Virus record (IMG/VR): IMGVR_UViG_3300011593_000002
Location: 1-37,691 of that record
Length of the DNA stretch: 37,691 nt
DNA from: a virus
Strand: one strand, 5' to 3'
Positions 1 through 37,691 of the stretch are shown here, one piece after another. The notes under the pieces were generated by a model, which was not told where the DNA came from, searched no databases, and saw nothing but the letters and a program-made list of their open reading frames with translations. Position 1 is the stretch's first letter. The number at the start of each line of letters is the position of its first letter. The position numbers and the translations under genes are program-made.

Positions 1-73
1 GCATAGCACAGCCTGGTAGTGCACCTGGTTTGGGACCAGGGGGTCGTAGGTTCGAATCCTACTGCTCCGACCA
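1..73 (+). tRNA. tRNA-Pro (anticodon UGG), 5' end cut by window edge
   Basis: Positions 1-72 are identical to 37620-37691. The cloverleaf is readable: anticodon stem CCTGG/CCAGG with loop TTTGGGA (TGG), T-arm GTAGG-TTCGAAT-CCTAC, and acceptor 3' strand TGCTCCG + A + CCA ending at 73. The first 4 nt (CGGA) lie outside the window. Confidence 0.9.
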
Positions 74-285
74 TATTCTTGAAAATTAAAAGAAAAATAT
101 CAAAGTACAGGCTTTGATAACCTTGATCATAGGCTGAATTACTTCCCGATCGTGTAAATGACATACCACGTTAAATTCTTATTCCCATTCCCAACCTACT
201 CCCATGTATTTTTTTCGTATTGCTTGTAAAATCAGCGAAAAGGCTGTTTTTGAATATATAGAAAATAAATTGGGTATAGCGTTTT

Positions 286-545
286 TTTGAAGTAATAAAG
301 TAATATTTTAATTAATACTTATATATATCAATACTCTATATCATTAATCATATGTAATATTATTAGTAATAACTATGTAAGATATTACTGTGAAAAAAAG
401 TATTGTTATCTAAGATTTAGTATTAATAAAAACAATGACTTATAAAAAATTACTTATGTTATTACAAAAAATTACTCTTAGAAGTAAGGTTTTATATTAT
501 TAATTTTCAATTACTTATCTATTGGTATTACTTTATTACTTCAAA
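286..545. repeat. 20-bp perfect inverted repeat (286-305 vs 526-545) in the AT-rich att arm
   Basis: TTTGAAGTAATAAAGTAATA at 286-305 is the exact reverse complement of TATTACTTTATTACTTCAAA at 526-545. The interval between them is non-coding and full of ATTAC-containing short repeats. Confidence 0.85.
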
Positions 546-760
546 TCGATTTCAGATCCTTTAAAAAGACATTTTTATGTTCTTTAGTATCAGACAGCGA
601 TCAAATTTTTTACTCATTGGTTCGTATTAGCTTGAAACTGTAGTATCGTAGTAATATGCAGTATGAAAATTTCCTTATTTTTCTCTCAATAGCCTAAGTT
701 TTATAGGTCTTGCCGTTTTATCCAATAGTGCATCTTGCTGCAGTGAAATTGACTTATTTA

Positions 761-805
761 GACGAACCCCAGGCGCGCGGGTGACTGCGCCGGGCCACGG
801 TCTGA
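761..805. promoter_or_regulatory. Candidate cos (cohesive end / terminase recognition) region
   Basis: An isolated GC-rich island (gacgaaccccaggcgcgcgggtgactgcgccgggccacggtctg) lies in otherwise AT-rich non-coding DNA, about 100 bp downstream of the portal gene stop. P2-family cos sites are GC-rich and sit at this position next to Q. Confidence 0.4.
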
Positions 806-855
806 TCGATTTAGATGAGAATATTTCTCATTTGATTGAAATTTCTGAAAATCCA

Positions 856-882
856 TAAAAAAAGCCAGCTAATGCTGGCTTT
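856..882 (-). terminator. Rho-independent terminator after portal gene
   Basis: Stem AAAGCCAGC / GCTGGCTTT with loop TAAT. On the minus strand it is followed by a T-run (the A-run 856-863 on plus). Confidence 0.75.
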
Positions 883-898
883 AATGCTTTTTAGAATG

Positions 899-1963
899 TC
901 ATGTGACGTTCTTTAAGTCATATTCTTTAAATCTAATCACTTCATCACTAGCCCATTCATTTAATTGCTGCATGCGCGATTGAAGTGGAAGAATTTCATT
1001 TTGATAAAAGACCTCTGCAGCATCTTTGATAGATCCAAACCCACCGGTATTGTTTGGTACGATACCCATTAGTTGAGGTGGTATACGAAGTGCTGCTAAA
1101 GTATCGTCACGTGTGATGGATTTAATATTTGTGAAATCATCCTTTGCAGCGATTTCAGAAACAGGCAAGATCTGTATACCATCCTTTTTCCCTCCTGGTG
1201 CGTAGTAGAATAGATTACGGAAGTTGCCTGGTCCCTTGCTATCTTTCAGAGCCTGTCGTAATGCTGTGATGTCATTCGGATCTTGAGCAGCATCATTTAC
1301 ATATAAGATGAATCCAGCATGTGATCCATTGTTGTAGTACTTGCGACGGAACAGAGTAGCCGATTCATTAAGCCATGCACTTTGTAATGCGGATAGATAT
1401 TCCGGTGATCCATAAATTTCTTGATCGATATCAGCTTCACGGATATGACAAACTCGATTAGAAAATTCATATTCTTGATAGCCAAGATGATCATTACAAA
1501 GTAAGAAGAATTGATCATCATATTCACCACGTCGCATGTATTTTGCTAATGCTGGTTTATATTGCATTACATTTCCAAGTCTGGATCTCACCTCTTCGAG
1601 ATATGTATTACCACACCAAACATAGTCTAATGCGACCTGTTCAAATGCTTTTCGATTTAATTTTGCATGTGGAATAAATAAATTGGCTAGAAAATTACGT
1701 TTAAAAATAATGCCACTGTTCAAGTAGGGCGTCGATTTATAAGACTTTGCCAAGCCATTCATATTGACCTGTGGTTCATACCAACGGCCATTGAACCAAG
1801 ATTCCAAATAATCCGATAATTCATTGCCATTTAGCACTGGTACAGCATCGCCGAATGTAAAGGCCATTGACTCATGCTTAGTTTGTTTCATTTGGGTTTG
1901 AAACATTGGGATTTGGCTTTTTGCAAAACTGACTAAATTTTTTGCTGTCGATAGGGGATTCAT
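899..1963 (-). CDS. Q: Portal (capsid portal) protein, P2 gpQ family
   Basis: 354 aa. The N-terminal FTFGDAVPVL...WFNGRWYEPQV...GLAKSY motif matches remembered P2 gpQ / PBSX-type portals. It is adjacent to and co-oriented with the terminase ATPase gene. Confidence 0.9.
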   Translation of the reverse strand: MNPLSTAKNLVSFAKSQIPMFQTQMKQTKHESMAFTFGDAVPVLNGNELSDYLESWFNGRWYEPQVNMNGLAKSYKSTPYLNSGIIFKRNFLANLFIPHAKLNRKAFEQVALDYVWCGNTYLEEVRSRLGNVMQYKPALAKYMRRGEYDDQFFLLCNDHLGYQEYEFSNRVCHIREADIDQEIYGSPEYLSALQSAWLNESATLFRRKYYNNGSHAGFILYVNDAAQDPNDITALRQALKDSKGPGNFRNLFYYAPGGKKDGIQILPVSEIAAKDDFTNIKSITRDDTLAALRIPPQLMGIVPNNTGGFGSIKDAAEVFYQNEILPLQSRMQQLNEWASDEVIRFKEYDLKNVT

Positions 1964-3741
1964 TAATAGATCTCCAAGAATGATTGATTCATTTGTGTTT
2001 GGCCTTCAAGTGGTTCATTGTGAATTGCATGCATCAATGCCCAAGCTAGATCCGCATGTCCTGTTTCTTCAGAACGACCAGCTGTAAACGTCATTTGTCT
2101 TTGACTTGCTGTTAATGTTTTTTTGATGCTCATTAAAGATTGAGATAGATCTGTCCAGCCTGCGTCATACTCAAGCCGACCGTGACGGATCACGTCCATT
2201 GTTTTTAATACAAGCCGTGTCTTTACTTCAGGTGAATAGCTGAATTCAGTCACATTTGGGAAAAATTGCTTAACCAGTTGAGATACACCCGTTCCCATTC
2301 CAGTGATGTCTACGCCAATGTAAGTCACGTAATAACGCGAAGTTGTTTGTCGAATCATTTCAGCTTGAGCTTTGAAATCCATTCCTCGGAATTGAATGCG
2401 TTCTAATACTCGGAACTTACCTCCTGCAACTTTAGGCGGTGCAACGACGACCATACCTGCACTGTCGCCACTTTCAGCAGGGTCATAACCTATCCATACA
2501 GGATTATCGCTAAAAGGACGTATATGAAATGGTCTAAAATCAAACTCCCATGCCTCCCAAGAATCCACCATGCATGGCTGTAACATGGCTAATGGAAATA
2601 TTGATGCGCCATCATCAATAAATTCGCACATCAACAAATTGGCAAATTCTTCTGGTGAGTACTCGAAGCGTAGCTCCTCGATGTCGAACAGATCACAACC
2701 GCCATTTTCAGCATCAAGAATAGTGACAATCTGACGCCACATCCGATCTTCGCATAAGCGTCCATTTTTCAATGCATCATGAGATACATCGATATTGAGC
2801 TTTTGATCTTTTGATCGACCACGATTGGCTCGCGTGCCAGTCCAGAATGTATATGCTTCATGCGCCATTGTGGATGGTGTAGAAAAATACGTTTTACGCC
2901 ATTTTTTATGCAAAGCCATTGCAGATGCGACTTTGTTTAATTCATTGAAACCAAACGTCCAGAAAAATTCATCAAAGTAAAAATTACCGTGGTGACCTTG
3001 AGCTGTACGATAATTTGTTCCGAGAAATGACAAAGTTGCTTGATTGTTATCTGGTAGAACAATTGGATCTCCAACTAATTCAACACCACAAGCTTCGTAT
3101 GCAAAACCTTTGATATATTCTTTGAAGATATGCGCTTGAGCTTTTGAAGCAGATAAGAAAATCTGATTACGGCCAGTTTTAACAGCATCGACCAACGCTT
3201 CACGCGCAAAATACCAAGTCGCACCAATCTGCCGACTTTTTAAAATGACTCGCGTACGCTGATTGCCAGCTTTGTACCAATCGCGCTGATAGTCAAAAAG
3301 ACTATCTTCAAAAGCTGAAATGAGTTGTTCGACTTGTTCTTCAGTGAATGTATTGCTTTCTTTTTTCTTTTTTGGTGCCGCATTACGTTTTACGATATTC
3401 GGATTTAGGTCAGCTTCATTGCCACCATCTTTGTAGCGTTCAATACGCGCAAATTCTTTGTAGTTTTTAAATAGTTCGCCAAGCTCTTTATAGTCGCCAC
3501 TCGATTTTTTGTTTTTAAGTGTGAGTGTCATCAAGCGAACGGTCAGTGCTTCTTCAACGCGACTGTCTGATCTCGTTTTGTCCCATTCTTCTCGTGTTTT
3601 CCAAGCCTGAACTGTACGTTCGTTTTCGTCCAACGCTTCAGCTATGTCAACGATTTTCCAGCCAAGCCAGAATAAAAATTTTGCCTTGAGTTTGTTATCG
3701 AGTATCAGCTCAAGATTAGCCAGTTGAGAGAGTTCGTTCAT
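1963..3741 (-). CDS. P: Terminase large (ATPase) subunit, P2 gpP family
   Basis: 592 aa. RQIGATWYFAREAL region typical of gpP. Its stop overlaps the Q start (1963). Divergent from the O operon as in P2. Confidence 0.9.
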   Translation of the reverse strand: MNELSQLANLELILDNKLKAKFLFWLGWKIVDIAEALDENERTVQAWKTREEWDKTRSDSRVEEALTVRLMTLTLKNKKSSGDYKELGELFKNYKEFARIERYKDGGNEADLNPNIVKRNAAPKKKKESNTFTEEQVEQLISAFEDSLFDYQRDWYKAGNQRTRVILKSRQIGATWYFAREALVDAVKTGRNQIFLSASKAQAHIFKEYIKGFAYEACGVELVGDPIVLPDNNQATLSFLGTNYRTAQGHHGNFYFDEFFWTFGFNELNKVASAMALHKKWRKTYFSTPSTMAHEAYTFWTGTRANRGRSKDQKLNIDVSHDALKNGRLCEDRMWRQIVTILDAENGGCDLFDIEELRFEYSPEEFANLLMCEFIDDGASIFPLAMLQPCMVDSWEAWEFDFRPFHIRPFSDNPVWIGYDPAESGDSAGMVVVAPPKVAGGKFRVLERIQFRGMDFKAQAEMIRQTTSRYYVTYIGVDITGMGTGVSQLVKQFFPNVTEFSYSPEVKTRLVLKTMDVIRHGRLEYDAGWTDLSQSLMSIKKTLTASQRQMTFTAGRSEETGHADLAWALMHAIHNEPLEGQTQMNQSFLEIY

Positions 3742-3807
3742 GTCCTGCGGATCGATTTGGTTTCATCCGCAAACGATGGCAGGCACTGACTCTTTTAGCA
3801 GTTCAAT

Positions 3808-3836
3808 GCAGTTGTAAAAGCACTTTTAACAACTGC
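3808..3836. promoter_or_regulatory. Late-promoter activator (Ogr-type) binding dyad between divergent P and O operons
   Basis: GCAGTTGT-N13-ACAACTGC is a perfect 8-bp inverted repeat. The same AGTTGT-N13-ACAACT dyad recurs at 10055-10079 and 15342-15366, upstream of the V and FI operons. Confidence 0.6.
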
Positions 3837-3919
3837 AAATGATTGAACAACAAGGCTTTGATTGCCCATTCTGCACCTATTGAAATTGCCCAAAAAAACC
3901 TTGCAACAGGTGCAGCAAA

Positions 3920-4750
3920 ATGACCGAAAAAACACAGCCGAAAAAATTTAAATCGAAATGGTTTCGAGTTGCCGTGGCTGGTGACACCACCGATGGACGT
4001 GAAATTCAGCCTGAATGGATCATCCAAATGGCACAGACATATAGTTTGAATACCTATGGTGCTCGAATCAATTTGGAGCATATTAAGGGCGTTTCACCAG
4101 ATGGAATTTTCGGTGCGTATGGCGATGTGATTGCGCTTAAAACTGAAAAAGTAGACATCAGTGGTGAACAGAAAGATGCACTATTTGCGCAGATCCAGCC
4201 AAATGATAATTTGATTGCCCTCAATCAGAAAAATCAAAAAATTTATACATCTATCGAAGTAGATGAAAATTTTGCAAAAACTGGCCAAGCGTATTTGGTA
4301 GGTCTTGCCGTTACAGATAGTCCAGCGTCTCTGGGTACAGAAATGCTTTCGTTCGCAGCGGGTGCTACTGAAAACCCATTAAAGGCCAAAAAACAACGTC
4401 CCGATAACCTTTTCACTGCAGCTCAAGAAACCACGTTTGAATTCGAAGAAGTCAAAGAAAATTTTGGCGCTAACTTTCTGAACCAAATTAAAAATTTGTT
4501 CAAAACTCAAGAGCAACAACAGCAGCAAAATCAAGAAAATTTCAGCCAAAGTGAGCAAGCGATCCTTGCGATTGCTGAACAGACTGCCGAGCAGGGCACT
4601 GAATTTAATCAGTTAAAGCAAAAGCATGAGCAGCTGCAGCAAGAATTCAATCAATTGAAATCAAAGCTGGATCAAGAACCACAACATCAAAAACGCCCTG
4701 GTTCAAACAACAGCCAATTTAAGCATGACGAAGAAGAAGTCGACTGTTAA
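3920..4750 (+). CDS. O: Capsid scaffolding protein, P2 gpO family
   Basis: 276 aa. SKWFRVAVAGDTTDGREI...YGARINLEH matches the remembered gpO N-terminus. The C-terminus is Q/E-rich and coiled-coil-like. Confidence 0.9.
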   Translation: MTEKTQPKKFKSKWFRVAVAGDTTDGREIQPEWIIQMAQTYSLNTYGARINLEHIKGVSPDGIFGAYGDVIALKTEKVDISGEQKDALFAQIQPNDNLIALNQKNQKIYTSIEVDENFAKTGQAYLVGLAVTDSPASLGTEMLSFAAGATENPLKAKKQRPDNLFTAAQETTFEFEEVKENFGANFLNQIKNLFKTQEQQQQQNQENFSQSEQAILAIAEQTAEQGTEFNQLKQKHEQLQQEFNQLKSKLDQEPQHQKRPGSNNSQFKHDEEEVDC

Positions 4751-4794
4751 TTCAGTCGATATATCTCCCTTTCAAAATATTTAGAGTATAGAAA

Positions 4795-5805
4795 ATGCAA
4801 TTACTTACCCGTCAGAAATACAATAAGGTGATGACTCAATTAGCAGAGCTAAATGGTGTTGAAACAGTCACTCAGCAGTTCAATGTCACGCCTTCTGTTC
4901 AGCAAAAGCTTAAAGAAAAACTTCAAGAGTCATCTAAGTTTCTAAGTTTAATTAACGTTTATATTGTTCGAGAACAGTCAGCGGAAGCAATTGGTATGGG
5001 AATCTCTCGACCAATTGCATCTCGTACCAATACAAATAACAGCGATCGTCAAACCAAAGATCCAACTGGAATGGATAATCGCTTTTATTTTTGTCGTAAA
5101 ACTGATTTTGATACAGCTATCAAGTATCAAAAACTGGATCAGTGGGCCAAGTTCAAAAATTTTTATGCAATGTTCCGTGGTCTGATTATCAAACGACAAG
5201 CGCTAGACCGTATCATGATTGGATTTAATGGTACCAGTATCGCAGCCGATACAGACATTGTAGCCAATCCAAAACTTCAAGATGTGAACAAAGGTTGGTT
5301 GCAAAAAATGCGTGAAGAGAATCCTTCACGTGTCATGAAGTCTGGTGCCACTCAAAACAAAATTACGATTGGCAAAACAGGTGATTACAAAAACATTGAT
5401 GCCTTGGTCATGAATATTGTCGACGAAATGATCGATGAAGTGCATCAAGATAATCCTGATCTTGTCGTCATGTGTAACCGAAAAACTGTATCAGATAAGT
5501 ACTTTCCGTTAGTCAATCAAGATCAACCGAACACTGAAAAGTTAGCAGCCGACATCATCATCAGTCAAAAGCGCATGGGTAATCTGCCTGTTTACTCAGT
5601 ACCATTCTTTCCTGAAGGCATCATTTTGGTGACGACTTTCGATAACTTGTCCATTTACATGCAAGAAGGTGGTATGCGTCGAGTAGTTATTGACAATCCG
5701 AAACGTGACCAAATCGAAAATTATGAATCTTCAAATGAAGATTACTTCATTGAAGATTTGGGTCTTGCTTGTATGGCTGAAAACATCGAAATTCAGGCGG
5801 AGTAA
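4795..5805 (+). CDS. N: Major capsid protein, P2 gpN family
   Basis: 336 aa. The N-terminus (...LAELNGV...FNVTPSVQQKL...LQESSKFLSLINV) parallels P2 gpN. Position after O. Confidence 0.9.
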   Translation: MQLLTRQKYNKVMTQLAELNGVETVTQQFNVTPSVQQKLKEKLQESSKFLSLINVYIVREQSAEAIGMGISRPIASRTNTNNSDRQTKDPTGMDNRFYFCRKTDFDTAIKYQKLDQWAKFKNFYAMFRGLIIKRQALDRIMIGFNGTSIAADTDIVANPKLQDVNKGWLQKMREENPSRVMKSGATQNKITIGKTGDYKNIDALVMNIVDEMIDEVHQDNPDLVVMCNRKTVSDKYFPLVNQDQPNTEKLAADIIISQKRMGNLPVYSVPFFPEGIILVTTFDNLSIYMQEGGMRRVVIDNPKRDQIENYESSNEDYFIEDLGLACMAENIEIQAE

Positions 5806-5811
5806 TAATCC

Positions 5812-6660
5812 ATGAACTTGGCTCGAAAGCACTATCAACAGCATCAAGCCAAATCCGCAGCTGAATCAGCTGCGGAGTTCGGAACGATGCAAAATACCAA
5901 CGCTTATGAACAGCAATTAATGCAGCTCAATAGCGATAAAAACCGTCTGAAAAATATTCAGTCAAAACAAAACAAAGTCGAACTGAAACGCCAGTTACTA
6001 CCAAATTACAAACCATATCTTCAAGGCATTCTAGAAGTGAAGCCAGGTGTACAAGATGCAGTAGTCACTGAAATGTTGGTTTGGTCAATCGATGTTGCTG
6101 AATACGACTTTGCGTTGGATCTTGCTGAATATGTCCTCAAGCACGGATTAAAACTTCCCGATCGTTTTGAGCGTTCTGAAGCGTGTTTCATCACTGAAGA
6201 CATTGCCGATGAATTTTTAAAAGTGCTTAAAACGGATGTATCTATTGATATCACTGTGCTTGAACGACTTGAAAGTTTGATTACAGATGAGTCACTGGAT
6301 AAGTCCAAACGTGATATGCCTGACGAGGTAAAGGCCAAACTTTATCTGGCATTGGGTAAAGCTGAAATGCGTTTGATTACTGGTGAGCAGCTTGTCGATT
6401 TAGTACACGCAACTCGTGCACGTGATTTTCTAGAACAAGCTTGCAAACTAGATGATAAATGCGGTGGGCGAACAGATCTCAATAAAATGATCAAGCTTGT
6501 CTCTAAGTCACAACCAGCCGTTGCGCCAGCGGTTGAAACTGAATCAAAGCCAGAACCAGAACCAACAACCGAACAACCAGAAGCAACCAACGTTTTGCTG
6601 AATCAAAACGGAACGCCTGTCGTCGACGATCACGGCAGTATGGTACCAGCTTCTGAATAA
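5812..6660 (+). CDS. M: Terminase small/endonuclease subunit, P2 gpM family
   Basis: 282 aa. YEQQLMQL...KRQLLPNY...MLVWSIDV...YVLKHGLKLP parallels P2 gpM. It has a P/E-rich C-terminal tail. Confidence 0.85.
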   Translation: MNLARKHYQQHQAKSAAESAAEFGTMQNTNAYEQQLMQLNSDKNRLKNIQSKQNKVELKRQLLPNYKPYLQGILEVKPGVQDAVVTEMLVWSIDVAEYDFALDLAEYVLKHGLKLPDRFERSEACFITEDIADEFLKVLKTDVSIDITVLERLESLITDESLDKSKRDMPDEVKAKLYLALGKAEMRLITGEQLVDLVHATRARDFLEQACKLDDKCGGRTDLNKMIKLVSKSQPAVAPAVETESKPEPEPTTEQPEATNVLLNQNGTPVVDDHGSMVPASE

Positions 6661-6758
6661 GTGCCCCGCACCGCACTGGAGTGCAAAGGTCGTGATCTTC
6701 ACATCACAGTAAATCTTCAACGAGCCTTTGCCCCTCCCAGTGCCCTAAGGAGATTCTT

Positions 6759-7208
6759 ATGGGCTTTGTCGCAAACGGCAGTACCACGCCAAGCAACATC
6801 AATATTACCAGTGGCACTTTTTTCCCAAGTATTTCACTCGATCAAATTCGGGATGTGGTTCGTATCGATGGTGCAGTAACAGATGCTCGACTCCGTCAAT
6901 TGGTTCTTGAAGAAATCATCGATACCAATCGTTTGCTTGCAAGCTTGGTCATGAAAGCAGACACATTGGCAGATCTGGCAATAAGCATCATCGATGGTAA
7001 GCCAGATACCGAAGTTCTATATTTTTCGGCTGTATCCAACGGTGTAGCAGCCAAAGTAAATGAAAACTATCGGAATTATGACAGTACAAATTCAGGTAAT
7101 AAAAAAGCTGAACATGCCTTTTTGACTGTAGAAGATTATCGCCGCAACAAGATGTGGGCGATTCAGCAGATTAAAGGCGAAAACCATAGTGTCGTGGAGT
7201 TGATATGA
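6759..7208 (+). CDS. L: Head completion/stabilisation protein, P2 gpL family
   Basis: 149 aa, positioned after M. SD-like aaggag lies 8 nt upstream of the ATG. The overlapping ORF 6661-6879 is rejected. Confidence 0.8.
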   Translation: MGFVANGSTTPSNINITSGTFFPSISLDQIRDVVRIDGAVTDARLRQLVLEEIIDTNRLLASLVMKADTLADLAISIIDGKPDTEVLYFSAVSNGVAAKVNENYRNYDSTNSGNKKAEHAFLTVEDYRRNKMWAIQQIKGENHSVVELI

Positions 7209-7408
7209 GAGGTTTAAAAAATATTTTTTTAGCTTCAACAGTGCTTGGCGGATTGACTGCGTCTACTACAACTCTTCCAAGAGCAATTGGTATAACGACT
7301 TTAATATCATCACCAAGAAATTTTTATTTTATTCCGCGTCCATCAAAAAAGTTGAATAAAGTTAGTCAAAAAAAACGTCGATTGAAACGTCGACAAACAG
7401 GTAAGTGA
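7205..7408 (+). CDS. Small hypothetical protein (hydrophobic N-terminus, strongly basic C-terminus)
   Basis: 67 aa. ATGA overlap with the L stop, tightly packed before X. No recognisable motif. Confidence 0.45.
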   Translation: MRGLKNIFLASTVLGGLTASTTTLPRAIGITTLISSPRNFYFIPRPSKKLNKVSQKKRRLKRRQTGK

Positions 7409-7409
7409 T

Positions 7410-7622
7410 ATGAGCAGAACCGTCACAGCCGTCCAAAATGACACGATTGACTCAATTTGCTGGCGATATTACGGACGTAGCTCTGGCGTGGTTGAAGCAG
7501 TACTTGAAGCAAATCCCAATCTGGCAGACGTCGGTGTTTTTCTGCCAATCGGTACATCCGTGATTCTTCCCGACATCGATACACCACAACAAACCAAACA
7601 AACAATACAACTGTGGGATTAA
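7410..7622 (+). CDS. X: Tail protein X (LysM-like), P2 gpX family
   Basis: 70 aa. DTIDSICWRYYGRSSGVVEAVLEANPNLADVG..LP.GT...LPDI closely parallels P2 gpX. Confidence 0.9.
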   Translation: MSRTVTAVQNDTIDSICWRYYGRSSGVVEAVLEANPNLADVGVFLPIGTSVILPDIDTPQQTKQTIQLWD

Positions 7623-7624
7623 TA

Positions 7625-7978
7625 ATGCCAGAACCAACTACGACCACCAGTATTTCAACACTGACATTGAGTGCTGCATCACTACTGCCTTTTATCAATG
7701 GTAACGCACTTTTAGGAGCAGTATTAGGAGCTGCATTCATTTCAACTTATGAAAAAAATCTGACAGCCCTTTCACGCCTACGCACCATGCTGCTTTCGAC
7801 CGGAATTGGTTATCTGCTCGCCCCTGAAATTACTAGTCGGACTTTTATTACCAGTGATGCGACAGCAGCACTGATTACATCGACATTTTCGTTATTTATT
7901 TTGATCAAGGCTGTGGACTGGGTAAAAGCCAGCAAGCTTTCAGATCTTTGGAAAGCCTTTCGAGGAGGATCATCATGA
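7625..7978 (+). CDS. Putative holin / lysis membrane protein
   Basis: 117 aa from the ATG at 7625 (the ORF track starts at GTG 7613). Multiple hydrophobic segments. It holds the position of P2 Y, immediately after X. Confidence 0.5.
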   Translation: MPEPTTTTSISTLTLSAASLLPFINGNALLGAVLGAAFISTYEKNLTALSRLRTMLLSTGIGYLLAPEITSRTFITSDATAALITSTFSLFILIKAVDWVKASKLSDLWKAFRGGSS

Positions 7979-8247
7979 TTGAATTTCTATTCCAGTTGAT
8001 CGCTGTTATTGCGTATATGCTCTGTGGCATTCGCATTGTTTGCTTCAATCGAAATGACACAGATTTTCACCGTGGATACTCATTTCTAGCGACATTACTT
8101 ATTGCATCTTTTATGGGACAAGCTGTCCATATCTTATTCTTTAAAGATCCAGTCACATTGTGGGATGCGATATTTGCAGTCCTTTTGGCTGTTCTGATTT
8201 TTCGAGCAAAAGGTAATGTGGCCAAGCTTATCTGGAGTACATCATGA
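7975..8247 (+). CDS. Putative holin/antiholin-like membrane protein
   Basis: 90 aa from the ATG at 7975, with GGAGG SD and ATGA overlap with the upstream stop. About three hydrophobic helices. Immediately precedes the endolysin. Confidence 0.5.
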   Translation: MIEFLFQLIAVIAYMLCGIRIVCFNRNDTDFHRGYSFLATLLIASFMGQAVHILFFKDPVTLWDAIFAVLLAVLIFRAKGNVAKLIWSTS

Positions 8248-9098
8248 TCTTAAAATTTGGTTCAAAGGGTAATGATGTCATTACATTACAACAGCAGCTT
8301 AAAAAGCTGGGTTTTAAAGGCGTAAAAGGCAGAGAGCTGTCCATCGATGGTGATTTTGGTGCTTCTACTGAACACGCTGTCATTACATTTCAAAAGCAAA
8401 AAAATCTGGTTGCGGATGGCAAAGTCGGAGACAAGACAAGAGCAGCTCTACTTGAACAAAATATCTCGAAATTACTTAAAGATAGTGACTACACAGCAGC
8501 AGGTGCACGCCTTAAAGTTTCGGAGCTTGCGATTCGTGTTTTTGGTGCAGTTGAAGGCAGGGGAGTGGGTTTTCTAAAAAATGGAAAGCCTAAAATTTTG
8601 TTTGAACGTCACCGTATGTATGCATATTTACGTTTGAAAAAAGGAGCTGCCTTTGCAAACAAAATGGCAGTTGAACGTCCAAATATTGTAAATAAAAAAT
8701 CGGGTGGTTATCAGGGCAATGAGGCCGAATATGTCCGTTTAGAATTAGCAAAGCAGATCGATGTTGAATGTGCTTTGATGTCTGCAAGCTGGGGCCAGTT
8801 TCAAATCATGGGCGAAAACTGGAAAGATCTCGGTTATGCGTCTGCCCAAGATTTTGTCGATCAACAATTTGCTAGTGAATCTTTCCAGCTTGAAGCATTT
8901 ATTCGATTTATCGAATGGAAAACAGGCATTATCGACGATAAAAAAGTCGCATTGATTGATGCGCTGCGAGCTGAAAATTGGGACGCTGTATTTACTCTCT
9001 ACAACGGACCAAATTATAAAAAACTTGGGTACCAGGCAAAATTCCAAAAAGAGTGGGATCACTTGGAACCAATTTATGGCGGAGCCAAAGCAGCATGA
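8244..9098 (+). CDS. Endolysin: PG_binding_1-type peptidoglycan-binding domain + N-acetylmuramidase (DUF3380-like) domain
   Basis: 284 aa. The N-terminus GSKGNDVITLQQQLKKLGF...DGDFGASTEHAV..FQK...L.ADGKVGDKT is a PG-binding repeat. The C-terminus ...ILFERHRMY...SASWGQFQIMGENW... resembles muramidase-type phage lysins. Confidence 0.8.
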   Translation: MILKFGSKGNDVITLQQQLKKLGFKGVKGRELSIDGDFGASTEHAVITFQKQKNLVADGKVGDKTRAALLEQNISKLLKDSDYTAAGARLKVSELAIRVFGAVEGRGVGFLKNGKPKILFERHRMYAYLRLKKGAAFANKMAVERPNIVNKKSGGYQGNEAEYVRLELAKQIDVECALMSASWGQFQIMGENWKDLGYASAQDFVDQQFASESFQLEAFIRFIEWKTGIIDDKKVALIDALRAENWDAVFTLYNGPNYKKLGYQAKFQKEWDHLEPIYGGAKAA

Positions 9099-9595
9099 AA
9101 AAACCACAGAGCCTTCGAACACATTTATTAAATGCGATACCAGAACTGCAGCGTGATCCTGAGCGTGTTCTTATTTTTGTTGACGAAGGCAATGTCCGCA
9201 GTACTTTAGCGAACGGCCTATCATTTGAATATGCATACACACTGACGATGATCTTAACTGATTACGCCGGTGATTTAGCTGCAGTCAGTATTCCGGTGCT
9301 CGATTGGGTTCGAGAAAATCAATCTGAACTAATGGCCAATCTTGATCACGCTAAAAAGGGCATAAAATTTGAAGCAGAGATTTTAGCAAACGACAAAGTC
9401 GATTTAGCGATTCAATTGCCTTTGACTGAGCGCGTCATTGTAAAACAGACCAATGACGGTCTAAATGTTAGTTATCCAGAAGAGCCAAAATATCATAAAG
9501 CTGAAGAATCCAAAGAAGTCACGCTCTATGATAAAGACGGTACCGTCCTAGCATCTTGGATGTCACGTGAACCTGAAGAAGGACGTTATCTGTAA
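9095..9595 (+). CDS. R: Tail completion protein, P2 gpR family
   Basis: 166 aa from the ATG at 9095 (ATGA overlap with the endolysin stop). LRTHLLNAIPELQRDPERVLIFVDEGNV...LSFEYAYTL...DYAGD...PVLDWVRENQ parallels remembered gpR. Confidence 0.75.
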   Translation: MKKPQSLRTHLLNAIPELQRDPERVLIFVDEGNVRSTLANGLSFEYAYTLTMILTDYAGDLAAVSIPVLDWVRENQSELMANLDHAKKGIKFEAEILANDKVDLAIQLPLTERVIVKQTNDGLNVSYPEEPKYHKAEESKEVTLYDKDGTVLASWMSREPEEGRYL

Positions 9596-10047
9596 TGGCT
9601 GAACTCGAATATCTTTCTGAGCATCTCAATGCATTACTGGCATCGTTAAGTGATGCTGAAAAACGTAAATTTGCAATGATGATCGCTCGAAAGATTCGTG
9701 CGAGCCAAAGTCAGCGTATCACACGACAGCAAAATCCTGATGGTAGCTCATATACACCGCGAAAAAATTTACGTGCACGTAAAGGCAAAATAAAACAAAA
9801 AATGTTCATGAAGCTTAAAACGGCAAAATTCATGAAAATAGAAAAAATTCCAGATGGCGTGACTATTGGATTTGATCAACGAGTATCAAGACTTGCTCGT
9901 ATTCACCAGGATGGATTAATCGATACATTAAAGTACAACGGCAGAACATTTAAAGTCAGATATGCACAGCGGATCTTGCTTGGATTTACAGATGCAGAAA
10001 TAGAAATGTTCGAAAATGAAGTTTTTAATTTTATTGATAAAAAATAA
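9595..10047 (+). CDS. S: Tail completion / virion morphogenesis protein, P2 gpS family
   Basis: 150 aa, following R with overlapping stop/start. Typical ...ARKIRASQSQRI..QQNPDGS.Y.PRK motif. Confidence 0.8.
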   Translation: MAELEYLSEHLNALLASLSDAEKRKFAMMIARKIRASQSQRITRQQNPDGSSYTPRKNLRARKGKIKQKMFMKLKTAKFMKIEKIPDGVTIGFDQRVSRLARIHQDGLIDTLKYNGRTFKVRYAQRILLGFTDAEIEMFENEVFNFIDKK

Positions 10048-10054
10048 TAATCTG

Positions 10055-10079
10055 AGTTGTTATTCTGTTTTTTACAACT
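10055..10079. promoter_or_regulatory. Late-promoter dyad upstream of baseplate operon (V)
   Basis: AGTTGT-N13-ACAACT, the same dyad as at 3808-3836 and 15342-15366. Its centre is 56 nt upstream of the V ATG. Confidence 0.55.
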
Positions 10080-10122
10080 TCACTCGAATGCATTAAACAA
10101 AAAGCTGCACCACGATTGCAGC

Positions 10123-10788
10123 ATGAATGCAGATATCAATCGTCGCGTCGAAAATTTGATCCGTTTCGGACGAATCAAGACCGTAACTCCGTCTAAACCC
10201 TTTCATACAGTTACAGTCAATCTAGGTGACATCGTAACCAAGCAGTTACGTGTTCTTAATTTGAGAGCTGGCAAAGACTCGACTCATGATTTACCTAGCA
10301 TCAATGAAGAATGTATTGTTTTTAGCCCCTGCGGAGTTTTAGAGCTGGGTATCGTTGTTGTAGGTCTAAACAATGAAGATTTCCCTACACCATCCCAAGA
10401 TCCTGATATCAAGCTGCGCATGTTTGAAGACGGTGCGGTCATTAGTTACGACACCAAAAACCATAGTTTACAAGCCATTTTACCCGCTGACGCAACTGCA
10501 ATTCTTACTGCACCAGGTGGACTCACTGTGAATGCCGATACCACCATCAATGGCAAACTTTTTGTCAATGGCGACCAGACCAACGTTGGTAATGTCCAAA
10601 TTGAGGGCAGTACTGCCATGACTGGAAACAATACGGTGGGTGGTAGCCAGTTAGTACAGGGATCCAGTCACTCTTCTGGCGATTTTAGTACTGAAGGCGA
10701 TGTTAAAGCTGGTGATATAAGTCTGAAATCACACAAAACTTCAGGTGTGAAATCTGGCGGAGATGTATCTGGAGGACCAACGCCATGA
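10123..10788 (+). CDS. V: Baseplate spike/assembly protein, P2 gpV family
   Basis: 221 aa from the ATG at 10123 (MNADINRRVENLIRFGRIKTV...). The ORF-track start at 10057 (TTG) runs through the promoter dyad and is rejected. C-terminus ...HKTSGVKSGGDVSGGP is like the gpV apex. Confidence 0.85.
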   Translation: MNADINRRVENLIRFGRIKTVTPSKPFHTVTVNLGDIVTKQLRVLNLRAGKDSTHDLPSINEECIVFSPCGVLELGIVVVGLNNEDFPTPSQDPDIKLRMFEDGAVISYDTKNHSLQAILPADATAILTAPGGLTVNADTTINGKLFVNGDQTNVGNVQIEGSTAMTGNNTVGGSQLVQGSSHSSGDFSTEGDVKAGDISLKSHKTSGVKSGGDVSGGPTP

Positions 10789-11129
10789 TGTCACGCCAAA
10801 ACGGTGTCTCTATTTCAGAGCTTGAAAGCATTCAACAATCAATTCAAGACATTGTCACAACTCCGCTTGGCTCTCGAATCATGCGTCGAGACTACGGTTC
10901 TATCATTCCCGATCTGATCGATCAGCCAATGAGTGATGTACTTAAAGTCAAGATTTTTAGTGCAATCTACACGCCAGTTACTCGGTGGGAAGAGCGTATC
11001 AGTATAGAAAGTATGAAGGTGAGTGATGTTTATTCTGGAGGACTGCAACTGGATTTAGAAGCCGTTCATACACTGACTGGCCAAGCACTCAACTTAAACA
11101 TTCCGCTGCAAATGGGATCTTCAATATGA
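10785..11129 (+). CDS. W: Baseplate wedge protein, gpW / gp25-like
   Basis: 114 aa. ...I.TPLGSRIMRRDYGS.IPDLIDQP motif of the GPW_gp25 family. Confidence 0.85.
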   Translation: MMSRQNGVSISELESIQQSIQDIVTTPLGSRIMRRDYGSIIPDLIDQPMSDVLKVKIFSAIYTPVTRWEERISIESMKVSDVYSGGLQLDLEAVHTLTGQALNLNIPLQMGSSI

Positions 11130-12016
11130 GCGTCGACTTTTCACAACTTACCAAGCCCAGCATGGTTGAAGAAATCGACTTTGAATCGATTCTTGCTGAG
11201 CGTAAAGAAAAACTGATTAGCTTGTTTGACAGTACTGATCAGGATCAGATTCGTCAGACTTTACAGCGTGAAAGCGAACCACTGACAAAGTTTTTAGAAG
11301 AAAATGCCTATCGTGAAGTCATTCTGCGTAACCGCATCAATAATGCAGCACTTTCTGTACTACTAGCTTTTGCTGAAAAGACCGATCTTGATGCCGTCGT
11401 AGCTAACTATGGCATTAAACGATTACTGATTAATGAAGCGACTGCAGACAGCGATGCTGTGTATGAAACCGATGATGCTTTACGTTATCGCGCATCTCTA
11501 GTTTTTGACTCTTTATCCGTTGCTGGTCCCACCTCTGCATACGAATACCATGCATTGAGTGCCGATGGACGTGTAGCCGATGCCAAAGCATCATCGCCAG
11601 CCCCTGCCGAAGCGCTGGTCACCATCTTACAAAATGATACTGAAACAGGTGCAGCAACCGACGCACTATTATCAATCGTACAAAGCTATTTAAATGATGA
11701 TGTACGTCGGCCCGTCGCAGATCGACTGACAGTTCAATCGGTCGATGTGATCCCTTTTGAACTCACCGCCACAATATTTACTAACAATTTACCCGAATCA
11801 GACTCTCTAATTTCAGCAGCCACCGCAGCAGTCAAAAAATATTTAGATGAAAGCCGACGTATTGGCCGGTCTATTTACCTTTCTAAAATTTACAACTTGC
11901 TGCATGTGTCAGGCGTTGTTCATGTTGTGATTTCAAGCCCTGCTGCAGATGTTGAGGTAAGCCACGTTCAAGTCGCGCACTGTACCAACATTACGATAAA
12001 TGCTGGAGAAGCTTGA
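11126..12016 (+). CDS. J: Baseplate protein J
   Basis: 296 aa. Position and overlapping junctions match the P2 W-J-I arrangement. Baseplate_J-like central region. Confidence 0.85.
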   Translation: MSVDFSQLTKPSMVEEIDFESILAERKEKLISLFDSTDQDQIRQTLQRESEPLTKFLEENAYREVILRNRINNAALSVLLAFAEKTDLDAVVANYGIKRLLINEATADSDAVYETDDALRYRASLVFDSLSVAGPTSAYEYHALSADGRVADAKASSPAPAEALVTILQNDTETGAATDALLSIVQSYLNDDVRRPVADRLTVQSVDVIPFELTATIFTNNLPESDSLISAATAAVKKYLDESRRIGRSIYLSKIYNLLHVSGVVHVVISSPAADVEVSHVQVAHCTNITINAGEA

Positions 12017-12627
12017 TGAATAAACTTCTCCCGCCTAACTCAACACTACTTGAACGCAATGTTTGTAGTGTGACTTCTGAAGCCACGGACTTAGACGTTA
12101 ATATTCGAGCAATTACCACACTTAAAAATACACCGAACGATTTCTTACCTTTGATCGCTTGGCAAAACAGTGTCGACCGCTGGAATCGAAACTGGTCAGA
12201 CAAAGAAAAAATTGCCCAAATTCGTGCTTCTTTTCAGATTCATCAAAAGAAAGGCACAGTCGCAGCACTTAAAGAAATTACCAAAGCCTTTGGATACTCC
12301 TTATCAGTGACCGAGTGGTGGCAAGAGCAGCCAACCAATACACCAGGAACATTTCAAATCACCATTGATACCGAAGGCAATGAACTCAGCGAATCAGGCT
12401 ACAACACCCTGATTGCCTTATTGAATGATGCAAAACCTCTGACACGTGAACTCAAAGGCATTGAAGTTAATGTTGTCTCAGTGCGTGGTGATACCAATAT
12501 CGCTTGTGCCATGTACGACGGTGAAGACGTCACCATCTATCCCAAACAAAACGAATTTACTCCTATTTGTTGTCCGATTTTTGTCTTCTTTGGACATGAC
12601 GACACCACCATCTATCCGAGAGCTTAA
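12013..12627 (+). CDS. I: Tail protein I
   Basis: 204 aa. LLPPNST.LE......LPLIAWQNSVDRWNRNWSDKEK...HQKKGTVAALKEI...GY...VTEWWQ parallels P2 gpI. Confidence 0.85.
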   Translation: MMNKLLPPNSTLLERNVCSVTSEATDLDVNIRAITTLKNTPNDFLPLIAWQNSVDRWNRNWSDKEKIAQIRASFQIHQKKGTVAALKEITKAFGYSLSVTEWWQEQPTNTPGTFQITIDTEGNELSESGYNTLIALLNDAKPLTRELKGIEVNVVSVRGDTNIACAMYDGEDVTIYPKQNEFTPICCPIFVFFGHDDTTIYPRA

Positions 12628-12629
12628 AC

Positions 12630-15161
12630 ATGGCAGAACAAATTTATTATTCAGTTTTCACAAAAAAAGGTCTGGAACTTCTAACTGAAGCAATTCGTAA
12701 TGGCACCAAGCTTGGGATTACAAGCATGGCCTTTGGTGATGGCGGTGGTTCATTACCTGTTCCGAATGAAAATTTTACATCGATGGTGCGTGAAGTACAT
12801 CGAACTCAACTAAATAGTCTCGCACCGGATCCAAACAATGCCAACTGGTTACGTGCAGAGGCTATTATTGCTTCAGCCATAGGTGGTTTTAATATTCGTG
12901 AATTGGGATTGTATGCTGGCGATGTGTTAGTCGCATACTCAAACTATCCAGCCACCTATAAGCCAAATCCAAGCGACGGTACTGCACGGATTATGACATT
13001 TCGCATGATTTTGCAAATTGATAATGTTGCAAACTTTGAACTTGTCATTGATCCAGATGTCGTTCTTGCGACGATCCAAAAAGTTGAAGATGCGAAACAA
13101 GATGCAATTAAATATGCAGATGAAACCAAAACGCATACAGTCGATGCTTTGATTGATTTAGATGCAATTACGACGAAGTGGGATGGACGTACCGTTTACG
13201 TTAAAGGTTATCATAAACCAGAAAATCTAGCTTTAGCACAACCATTTAAAGGTGGTGGTACACGTATCTATAACGACAGCAGAAAAAACGAAAATGATGG
13301 GTTTCTGTGTATCAATGGCTGGGTACTTCAGTTAGACAACAACGTTGTCACACCTGAACAAGCGGGTGCCAAAGGTGACAACAAAACAGACGACTATGAA
13401 GCGTTAAAAAAAGTTTTTACATCACGATTAAAAGTTGAATGCGACTGTTTTGCAACTTATAAAACGAGTAAACCGATTGAGCTGTTTACAGGACAAAAAA
13501 TTGCAGGCAATGGTGCAACAATTTCAAAATATTCAGCAAGCACCACAGGTATTAAAGGAAGAACAGATCCCGCAGGAAACCCGTATAACTACGACCAAGA
13601 CTGTGCAGTTGTATTTGGGGCATTCTATGGATATTACAGTTACATTAATATTGAAAACTTGACCATCGTTAAAGAAAAAGTCAATGGTGAAGATGTCGGA
13701 AAAGTATTTTTTGCGCCTTATATCAGCATGTCCAACCTCCAGTCACTCACAGTAAAAGGCGGTGAGTATGGCTTTTATTGTGAAGATATATGGATGATGA
13801 ACTGGACTCGCTGTTCAGCATATTCAAAATGCGGTTTTTACATTGGTACAGGGACTTCTAACACTTTAGATACGTGTTGGTCTAAAGAAACAAAAGCGGG
13901 TTATTCATCTTATAGAATACATAATTTAGTTTATTCGACGCTAAAAAACTGTTGTGCTGAATATGTTGGAGAAGATGGGAAACCAGCTGAATCTGCATTT
14001 CATATCACGAATTCAGATTTAACAATGATTGGATGCGGTATTGAAGGCATTCATGCATATAATCTACTGAGAATCTCATACTCATGGATACGCATCGAAT
14101 CCCCAAGTTTCATCTACGGAATAGATAATAAATATCGGCATGGAATTTACACGGGTTTGATTGATATTTCGAGTTCTGACTCAGTTGTAACGCTTTCTGG
14201 TGGCAGAATTAATACTAAAAATTCAGGAAGCTTCGCAGATGCGGTTAGGGTTGACGGTGGCACATTCAATTATGATTCACCAATGTGGGTAGGAGTGGGC
14301 TTTCCAGATGATGTTGCTGACTTTAAAATTCGTATATCAAATTGGGCAGCAATTCTAAATTTAAGCGATTTCGTTGGTCGAAAGTACACATTTAACGGTC
14401 GTTCAAAAGAGTGGGTTAATAAAACTCCTACTTCTTTCGTTAATGGATTAATTATCAATGACTTATCAAAAGAAAATTTAAACAGTATCCGTCGAAATAC
14501 TGTATTTTCAATGCAAGGGAACGCAAATTTAGGAAGCAAAGCTAATAATTATCCTGTTGACGGCTTCGGTGGTGCTATTCTTACAATTGCTTCTAATGAT
14601 GCCGGACTTTACACAAACGCAGTTCAACTGGCTTTTCCTGTTAATTCTAAAACTGCCTATCTTAGGAATGCGGAATGGGGGGGGGCATACAAAGCCTGGA
14701 ATTATTTTTATACTTCTGCTAACACGACAGTCACAGCAGACGGTACTCTAAAAGAAGCTTCACCGATCGTCAAATTATTTTCAGATCACATTGAATCTAA
14801 TGATGAAGCTGCTGAACAAAATCCAGAATTTGAGAAAATTGGGATCGGTCATTATCTTATTAAAAATACGTTAGGATTCGCAAAAGAGGGGTGGTGGATT
14901 AATGTACCGACTGACAGCAACGGCAATAAAATTTGTGCAATAAAATATGAAATTTTTGAAAACGGTGACATCGAAATCAAAACATTTAAACGTAAATTTG
15001 ATATCGAAACAGCTTCTGTTGTCGCTGATGAAGCTCAACCAATAGATATTCCTAACAATATGCACGGTGAACAACGTTGGATTGATATACGGTTGCAAGA
15101 GGCTCAAAGAGAGGTCGTTGTCAATGATCTAATGACTTCAGAAGACGAGGAGCTGGTTTGA
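12630..15161 (+). CDS. H: Tail fibre/tailspike: gpH-type N-terminal anchor fused to a pectate-lyase-like beta-helix (putative capsule depolymerase)
   Basis: 843 aa. The N-terminus MAEQIYYSVFTKKG..LL..A...G..L.I..MAFGDGGG is the conserved P2-like fibre N-terminus. From about residue 230, TPEQAGAKGDNKTDDYEALKKVF is the hallmark start of pectate_lyase_3-type tailspikes. Confidence 0.8.
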   Translation: MAEQIYYSVFTKKGLELLTEAIRNGTKLGITSMAFGDGGGSLPVPNENFTSMVREVHRTQLNSLAPDPNNANWLRAEAIIASAIGGFNIRELGLYAGDVLVAYSNYPATYKPNPSDGTARIMTFRMILQIDNVANFELVIDPDVVLATIQKVEDAKQDAIKYADETKTHTVDALIDLDAITTKWDGRTVYVKGYHKPENLALAQPFKGGGTRIYNDSRKNENDGFLCINGWVLQLDNNVVTPEQAGAKGDNKTDDYEALKKVFTSRLKVECDCFATYKTSKPIELFTGQKIAGNGATISKYSASTTGIKGRTDPAGNPYNYDQDCAVVFGAFYGYYSYINIENLTIVKEKVNGEDVGKVFFAPYISMSNLQSLTVKGGEYGFYCEDIWMMNWTRCSAYSKCGFYIGTGTSNTLDTCWSKETKAGYSSYRIHNLVYSTLKNCCAEYVGEDGKPAESAFHITNSDLTMIGCGIEGIHAYNLLRISYSWIRIESPSFIYGIDNKYRHGIYTGLIDISSSDSVVTLSGGRINTKNSGSFADAVRVDGGTFNYDSPMWVGVGFPDDVADFKIRISNWAAILNLSDFVGRKYTFNGRSKEWVNKTPTSFVNGLIINDLSKENLNSIRRNTVFSMQGNANLGSKANNYPVDGFGGAILTIASNDAGLYTNAVQLAFPVNSKTAYLRNAEWGGAYKAWNYFYTSANTTVTADGTLKEASPIVKLFSDHIESNDEAAEQNPEFEKIGIGHYLIKNTLGFAKEGWWINVPTDSNGNKICAIKYEIFENGDIEIKTFKRKFDIETASVVADEAQPIDIPNNMHGEQRWIDIRLQEAQREVVVNDLMTSEDEELV

Positions 15162-15221
15162 TTAAGAGCTTTTGTATATGACTCATATACAAGTCAATCT
15201 GACTGAAACTCACTCATAAAC

Positions 15222-15267
15222 TTGTAAGCCTTTGATCTGAAAACCAACTAGATCACAGGCTATTTTT
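15222..15267 (+). terminator. Hairpin + T-run after the tail fibre gene; copy A of a duplicated 46-nt module
   Basis: Stem AGCCTTTGATCT / AGATCACAGGCT (one mismatch) followed by ATTTTT. 42 of 46 nt are identical to 15394-15439. Confidence 0.6.
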
Positions 15268-15284
15268 GTAGTATCCCCTCTTAC

Positions 15285-15313
15285 AAAACCCCACACTTAA
15301 ATCGTGGGGTTTT
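15285..15313. terminator. Hairpin terminator-like element (A-run / stem / T-run)
   Basis: AAAACCCCAC / GTGGGGTTTT is a 10-bp stem with a 9-nt loop. Its symmetry makes it potentially bidirectional. Confidence 0.5.
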
Positions 15314-15341
15314 AAACTAAGCATTAAAGACGTATCAGTTA

Positions 15342-15366
15342 AGTTGTAAATTTACTTTTAACAACT
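15342..15366. promoter_or_regulatory. Late-promoter dyad upstream of the sheath/tube operon (FI)
   Basis: AGTTGT-N13-ACAACT. The flanks are also conserved with the 3808 copy (AGTTGTAAA...ACTTTTAACAACTGCAA). Confidence 0.6.
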
Positions 15367-15393
15367 GCAACTCAATGAAATTGATCAAACAAT

Positions 15394-15439
15394 TTGTAAG
15401 CCTGTGATCTGAAAACTAACCAGATTACAGGCTATTTTT
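15394..15439 (+). repeat. Copy B of the 46-nt hairpin module, abutting the FI start codon
   Basis: Stem AGCCTGTGATCTG / CAGATTACAGGCT (one G-U pair) plus ATTTTT, followed directly by the ATG at 15440. Confidence 0.7.
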
Positions 15440-16612
15440 ATGGCTCAAGATTATCATCACGGAGTCCGAGTTTTAGAACTCAATGACGGAACCCGGCCCA
15501 TTCGTACAGTATCAAGCTCGGTTATTGGTATGGTCTGTACAGCATCAGATGCAGATGCAGAAAAATTTCCACTTAACACACCAGTACTCTTAACCAACGT
15601 TCAAGCTGCTCTAGACAAAGCCGGCGATCAAGGCACATTAGCACGTTCACTTCAAGCGATTGCCGATCAAACCAATCCCGCAACTGTGGTGGTCCGTGTA
15701 GAACAAAAGACCGATGCTGCAGAGCAGACGTCTGCAATCATTGGTGGTTCAGTCAATGGCAAATATACAGGCATGAAAGCATTGCTTGCAGCGGAAGCAC
15801 AGCTCGGCGTTAAGCCACGTATTTTGGGTATTCCTGGTCTAGATACATCGGCTGTATCCGTTGCACTTATTGCATTGGCTCAAAAGCTTCGCGGTTTTTC
15901 GTATATTTCAGCAAATGGCTGTCAAACCAAAGAAGAAGCCCAAGCCTATCGTCAAACGTTCGGTGCACGTGAAGCGATGGTCATCTGGCCAGATTTTTTA
16001 GGCTTCGATACAGCCACCAGTGCCACGGCAACGTTTGAAGCAACAGCCCGTGCTCTTGGCCTACGTGCAAAAATTGACAATGAAACCGGTTGGCAAAAAA
16101 CGCTTTCAAACGTTGCGGTCAATGGGGTTACTGGCATTTCAAAAGATGTGTATTGGCAACTGCAAGATCCAGACACAGACGCAGGCTATCTCAACCAAAA
16201 TGACATTACCACGCTCATTCAGCGCGATGGTTTCCGTTTTTGGGGTTCTCGCACTTGTTCTGATGATCCTCAGTTCGCGTTTGAAAACTATACCCGTACA
16301 GCGCAAATTCTTGCAGACACAATGGCTGAAGGCCATATGTGGGCAGTCGATAAAGATCTTACACCAGGACTCGCGCGAGACATTATCGAAGGCATTAACG
16401 CAAAAATGCGTGAAATGACACTGGGTAATTACTTACTCGGTGGTGAATGCTGGTTAGATCCGGTCATCAATACCAAAGAAGTGCTCAAGTCAGGCAAGTT
16501 TTATATCGACTATGACTATACGCCTGTTCCACCGCTAGAAAACTTAGTGTTACGTCAGCGCATCACAGACCGTTACTTGGTCGACTTTGCTTCACGTGTA
16601 ACAGCAGGATAA
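15440..16612 (+). CDS. FI: Contractile tail sheath protein, P2 gpFI family
   Basis: 390 aa. MAQDYHHGVRV.E...G.R.I......VIG.V... is the typical sheath N-terminus. It precedes the tube gene. Confidence 0.9.
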   Translation: MAQDYHHGVRVLELNDGTRPIRTVSSSVIGMVCTASDADAEKFPLNTPVLLTNVQAALDKAGDQGTLARSLQAIADQTNPATVVVRVEQKTDAAEQTSAIIGGSVNGKYTGMKALLAAEAQLGVKPRILGIPGLDTSAVSVALIALAQKLRGFSYISANGCQTKEEAQAYRQTFGAREAMVIWPDFLGFDTATSATATFEATARALGLRAKIDNETGWQKTLSNVAVNGVTGISKDVYWQLQDPDTDAGYLNQNDITTLIQRDGFRFWGSRTCSDDPQFAFENYTRTAQILADTMAEGHMWAVDKDLTPGLARDIIEGINAKMREMTLGNYLLGGECWLDPVINTKEVLKSGKFYIDYDYTPVPPLENLVLRQRITDRYLVDFASRVTAG

Positions 16613-16622
16613 GGACAAGATC

Positions 16623-17138
16623 ATGGCTCTACCAAAAAAATTAAAGCTTTCGAATCTATATAACGAAGGTAATTCATATCTTGGCCAAACGGGTGAAGTG
16701 ACTTTGCCTAAGCTCGGTCGCAAGTTAGAAAACTGGCGTGGCGGTGGCATGAACGGCAACATTAAGTGGGATGCCGGTCTAGCTGATGATATCAACGAGA
16801 TGACATGGAAACTAGGTGGCATCGATAAGTTGATTTTACAGCAATGGGGTGCTGCATCCGTTTCAGCATTCGGTCTACGTTTTGCGGGTTCATTTCAGCG
16901 TGACGACACTGGCGAAACCAGTGCAGTCGAAGTCGTGGTTCGTGGTCGCCATGAGGAGATTGATTTTGGTAACTACAAACCGGGTGATGACACGGAAACC
17001 ACAGTTAAAACCATTTGGTCTTACTACAAACTCACTATCGATGGTGAAAAAATCATTGAGATCGATATTCCTGGTGGCATCGAAATCGTGAACGGTATCG
17101 ATCTTCAAGAAAAGCATCGTCAAAACATCGGTCTATAA
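16623..17138 (+). CDS. FII: Tail tube protein, P2 gpFII family
   Basis: 171 aa. MALPKKLK..NL...G.SY.G....V.LPKL..K.E..R.GGM motif of gpFII. Confidence 0.9.
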   Translation: MALPKKLKLSNLYNEGNSYLGQTGEVTLPKLGRKLENWRGGGMNGNIKWDAGLADDINEMTWKLGGIDKLILQQWGAASVSAFGLRFAGSFQRDDTGETSAVEVVVRGRHEEIDFGNYKPGDDTETTVKTIWSYYKLTIDGEKIIEIDIPGGIEIVNGIDLQEKHRQNIGL

Positions 17139-17146
17139 GTTTCCAT

Positions 17147-17180
17147 CCCTCTGTTCATACCCCGTGGGCAGAGGTTTTTT
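17147..17180 (+). terminator. Possible terminator/attenuator after the tube gene
   Basis: Stem CCTCTG / CAGAGG with a 15-nt loop, followed by TTTTTT. Confidence 0.4.
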
Positions 17181-17202
17181 ATAAATTTTTTGGAGTTATC
17201 TC

Positions 17203-17538
17203 GTGAAAACATTAGAGCAATTTGAAAATACAGCAGCCATCAACATGGAGGTTCAAACAGTCGATCTGGAAAAGCCAGTCATGATGGGTAATTTAGAAAT
17301 TAACACATTAGAAATTCGTAAACCGAATGTACAAGCTTTGCAAGGCATCAAAATTTCAGATTTATTGCAGGGTGATGTCACAGCCGTTTGTACGGTATTA
17401 CCGCGTGTATGCACACCTGAGCTGACAAAATCACAAATCAGTCAGCTTGAGCCAGCCGACATTACACAAATTTGTGGAGTCATCATGCTTTTTTTGCAAC
17501 CGAAATCAGTACGTGCGGAAGTATTACGCCAAAAGTAG
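17203..17538 (+). CDS. E: Tail assembly chaperone, P2 gpE family
   Basis: 111 aa, GTG start with TGGAG SD. It holds the gpE position between the tube and tape-measure genes and contains the slippery T TTT TTG at 17490-17496. Confidence 0.8.
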   Translation: MKTLEQFENTAAINMEVQTVDLEKPVMMGNLEINTLEIRKPNVQALQGIKISDLLQGDVTAVCTVLPRVCTPELTKSQISQLEPADITQICGVIMLFLQPKSVRAEVLRQK

Positions 17539-17666
17539 ACGATGCGATCGCCAATATTGCGGTGGTGTTTCACTGGCCACCGCAGGCTTACATCGATATG
17601 TCACTTAGTCAACTGATGCAATGGCATCAACAAGCCATTGATCGAAATGGAAATGATGCCGAATGA
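17203..17666 (+). CDS. gpE+E' tail chaperone produced by programmed -1 frameshift
   Basis: The heptamer T TTT TTG (17490-17496) is in the X XXY YYZ register of the E frame. The -1 frame is open from there to 17666 (FFATEISTCGS...NGNDAE) and ends overlapping the tape-measure ATG (ATGA at 17663). Confidence 0.75.
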
Positions 17667-20599
17667 AACCCTTAAAACTTGAAGTCCTGTTTGGATCAAA
17701 AGACAGCTTGAGTCCCGTACTCAAGCTGATGATCGGCAACAGTAAAGCTGCTTCAAATGCGCTAAAACGAACCAGTGACGAAGTCAAAAAACTCAATGAT
17801 CAGCAAAAACAGATCGATGGTTATGTAAAGCAAAAGAAAGCCACCGAGGAAAGCGCCAAAGCACTTAAAGACATGCAGGATCGCATTAAAACCTTGCGCC
17901 AGCAGATGAATAGCAATCCAAGTGCAGAATTAACACGTGATTTTGAAAAGGCCAAAGCAGCAGCAAAACGGCTGAAAGATTCGCATCAGCAAAATACACA
18001 GCAGCTGCATCAACTTCGTACTGAGATGAATCAATCCGGGTTATCTACCAGTAACTTATCTCAGCATCAATCTGAATTACGTCGTCGTACAGATCAAGCA
18101 ACATCAGAGCTTGAACGACAGCGCCGAACACTCCGTAATTTAAACAATGTGCAGCAGCAACACCAACGCTACAGCCAAAATGCACGTACAGCAGGCATGA
18201 CGGGAATGATGATGGCTGGTGCAGGCGTAGGTACACTTTATGCAATGCGCAAACCGATCGATGAGTCAAAGCGCGTCGACATCGAAGAGAATCGGATTGC
18301 ATCATTGGGTTTTGGAAAACAAGCCACTGAAGAAGCAATTCAATATGCCAGAGCGATGAAAACTTTCGGTACCAGTACGCTTGATAATTTAACGTTAGTG
18401 CGTGACGGTGTAACTGCGTTCGGCGATGTGCATCATGCACAATGGGTCGCACCAACGTTGGCCAAGATGAAATTTGCAAATGAAGCCATGTATGGTGATC
18501 ACGGTGTCGAAAATGAAAAAAAATTCATGGACATGCTCAAAGTCATCGAAATGCGGAATGGCTTAAAAAGCAAGGAATCATTCACAGAGCAAGCCAATAT
18601 CATTCAGCAAGTCATCACGGCCACGGGTGGACGTGTACAAGCAGAGGAATGGTTAAACGTCATCAAAACAGGTGGTATTGCTGCAAAGGGTATGGATAAC
18701 AAAGCCTTTTATTACAAAATGGAACCACTGGTGCAGGAAATGGGCGGTTTTCGTGTCGGTACCTCCATGATGTCTGCTTATCAAAACTTGTACCAGGGTA
18801 GAACCACGCAGCGAGCAGCTGCAAATCTCGATAAATTTGGTCTAATTGGCGATTATTCAAAGGTCAAACACAATAAAACCGGTGATTTGTCTTATCTCGA
18901 TATCGGTGCAATTAAAAACGCTGCATTGTTCAAAAAAGATCAGTTTGCATGGATGGAGCAAGTACTGGTACCGGCTCTAAATGCCAAAGGCATTACCAAA
19001 GAAAGTGACGTCATCGATGCGATCGGCAGTATTTTCAGTAACCGTACTGCATCAAACCTTTTTGCTCAAATGTATATGCAGCGTGATCAGATTCATAAAA
19101 ATGCCAAGCTAAATGAAGGTGCCTTTAACATTGATCAGTTAGAGAAACAGGCACAAGGCACCACGGCTGGTAAAGAGCTGGATGCAAAAGCAAAACTCCA
19201 CGATGCTTATTTACAGTTTGGCCAGACCATTTTACCGATCTACACACAAGCATTAATCATGGCATCCAATGCCATGCAAGGCTTCACAGGCTGGATGCAG
19301 CAAAACCCAACACTGGCCAAAGCACTCGGTACTGGCCTATTGGTTATTGCTGCAGGGCTAGTGGCCATTGGTGGATTGCTCTTGGTATTTTCCCCGCTTA
19401 TTTTAAGTATGTTGAGCCTAAGGCTCATGATGGTCACATTGGGCGTTCAAGGCAGCGCATTAAGCTTCGTATTTAAGATGCTGACATCGCCATTTAAAGC
19501 CCTCGGCTCAGCTATCATGTGGATTGGTCGAATGTTCCTATTAGTCGGTCGTATGATGATGGCTAATCCGATTCTCTTAGCGATAACGTTACTTGCGACA
19601 GCAGCATATCTTATTTATAAGAATTGGGATCCAATAAAGACTTTCTTTAGTGATTTATGGAATAAGGTCGTATCTGCATTTCAAACTGGAATTAATTGGA
19701 TTAAAGGAATTATTCAGTCTGTTGATACTGTTTTTGCCAATAATCCTATCTTAAATTTCCTTTTGCCATTTATTGGCATTCCTAGAATGATCATAGCTAA
19801 CTGGTCAAGTATTACAGCTTTCTTCAGTGAAGTTTGGACATCGATTACTTCAGGAGCAAGTGAACTTTGGAATTCTATATCGCTATTATTCAGTCCTATT
19901 GGACAATGGTTTGCAGAAAAATGGGATGAAATTAAACGATCAGCCGCCACGGCTTGGAATAGCGTTATAGGTTATGTTTACAATGCTTGGGAAACACTAA
20001 AAAATGTAATTTCTAATAATCCATTGCTTCAGAGAATAATGGACGGGTGGAACACCATATTTACATATTTGGGGACACTTAAAGACAAAATGTTGTCTAT
20101 TGGAAGCAATATTATCAATGGATTGATAGATGGTATTAAATCTGGATTCACGCAACTTAAATCTGTATGGGGAATGGTTAATAATTACATGCCAGATTTT
20201 ATGCGAAAGAGAATGGATATTCATTCTCCAAGCCGAGTCATGGCTGGTCTCGGCGGTCACATCATCGGTGGTATTGGCATGGGTCTTACTCAGGCATTTC
20301 CTGAGCTCAAGAACAAATACAATCAGGTCCTCAATCTATTTACCAATAAATCTCAGTCACCGGTCTTAGATCAGATTGATATTGCTGCGCCGGTAATGTC
20401 TAAGATTCAGGCAGCGCCAAATCTTACCCCAAGCCGTCAGTCTTCATTGGCAGTGGCAGGGGATACCTACACCATTCACATTCACGCTGCACCAGGACAA
20501 ATCGTTCAAGATCTTGAACGTCAAATTGAACAAGTCGTCATGCGAATCCAGCGTGACAAACTGGCGCGAGTTCGTACCATCATGTCCGACCAGGAGTAA
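17663..20599 (+). CDS. T: Tail tape measure protein, P2 gpT family
   Basis: 978 aa. Coiled-coil N-terminus, central hydrophobic segments, and canonical position after E/E'. Confidence 0.9.
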   Translation: MKPLKLEVLFGSKDSLSPVLKLMIGNSKAASNALKRTSDEVKKLNDQQKQIDGYVKQKKATEESAKALKDMQDRIKTLRQQMNSNPSAELTRDFEKAKAAAKRLKDSHQQNTQQLHQLRTEMNQSGLSTSNLSQHQSELRRRTDQATSELERQRRTLRNLNNVQQQHQRYSQNARTAGMTGMMMAGAGVGTLYAMRKPIDESKRVDIEENRIASLGFGKQATEEAIQYARAMKTFGTSTLDNLTLVRDGVTAFGDVHHAQWVAPTLAKMKFANEAMYGDHGVENEKKFMDMLKVIEMRNGLKSKESFTEQANIIQQVITATGGRVQAEEWLNVIKTGGIAAKGMDNKAFYYKMEPLVQEMGGFRVGTSMMSAYQNLYQGRTTQRAAANLDKFGLIGDYSKVKHNKTGDLSYLDIGAIKNAALFKKDQFAWMEQVLVPALNAKGITKESDVIDAIGSIFSNRTASNLFAQMYMQRDQIHKNAKLNEGAFNIDQLEKQAQGTTAGKELDAKAKLHDAYLQFGQTILPIYTQALIMASNAMQGFTGWMQQNPTLAKALGTGLLVIAAGLVAIGGLLLVFSPLILSMLSLRLMMVTLGVQGSALSFVFKMLTSPFKALGSAIMWIGRMFLLVGRMMMANPILLAITLLATAAYLIYKNWDPIKTFFSDLWNKVVSAFQTGINWIKGIIQSVDTVFANNPILNFLLPFIGIPRMIIANWSSITAFFSEVWTSITSGASELWNSISLLFSPIGQWFAEKWDEIKRSAATAWNSVIGYVYNAWETLKNVISNNPLLQRIMDGWNTIFTYLGTLKDKMLSIGSNIINGLIDGIKSGFTQLKSVWGMVNNYMPDFMRKRMDIHSPSRVMAGLGGHIIGGIGMGLTQAFPELKNKYNQVLNLFTNKSQSPVLDQIDIAAPVMSKIQAAPNLTPSRQSSLAVAGDTYTIHIHAAPGQIVQDLERQIEQVVMRIQRDKLARVRTIMSDQE

Positions 20600-20604
20600 C
20601 TATT

Positions 20605-21027
20605 ATGATGATGATCTTGGGCATGTTCCCGTTTAGCATTCCGACTGCCGTATATCAGCAGCTACAGCGCAGCACAAACTGGCGGCATCCAAGCAATTCC
20701 CGAGTGGGTGATATGCCAGCCTATCAATTCATTGGCCGTGGCGAAGACACTATTTCACTTGAGGGTAGTATTGTGCCTGAGTTTGGCTCTCAAATGAGCA
20801 TCACCGCTTTACGAGTCATGGGCGATACTGGTAAAGCATGGCCACTCATCAGCGGTAATGGTAAGGTTTTTGGGCTATATCACATCGATGATCTTCAAGA
20901 AACTCAAACGATTTTTTTTTCAGATGGCACACCCAAAAAAATTGAATTCAGTTTGAAAATGACGCAGGCACAGAAACCAGGAACATTAATCGGCAATACT
21001 GCTGGCAAATTAATAGGTTTACTATGA
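20605..21027 (+). CDS. U: Tail protein U
   Basis: 140 aa. FPFSI.T..YQ.LQR...WRH...RVG..PA.QF.G.GEDTI.L.G is the gpU motif. The start is one of three consecutive ATGs (20605-20613). Confidence 0.85.
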   Translation: MMMILGMFPFSIPTAVYQQLQRSTNWRHPSNSRVGDMPAYQFIGRGEDTISLEGSIVPEFGSQMSITALRVMGDTGKAWPLISGNGKVFGLYHIDDLQETQTIFFSDGTPKKIEFSLKMTQAQKPGTLIGNTAGKLIGLL

Positions 21028-22520
21028 CTGTACTTTCCACACTCAATGATCTGGCTATTGATGTCTTAAAGGCAAATCCGCTTCCCATTTTTAAGCTAAT
21101 CGTCGATGGCTTGGATATTTCATCCAAGATCAACAATCGACTCATACAGATGCGTATCGAAAATAAACGTGGCTTTGAAGTCGATACGCTAGATCTCTCA
21201 CTTTCAGATCACGATGGTTTGCTGACAATCCCAAACAAAGGGGCAATTCTTCAAGCATGGATAGGCTGGCAGCATTCTGGCTTGGTCTACAAGGGCAGTT
21301 ACATCGTCAAAGAGGTTGAGCATGCCGGTGCGCCCGATGTTCTTCGTATTCGAGCAACCAGCGCAGATATGAAAAAGTCACTCAAACAGAAAAAAGAGCG
21401 TAGCTTCGATAACATTGCTCTTGGTGATTTAATACGACTGATTGCCCTTGAGCATGATCTTAACGATAGTGTTGCAGCAGATCTGGCCAGCCATAAAATT
21501 ATTCATATCGATCAAAATGAGTCAGATGCGAATTTGATTACTCGTTTAGCCGATGAACACGACGCGATTGCGACCATCAAAAATGGTACCTTACTTTTTA
21601 TGCCCAAAGGCCAGAGTCAGACCATATCTGGCCAAGATCTACCGACTTACAAGTTGACCAGGGCAATGGGTGATGATCATCGCTATAGCTACAGCGATGG
21701 CGGTGAAGAAGTCACTGCAATTCGCGCGTTTTATTACGATGATAAAATGGCTAAAAAGCTCGAGGTCATTGTCGGGGATCAATCGAACCAAAACATCAAA
21801 GAGCTACGTCATATTCATCGAGACAAACAAACCGCGACACTAGCTGCTTCAGCTAAATTGAACCACTTCAAACGTACCAGTGAAACACTCAGTTATAAGC
21901 TGGCCAGAGGTGTGCCAGACATCATACCAGAGCAGACTTTTCTATTTGTTGGGGTTAAGGAGCAGATCGATGAAATCTACTGGCTCGCGACCACCATTAC
22001 GGACACATTGGATGCTTCAAGCGGTTACACCACAGATCTGCAGCTCGAAGTGTTTTTCCCGGATGCAGATGATGTATCCGAACTATTTGAAGATCAGTTT
22101 GTCTTAGAAAAAGATAAAAAATGGACGGGCGTGGTGGTGTATTACCAAGACGGTGAAAAGGCAATAAAACTGACCAAGGGTGATCAATCCAATCCAAAAC
22201 ATTTTACCTATCTGTACGTGACCAAAGCAGGCGCACAGCAACGTTTAGATCGTGAATATGCTTTACTGGATCTCGAAACAGGCAAATTTTCAGCACATAA
22301 TGAGCTTGATATTAAGCCTTACACTGGCTTGAAAATCCAATACACGATTGGAAAATCTATATCCCCACGCTATTGGGCAACACTGGGTGATCAATCTAAT
22401 CCCAAGGTGATTGATAAAGTATTGAAAAGTAAAAAAGCGGCAGAAAAACGCTTAAAACGGGAATTGCCAAGACTCAATGCGAAGAAGAACATGCTGGAGC
22501 AAGTGAAGGAAGCAAAATAA
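21024..22520 (+). CDS. D: Tail/late control protein D with a C-terminal extension
   Basis: 498 aa. The N-terminal ~360 aa are gpD-like (position after U). The C-terminal ~140 aa carry two extra copies of a YY.D.....L..GDQSNPK...RL.RE module. Confidence 0.85.
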   Translation: MTVLSTLNDLAIDVLKANPLPIFKLIVDGLDISSKINNRLIQMRIENKRGFEVDTLDLSLSDHDGLLTIPNKGAILQAWIGWQHSGLVYKGSYIVKEVEHAGAPDVLRIRATSADMKKSLKQKKERSFDNIALGDLIRLIALEHDLNDSVAADLASHKIIHIDQNESDANLITRLADEHDAIATIKNGTLLFMPKGQSQTISGQDLPTYKLTRAMGDDHRYSYSDGGEEVTAIRAFYYDDKMAKKLEVIVGDQSNQNIKELRHIHRDKQTATLAASAKLNHFKRTSETLSYKLARGVPDIIPEQTFLFVGVKEQIDEIYWLATTITDTLDASSGYTTDLQLEVFFPDADDVSELFEDQFVLEKDKKWTGVVVYYQDGEKAIKLTKGDQSNPKHFTYLYVTKAGAQQRLDREYALLDLETGKFSAHNELDIKPYTGLKIQYTIGKSISPRYWATLGDQSNPKVIDKVLKSKKAAEKRLKRELPRLNAKKNMLEQVKEAK

Positions 22521-22524
22521 AACA

Positions 22525-22556
22525 ACAAGGTCAGATTCAGAATCTGGCCTTGTTTT
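22525..22556. terminator. Bidirectional terminator between convergent D and methyltransferase genes
   Basis: 13-bp stem ACAAGGTCAGATT / AATCTGGCCTTGT (one G-U pair), loop CAG. T-runs follow on both strands. Confidence 0.75.
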
Positions 22557-22565
22557 ATGAACGAA

Positions 22566-23369
22566 TCAAAAATTATAAATAATCAACTCATTACCATTAT
22601 GCTCTTCATGAGCAGCTTTTGAGTTCACGGACCAGCGGATCTTACGATGTGTCATTTGATAATCTTTAAATAGCTCGCGCACTTCTGGCACATCATTCAA
22701 GCTCAAAATAAACTTGCCCTTAATCTGATCCAGTTTGTCCTTCAGCGTATAAAAATCATCTTTACTCCAGATGCCTTTGCCGTAGACGTTTTCACAATCC
22801 CAATAGGGCGGATCCAGATAAAACAACGTGTCTGGGCTATCCAGTCGAGTAATCACATAATCATAAGATCGATTTTCGATAACCACATTCTGCAAACGTT
22901 CATGTATCGACACCAGATGTTCACGTAAGCGTTCACCTAAGCGCATGCGGTTTGCTCGATCTTTTGAATAAGTAAATGAACCATCAAGTTGGCAACCAAA
23001 CGCAGAGCGTAGCAAATAATAAAACTTCACCGCCCGTTGAATATCAGTCAAACCAGATTGATCGCGCTTAAAATCATCAAACTGAGTTCGAGAAAATAGC
23101 AGCAACTCATATTCAGCTAGAAATGCATCAAAATGAAATTTCAACACTCGATATAAATTGATCAAGTCGTCATTAATATCGTTAATCACTTCAACAGTAG
23201 AAGCTGTCTTTTTAAAAAGTACCCAGCCAGCACCACCAAACACTTCAACATAAGTTTTATGTGCGGGCAGCATATCAATAATCGTTCTGGCCAGTTGAGA
23301 TTTACCGCCAAGCCAGCCACTGAAGCTGTGGCCACTAGGATTGTATTGCGGTGAGAGGTTTTGTGTCAT
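22566..23369 (-). CDS. N6-adenine DNA methyltransferase (Dam / D12 class)
   Basis: 267 aa from the ATG at 23369 (the ORF is open to GTG 23417). GGKSQLA...VEVFGGAGWVLF (AdoMet-binding motif) and FYLDPPYW (DPPY catalytic motif). Confidence 0.85.
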   Translation of the reverse strand: MTQNLSPQYNPSGHSFSGWLGGKSQLARTIIDMLPAHKTYVEVFGGAGWVLFKKTASTVEVINDINDDLINLYRVLKFHFDAFLAEYELLLFSRTQFDDFKRDQSGLTDIQRAVKFYYLLRSAFGCQLDGSFTYSKDRANRMRLGERLREHLVSIHERLQNVVIENRSYDYVITRLDSPDTLFYLDPPYWDCENVYGKGIWSKDDFYTLKDKLDQIKGKFILSLNDVPEVRELFKDYQMTHRKIRWSVNSKAAHEEHNGNELIIYNF

Positions 23370-23535
23370 GGATCTTACCTGATGAGGTCGGATGCTCTGG
23401 GCATTCAGGTAAGGCACTCAAGGTGCTCTGGAATTGATTTAAGGTTTTACAGCGAGGACATTTAATTTCAAGATTTCTAAAATTATCAATTCTCGCAAGA
23501 AGTTTAAAACAACAAATGCATTTCATATTTTGCAT
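23335..23535 (-). CDS. com: Com-like zinc-finger protein (phage Mu Com family translational activator)
   Basis: 66 aa. MKCICCFKLLARIDNFRNLEIKCPRCK closely parallels remembered Mu Com (CKNCNKLLFKADSFDHIEIRCPRCK). Its 3' end overlaps the methyltransferase start by about 35 nt. Confidence 0.75.
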   Translation of the reverse strand: MQNMKCICCFKLLARIDNFRNLEIKCPRCKTLNQFQSTLSALPECPEHPTSSGKIHDTKPLTAIQS

Positions 23536-23618
23536 GATATTTTTTCAAAGCAGAAAAAACAGATTTAATAGTAATAAATCTCTACATAAAGTACAAATAT
23601 ATAACCGATTTATCTATA

Positions 23619-23897
23619 ATGGACATAAATATAACCAGAAAAGCGACTATGGCATCTAAAAACTGTTTTTTATGTCCCCACTGTGCATCTAAGTTTTATT
23701 TGAGGACCAGCAAACTTGAGAGTCCCTTATTCCGAGTAGTTTACTTTCAATGTTCAAACATCAAGTGTGGATTTTCTGCCAGAGCAGAATTCGCAATCAC
23801 ACATCAAGTCGCACCTAGTGCAAACCCTAACCCACTTGTAAATTTAAAAACCTATGGTCATGAAGCTGATCAACGAAACGGAGCACTTAAAACGTGA
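23619..23897 (+). CDS. ogr: Ogr/Delta-family zinc-finger late transcription activator
   Basis: CPHC-X22-CSNIKC is exactly the C-X2-C-X22-C-X4-C spacing of P2 Ogr. The true start may be ATG 23649 (MASKNCFLCPHC). Confidence 0.8.
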   Translation: MDINITRKATMASKNCFLCPHCASKFYLRTSKLESPLFRVVYFQCSNIKCGFSARAEFAITHQVAPSANPNPLVNLKTYGHEADQRNGALKT

Positions 23898-24172
23898 GTA
23901 ATTTTGATTCAAAAATTTCAACCATTGCGATCGGTATTATCCAAGCCATGCAAACGGCTCAAGCAATTTATATTGTCGTGGCTAAAGCAATGGACTCAGT
24001 TGAAAGCACAAATGCAGATAAGTCTGGAGGCGATAAAAAGGCATGGGTGATGGCTTATGCAAAAAATATTGTGTTGGCATTAGGAGACAAATGGGACGAG
24101 CTTGAATCAAAAGTTTCATTGTTCATCGATCAACTTAAATCAGCATATAACGCGGCAAAAGTCCTTTTTTAA
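23894..24172 (+). CDS. Hypothetical protein
   Basis: 92 aa. Overlapping start with the ogr-like stop. Followed by a hairpin + T9 terminator (about 24160-24186). Confidence 0.55.
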   Translation: MSNFDSKISTIAIGIIQAMQTAQAIYIVVAKAMDSVESTNADKSGGDKKAWVMAYAKNIVLALGDKWDELESKVSLFIDQLKSAYNAAKVLF

Positions 24173-24194
24173 GGGCTTTTTTTTTGGAGGGCTT

Positions 24195-24617
24195 ATGAAT
24201 AAACATTCATTTTTAAAACCTATCTGGTCTGTATTGTTTGGAGATTTTATTCTTATTAAATCAAGAGCAGTTGGTAAAACTATTCCAATGCCCTTAGTAG
24301 CCAGAATAATTGAGTTAGAATGGGATTTCTCAAAAAATTTCTGTTTTAATCCATCTCAAATATCAAAAGTTAAAGATAGAAAATTACGCAAAGCGTGCTA
24401 TCAAGCTTTTGCGCTATATAAAAAATCTTTTAAACCTATACCGAAGCCTAAATTAAAGATCTGGAGAGATGAGTGGCCAAGATTAATCAAAAGGGCAACT
24501 CAGGTTTGGTCGGATCATGCAGTGGATGCTTTTTCATTTTTTTCGCATTGTGTTGATCAGAAAGCCAAGTTTGCTGCTCAATATGAATGTAGATGGGATT
24601 TGGGTAAAGAGCTATGA
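24195..24617 (+). CDS. Hypothetical protein
   Basis: 140 aa from the ATG at 24195, preceded by GGAGGG SD. The ORF-track start at 24102 overlaps the upstream terminator. Confidence 0.5.
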   Translation: MNKHSFLKPIWSVLFGDFILIKSRAVGKTIPMPLVARIIELEWDFSKNFCFNPSQISKVKDRKLRKACYQAFALYKKSFKPIPKPKLKIWRDEWPRLIKRATQVWSDHAVDAFSFFSHCVDQKAKFAAQYECRWDLGKEL

Positions 24618-24838
24618 ATCCAGAAGAACTATTCGAATTGTTTTTTCAAGACATCACGCCAGATATGAATCCACCAGGTATGAAATATCATTGTGAAGCG
24701 ATGCGCAGCTGGTGGCGCGAACGCTTTATGAATGCTTATTACGGTGTAGAAGAACCGTGGAGATTACGCAGTTGGGCAGAAGCACCACAGATGTGGTTGA
24801 AAGGGTATAGACAGTGCCAGAAAAATGAGACGCAATAG
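24614..24838 (+). CDS. Hypothetical protein (Trp-rich)
   Basis: 74 aa. ATGA overlap with the preceding gene. Confidence 0.5.
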   Translation: MNPEELFELFFQDITPDMNPPGMKYHCEAMRSWWRERFMNAYYGVEEPWRLRSWAEAPQMWLKGYRQCQKNETQ

Positions 24839-24848
24839 TCTCATTTTT
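24821..24848. terminator. Perfectly symmetric bidirectional terminator at the convergent gene ends
   Basis: AAAAATGAGAC-gcaata-GTCTCATTTTT. It overlaps the stop codons of both 24614-24838 (+) and 24841-25749 (-). Confidence 0.7.
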
Positions 24849-25749
24849 CATAATAAATATAAGTTAATTCTTTGGCGTAGAAATTAATAAATTTACCATT
24901 TTTACTTAATTGAGGAGGCAATTGGCTAAAAATATAAACAGTAATAGGTTGCGGTTTATTATTCTTAGTTCTTCTTGCAGCAAGTTGCTTTAAAGTTTTT
25001 TCTGAAAAACGACCATTTTCAGCTTCATTAGCAATTTTATTTGTATATAACATCAAGCTTGGATTTTGATTTAATTCATCAAGCTGGACTTTTTTACTGA
25101 AAGTAAATTGAATCCCGTTGGGTTTAGGATTAATCCAAGCTGTTCCATAATATATTTTTGGTTCTTCCTCAAGATCTTCGATATTTGTAACTTCATCCAT
25201 ATTCACAAATAAATCACGAATATGAATTTCTTCATCATTATAAATTACTGAAATATCAGCATCATCATTAAAAAGTTTAACCCAACTCGACAATGCTTTT
25301 TTAGATGGTCTTACACCAAATTGGCTTTGTCCATTTGTAGTGCCTGAACTATTGGTGGTAGGGTCAGTTAAGGCAGATGCACCTTGTGTAGCTGTTTCAG
25401 TTTTTTTTGTTGAAGGCTTATCTAAATTTAAAAATGCAAATTTATCCGAAATATACCTTCTTGGTTTTGACTCTTGACGTTCCTGTAGTTCTCGTTCGAT
25501 TTTTTCTATTTTGTCTTTTTCTTTACAAGCTGGAGTATGATCACCGACATAAATGTAATAAGGTTCTTTTTTTCGTTTTGAAACTTCTTTTAATAAATTC
25601 GCACAAGTTATCTGTGCGTCACAATTCTCATCTATACATTCAAATAAATATTTAGATTTAATATTTCCCAATTCACGCTGATGATCTGCTTCCGCTGTAG
25701 TAATTATTTGGCCAGTTTCTAAAGACTTTGCTAATGTAATCGTTACCAT
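24841..25749 (-). CDS. Hypothetical protein: N-terminal Cys/His zinc-ribbon-like region, S/T-rich linker, unknown C-terminal domain
   Basis: 302 aa. FECIDENCDAQITCAN...VGDHTPAC resembles the N-terminal layout of CoiA-like Zn-ribbon proteins. Low-complexity linker (TETATQGASALTDPTTNSSGTTNGQ). Last gene of the cargo operon. Confidence 0.6.
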   Translation of the reverse strand: MVTITLAKSLETGQIITTAEADHQRELGNIKSKYLFECIDENCDAQITCANLLKEVSKRKKEPYYIYVGDHTPACKEKDKIEKIERELQERQESKPRRYISDKFAFLNLDKPSTKKTETATQGASALTDPTTNSSGTTNGQSQFGVRPSKKALSSWVKLFNDDADISVIYNDEEIHIRDLFVNMDEVTNIEDLEEEPKIYYGTAWINPKPNGIQFTFSKKVQLDELNQNPSLMLYTNKIANEAENGRFSEKTLKQLAARRTKNNKPQPITVYIFSQLPPQLSKNGKFINFYAKELTYIYYEK

Positions 25750-25794
25750 TTTACCAAATACTCAATGTAGGTTTGTTCCCAAAATTTCATAAGT

Positions 25795-26262
25795 TTATTT
25801 CACTGCCTTATAAAATTTTTGTTCATATTTTTTAGCATCTGTTGGTGTCATTTCACGATCAAGACGAAGTAAAAACAGGCCCTTTTTGTACATATATTGA
25901 TTAGTCATGGGCATCGCCAAATGTACGCTCTTAATATAATTATAACGTCTTTCCAAATCTGCCTGATTCCTAAATTTCTCAATTGTACCGCCAATGAAAT
26001 CGTCAGGATTATCACTTTCGTAATATCCATCACTTTCAAACTTTGGATCAATTAGTGGATCTGGCCACGAAACTTTTTCAATGTACTGATTAGGACGACC
26101 AAGCTGTTTATTTAAATCATTTTTTTCATTGAATGGATACAGAAAATCTAAACCTTTAATATCAAGTTTCAATGCGACTTCAAATGCACTTTGAGCAAAA
26201 CTTAAATTTGAAAAAATTGAGATGGATATCAATAAAAAAATACGAATCAAACTTTTACCCAT
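25795..26262 (-). CDS. Secreted (Sec signal peptide) hypothetical protein
   Basis: 155 aa. MGKSLIRIFLLISISIFSNLSFA|QS is a classical signal peptide with an AxA-like cleavage site and no lipobox Cys. Confidence 0.6.
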   Translation of the reverse strand: MGKSLIRIFLLISISIFSNLSFAQSAFEVALKLDIKGLDFLYPFNEKNDLNKQLGRPNQYIEKVSWPDPLIDPKFESDGYYESDNPDDFIGGTIEKFRNQADLERRYNYIKSVHLAMPMTNQYMYKKGLFLLRLDREMTPTDAKKYEQKFYKAVK

Positions 26263-26302
26263 GAAATTTAAGTCCTAAATAAATTTTCTTCAAAGTTTTA
26301 AA

Positions 26303-27211
26303 TCAATTTTCAATTGGTAATCCAATTGCTTGAATAAAATCATCCTCAGTAATAATTTTTATATCATGACCCTGTTGCTGCCATTTTTTTGCTTCTTCAA
26401 ATTTTCGACCATAGCTAACATGTGCCCAAGCTTTGTTACCTTTATTACAGATTACTAAATAATTTACAGTGGTAGTCATATCATCAATGAACTTACCGCC
26501 ATTGTTCTCAATTAGAGCTTTCCAGTCTTTTTTCTTGAAACGGCTTGAAGTACCTGTAAAACAATAAAGGGCATTTTCAATTAGTAGTTGACCTTTAAAA
26601 AAATCAGGATTATCTATTGTTTCAATTTTAGTTCTCAATGTGCCATGATCATCTGGATCAACATACCGTTTTATTTGTTTGAACAATGCTTGAATATCAA
26701 AATCTGTTAAATCATCTTGTTTAGTTCTTACAGGACGTAACGATGTATAAACTTCCTGAAAAAATACATCATCTTCTAAATAGTCATGTTCTTTCATCCA
26801 AGTATTTAAAGCCTTAGCTTCATCTATACTCAAAGTACCATCGCAAACTACTCCAGCCAATAGCCCGTGAAGCCGTTGAACATCTCTAGTATTTTTTGAA
26901 TAGAACTTTCCTGAAATAAAAATCTTAATCACTTCAACAAATTGTTTGCACTTTTCTTCATCTAATTTTTGCGAACCAATAACTGTTTGACCTAATAAGT
27001 GAATTAAATGATCAAAAGGATATTGACAATAGATTTCAGGATTTCTTTCCATCCATACCTGTAAGGCATAAATTTCTTTCTTATTGATTGTATGATCTAA
27101 AATAATGCCTTCTAAGAATCCTAAAAAATTATTTATTTCTTTATCAATTATCGCAGTCCCCATAAATCTATTTATTAGTTCTTCATCTAAATTTTCTATT
27201 TTTTTATCCAT
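26303..27211 (-). CDS. Tandem TerB-like repeats + C-terminal BRCT domain protein
   Basis: 302 aa from the ATG at 27211 (the ORF is open to 27292 but that part covers the operator palindromes). C-terminus FTGTSSRFKKKDWKALIENNGGKFIDDMTTTVNYLVICNKGN...KFEEAKKW...IKIITEDDF aligns with the remembered LigA BRCT. Two copies of an L.G...G...D..I...E..AL..WM motif are TerB/DjlA-N-like. Confidence 0.65.
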   Translation of the reverse strand: MDKKIENLDEELINRFMGTAIIDKEINNFLGFLEGIILDHTINKKEIYALQVWMERNPEIYCQYPFDHLIHLLGQTVIGSQKLDEEKCKQFVEVIKIFISGKFYSKNTRDVQRLHGLLAGVVCDGTLSIDEAKALNTWMKEHDYLEDDVFFQEVYTSLRPVRTKQDDLTDFDIQALFKQIKRYVDPDDHGTLRTKIETIDNPDFFKGQLLIENALYCFTGTSSRFKKKDWKALIENNGGKFIDDMTTTVNYLVICNKGNKAWAHVSYGRKFEEAKKWQQQGHDIKIITEDDFIQAIGLPIEN

Positions 27212-27232
27212 ATAATCCAACGTCTTATAAAA

Positions 27233-27268
27233 ATAGTGAATCACTATCTTGACATAGTGGCACACTAT
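27233..27268. promoter_or_regulatory. Two tandem 15-bp operator palindromes ATAGTG-N3-CACTAT (27233-27247, 27254-27268)
   Basis: Both palindromes are perfect and their centres are 21 bp apart. The second overlaps a minus-strand TTGCGG-N17-TATAGT promoter facing the cargo operon and a plus-strand TTGACA (27249-27254). CTATAGTGTGCC is shared with the repressor/early intergenic region (29595-29606). Confidence 0.6.
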
Positions 27269-27283
27269 AGGCAACATGTATTT

Positions 27284-27370
27284 ACACCGCAAAATCGGTG
27301 TACAGGCGTGGAAACCTGTTTTTGAATGTACAAGAGAGCAGAAAACATCCGCTCAAAGCGGCTTTTTTTT
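27284..27370 (+). ncRNA. Possible short transcript / attenuator with two terminator hairpins
   Basis: Three hairpins: CACCG/CGGTG (27285-27300), ACAGG/CCTGT + TTTT (27302-27323), and CCGCT/AGCGG + C + T8 (27349-27370). It contains GTACAAGAG (27328-27336), complementary to the loop at 27440-27448. The start point is inferred only. Confidence 0.3.
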
Positions 27371-27396
27371 GCCTAAAATGTCTAATCGGCTATACT
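27369..27396 (+). promoter_or_regulatory. Sigma70-like promoter TTGCCT-N16-TATACT
   Basis: -35 at 27369-27374 and -10 at 27391-27396. The predicted start near 27403 coincides with the first base of a long RNA stem. Confidence 0.45.
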
Positions 27397-27402
27397 CGTT
27401 AT

Positions 27403-27500
27403 GGCAGATCGGGCAGGGCAGCTTTTAGCTGGCCGTTTACTCTTGTACGGTATTTCCACCCCTGTTCGGTCTGCCACCATTCTGTGGAAAGAATGGCGGT
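27403..27500 (+). ncRNA. Structured leader / candidate c4-like antisense RNA
   Basis: 15-bp stem 27403-27417 with 27461-27475, including 3 G-U pairs (so strand-specific to plus). Second hairpin 27474-27499. The internal loop TTTACTCTTGT (27436-27446) is perfectly complementary to ACAAGAGTAAA (27516-27526), which covers the RBS of the next ORF. Confidence 0.5.
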
Positions 27501-27531
27501 AGGTTCAAAACTTACACAAGAGTAAATAGTC

Positions 27532-27702
27532 ATGAGAAAATCAATTCATGTGCAAGAGCACACTGCTATCTATAGCCTAGACACCTATAACCAACGTCTC
27601 CGCCAGCTCCAACGTCAAAAACGCCTAAAAATCCTGTTCGATTGCATGGGTTATTTCTGTATCTGCTTTCTTACGTTCTCCTTATTATTTTTGGGAGAGT
27701 AA
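27532..27702 (+). CDS. Small protein with a C-terminal transmembrane segment (below the ORF-track cutoff)
   Basis: 56 aa, MRKSIHVQEHTAIYSLDTYNQRLRQLQRQKRLKILFDCMGYFCICFLTFSLLFLGE. An AAGAG SD-like sequence lies 9 nt upstream. Confidence 0.4.
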   Translation: MRKSIHVQEHTAIYSLDTYNQRLRQLQRQKRLKILFDCMGYFCICFLTFSLLFLGE

Positions 27703-27704
27703 TC

Positions 27705-27785
27705 ATGCATCCAGCCATCATCGCATTTCTATTTTTTCTATTATTAAGCTCAATGTACTTACTGGTGGGAGCATGGCAGCTATGA
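27705..27785 (+). CDS. Very small hydrophobic peptide
   Basis: 26 aa, MHPAIIAFLFFLLLSSMYLLVGAWQL. It starts 2 nt after the previous stop and overlaps the Rha-family start. Confidence 0.3.
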   Translation: MHPAIIAFLFFLLLSSMYLLVGAWQL

Positions 27786-28594
27786 CCACATTCGAATTAC
27801 AACATGCAGTTTTTATCCAAAACGACCAAATCAAAACAGATAGCCTAAAAGTGGCCGAAGTCTTTGGTAAACGCCACAGCGACATTATTCGTGCAATAAA
27901 AAACATAGAATGTTCACCTGATTTCACTGAACGCAATTTTGCGCTCAGTGAATATGAGGACAAATCAGGTCGTGCTTTACCCATGTACGAAATGACCAAA
28001 GATGGTTTTGTCTTCCTGGCCATGAGCTTTACAGGTGCCAAAGCTGCCCAAGTTAAAGAAGCCTATATCAAAGCCTTTAACCACATGGCAGAAGTGCTAT
28101 ACAAACAACAAAATCAAATCCAGACCATCGATGTTGGTTCGGTGGTACGTCTACGCTCAGGAAGTCCAGATCTCACCGTAAATCATGTTTTTGATGACGT
28201 TGCAGAGGTCATTTGGTTTAGAGGAGGGCGAATTGTCCGGGAGCAATTACCTATTAGTTGTCTAACCTTAGGCGAAAGTGACCGTTTAGCTCCAACTGTC
28301 AGCTATACCCTCGATACGTTTTGGTCAAACCTATACAACTATGGTGTACACAACCTTAATCACAGCAACCGTACCGATCAAATCGCGCTTAACATTTCCC
28401 AAGTCGTCGATCTTTTCCCACAACTATTCACCAGAAATGACCTGTTGCAAAACTTGCCACATAGCAAACCACCATATCCACAATATGTCGAACACAATGT
28501 TCCCATGCAAAGTCGACTTGAAAGAAAAACTGTCCGCTGCTGGATATTTCAAGGCAATCATCCAACCATGATTGATGTAAAAGCAAAGGGGTAA
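27773..28594 (+). CDS. Rha-family phage regulatory protein with a DUF2158/YodC-like central domain
   Basis: 273 aa. ...TDSLKVAEVFGKRHSDIIRAIKN...NF..SEY.D..GR.LPMYEMTKDGF.FLAMSFTG.KA...KEAYI.AFN.M is the Phage_pRha signature. VGSVVRLRSGSPDLTV......AEVIWF is YodC-like. Confidence 0.8.
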   Translation: MAAMTTFELQHAVFIQNDQIKTDSLKVAEVFGKRHSDIIRAIKNIECSPDFTERNFALSEYEDKSGRALPMYEMTKDGFVFLAMSFTGAKAAQVKEAYIKAFNHMAEVLYKQQNQIQTIDVGSVVRLRSGSPDLTVNHVFDDVAEVIWFRGGRIVREQLPISCLTLGESDRLAPTVSYTLDTFWSNLYNYGVHNLNHSNRTDQIALNISQVVDLFPQLFTRNDLLQNLPHSKPPYPQYVEHNVPMQSRLERKTVRCWIFQGNHPTMIDVKAKG

Positions 28595-28596
28595 GT

Positions 28597-29148
28597 ATGA
28601 ACGAAAACATTATTCCCTACGTACCTATTGCAGCGCGTGTACAAGCAAGCAATCCAAACAGCCAGCTTGTCTGCCAGCAGTTTTTTAATATGGTCGATCA
28701 ATTGGTCAAAGCACAAATTACATTTAATCACGATACAACAATCGGATTTTTATCAATTTGTCCTGATCAAATTAACGATTTAATAGAACAACTTTCAAAA
28801 ACTGATCATTCAATAGATAAATTAGATATAAAAATCTTAGAGTTAGCTCTAAATGATTTAACTTATCCTAAGTATTTGGGAGTACATCAGGTTACCAGTC
28901 CAATCTGGAATAACACCTCGGTTGCAGTCTGGCAATTTCAATTAAATAGAATTGCGAGAGATAAAAACATGCAACCTTATGACAATGATTTTCTATTAGA
29001 TCAAGTATTAGCCACACTACGCATTTGGAGAAATTCACTCGAAGCCGTCGGAAACGACACTCAGGTGACTTACAACAACAATGATCTGATTTATAAACTC
29101 ATAGATCTTGAAGACAAACTTGAAAAAGTTCAGGATCAACTAGAGTAA
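28597..29148 (+). CDS. Hypothetical protein
   Basis: 183 aa. Starts 2 nt after the Rha-family stop. No recognisable motif. Confidence 0.55.
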   Translation: MNENIIPYVPIAARVQASNPNSQLVCQQFFNMVDQLVKAQITFNHDTTIGFLSICPDQINDLIEQLSKTDHSIDKLDIKILELALNDLTYPKYLGVHQVTSPIWNNTSVAVWQFQLNRIARDKNMQPYDNDFLLDQVLATLRIWRNSLEAVGNDTQVTYNNNDLIYKLIDLEDKLEKVQDQLE

Positions 29149-29157
29149 AAATTGAAT

Positions 29158-29190
29158 TAAAAAAAGCCCACGTTTATGCGTGGGCTTTTT
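29158..29190. terminator. Bidirectional terminator between convergent genes
   Basis: A-run, stem GCCCACG / CGTGGGC, T-run. Confidence 0.8.
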
Positions 29191-29202
29191 ATTTATAAGT
29201 CA

Positions 29203-29553
29203 TTATTTGGGTTCCACATCTTTTGCATACGCCTTACTTAAGCCAAGTAATGCAGCCTGTCCTTCAGGGCTTAACTGTCTATAGGCCTTTAACAACACAC
29301 TTTCTTCACTGGTTAAGCCACTAAAGTCCGGATCTATTCCAAGCAATACATAACGAATATCAACGCCTTGTTTCTGCAATCGGTTTAGATATACCCACTG
29401 GTCCGGCACATTCCCACGTACATATGCTCCCAGCGTATTTTCACTTGCTCCAATCTCACGTGACAACGTTTTAGCACGTAAATGCTTGTTATCCAGCTCA
29501 ACTTTGAAACGATGAGCAATTTCACCTGAAATTTCAGGGTCAATAGACGGCAT
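29203..29553 (-). CDS. CI/C-type prophage repressor (XRE-family HTH)
   Basis: 116 aa. LRAKTLSREIGASENTLGAYVRG is a helix-turn-helix. Divergent from the small early genes, as at the P2 C/cox switch. Confidence 0.75.
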   Translation of the reverse strand: MPSIDPEISGEIAHRFKVELDNKHLRAKTLSREIGASENTLGAYVRGNVPDQWVYLNRLQKQGVDIRYVLLGIDPDFSGLTSEESVLLKAYRQLSPEGQAALLGLSKAYAKDVEPK

Positions 29554-29594
29554 AAAAATATTTCCTTTATGTATTTAAAGAACAAAATAATGTG

Positions 29595-29621
29595 CTATAG
29601 TGTGCCTTAGCATACCACTAT
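29595..29621. promoter_or_regulatory. Early promoter/operator region of the immunity switch
   Basis: CTATAGTGTGCC (29595-29606) contains a TATAGT -10 and is identical to the 12-mer in the operator at 27259-27270 (reverse strand). The partner half-site CACTAT is at 29616-21. Confidence 0.5.
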
Positions 29622-29636
29622 TACCTAGAGTACCGT

Positions 29637-29831
29637 ATGAGCAAACAAATTTCACCTTACGCTACGCGTCCTAGATCTAAAAAGATTAATGGTGGGCGTG
29701 TCCGCTGTGTTGTGTATCTACCCAAAGAAGAAGTGGACGAACTCGACGCTATTGTTGAAAAAACTGACATGAGTCGATCAAGTCTCATCGCACAAACCTA
29801 TTTCGTTGGAAAACAAGCAACCACTAATTAA
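29637..29831 (+). CDS. Ribbon-helix-helix (CopG/Arc-like) early regulator, Cro/Cox analogue
   Basis: 64 aa. RVRCVVYLPKEEVDELDAIVEKTDMSRSSLIAQ fits the RHH beta-strand/helix pattern. First gene of the rightward early operon. Confidence 0.6.
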   Translation: MSKQISPYATRPRSKKINGGRVRCVVYLPKEEVDELDAIVEKTDMSRSSLIAQTYFVGKQATTN

Positions 29832-29844
29832 CGAGGTAAAAATC

Positions 29845-30090
29845 ATGTCAATCCAACCAAGACGCATCAAAAGACAACTTCGTGATAATCGTTTCAGCAT
29901 CAATCTAACTATCGATGAAACTAATCTACTTACTGCAGCTTCAAATCTTACTGGAGTTGAAATCAGTGTTTTGATCCGTCAGATGGTTATGAAGCAAGCC
30001 ATTAAAACGCTTATCGAAGATCCTGAAGATGATTTTAATTTGCAAAAATTCTTAAGTGAAGGCGCGCAAGAACAGCTTTCAAGGAGCTGA
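29845..30090 (+). CDS. RHH-like small protein (DUF1778/TacA-antitoxin-like fold suspected)
   Basis: 81 aa from the ATG at 29845 (GAGG SD). RFSINLTIDETNLLTAASNLTGVEISVLIRQMVMKQA resembles TacA-type RHH antitoxins. Confidence 0.45.
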   Translation: MSIQPRRIKRQLRDNRFSINLTIDETNLLTAASNLTGVEISVLIRQMVMKQAIKTLIEDPEDDFNLQKFLSEGAQEQLSRS

Positions 30091-30094
30091 AAAC

Positions 30095-30274
30095 ATGCTC
30101 ACAAGAGAAATCGTACTGACTGAACAAGAACTCAAAATTGTGCAAGAGGTACAAAAACAACTTGGCTTAGCCACAGTTGAAGAAACTATGGAATACCTAG
30201 CAAGAGAACGCATTCAAGAAAAATTGTTAAATCTTGCAGGTGAAGAAGTAAAACGCAAACAGCACTTTTTTTAA
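30095..30274 (+). CDS. Small hypothetical protein
   Basis: 59 aa from the ATG at 30095 (GGAG SD). Confidence 0.45.
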   Translation: MLTREIVLTEQELKIVQEVQKQLGLATVEETMEYLARERIQEKLLNLAGEEVKRKQHFF

Positions 30275-30289
30275 GGCAGTTCAATCAAG

Positions 30290-33010
30290 ATGATGTTTCC
30301 AGAAACCAAAGCTTTAGTTATAGATAAACTCATGGACGTTTATAGCTTTAAGTTAAAAAGTGGTAATAAATTACGTGGCAGATGTCCGTCATGTAATCAT
30401 AAAGAAGCATCAGCATGGGTGCACCCTGACGAGCCGTGGGTAGTATTCTGCCCACGCAAAAATAACTGTGGTACCGAAAACCATGTTAAAGAACTATTTC
30501 CCGAACTATTTGAAAAATGGGAAAAACGCTTTAAACCAACGCAAGAAGATCCACTTAAAACCGTAAATGCCTATTTGGTTGAAGGGCGTGGTTTTAACAT
30601 CGACAAACTCAAATCACTCACATATACCCAAGAGTACTATAAAGATCCAGATCTGCATGTTGGATCTATCACCATCCGCTTTCCAATAACAGATCAGCAG
30701 GGCAATGAAGGCTGGTGGCAACGGATTTTAGATGAACAGGGCGTTTTAAAGAAAACGACCTTCAAATTCGGATGGTCATCTCAAAAGCATGCATGGCTCA
30801 CACCAAACACAAATTATTTTGAATCAAAAGAAATCTGGATAACCGAAGGCATTTTCGACACCATCGCGCTTTGGCTATCTGGTATCACCAGTTTTTCAGC
30901 ATTAAGCTGCAATAATTATCCTTCAATTTTCCTAAACCAAATTTTGGCTAAATGTGCCGAAACAGGCAAACCATTACCTAAACTGGTTTGGGCATTTGAT
31001 AATGACCAAGCTGGCCATGATGGAATTTTAAAATTCATAGAGCAAGCCAGAGCCGATGGTTTTGAATGTGAAGCAGCACTTCCACCAGCCGGTCGCAAAA
31101 AAACGGACTGGAACGATCTATACAAACAAGATCGACTTAAATTTACAGATATTGAAACCTACAAATATTACGGTTCATTGCTTATTGCAGAAAAAGCTGT
31201 GGATAAAGGCATACTTATCTACAAGCATAAAGGTACCAAGTCATTTCCATTCGACTTCAACAATCAAGTCTATTGGTTCAAGCTCGATATGGATAAGTAC
31301 GATGACTATATGAAAGGCATCGATTTTGAAAACGATGACAATCAAGACTGGGCACAGGAAGAAAAAGACCAAGCCATAGCAGAACGTCGTGATGCAGCAA
31401 TCTTAGCTGCTGCCGATGCAAAGCTCATCATGGATTGCCGTCCACGCGGACTCTACTATCAATACATGGCAGAAATTGACGAAGCCGACTATTACTTTCA
31501 GATCGACTTTCCGCGTGGCGCGAAAACCATAAAAAATACCTTTAGCGCATCACACATATCATCTGCATCAGAGTTCAAAAAGCGACTTTTACACGTTGCA
31601 CCAGGTAAATTTTATAAGGGTAATAGCAATCAGCTCGATGCATTTCTCGAAAGAGAACTGACCGATATTAAACGTGTCGAATTGATCAATTATGTGGGTT
31701 ACAACGCAGATCATAAAGCCTATGTACTTGGCGACATTGCATATCAATCTGGACGTCAATTCCTGATCAATAAAGAAGACTATTTTGAGTTACCACGGCA
31801 TACCAATCTTAAATGTCGTAAGCCATTCGCTTTAGATATCAATTCAAAGATGAATGAGTATAAAAAAGAATGGATTAACGACTTGATCGATGCATATAGC
31901 GTCCGTGGACTTGTCACCCTAACTGCATTTTTTGGCAGCTTGTATGCACAGCAAATTAGAAAGATGCATAAATCCTTTCCATTTTTCGAAGCAGGTGGTG
32001 AACCAGGAACAGGTAAATCCACATTGCTTTTATTCTTATGGAAGTTGTTTGGCCGTATTAAGTACGAGGGCATTGATCCAGTCAAATCAACAAAATCAGG
32101 TCTGATTCGTACCTTCAGACAAGTCTCAAACCTTCCAGTTGTCTTGATTGAATCAGAGCGAGAAAACGAAAAAGGGGTAGTAAAGCAATTCGATTGGGAC
32201 TCACTTAAAACATTGTTTGATGGCGGATCACTCGGCGCGCAGGGCGTTAAAAACGGTGGCAATGAAACCTACGAGCCACCTTTCATGGGCACAATTATTG
32301 TGAGCCAAAATGCAGAGGTGGTATCGACGACACCAATTATGGAACGTATCGTTCAGATCAAGTTCACCAAAGATCAACTCAGCAAAAGCAGCTTATACGC
32401 AGCTCGCAGACTTGAAAAATATGAGCCACAAGATGTAAGTCAGTTCATTTTAAATTGCTTGAACAGAGAAAATGCAGTCTTAGAAACGTATAGAGAGGGT
32501 TTTGAAAAGTACGATTCGATTCTACACGATGAAAAATTTAACGTCCGTAGCTCACGAGTAGTCCAAAACCATGCCCAATTTTTGGCGTTATTCGATTCTC
32601 TTTGTAGGCACATTGTCGAGATACCAGTTGAGATCCAGAAGCAAGTTCATGCTGAAATTATTGCAATGGCTCAAACACGCGACAAAGTCATCAAATCAGA
32701 TTCAATCATCGTTCAAAACTTCTGGAATACCATTGAAGAAATGGAATCTTCAATACCAAATCTTCAACACCATGACAGCGTATTAAATCACTCTGCTAAA
32801 GCTGACATTTTTGCAATCAATTTTGCGCATTTATATAAAGTCGCAGCTGATTATCGATATTCACTACCTGAATTAAACGAATTACAAACCGCATTACGTC
32901 ACAGTCTTCATTACCGCTTTATTGAAGCGAATAAGCCGATACAGAGCAAAATTGCAAATATGAGCAAACGATGCTGGATCTTCGAAAAACCAGCGTCACA
33001 ACGGGACTAA
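30290..33010 (+). CDS. Replication protein: zinc-finger + Toprim primase fused to a P-loop helicase/NTPase
   Basis: 906 aa. CPSCNH...CPRKNNCG zinc motif. ITEGIFDTIAL and FDNDQAGHDG are Toprim motifs. GEPGTGKST is a Walker A motif in the C-terminal half. Confidence 0.8.
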   Translation: MMFPETKALVIDKLMDVYSFKLKSGNKLRGRCPSCNHKEASAWVHPDEPWVVFCPRKNNCGTENHVKELFPELFEKWEKRFKPTQEDPLKTVNAYLVEGRGFNIDKLKSLTYTQEYYKDPDLHVGSITIRFPITDQQGNEGWWQRILDEQGVLKKTTFKFGWSSQKHAWLTPNTNYFESKEIWITEGIFDTIALWLSGITSFSALSCNNYPSIFLNQILAKCAETGKPLPKLVWAFDNDQAGHDGILKFIEQARADGFECEAALPPAGRKKTDWNDLYKQDRLKFTDIETYKYYGSLLIAEKAVDKGILIYKHKGTKSFPFDFNNQVYWFKLDMDKYDDYMKGIDFENDDNQDWAQEEKDQAIAERRDAAILAAADAKLIMDCRPRGLYYQYMAEIDEADYYFQIDFPRGAKTIKNTFSASHISSASEFKKRLLHVAPGKFYKGNSNQLDAFLERELTDIKRVELINYVGYNADHKAYVLGDIAYQSGRQFLINKEDYFELPRHTNLKCRKPFALDINSKMNEYKKEWINDLIDAYSVRGLVTLTAFFGSLYAQQIRKMHKSFPFFEAGGEPGTGKSTLLLFLWKLFGRIKYEGIDPVKSTKSGLIRTFRQVSNLPVVLIESERENEKGVVKQFDWDSLKTLFDGGSLGAQGVKNGGNETYEPPFMGTIIVSQNAEVVSTTPIMERIVQIKFTKDQLSKSSLYAARRLEKYEPQDVSQFILNCLNRENAVLETYREGFEKYDSILHDEKFNVRSSRVVQNHAQFLALFDSLCRHIVEIPVEIQKQVHAEIIAMAQTRDKVIKSDSIIVQNFWNTIEEMESSIPNLQHHDSVLNHSAKADIFAINFAHLYKVAADYRYSLPELNELQTALRHSLHYRFIEANKPIQSKIANMSKRCWIFEKPASQRD

Positions 33011-33033
33011 TCCCACAATTTAAGGAGATCAAT

Positions 33034-33231
33034 ATGATCGATAAAGAAATGATTGAAATCAAGGTGGTATTTAAAGCAATCAAAGGAAAAATAGAAAGCT
33101 TTCGGGAGATGCAAACTAAAGAGAATCAGAACCGGAGTGAATTGAGCTACCCATATTTATATGGAGCTTCTGAACAAACATTAACATCCATTGAAACAAT
33201 CATTGATCAGGAACTTTCTAAACTTAGTTGA
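33034..33231 (+). CDS. Small hypothetical protein
   Basis: 65 aa from the ATG at 33034 (AAGGAG SD). Confidence 0.45.
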   Translation: MIDKEMIEIKVVFKAIKGKIESFREMQTKENQNRSELSYPYLYGASEQTLTSIETIIDQELSKLS

Positions 33232-33301
33232 GAGTTTTTAGCGCACATACAAAAGCGGCCACTTCTGTATGTGCTACATCACCCAGTCAGGAGACTAAAC
33301 A

Positions 33302-33739
33302 ATGCAACACGATTCTAACGTAGAAACACCACAAGCGGAAATTCCTGAATATCTTCGCTGTGAACCACGTACCTTTAAAGTTACTCACCACATGAGTGAT
33401 ACGTGTGATCTTCAGTTCACATTAGTCATTAAATGCACAGATGAAATGCTGCATGAACACAATACATTCTGGTCAAATCATCAAAATAGATTAGATGAGA
33501 ATGGGGGAGACATCGTCAAAGTCATGTTAAAGATGATTGCGGTTGACGTTTTCAATGCGTGTTTTCAAGGAAAAGATAATGTCGGGTATCCACCATACAG
33601 ATGGGGAATTAACACCATTTTTCAGAAAGAAGGTTGGGACTCAGATTGCTTTGAAATCACCAAACTCTATTTTGATAATTACATCAGCGGTGATGATTTT
33701 GAGTTTGAACCGGTTCAAGCAGAAGGAGCTTCATCATGA
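33302..33739 (+). CDS. Hypothetical protein
   Basis: 145 aa, AGGAG SD upstream. Confidence 0.55.
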   Translation: MQHDSNVETPQAEIPEYLRCEPRTFKVTHHMSDTCDLQFTLVIKCTDEMLHEHNTFWSNHQNRLDENGGDIVKVMLKMIAVDVFNACFQGKDNVGYPPYRWGINTIFQKEGWDSDCFEITKLYFDNYISGDDFEFEPVQAEGASS

Positions 33740-33960
33740 GCGAAATCTCTACTGCAGTTCTAACACCGCACTTAAATCATCCAAACTTTTCCGGTGGTAG
33801 CGACTACTGCAAACGTTGCAACTATGCACATAAAAAAAGAAAGGAACCACTGGTACCACGGCCATTATCTGACTATGAAAGAAAATTTCGTCAAAGATGG
33901 TCAAATCAGCAAGTTGTAATTCTTAAAAATATGCCAAGCAATGCAGTACTGGGAGCTTAA
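33736..33960 (+). CDS. Hypothetical protein
   Basis: 74 aa, ATGA overlap with the previous gene. Confidence 0.45.
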   Translation: MSEISTAVLTPHLNHPNFSGGSDYCKRCNYAHKKRKEPLVPRPLSDYERKFRQRWSNQQVVILKNMPSNAVLGA

Positions 33961-33962
33961 CC

Positions 33963-34451
33963 ATGTCAGAGAAAACAGAATTACATCTGAAATTTGAGTC
34001 AATAATGGGCAATGACTTAAAAGATTTTATCTGGAATGAAGATCTGGAATGTTATGACGACTACACAACTGAAATTTGTTGGCTAACATTTTTGAACTCA
34101 ATTCAGTATTTAACGCTCGATAATCACTGCATGATTGGCCAAACATGGTTTATGAAGGGTACGCCAGTAGCGAATCTGATCAAACATGCCGAACAGGTTT
34201 ATAAAGCCGAAGCGATCACTCAAAACTCAAAAATCAAATTTGGTACAGATGACAATAGATCCTGGTTTGCGCATGACGTTCCATTTTTTGGGACTGTTCA
34301 GATGGATCAATATGAAGAGCACGGAATAGTGGAATGGGACATTCATTTTAATGAGTGCTGGCAAGGCCCTTTCAATTCTAAAGCACGCTGCATCCAGCAT
34401 CTTGAAGAATGCATTCAAGAAATGCGTGAAGAACAGGCTCAGGAGGGATAA
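33963..34451 (+). CDS. Hypothetical protein
   Basis: 162 aa, tightly packed. Confidence 0.5.
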   Translation: MSEKTELHLKFESIMGNDLKDFIWNEDLECYDDYTTEICWLTFLNSIQYLTLDNHCMIGQTWFMKGTPVANLIKHAEQVYKAEAITQNSKIKFGTDDNRSWFAHDVPFFGTVQMDQYEEHGIVEWDIHFNECWQGPFNSKARCIQHLEECIQEMREEQAQEG

Positions 34452-34454
34452 ATC

Positions 34455-34766
34455 ATGTCTAAATATCATTGTAAATGTGGTGGTCTTATTCTTCCTGATT
34501 TTGATTCATTCAAGGTGGGTGATGAAGTCAATTGCATGCTCGAAACCCGTAAACCTATTGGTAATGGACTTGTAAGCATCAATCAAAAAGCTTTCATCGG
34601 AAAAATTATCGATATCAGTGGAGATGAGTTCAGTATCAAATCAAAAAACAAAATCTATGAGTTCAACAGAAGAGAGTTTTCTCCAATCGATGCACCAGGG
34701 CCAATTGAATATTTCCGAATTGGTAAATGTCGCTGTGAATTAGACCAGGAGAAGTCTAATGGCTAA
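34455..34766 (+). CDS. Hypothetical protein
   Basis: 103 aa. Confidence 0.5.
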   Translation: MSKYHCKCGGLILPDFDSFKVGDEVNCMLETRKPIGNGLVSINQKAFIGKIIDISGDEFSIKSKNKIYEFNRREFSPIDAPGPIEYFRIGKCRCELDQEKSNG

Positions 34767-34959
34767 AAACTCAAAATTTGCCATCACCCGTGGTGGATGG
34801 TGGCCATGCGAAGAAAAAGTCTTACTTTCAATGCTTAAAGATCATTATCCGGTGCACCGCATTGCAGAAGTACTTCAGCGTGATCGAATGGGCGTACATG
34901 CAAAAATAAACGTGATGAAACGTCAAGGTTTGATTGATATGGGAGTACTAGCAGCATGA
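34759..34959 (+). CDS. Small hypothetical protein, possibly HTH (Myb/SANT- or GcrA-like)
   Basis: 66 aa. W.PCEEKVLLSMLKDHYPVHRIAEVLQRDRMGVHAKI has a W..eE..L....g....IA layout. Confidence 0.4.
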   Translation: MAKNSKFAITRGGWWPCEEKVLLSMLKDHYPVHRIAEVLQRDRMGVHAKINVMKRQGLIDMGVLAA

Positions 34960-35309
34960 GAGGAATCAATAAAGTTATTCTGGTCGGATCACTCGGCGCA
35001 AATCCAATTGCTAAGCATTTCCCTAACGGCAGCGGTTACGCGCAATTTTCAATTGCAACAAGTGAACGTTGGCAAGATAAACAAACGGGTGAATATCGTG
35101 AAAATACCGAATGGCATCGCATCGTAGCGCATGGCCGTTTGGGTGAAATTGCATGCCAATATCTAAAAAAAGGCTCAAAAGTCTATATCGAAGGTTCATT
35201 ACACACACGTAAATGGACAGATCAAAACCGACAAGAAAACTACATCACGGAAGTGAAAGTTCATAGCCTTCAAGCACTTGATAGTGCTCCGATTGCAAGT
35301 CCAGTGTGA
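34956..35309 (+). CDS. ssb: Single-stranded DNA-binding protein (OB fold only, no acidic C-terminal tail)
   Basis: 117 aa. INKVILVGSLGANP......NG...A.FSIATSE.W.DK.TGE..E.TEWHR.V..G.L.E.A..YL.KGS.VYIEG.L.TRKW aligns along its length with E. coli SSB residues 1-110. Confidence 0.9.
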   Translation: MRGINKVILVGSLGANPIAKHFPNGSGYAQFSIATSERWQDKQTGEYRENTEWHRIVAHGRLGEIACQYLKKGSKVYIEGSLHTRKWTDQNRQENYITEVKVHSLQALDSAPIASPV

Positions 35310-35319
35310 GGTAAACAAT

Positions 35320-36045
35320 ATGACTGCTCTCATTTTTGATACAGAAACACATAAACTGCATGGCGATATTATTGAAGCTGCAGCGATGGAAGTTCATTTT
35401 CAGCCATTTACTGATTATCCAATCATTCCAACTATGTTTGATTTCACTAAACGCTATAAACCAAGTGAACCAATCTCAATTGCAGCGATGGCCATACATC
35501 ATATTGTGGATGAAGATCTTGTTAAGTGTCCTTCATTTACCAAGTTCAAACTGCCAAAAGATAATATTGAATATCTGATCGGCCATAATATTGACTACGA
35601 CATCGAAGCGATTGAACGTGCTGGTACAGATACATCGAGCATCAAGCGAATCTGCACATTGGCAATGGCCAGATACCTCTGGCCACATTTTGAGTCTCAT
35701 AAATTAACAGCTTTGGCTTATCAATTAAGCTCTGATCGGAAAGCAACAAGGCGAGGTGTGAGAGGTGCTCATTCTGCTTTGAATGATTGCAAAACAACAC
35801 ATGCGCTTTTATTGAATATTGTCCGAGTAAGACAAATCAAATCAATGGAAGAGCTTTATCAATTTTCACAAATGGCCAGAATACCCACCCATATTTTTTA
35901 TGGCCCTCATCGAGGTAAAGCCATTGCAGACCTATCCAGCTATGATCTGGAATACATTGCAAGAAAGTCAGATGATCAATATTTACTGACTGCAATCGAA
36001 GCTGAACTTCATTCACGCGAAGAAGAGGAGCTTCCTTTCATTTAA
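35320..36045 (+). CDS. DEDDh 3'-5' exonuclease (DnaQ-like)
   Basis: 241 aa from the ATG at 35320 (GAGG SD). IFDTET (Exo I), GHNIDYD (Exo II), HSALNDC (Exo III, H-x4-D). Confidence 0.8.
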   Translation: MTALIFDTETHKLHGDIIEAAAMEVHFQPFTDYPIIPTMFDFTKRYKPSEPISIAAMAIHHIVDEDLVKCPSFTKFKLPKDNIEYLIGHNIDYDIEAIERAGTDTSSIKRICTLAMARYLWPHFESHKLTALAYQLSSDRKATRRGVRGAHSALNDCKTTHALLLNIVRVRQIKSMEELYQFSQMARIPTHIFYGPHRGKAIADLSSYDLEYIARKSDDQYLLTAIEAELHSREEEELPFI

Positions 36046-36067
36046 GCTGCTCAAAAGCACCTTTCAT

Positions 36068-36095
36068 GCACCTCCGAACGGAGGTGCAATCTTTT
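36068..36095 (+). terminator. Terminator-like hairpin after the exonuclease gene
   Basis: Stem GCACCTCC / GGAGGTGC with loop GAAC, then AATCTTTT. Confidence 0.5.
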
Positions 36096-36139
36096 AAAAT
36101 AACCCCAATCATTCAAGATACTTAAATGTAGGACTTTCC

Positions 36140-37300
36140 ATGTCTGCAGGATTAGAAATTCGCGGAAAATCGATGCGCATCTGGATGCGACCGATCGCAA
36201 CTGAACCACTAATTAAAGAAACACTCGACTGGCCATTTACACCAGAAAATCAGGAACGCGCAGAGAAGCTGGCCAACCTCATTAAATTGGAGATCCAGCT
36301 CGATCAATTTCAACTGGCCAAACACTTCCCAAACTCTAAAAATATTAAAAAAAATCAAGTCAGCTACTATGCCCAGCAATATCTTGATCAAACCATAAGA
36401 GAAGTTGCACCGAGTACATATGATTCTTATCGTGGTCATGTAAACAACCATATCGTCCCTAAATTTGGGAAAATTCATCCAAAAGATATCAATACCAACA
36501 TGCTTAAAAGATGGATTGAAGATCTAAAGGAGTCGCTAAACAACAAAACAGTGCGAGAAATAATTACTCGGTTCGCGCAGATCCATGCGATCTGGAGAGA
36601 TGAAAAGCAAATGCCCTATAACCCATTTGAAAATATTGTGATTCATCAGCTTGATCCACCAGAGCCGGATCCATTTAGCAAAGTCGAAATCGCCATGATT
36701 TTAAATACTGAAACAGATCTCGATATTCAAAATCTATTGCCATGCTTATTCTGGACTGGACTTTCAATGTCAGAACAAATTCCTATCGCTTGGGAAGATA
36801 TCGATCTGGAGAACGGTACCATTCAAATATCCAGATCCTATGTCCGGGGTATTTATCGCGTCACTAAAAACCGACGTAGAAAAAGACGAATCAAGCTGCT
36901 CGAACCGGCTATTCAAGCACTTAAAAAGCAATATCAAACTACAGGTAATACAAGACCAAAAACCATTGAAGTACTGCAGCGTGACAACAAGACCAAACGT
37001 ATAGAAAAAGTCCGCTTTGTTTGGGGCAATCATGAACGCTCAAATCACTTCGAATACCACGAACTCAGGTACCGCTGGAATAAACATTTAAAAAAAGCGA
37101 AGGTACGTGGGCGTGGAATCAATCAAGGTCGGCATACCTTTGCCAGCCAGCTTTTAACCTCAGGCCAAGTTCCTCCGGAGTGGATTGCAGAGCAGCTTGG
37201 TCATAGTGATACGTCAATGATTTATAAGCATTATGGAAAGTTAATCGCAGAAGATCTGCCTGACTACATCACAAAGCTGAATAACTATATTTCGATGTAA
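36140..37300 (+). CDS. int: Tyrosine integrase with an N-terminal arm-type DNA-binding domain
   Basis: 386 aa. GLEIRGKSMRIWM is a lambda-like arm-binding N-terminus. GRHTFASQLL (box II HxxR) and LGHSDTSMIYKHYGKL (catalytic Tyr). Last gene before the right att. Confidence 0.9.
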   Translation: MSAGLEIRGKSMRIWMRPIATEPLIKETLDWPFTPENQERAEKLANLIKLEIQLDQFQLAKHFPNSKNIKKNQVSYYAQQYLDQTIREVAPSTYDSYRGHVNNHIVPKFGKIHPKDINTNMLKRWIEDLKESLNNKTVREIITRFAQIHAIWRDEKQMPYNPFENIVIHQLDPPEPDPFSKVEIAMILNTETDLDIQNLLPCLFWTGLSMSEQIPIAWEDIDLENGTIQISRSYVRGIYRVTKNRRRKRRIKLLEPAIQALKKQYQTTGNTRPKTIEVLQRDNKTKRIEKVRFVWGNHERSNHFEYHELRYRWNKHLKKAKVRGRGINQGRHTFASQLLTSGQVPPEWIAEQLGHSDTSMIYKHYGKLIAEDLPDYITKLNNYISM

Positions 37301-37350
37301 TGAAACTTACTTTTTAATTACTTCAAAATAGACATAATATTTTTACTATA

Positions 37351-37378
37351 AGTGCCTAAATATTAAGGCACTTTTTTT
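37351..37378 (+). terminator. Rho-independent terminator after int
   Basis: Stem AGTGCCT / AGGCACT, 8-nt loop, T7 run. Confidence 0.75.
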
Positions 37379-37582
37379 ATTTATTACTCCATTACTTCAT
37401 TTTAAGTCTATTCAATAAAGAAGTATAAGTCATTGAAAAATAATGATGGAAAAAACATCAATAATCAAAGTATGAGTAAGTTTGATTCAGATCAAAATAT
37501 GACTAAATTCCCATATTCAACCCATCTATCAGATGCGTGTAAGCTAAGTTATTAATAAATATAGAGCTAATACATAGATTAT

Positions 37583-37611
37583 GGTGGGTTCGAATCCCGT
37601 CATTCACCCCA
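37583..37611 (+). pseudogene. 3' fragment of a second tRNA (His-like T-arm + acceptor + CCA)
   Basis: GGTGGGTTCGAATCCCGTCATTCACCCCA resembles the 3' end of E. coli tRNA-His (..GGGTTCGAATCCC.T.A..CACCCCA). The sequence upstream of it does not fold as D or anticodon arms. Confidence 0.55.
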
Positions 37612-37615
37612 ATTT

Positions 37616-37691
37616 CGGAGCATAGCACAGCCTGGTAGTGCACCTGGTTTGGGACCAGGGGGTCGTAGGTTCGAATCCTACTGCTCCGACC
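37616..37691 (+). tRNA. tRNA-Pro (anticodon UGG); last A of CCA lies outside the window
   Basis: CGGAGCA acceptor pairs with TGCTCCG. D-arm GCACAGCCTGGTAGTGC, anticodon loop TTTGGGA, T-arm GTAGGTTCGAATCCTAC. Positions 37620-37691 are identical to 1-72. Confidence 0.92.

Follow-up and report, generated by a model that had tools for sequence, protein, structure and literature searches.

A putative variable cargo slot in an Acinetobacter P2-like prophage carries a BRCT protein of the phage K139 Orf2 family

Orf2 of the P2-like Vibrio cholerae phage K139 is said, in work by Nesper et al. from 1999, to prevent superinfection by homologous phage. Its gene lies in the order cI-orf2-glo-int, and the neighboring glo is annotated as encoding a periplasmic exclusion protein (NC_003313). 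A review refers to Orf2 in connection with superinfection immunity (PMC7997343), and another paper notes, by citation, that glo was originally identified as a virulence-linked gene in mice (PMC13171446); a role in phage exclusion was assigned to Glo later. In Escherichia coli, the hotspot of P2-like phages has the replication gene A on one side and the portal gene Q on the other, and adjoins cos (PMC9122126). A further point of reference is the PADLOC model PDC-S48, a protein of ~411 aa that joins a DEDDh exonuclease to a helical region and a BRCT domain, and whose C-terminal half is matched by K139 Orf2 (E 3e-8) and by relatives from Pseudomonas phages. To our knowledge, PDC-S48 is itself a candidate defence system only, and the literature that we searched does not mention it.

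The DNA analysed here is IMG/VR record IMGVR_UViG_3300011593_000002, positions 1 to 37,691, and "the window" denotes this whole stretch of 37,691 nt. We think it somewhat more probable than the opposite, in a judgement that covers the whole of the explanation developed below, that positions 24841-27232 form a variable cargo slot in an Acinetobacter P2-like (Peduoviridae) prophage. The ogr/Com-Dam block and the C4/Rha/C region flank the slot, which is bounded on one side by a conserved backbone promoter/operator region and on the other by a terminator beside a conserved 74-aa gene. Three minus-strand genes occupy it. The first, g1 (26303-27211), encodes two helical repeats followed by a C-terminal BRCT domain; its reading frame spans 26303-27292, and the most likely start is the ATG at 27211, which yields a protein of 302 aa, the same length as in NCBI records. 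The second, g2 (25795-26262, 155 aa), encodes a protein with a Sec signal peptide that belongs to an Acinetobacter family, and the third, g3 (24841-25749, 302 aa), encodes an N-terminal zinc domain, a linker and an OB-like C-terminal domain.

An initial annotation had described these genes as closely spaced, with no hairpins in the gaps, and as an AT-rich cargo block in a moron slot of a P2-like prophage. Indeed, they are separated by spacers of 40 and 45 nt in which no hairpin is stable (dG -2.2 and -4.3 kcal/mol; z +1.5 and +0.8), while GC content is 0.30-0.33 over 25001-27000 versus ~0.38-0.47 across most of the remaining phage sequence. The symmetric bidirectional terminator that it had placed at the slot edge is likewise found, as an intrinsic hairpin at 24821-24850 with a 12-bp stem and T-runs on either strand (dG -15.5 kcal/mol on the minus and -16.7 on the plus strand; z -5.8 and -7.1; 0 of 200 shuffles fold equally well). 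The g3 stop codon sits inside this hairpin, which closes the slot.

The contents of the slot were compared among related Acinetobacter P2-like prophages, and they differ from one to the next. Genes resembling g3 follow a 496-aa transmembrane protein with a 198-aa lipoprotein, a 276-aa transmembrane protein with an Excalibur protein, or a 192-aa protein with an HNH_5 protein; a g3-like gene also stands alone, adjoining a different integrase. Genes resembling g1 are paired with a lipoprotein of 93 aa (in many genomes, A. baumannii AYE among them), with a 230-aa multi-transmembrane protein, or with a KAP NTPase (PDC-S20, E 1.6e-68) and a 4-transmembrane protein, and in one arrangement a g1-like gene is the only cargo. 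A g2-like gene is found between a 343-aa protein and the series SRAP, UmuD and UmuC, and elsewhere with an Excalibur protein. Finally, g1 (84-100% identical) occurs with g2 in prophages that lack g3. Thus, the locus is the variable hotspot that the initial annotation had suggested, but its three genes do not consistently occur together.

These arrangements bear directly on whether g1, g2 and g3 form, as the initial annotation implied, one new three-component defence or anti-defence system, in which the BRCT protein would be the sensor, the Zn-ribbon protein the effector, and the remaining component would work in the periplasm. The close spacing on one strand, the single promoter and terminator, and the lack of detected internal terminators or promoters are what such a system would be expected to have. 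Synteny contradicts it: every one of the three turns up in the slot with neither of the others, g1-g2 pairs nearly identical to the one here go without g3, g3 stands behind three unrelated cargos, g1-like genes can be alone, and g2-like genes can lack g1. A direct complex of g1 and g2 would moreover be impossible because g1 is predicted to be cytoplasmic and g2 periplasmic. We regard a single system as highly improbable. Because each gene is found apart from the others, the three are therefore better read as separate exchangeable accessory genes: single-gene cassettes that would be swapped independently and read as a single transcript from a backbone promoter.

The g1 product can be placed most firmly. 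Its C-terminal BRCT domain, proposed from the letters alone, is borne out by Pfam PF00533 (30.5 bits versus a cut-off of 21.3, E 4e-7), which matches 23 of 24 family members. In the AF2 model (pLDDT 83), residues 215-296 follow the order beta1-alpha1-beta2-beta3-alpha2-beta4-alpha3, and the Foldseek hits are mostly BRCT domains, among them those of LigA, RFC1, Rad4/TopBP1 and PARP1, with all top ten matches being BRCT at probability 1.00. The LigA and RFC1 domains are the best matches in both the Foldseek and the PDB-profile searches. T219, G220 and K270 do not vary anywhere in the family alignment, which takes in K139 Orf2, and when placed on the AF2 model they occupy the BRCT phosphate-pocket positions, namely the Ser/Thr-Gly after beta1 and the Lys at the start of alpha2. 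Two internal repeats are detected upstream, as had been claimed, but their proposed TerB/DjlA-N character is not supported: only one of 24 family members matches Pfam TerB (PF05099), at E 0.098, a search of the PDB with the N-terminal profile returns nothing relevant, and hhalign aligns the 'DG....E' motif with E. coli DjlA at a probability of 0.9%.

The view that none of the three genes resembles anything named must also be given up. On alignment, g1 and K139 Orf2 are homologous along their full length, non-BRCT repeats included (E 9e-15 over residues 23-297, 91% of the length; an HSP confined to the repeats gives E 1e-11). It matches PHROG 3989 (E 1.7e-52), the NCBIfam DnaQ-BRCT family PRK06195 and, weakly, PDC-S48 (E 4e-4, model positions 230-405 of 411). 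Neither Pfam nor PADLOC finds an RNase_T or DEDDh domain in g1, whereas a 492-aa relative reached through g1 (L030) aligns with PDC-S48 over the exonuclease and on into the helical region (E 7e-26), and g1 relatives are fused to or adjoin DnaQ-type (DEDDh) exonucleases. By these matches g1, a predicted cytoplasmic protein with no catalytic domain, is a nuclease-less relative of PDC-S48. In ~14 of 17 distinct contexts of the g1 family, a membrane or secreted protein adjoins g1 on the same strand; such proteins account for 5 of the 48 ORFs of this prophage.

The g3 protein is modelled by AF2 at pLDDT 77 and pTM 0.76 as a Cys/His zinc domain (residues 1-95), a disordered S/T-rich linker (96-150) and a beta-rich OB-like domain (150-302). 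The Cys/His cluster noticed earlier is conserved, with C38, C43, H71 and C75 invariant and C49 nearly so among 54 family members. Its assignment to CoiA-type zinc ribbons fails: g3 has no Pfam match of any kind at E<=1, and the E<=0.1 matches of the 54 members include no CoiA-family model. Foldseek matches are weak (best E 1.2e-2 in PDB and 8.6e-3 in BFVD; none <=1e-3), and the top lists consist mostly of OB-fold nucleic-acid binders, namely RPA, SSB, Teb1, LEF-3, MCM10 and the LysRS anticodon-binding domain. The family comprises 246 clusters of ~300-aa proteins with no Pfam match. Homology among g3 relatives begins at the ATG and stops at the stop codon, and g3 is, on this evidence, an independent cassette.

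Might g1, and perhaps g3, instead be accessories of DNA repair, replication or damage tolerance, the former a LigA-like BRCT adaptor and the latter an OB/Zn single-stranded DNA binder that aids DNA-end processing? The SRAP and UmuDC genes of this slot and the DnaQ-type exonucleases at g1 relatives make a role in DNA metabolism possible; SRAP-UmuD-UmuC also follows a g1 relative (L057). The nearest BRCT neighbors of g1 in LigA and RFC1, the PRK06195 match and the weak resemblance of g3 to SSB, RPA and LEF-3 point the same way. Set against them are the superinfection phenotype reported for K139 Orf2, the definition of PDC-S48 as a defence-island candidate (PADLOC), the missing catalytic domain of g1, and the envelope protein beside g1-like genes in most contexts examined, which would be unexpected for repair factors. 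Overall, we consider a repair role decidedly unlikely.

The g2 product bears out its earlier description as a Sec-exported protein, since its N-terminus has a hydrophobic, signal-peptide-like segment, MGKSLIRIFLLISISIFSNLSFA/QS, with an SFA/Q cleavage motif. This signal-peptide-like start suggests export to the periplasm. The family (130 clusters; PHROG 8870 at E 2e-5) has no Pfam match, and BLASTP detects no similarity between g2 and K139 Glo (best E 0.91). Distant g2 homologues sit in chromosomal, non-phage surroundings, which could indicate that the slot genes are lysogenic-conversion or host-fitness factors for envelope remodelling or virulence, unrelated to competition among phages. The richness of the slot in lipoproteins, secreted proteins and Excalibur proteins, and the original link of glo to virulence, fit this interpretation as well. 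It is nonetheless very unlikely in our estimation, given that g1 and g3 are of a cytoplasmic, nucleic-acid-binding type and that Glo came to be regarded as a phage-exclusion protein.

Expression of the three genes was predicted to start at an operator-bearing promoter. A sigma-70 promoter of the proposed sequence, TTGCGG(27292-27287)-N17-TATAGT(27269-27264), can be drawn on the minus strand at 27264-27292, and it is kept in prophages with other cargo. Two 15-bp palindromic putative operators at 27233-27247 and 27254-27268 (ATAGTGAATCACTAT, ATAGTGGCACACTAT; 21 bp apart) are perfect copies of the palindrome ATAGTGnnnCACTAT, of which the window holds no further perfect copy, and they span the -10 element, the transcription start and positions +10 to +24. 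The genes are probably transcribed as a unit from this early-promoter-like element. Promoter and operator DNA is conserved to ~15 nt beyond the second operator and then diverges along with the cargo; judged by that conservation, the operator region is part of the backbone rather than private to the cargo operon.

The 12-mer CTATAGTGTGCC, which comprises the cargo promoter -10 and the sequence downstream, recurs at 29595-29606 on the -10 of the early promoter, as had been noticed before. The early-promoter -10 and operator together occupy 29595-29621 (CTATAGTGTGCC...CACTAT), where the half-sites of the cargo operators return with a 13-nt spacer (ATAGTG-N13-CACTAT), an arrangement kept in relatives of the same immunity type. 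A putative C-type immunity repressor of 116 aa, designated by position and size, is encoded on the minus strand at 29203-29553 (a Pfam search gives no match), and a Cox-like ribbon-helix-helix gene (RHH_1, E 2.7e-4) is divergent from it at 29637-29831. In two other immunity types (L009 and L015), different 8-10-mers are weakly common to the slot promoter and the prophage's own C/cox region, which hints that the two regions covary. We infer that the immunity repressor regulates the cargo operon.

The same operators also lie on a divergent plus-strand promoter that overlaps the cargo promoter (inferred at 27249-27277, TTGACA-N17-CAACAT), both hexamers of which are kept in relatives. Its predicted start at ~27284 coincides with the start of an Rfam match at 27283 to an isrK/c4-a1b1-like leader RNA (27283-27368, plus strand), which scores 44.9 bits against isrK (E 2e-8; below the gathering score of 50) and 20.6 bits against c4-a1b1, and which ends in a terminator-like hairpin and T-run at 27349-27370. 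Further along the plus strand of this isrK/C4-Rha transcript are a C4 antisense RNA of the P1/P7 immI type (27397-27481), matching the full-length RF01695 model at 69 bits (gathering score 45; E 1.5e-11), and, downstream of it, a Rha-family regulator or antirepressor (27773-28594; Pfam Phage_pRha, E 1e-30).

This regulatory layout admits the reading favoured in the initial annotation, in which the cargo operon is an early lytic, repressor-controlled module for host takeover or counter-defence that is silent in the lysogen. The 12-mer identical to that of the early promoter, the coverage of the cargo promoter by both operators and the motif sharing in L009 and L015 would all follow from it. The operators may mainly silence the divergent antirepressor module, though, and the K139 homologue belongs to a lysogenic operon. 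Other cargos of the slot, with a KAP NTPase (PDC-S20) or HNH protein, are defence-like, and searches of PADLOC, Pfam, PHROG and NCBIfam matched no known anti-defence protein. We therefore treat an early lytic role as a minority possibility. Because the cargo promoter resembles a copy of the early promoter and K139 orf2-glo is lysogenic, the timing of expression may nevertheless differ between the two phages.

The slot genes are likely to be superinfection exclusion or defence cargo. In the explanation that we hold to be somewhat better supported than not, the cassettes are swappable, with g1 conferring superinfection immunity, g2 acting at an envelope step and g3 binding nucleic acid. Specifically, the LigA/RFC1-type BRCT domain of g1, with its intact Thr-Gly...Lys pocket, would bind a phosphate-bearing end or nick of incoming phage DNA, or alternatively a host protein working on ends of that type, and the incoming genome would then fail to establish. 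In the periplasm, g2 would act at the envelope as K139 Glo does, though not homologous to it, and g3 would be an unrelated zinc-domain and OB-like protein. Set against an exclusion role are the lack of detectable Glo similarity in g2 and fold matches for g3 that fall below significance.

BRCT proteins of the Orf2 family occur in phages of Acinetobacter, Vibrio and Pseudomonas, with Bacteroidota and high-GC relatives. A bolder proposal, which we offer as a speculation with perhaps one chance among several, is that they constitute a widespread nuclease-less exclusion module that uses a LigA/RFC1-type BRCT to sense 5'-phosphorylated ends or nicks of injected phage DNA, possibly as a rival of the host ligase at cohesive ends, in series with the adjoining hypervariable envelope proteins; g3 would then represent a second, uncharacterised family of single-gene Zn/OB-like exclusion proteins that bind nucleic acid. 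K139 Orf2, mechanistically unexplained for 25 years, thereby gains a domain-level hypothesis as a DNA-end-type BRCT protein and nuclease-less PDC-S48 relative, and many homologues are now available, one of them very common in clinical A. baumannii. The hotspot itself was previously undescribed in Acinetobacter P2-like prophages; it holds mostly envelope proteins and a few that resemble defence-system components, and g3 marks a broad unannotated protein family. In phage therapy against Acinetobacter, such prophage-borne exclusion genes could influence host range.

Among described systems, the flanking module most resembles P1/P7 immI (c4-icd-ant) and Salmonella Gifsy isrK, where C4 is likewise preceded by an isrK/a1b1-like leader and followed by a Rha-type regulator; in immI, too, repressor-type operators overlap a promoter. 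Here the module sits in a P2-like instead of a P1-like genome and flanks the cargo without belonging to it, and no similarity to Icd was detected for the small ORF at 27532-27702. The C-terminal half of PDC-S48 corresponds to the second repeat and BRCT domain in g1, K139 Orf2 and the Pseudomonas phage relatives alike; g1 carries a second copy of the helical repeat in place of the exonuclease.

K139 differs from this prophage in several respects: Orf2 and g1 share only 22% identity, Glo and g2 have no detectable relation beyond an export signal and gene position, g3 has no counterpart, and orf2-glo belongs to the cI-int lysogenic operon, whereas the cargo here has its own operator-bearing, early-promoter-like promoter. 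Regardless, both are P2-like temperate phages whose genes adjoin the immunity region, Orf2 and g1 (301 and 302 aa) share two helical repeats and a C-terminal BRCT domain, and a small Sec-exported protein lies downstream on the same strand. Relative to the E. coli P2 hotspot, the slot occupies a different interval, from ogr/Com-Dam to C4/Rha, and belongs to a lineage of Acinetobacter; the majority of its cargo carries no recognised defence domain. As Rousset et al. (2022, PMC9122126) describe for the P2-like hotspots of E. coli, a fixed backbone position is the site at which unrelated accessory, exclusion and defence genes are swapped among close relatives.

The three genes considered here, g1, g2 and g3, are carried by a complete P2-like prophage integrated at tRNA-Pro, since both ends of the window contain full-length tRNA-Pro(TGG) genes (2-73 and 37616-37691). 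An integrase-sized open reading frame (ORF; 36140-37300) adjoins the right-hand tRNA copy. The tail sheath of the prophage is ~70% identical to the Fels-2 and SopEPhi sheaths, and identical or near-identical g1, g2 and g3 proteins are present in Acinetobacter nosocomialis, A. ursingii, A. baumannii and Acinetobacter sp. 1130196. All three genes reside on the minus strand, in the order g1 (26303-27292), g2 (25795-26262; 155 aa) and g3 (24841-25749; 302 aa), and are separated by gaps of 40 and 45 nt that fold no better than shuffled sequence. The true start of g1 is most likely the ATG at 27211, which yields a protein of 302 aa, the length given in NCBI records. GC content falls to 0.30-0.33 within the block, compared with ~0.40 elsewhere in the prophage, and the block ends at a strong symmetric terminator hairpin (24821-24850; dG -15.5 and -16.7 kcal/mol, z -5.8 and -7.1). 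Thus, the anatomy described in the initial annotation holds, because the ORFs, gaps, GC content, hairpin and operator-bearing promoter are all present. A second terminator-like hairpin (25600-25618, minus strand; seven pairs, four of them GC) falls inside the g3 coding region and is probably a chance match to the terminator consensus.

The left flank carries, in order, a Dam-type methylase gene (22566-23417, minus strand; assigned from homologous genes in related loci), a Com-like zinc ribbon gene, an Ogr/Delta zinc-finger gene (23619-23897, plus strand; Pfam E 1.8e-12) and three small genes that close with a 74-aa ORF, whose end is at 24838. Specifically, the 283-aa methylase ORF, which has D12-class Dam methylases as its homologues in related loci, is overlapped at its start by the Mu Com-like gene (Pfam E 1.3e-9). 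This pair (22566-23535, minus strand) is divergent from the Ogr/Delta gene and is kept in most relatives. Such an overlapping, conserved arrangement suggests Com-type translational control of the methylase. The right flank comprises a C4 antisense RNA, a Rha-family gene (27773-28594), a putative C-like repressor gene (29203-29553; 116 aa) and a ribbon-helix-helix Cox-like gene (29637-29831).

The minus strand 5′ of g1 carries a putative promoter, TTGCGG-N17-TATAGT, along with the 15-bp palindrome ATAGTGnnnCACTAT in two perfect copies (27254-27268 and 27233-27247); the window contains no third perfect copy. The 12-mer CTATAGTGTGCC is found again at 29595-29606, on the -10 element of the promoter facing the Cox-like gene, where the same operator half-sites stand 13 nt apart. 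On the plus strand, a putative divergent promoter, TTGACA (27249-27254)-N17-CAACAT (27272-27277), has a predicted start at ~27284 that coincides with the beginning of an Rfam isrK/c4-a1b1-like match (27283-27368, plus strand; isrK 44.9 bits, just below the gathering score of 50). This leader is followed by a hairpin with a T-run and a full-length C4 antisense RNA (69 bits), such that leader through C4 RNA spans 27283-27481 (plus strand), and then by a 56-aa ORF in the icd position (27532-27702), whose product has a hydrophobic C-terminus, and the Rha gene. The set constitutes a P1-immI-like antirepressor control module inside a P2-like prophage. The predicted cargo and isrK/C4 promoters are divergent and overlap, and each of the two operators covers the pair. 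The cargo does not have the operator region to itself but shares it with the divergent isrK/C4-Rha promoter.

The proposal that the cargo promoter is controlled by the phage repressor is supported by these features, but the operators equally allow an arrangement that serves mainly to silence the antirepressor module. In two prophages with other immunity types (L009 and L015), 8-10-nt motifs, different in each, are common to the promoter of the cargo slot and to the C/cox intergenic region of the same phage. These short matches hint that the slot element may be placed under the immunity repressor of each phage. Early counter-defence, which the initial annotation favored from the promoter architecture, is a possible function of the block.

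The BRCT domain assigned to the g1 protein is borne out. It scores above the Pfam threshold, and in the AF2 model (pLDDT 83) a canonical BRCT fold follows the helical N-terminal part. Foldseek returned mainly BRCT domains (LigA, RFC1, Rad4/TopBP1, PARP1), and a g1-family profile compared with PDB sequences gave the BRCTs of RFC1 and LigA as its best matches. BRCT domains bind phosphate through a Ser/Thr-Gly...Lys triad, whose positions would be occupied in g1 by T219, G220 and K270, all three invariant in the family. The N-terminal part is duplicated internally, but the TerB label originally given to these repeats gained nothing from three tests: Pfam TerB touched 1 of 24 g1-family members (E 0.098), the N-terminal profile found nothing relevant in PDB, and hhalign with E. 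coli DjlA, although it aligned the 'DG....E' motif, gave a probability of just 0.9%.

The initial annotation overlooked the full-length homology of g1 to Orf2 of K139, a P2-like phage of Vibrio cholerae (E 9e-15 over 91% of the protein; E 1e-11 in a separate alignment of the repeats only). The abstract of Nesper et al. (1999) reportedly agrees with a role for Orf2 in superinfection immunity. Both g1 and Orf2 show a further match, to the C-terminal half of PDC-S48, a PADLOC candidate defence system. Moreover, a 492-aa g1 relative in a Dyadobacter MAG (L030, 3401-4879) carries a DEDDh (RNase_T) exonuclease ahead of the helical and BRCT module; its match to PDC-S48 (E 7e-26) extends from the exonuclease into the helical part. 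Thus, g1 is a nuclease-less relative of PDC-S48. At another Bacteroidota locus (L033, 1990-3925), the exonuclease belongs to a gene of its own, which encodes a 307-aa exonuclease-BRCT protein downstream of a g1-like gene. Literature searches on PDC-S48, on BRCT with prophage and on DEDDh with BRCT found nothing relevant.

By our reading of the loci, a membrane or secreted protein adjoins g1 on the same strand in ~14 of 17 distinct g1-family contexts, which take in Vibrio, Pseudomonas, Bacteroidota and high-GC relatives. As a background level, 5 of the 48 ORFs of the prophage encode such proteins. These neighbors fit a scheme of layered envelope and cytoplasmic barriers. An obligate module of g1 and an envelope partner is weakened by slots holding g1 alone, and by loci where the neighbors are exclusively cytoplasmic (L014 and L031-33). 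In two unrelated high-GC contexts, a small secreted protein is encoded directly after the g1 relative (L038, 4576-4938; L057, 4075-4395), and the two proteins share C-TTKDGW just past the signal peptide, which suggests that a BRCT and secreted-protein pair is conserved outside Acinetobacter.

The g2 protein carries a Sec-type signal sequence, and its Acinetobacter family comprises ~130 clusters, none of them annotated. It shows no detectable similarity to Glo, the periplasmic exclusion protein of K139. For both g2 and g3, tblastn against phages yielded no match, and scans with PADLOC, NCBIfam and PHROG returned nothing informative.

The g3 family is far broader than its 33 close clusters, as an exhaustive profile search reached 246 representative clusters, most of ~300 aa and matched over nearly their full length. 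Homology runs from the g3 ATG to its stop codon. Pfam gives no meaningful match across the family, leaving the proposed CoiA-type zinc ribbon without Pfam support; weak DMTF1_N matches in 12 of 54 relatives were treated as noise. The sole match from a profile search of PDB sequences, to a dynein light chain, is spurious. The AF2 model (pLDDT 77, pTM 0.76) has three parts: an N-terminal domain in which C38, C43, H71 and C75 are invariant and C49 nearly so, a disordered S/T-rich linker, and a beta-rich C-terminal domain. Foldseek found no significant match to g3; among its weak matches, nucleic-acid binders with an OB fold predominate (RPA, SSB, Teb1, LEF-3, MCM10, LysRS anticodon-binding domain). 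The g3 protein is probably a nucleic-acid-binding protein. A locus search with a narrower g3 alignment gave five related loci, and distant relatives are single genes in other mobile elements. One distant relative, on a 170-kb IMG/VR contig (L062, 1862-3114, minus strand), is near two ORFs that by sequence appearance alone resemble DprA/Smf and a ComF-type phosphoribosyltransferase, an arrangement resembling a defence island.

The proposal of a novel three-gene system is contradicted by the contents of the same slot in related Acinetobacter P2-like prophages. A g3-like gene accompanies a 496-aa TM protein and a 198-aa lipoprotein, a 276-aa TM protein and an Excalibur protein, or a 192-aa protein and an HNH_5 protein, and is also found on its own beside a different integrase. 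A g1-like gene occurs alone, with a 93-aa lipoprotein (very common in A. baumannii, including AYE), with a 230-aa multi-TM protein, or with a KAP NTPase and a 4-TM protein. A g2-like gene occurs with an Excalibur protein, or follows a gene for a 343-aa protein and precedes SRAP, UmuD and UmuC genes. Finally, g1 (84-100% identical) and g2 occur without g3; in two IMG/VR phages with 100% identical g1 (L039 and L040, 4922-5155), a 77-aa gene with no Pfam match replaces g3. Because each occurs without the others, g1, g2 and g3 are separate cassettes that share a slot and, probably, a transcript. Such independent occurrence is the outcome that the initial annotation had itself named as refuting its proposal. 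The promoter and operator DNA is conserved to ~15 nt past the second operator, beyond which the sequence diverges with the cargo. At the nucleotide level, the block had no match in the phage collection searched.

Among the other slot contents, the set with the KAP-family P-loop NTPase (L042, 4418-6453; PDC-S20 E 1.6e-68, also QatA- and PifA-like) is a recognisable defence candidate. The SRAP (abasic-site processing), UmuD and UmuC genes occupy 5491-8037 in L015-L017. The 343-aa protein encoded ahead of the g2-like gene in L015 was tested as a degenerate g1 and is unrelated. In L057 (4554-6273), a high-GC g1 relative and a secreted protein are followed by ORFs with N-termini that look like those of UmuD and UmuC. 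Translesion-synthesis genes therefore appear to share a cargo position with BRCT genes, and it is possible that the block encodes DNA-damage-tolerance accessories. Lysogenic conversion is another possible role.

We read the block as exclusion or defence cargo. Under this reading, the LigA/RFC1-type BRCT of cytoplasmic g1 would bind phosphate-bearing ends or nicks of incoming DNA, or alternatively a host factor acting on them, while g2 would act in the periplasm and g3 would act independently on nucleic acid. The sequence features first noted are real, whereas the TerB and CoiA labels and the three-gene reading are not supported. The value of the region lies in the connection between Orf2, BRCT and PDC-S48, in the broad unannotated g3 family, and in a mapped Acinetobacter hotspot.

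The region adds a new case to a known phenomenon, the prophage cargo hotspot; its genes comprise a new K139 Orf2 family member and two uncharacterised single genes. Orf2 is cited for superinfection immunity in a review (PMC7997343). In K139 the gene order is cI-orf2-glo-int, the glo product being annotated as periplasmic and as taking part in phage exclusion. There the homologous genes sit in the lysogenic operon, whereas here they have their own operator-bearing promoter.

Follow-up and report, generated by a model that had tools for sequence, protein, structure and literature searches.

A C4-type antisense RNA cassette of the P1 immI kind precedes a Rha-family regulator gene in a P2-like prophage

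Results

Layout of the locus and its host element

The window analysed here is the whole 37,691-nt stretch of the IMG/VR virus record IMGVR_UViG_3300011593_000002, and our subject is the segment at 27284-27531 together with the genes that follow it. The window carries P2-type morphogenetic genes (gpO scaffold, gpN capsid, gpP and gpM terminase, gpL and FII tube) with Pfam matches to PF05929, PF05125 (467.7 bits), PF06056, PF05944, PF05926 and PF04985; gpD matches PF05954 at 29.2 bits, just below the 30.1-bit cut-off. Megablast of the prophage structural half found no close DNA relative among deposited phages. The host element is a P2-like prophage (Peduoviridae) of an Acinetobacter-type bacterium and appears to be intact.

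Downstream of the segment, a plus-strand operon begins with ORF56 (27532-27702), a leader ORF of 56 codons with a hydrophobic C-terminus, which matches a PHROG family of unknown function (phrog_24540, E = 4.6e-14) and has homologues at two related loci, L001 and L005. After a 2-nt gap follows ORF26 (27705-27785), 26 codons long, fully hydrophobic and window-specific, for which a PHROG search gave no family match; it has a Shine-Dalgarno sequence, GGGAGAG, at 27693-27699 and is putatively translated. Its stop codon overlaps the next start codon (ATGA, 27782-27785), so that ORF56, ORF26 and rha are tightly packed. The product of rha (27782-28594), 270 aa from the ATG at 27782, is a Rha-family regulator and candidate antirepressor: a first-pass annotation of this DNA had placed such a regulator here, and a PF09669 match of 106.6 bits bears this out, with further matches to TIGR02681, phrog_18886, phrog_518 and several antirepressor PHROGs. 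Judging from these family annotations, an antirepressor would be the output of the switch described below. A 183-aa ORF (28597-29148; phrog_25537, E = 1.5e-69) is the last gene of the operon. A bidirectional terminator hairpin, GCCCACG-N6-CGTGGGC flanked by an A-run and a T-run (29167-29191), separates the operon from a convergent minus-strand gene (29203-29553); the hairpin was read from the sequence and is absent from the list of a simple terminator scan. The convergent gene encodes a 116-aa protein that matches phrog_8, transcriptional regulator (E = 8e-6), gave no Pfam match and, by its position next to a divergent early promoter, is a candidate prophage repressor. On the neighbouring cargo genes, PADLOC returned weak matches only.

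The segment encodes a C4 antisense RNA

The Rfam C4 antisense RNA model (RF01695) matches 27397-27481 at 69.0 bits (E = 1.5e-11) over model positions 1-87 of 87, on the plus strand only; membership is taken here as a full-length match at or above the gathering score, which is 45 bits for this family. Folding of the 85-nt segment gives -41.3 kcal/mol (z = -6.3), a stability reached by none of 200 shuffles, and its minimum free energy structure is the Rfam arrangement, a long closing stem (27402-27418 with 27460-27476) around two inner hairpins (27419-27431 and 27432-27451). In an alignment of 11 sequences, P1 among them, compensatory double changes are seen at 17 of the 26 consensus pairs. The covariance-model scan, the fold and the covariation, all three proposed as checks in the first-pass annotation, are thus positive, and they support the extent of the gene along with the annotated ends of P1 c4. 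Every sequence quoted in that annotation was found where it had been placed, and its account of the stems was right in outline. The closing stem has 17 bp and not 15, but it does contain exactly three G.U pairs (27409.27469, 27412.27466 and 27413.27465), meaning that it works solely as plus-strand RNA; a second hairpin at 27474-27499, whose 5′ arm is the C4 3′ tail, does exist, but has nine pairs and one A.C mismatch instead of 10 bp.

By homology to P1, mature C4 is predicted to span 27403-27478 (76 nt). The sequence is compatible with P1-type processing, with UUAU/GG at 27403 and a tRNA-like A-CCA tail at 27476-27479, and CCACC is nearly invariant in the C4 alignment of relatives. The 5′ end of the C4-family RNA of P1 is made by RNase P, according to work cited in PMC5320573. 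The element had been described as a structured leader; the structure stands, but the homology suggests more than a leader, namely a trans-acting RNA processed to about 76 nt.

Two-part targets flank the RNA on both sides

The loop of inner hairpin 2 holds b′ (UUUACUCUUGUAC, 27436-27448), which is complementary to plus-strand sequences on both flanks: b2 (ACAAGAGUAAA, 27516-27526) downstream over 11 nt and b1 (GTACAAGAG, 27328-27336) upstream over 9 nt. Both complementarities had been noticed in the first pass and both are exact (27436-27446 with 27516-27526, and 27440-27448 with 27328-27336); the longer target also overlies, as claimed, the Shine-Dalgarno-like AAGAG (27518-27522) of ORF56, with 9 nt between it and the ATG at 27532. 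That reading caught the b words but missed a second complementarity of 7 nt. The single-stranded junction that leads into the 3′ strand of the closing stem contains, at the position of a′ CUGUCAA in P1, the word a′ (UUUCCAC, TTTCCAC in DNA; 27453-27459), which is complementary to both a1 (GTGGAAA, 27308-27314), upstream of C4, and a2 (GTGGAAA, GUGGAAA in RNA; 27484-27490). Both a1 and a2 lie in hairpin loops, except for the last a2 base (27490), which is paired in the stem. The hairpin that shows a2 in its loop (27477-27496, plus strand) uses the C4 3′ tail as its 5′ arm, and a2-type hairpins with other loop words are present in relatives.

On the plus strand of the whole window GTGGAAA occurs twice, as a1 and a2 only, and no other site in the window combines a and b words. 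Dinucleotide shuffles of the flanks yielded a downstream match of at least 11 nt in 2 of 5000 cases, an upstream match of at least 9 nt in 124 of 5000, and both b matches together in none of 5000. The footprints of b1 and b2 on b′ overlap, which makes their binding mutually exclusive. An RNAduplex run of whole C4 against the flanks was dropped, because the resulting duplexes disrupt the C4 fold, which deprives them of meaning.

The three partners share one strand and a span of no more than 250 nt, and a′/b′ might therefore pair with either a1/b1 or a2/b2 within a single transcript, toggling the ORF56 ribosome binding site between open and closed without any diffusible C4, like the alternative-structure model for the isrK-orf45 mRNA. 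Genetic evidence for such cis structures exists in Gifsy-1 (PMC4825925), and the minimum free energy structure of 27284-27545 indeed pairs b1 with b′ and lacks the C4 fold, while the centroid structure forms it. However, the closing stem with its UUAU/GG 5′ site and A-CCA tail is conserved and covarying, a requirement of a processed stand-alone RNA; the P1 record annotates c4 as a separate 77-nt RNA; C4-type RNAs of A. baumannii accumulate well above the upstream transcript (PMC5320573); and Gifsy-1 yields an RNA species of about 80 nt (PMC4825925). We consider a switch acting in cis only to be unlikely, and cis and trans modes can coexist.

An IsrK-like unit lies upstream of C4

The a1 and b1 words belong to an IsrK-like RNA unit on the plus strand (27283-27368), supported by an isrK alignment, a terminator and the a/b complementarity. 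The unit consists of hairpin 1 (27284-27301), with a conserved CAAAAU loop; hairpin 2 (27302-27319), with a1 (GUGGAAA) in its loop; b1, in RNA letters GUACAAGAG, 3′ of the a1 hairpin; and an intrinsic terminator found by terminator scan (27349-27361, U-run 27363-27370). The isrK model (RF01394) aligns over its full length (1-77) at 44.9 bits (E = 2.5e-8); this is below the gathering score of 50, and the unit is therefore called IsrK-like and not an isrK member. On the c4-a1b1 model (RF03163), where P1 scores 51 bits, the unit reaches 20.6 bits, below the gathering score of 46.7 and through two hairpins only (model positions 14-53); the functional features of that family, a1 in the hairpin-2 loop and b1 3′ of the hairpin, are present. 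When the a1b1 units were compared with MAFFT and RNAalifold, the stem of the a1 hairpin proved to be kept by compensatory changes around a variable loop. This hairpin alone was recovered, since hairpin 1 and the terminator are misaligned owing to indels; the terminators of relatives were read directly from their sequences.

Candidate promoters and operators

A candidate operon promoter precedes the unit on the plus strand: TTGACA (27249-27254), a 17-nt spacer and CAACAT (27272-27277), with a predicted start near 27283. This site was read from the sequence; a TTGAC(A/C) or TTGCCA hexamer lies at a similar distance 5′ of the first hairpin in all eight relatives examined, and its position corresponds to that of the P1c4/P2c4 promoters of P1 and of PisrK (PMC4825925). 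The first-pass annotation had favoured another plus-strand site, TTGCCT-N16-TATACT (27369-27396). That site exists, with 9 of 12 matches, and would start transcription at about 27403, the predicted 5′ end of mature C4, but it carries no statistical weight, since the region holds 4 promoter-like sites where 8.8 are expected, and it is poorly conserved, with L001, the closest relative, alone sharing it, in identical form. The conserved candidate promoter lies 5′ of a1b1 and not at 27369-27396.

Two perfect 15-bp palindromes, ATAGTG-N3-CACTAT (27233-27247 and 27254-27268, 21 bp centre to centre), bracket the -35 hexamer of the candidate promoter and are candidate operators. The hexamers CACTAT/ATAGTG occur 19 times in the window and cluster solely in the palindromes (4 sites) and at 29597-29621 (2 sites). 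In addition, the 12-mer GGCACACTATAG (27259-27270) has one other exact copy, in inverted orientation at 29595-29606; shared words of this length arose in 6 of 5000 shuffles in an exact shared-word test. This test and the hexamer clustering replaced a search for the 12-mer with two mismatches, which was uninformative (1.4 matches expected). The half-sites of the second cluster, ATAGTG (29597) and CACTAT (29616), which with the shared 12-mer occupy 29595-29621, overlap an early promoter-like site, TTTAAA-N16-TATAGT (29574-29601). It is possible that the 116-aa candidate repressor binds the palindromes; the shared operator is a prediction from this one window. The idea that the shared promoter word marks the immunity region of relatives was rejected: in L001, L002 and L005 its second copy flanks minus-strand cargo genes. 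If the palindromes served to repress the sole promoter in the lysogen, C4 would not be made there; a role for the site at 27369-27396 as a constitutive source of C4 is uncertain.

Targets covary with C4 among relatives

At 15 C4 loci, the a and b words differ from locus to locus and match within each, both upstream and downstream. The mean complementarity of C4 with its cognate flanks is 15.1 nt downstream and 14.7 nt upstream; non-cognate combinations reach 6.9 and 7.6 nt on average, respectively. On either flank, no partner outdoes the cognate one in 14 of the 15 rows. At the Acinetobacter-lineage loci and in phage 2F_1 the a words are GTGGAAA, GTAGGAA, TTGGTCG, TTGGCGT and GTGAGAA, and the a and b words vary in concert in C4 and on its two flanks. 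Where one would be expected, L003 and L006 showed no b1 match, and L014 no b2 match, of 6 nt or more. Among relatives, the first ORF always has its ribosome binding site overlapped by b2, and most leader ORFs run into rha through a shared ATGA.

A chance origin of structure and complementarity in an intergenic region could appeal to the weak promoter match and to nothing else. The covariance-model score and the covariation refute it, the fold z score, the shuffles and the 15-locus cognate test speak against it as well, and we give it practically no credence. A C4 homologue co-opted for the regulation of host or other phage mRNAs, with the adjacent complementarities as remnants, has a precedent in that host targets have been proposed for the A. 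baumannii C4-type sRNAs from their variable a′ regions (PMC5320573). But in this window C4 has exact cognate a/b targets on either side, 14 of 15 loci show such targets covarying with C4, the two words are combined nowhere else in the window, and the element sits inside an apparently intact P2-like prophage, directly 5′ of an antirepressor-type gene; co-option thus seems to us very improbable.

The cassette is also carried by ST64B, cdtI, two Vibrio phages and the deposited Peduoviridae phage 2F_1, and in ST64B, cdtI and the two Vibrio phages isrK and C4 sit side by side in front of Rha-type antirepressor genes. In the phage VHML, which has a Rha homologue, no C4 match reached the gathering score. 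Such a module had been thought unexpected in a P2-like phage, which proved wrong: the same cassette is found in Peduoviridae phage 2F_1 and in a Vibrio phage with a 186 B-like gene. Since the cassette is widespread and C4-type sRNAs are published in A. baumannii, its presence in a P2-like phage is not exceptional.

Discussion

With family membership, structure, both complementarities, three-way covariation and gene layout in evidence, the region is very probably a complete C4-type antisense immunity module of the P1/P7 immI kind. The first-pass reading of a P1 c4/immI-like switch therefore stands, given the full-length RF01695 match and a layout that follows the annotated P1 record element by element: candidate promoter/operator, a1 and b1, terminator-like hairpin, C4, a2 and b2 over the ribosome binding site, small ORF and ATGA-coupled regulator. 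P1 c4 scores 68.8 bits on RF01695 against 69.0 for the window C4, and the two share the three-helix fold, with b′ in the loop of the second inner hairpin and a′ in the junction. The terminator-like hairpin/T-run between b1 and c4 and the icd-ant1 ATGA overlap of P1 are both paralleled in the window, and the upstream promoter, which has an operator in P1, has the candidate palindromes in the window. The spacing is nearly the same: P1 has 3 nt between c4 and a2 and 10 nt between b2 and icd, and the window has 5 nt between the predicted C4 3′ end and a2 and 5 nt between b2 and the ATG. There are also clear differences: (i), b2 is 11 nt long instead of 8 nt, and an extra 26-codon ORF is inserted; (ii), the downstream proteins are unrelated to those of P1 (Oc4/Op51...icd, ant1/ant2), a Rha-family protein replacing Ant1/2; (iii), the phage is an integrated P2-like myovirus of Acinetobacter type whereas P1 is a plasmid prophage; (iv), the candidate repressor is a small 116-aa protein in place of C1. 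The parallel drawn earlier with icd and ant hence holds for position but not for homology: ORF56 does not align with Icd, and NF033153, which matches P1 Icd (52.6 bits), does not match it; nor is Rha similar to Ant1 (best E = 1.9).

The upstream unit likewise resembles IsrK of the Salmonella Gifsy-1 locus (IsrK/orf45/anrP), which has relatives in ST64B, cdtI and Stx phages. Both units have two hairpins and an intrinsic terminator, with conservation of the GCAAAAUC loop, and the Gifsy-1 locus shares with the window an ATGA stop-start overlap before the antirepressor gene. The window differs in having a separate, clearly coding leader ORF after C4 (ORF56, a PHROG family). In Gifsy-1 the orf45 frame presumably spans the C4-equivalent region, as we gather from published coordinates and the ST64B spacing. 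The terminator of IsrK is leaky, and the RNA acts in trans by base pairing to activate translation of the antirepressor encoded downstream (PMC4825925). The Group 1 C4-like sRNAs of A. baumannii AB5075 (PMC5320573) come from the same host genus and the same Rfam family; they were described as multicopy chromosomal RNAs with unknown targets, whereas in the window the RNA has its native phage context, and both cognate target pairs and the regulated operon can be identified.

We propose that transcription most likely starts from the conserved TTGACA (27249) promoter, bracketed by the two palindromic operator-like sites, and would pass through the IsrK-like a1b1 unit to end at its intrinsic terminator. 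Read-through would extend the transcript into C4, the a2/b2 region, ORF56, ORF26, rha and orf183. C4 would then be excised from this transcript as an RNA of about 76 nt (27403-27478) whose long closing stem and A-CCA resemble a tRNA acceptor end. By pairing of b′, in the hairpin loop, with b2 over the ORF56 Shine-Dalgarno sequence and of a′, in the junction, with a2 in its loop, C4 could block ORF56 translation. Given the tight packing of ORF56, ORF26 and rha, this loss of leader translation would silence the Rha-type antirepressor through translational coupling and/or polarity. The upstream a1/b1 is most likely a decoy that would tune or relieve C4 repression, as was shown for IsrK in Gifsy-1, and the a and b words would be the determinants of specificity (heteroimmunity).

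Other temperate phages likewise keep an antirepressor silent in the lysogen, as with 186 Tum and P22 Ant/sar. Tum is controlled transcriptionally by LexA. The sar RNA of P22 is a cis-encoded antisense RNA overlapping the ant ribosome binding site, and not a structured, processed RNA with duplicated two-part targets. The module described here is an ordinary but complete example of the known P1-type C4 switch that keeps an anti-repressor gene silent. Nothing in it is conceptually new: the C4 family, the P1 mechanism, the spread in Proteobacteria and the expression in Acinetobacter are already published.

More tentatively, the a1b1/IsrK-like RNA might be a separately terminated "anti-antisense" decoy with a promoter that the repressor keeps in check by way of the two palindromes, a proposal that we find possible though rather less than probable. 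If so, a fall in repressor would set off a burst of decoy that titrates C4, given that b1 and b2 overlap on b′, ORF56 would open and the Rha antirepressor would be switched on. Such a feed-forward RNA cascade would amount to an induction/anti-immunity circuit replacing the LexA/Tum of 186 in a P2-like Acinetobacter phage. As a corollary, Gifsy-1 "orf45" would be a C4 RNA, and activation by IsrK a relief of C4 repression.

For annotation, the segment is best labelled a C4 antisense RNA flanked by its a1b1 and a2b2 targets, with the Rha gene marked as the output under its control. The multicopy "C4-like sRNAs" of A. baumannii would gain a concrete native function. The Acinetobacter-lineage loci carry at least six a/b specificities on one conserved scaffold, a set that offers a ready panel for the study of RNA-based heteroimmunity among prophages in a genus of clinical relevance. 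In deposited phage records the cassette is often overlooked or hidden within over-long CDSs, as seen in 2F_1, in sb41 of ST64B and in orf44 of cdtI.

The C4 antisense RNA and its fold

The region 27284-27531, read in the first-pass annotation as an antisense switch similar to that of the P1 immI operon, contains a C4 antisense RNA. An Infernal scan of the window against Rfam, which that annotation had proposed, matched RF01695 at 27397-27481 (+ strand) over the full model, with 69.0 bits (E = 1.5e-11; gathering score 45 bits); authentic P1 c4 scores 68.8 bits on the same kind of scan, and C4 is the sole non-tRNA family to reach its curated threshold in the window. The closing stem pairs 27402-27418 with 27460-27476 (+ strand), includes three G.U pairs and encloses two hairpins: it lies where it had been placed but spans 17 bp, not 15, the one point on which the annotated coordinates and sequences were wrong on re-reading. 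Folding and covariation, also proposed as checks, agree with the match. The 85-nt segment adopts the RF01695 family architecture at -41.3 kcal/mol vs -22.6 +/- 3.0 for shuffles (0/200 equally stable), and in an alignment of the window, nine relatives (genomes and phages) and P1, pairing is kept despite two-sided changes in 17 of 26 consensus pairs.

Two pairs of targets

Within C4, the recognition sequence b' (27436-27448, + strand) is complementary over 11 nt to 27516-27526 and over 9 nt to 27328-27336, as first noticed. When the flanks were dinucleotide-shuffled 5000 times, a downstream match of at least 11 nt arose twice, an upstream match of at least 9 nt 124 times and both together never, so these matches are unlikely to be fortuitous; we give practically no credence to the idea that structure and complementarity arose by chance. 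A further pair had been overlooked: a' (UUUCCAC, 27453-27459, + strand), in a single-stranded junction of C4, is complementary to GUGGAAA at 27308-27314 (a1) and 27484-27490 (a2), the only two plus-strand copies in the 37.7 kb, both in hairpin loops. There are thus two target pairs, and the order along the RNA, a1-b1 ... b'-a' ... a2-b2, is that demanded by antiparallel pairing. The downstream target b2 spans the Shine-Dalgarno AAGAG (27518-27522) of ORF56, a 56-codon leader ORF starting at 27532. Because b1 and b2 would pair with overlapping stretches of b' and a1 is identical to a2 in the window, the upstream and downstream targets would have to compete for C4. We consider it highly probable that, by way of a'/a2 and b'/b2 pairing, the RNA functions as a C4-type antisense repressor of the ORF56-Rha operon; a more specific proposal, a decoy cascade through the a1b1 RNA, is somewhat less likely than not.

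The layout resembles that of P1 immI. The annotated P1 record gives the order operator Oc4 (Op51), promoters, a1, b1, c4, a2, b2, icd and ant1, with lengths of 7 nt (a1, a2), 8 nt (b1, b2) and 77 nt (c4); the c4-to-a2 gap is 3 nt and b2 lies 10 nt before icd. P1 a' and b' occupy the same structural positions as in the window, a hairpin with a T-run separates b1 from c4 just as a terminator does here, and the icd stop overlaps the ant1 start in the way that a 26-codon ORF overlaps the Rha gene (ATGA). Transferring the annotated P1 ends, we predict a mature C4 at 27403-27478 (76 nt), starting at the UUAU/GG junction and carrying A-CCA after the stem, like a tRNA acceptor end. The 5' end of P1 c4 is made by RNase P (Hartmann et al. 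1995, as cited in PMC5320573). A purely cis-acting switch seems improbable.

Target words covary among loci

Using the Rha protein as query, we fetched 23 genomic loci, the nearest being from Acinetobacter and Alkanindiges. C4 scores at or above the gathering score directly 5' of the Rha gene in every Acinetobacter/Alkanindiges locus that extends far enough upstream, and also in two distant loci. The a and b words vary among loci, yet agree inside each locus at all three places: GTGGAAA and ACAAGAG in the window, GTGGAAA and TACTAGAG in L001, GTAGGAA and TACAAAGG in L002, TTGGCGT and TACAAAAGG in L004, GTGAGAA and GATCACAG in L005, TTGGTCG and TACAAAAGGAAAA in L003/L006, GTGGAAA and CTACAAG in phage 2F_1. 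In a 15 x 15 cross-comparison, mean complementarity was 15.1 nt for cognate vs 6.9 nt for non-cognate downstream flanks and 14.7 nt vs 7.6 nt for upstream flanks, the cognate flank being top or joint top in 14/15 rows for each. Judged from their sequences, the words behave as a specificity determinant, as between P1 and P7. With this agreement inside loci, co-option of C4 for other targets appears very unlikely.

Genes predicted to be regulated

ORF56 (27532-27702, + strand) falls into a PHROG whose function is unknown; L001 and L005 have homologues of it. A different leader ORF, 43-44 aa long, is present in other relatives, and in two distant loci b2 lies at the Rha RBS or just 5' of it. ORF56 is no Icd homologue: the NCBIfam Icd model, which gives 52.6 bits on P1 Icd, does not match it. 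The 26-codon ORF (27705-27785, + strand) starts 2 nt past ORF56; it is entirely hydrophobic, has a good Shine-Dalgarno and is seen in the window only. In L001, the closest relative, the ORF56 homologue is followed directly by Rha, without this ORF. The Rha gene (start 27782, + strand) encodes a candidate antirepressor (PF09669, 106.6 bits; several antirepressor PHROGs), unrelated to P1 Ant1 on comparison. A 183-aa ORF after it closes the operon with a bidirectional terminator (29167-29191).

In five loci, four from Enterobacterales and one from a Breznakibacter MAG, an RNA matching Rfam sRNA-Xcc1 (RF02221, 58-72 bits) replaces C4 just 5' of the Rha gene (L007 1942-2026, L009 2827-2914, L010 2854-2946, L012 2840-2926, L015 2831-2935); this RNA may be an analogous or related regulator acting on genes of the same class.

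Candidate promoters and operators

In 8/8 relatives examined, the first hairpin is preceded, with comparable spacing, by a TTGACA-type -35 hexamer. In the window, the upstream promoter sequence (TTGACA 27249-27254, 17-nt spacer, CAACAT 27272-27277) is bracketed by perfect palindromes ATAGTG-N3-CACTAT (27233-27247 and 27254-27268). The window has 19 occurrences of the palindrome hexamer, roughly the chance number, and clustering is confined to this site and to 29597-29621, which lies between a 116-aa candidate repressor gene and an early promoter-like site. The two regions share an exact 12-mer, an event seen in 6/5000 shuffles. At the sequence level, these motifs lend support to the putative operator-controlled region proposed at first.

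The candidate promoter initially assigned at 27369-27396 matches at 9/12 positions, but such matches are not enriched in the region, and it is conserved in L001 only. Its predicted start is the exact predicted mature 5' end of C4. It may be the source of constitutive C4 or may be fortuitous.

The upstream unit and Gifsy-1 IsrK

The upstream segment 27283-27368 aligns over the full length of the isrK model (44.9 bits, below the cut-off of 50), and its two hairpins score 20.6 bits against the c4-a1b1 model (cut-off 46.7). The unit closes with an intrinsic terminator (27349-27361 and a run of eight T, + strand); all relatives and P1 have a terminator in the matching position. Its hairpin 27284-27301 displays a loop (27290-27295), GCAAAAUC, which is kept in many, not all, relatives and also occurs in Rfam's models of isrK and c4-a1b1; no complement of this loop was found within C4, and its partner might be a protein, Hfq or a different RNA.

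Adjacent isrK and C4 elements also precede the Rha-type genes of ST64B, cdtI and two Vibrio phages. In Salmonella Gifsy-1, the sRNA IsrK terminates at a leaky terminator and activates downstream antirepressor translation in trans by base pairing, while the "orf45" sequence, conserved in nucleotides and not in amino acids, gives a processed RNA of ~80 nt (PMC4825925). If the ST64B isrK-to-C4 spacing is applied, the conserved AUGG that starts C4 at its 5' end would fall on the first orf45 AUG (nt 107), and we therefore suspect that orf45 may be a C4 RNA, instead of or besides a coding frame, and that IsrK may act through C4 titration. The processed STnc1160 species, ~80 nt, is of the size of mature C4. 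In the deposited ST64B (L028 1040-1228) and cdtI (L029 1133-1321) records, isrK and C4 lie within over-long CDSs annotated "putative antirepressor" (sb41 and orf44, respectively); the true start of the Rha-type gene is probably downstream of C4.

Prophage context and spread

The window is a P2-type prophage with gpO, gpN, gpP, gpM, gpL, sheath and FII tube genes and a weaker match to gpD. Predicted tRNA-Pro(TGG) genes lie at each end (2-73, truncated by the window start, and 37616-37691), and an integrase is encoded at one end (36140-37300). A tRNA-Pro gene thus appears to have been the integration site, and its sequence to have been duplicated. The first-pass annotation had regarded the switch as unexpected in a P2-like phage, and our literature search found no paper linking C4 to such phages. 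The same cassette nevertheless occurs in two further P2-like contexts: the Peduoviridae phage 2F_1 (human skin), unannotated and ahead of different genes, and a Vibrio phage with a 186 B-like gene. Judged by these sequences, the combination is not rare. Because C4 and c4-a1b1 motifs are widespread in Proteobacteria and phages (PMC2864571, 2010), C4-type sRNAs of A. baumannii are abundant, expressed and processed (PMC5320573, 2016) and other P2-like contexts exist, the element is of a known kind, correctly recognized: a complete, well-preserved member of low intrinsic novelty.

The segment that separates the tail genes from the C4 operon, 24841-27211 (- strand), carries three cargo genes. Two of them encode 302-aa proteins, one of unknown function and the other with a BRCT domain (PF00533, phrog_3989), and the third encodes a 155-aa protein; PADLOC gave only a weak PDC-S48 match (E = 3e-4). 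The segment may represent an island of accessory or defence genes. The promoter region 5' of a1b1 is duplicated 0.8-1.3 kb farther upstream in L001 (1556-1572 / 2549-2565), L002 (1738-1774 / 2578-2614) and L005 (1100-1165 / 2384-2449). In all three, the copies flank minus-strand cargo genes, that of L002 being a homologue of the 155-aa ORF of the window, and the region looks like a hotspot for accessory-gene insertion or exchange.
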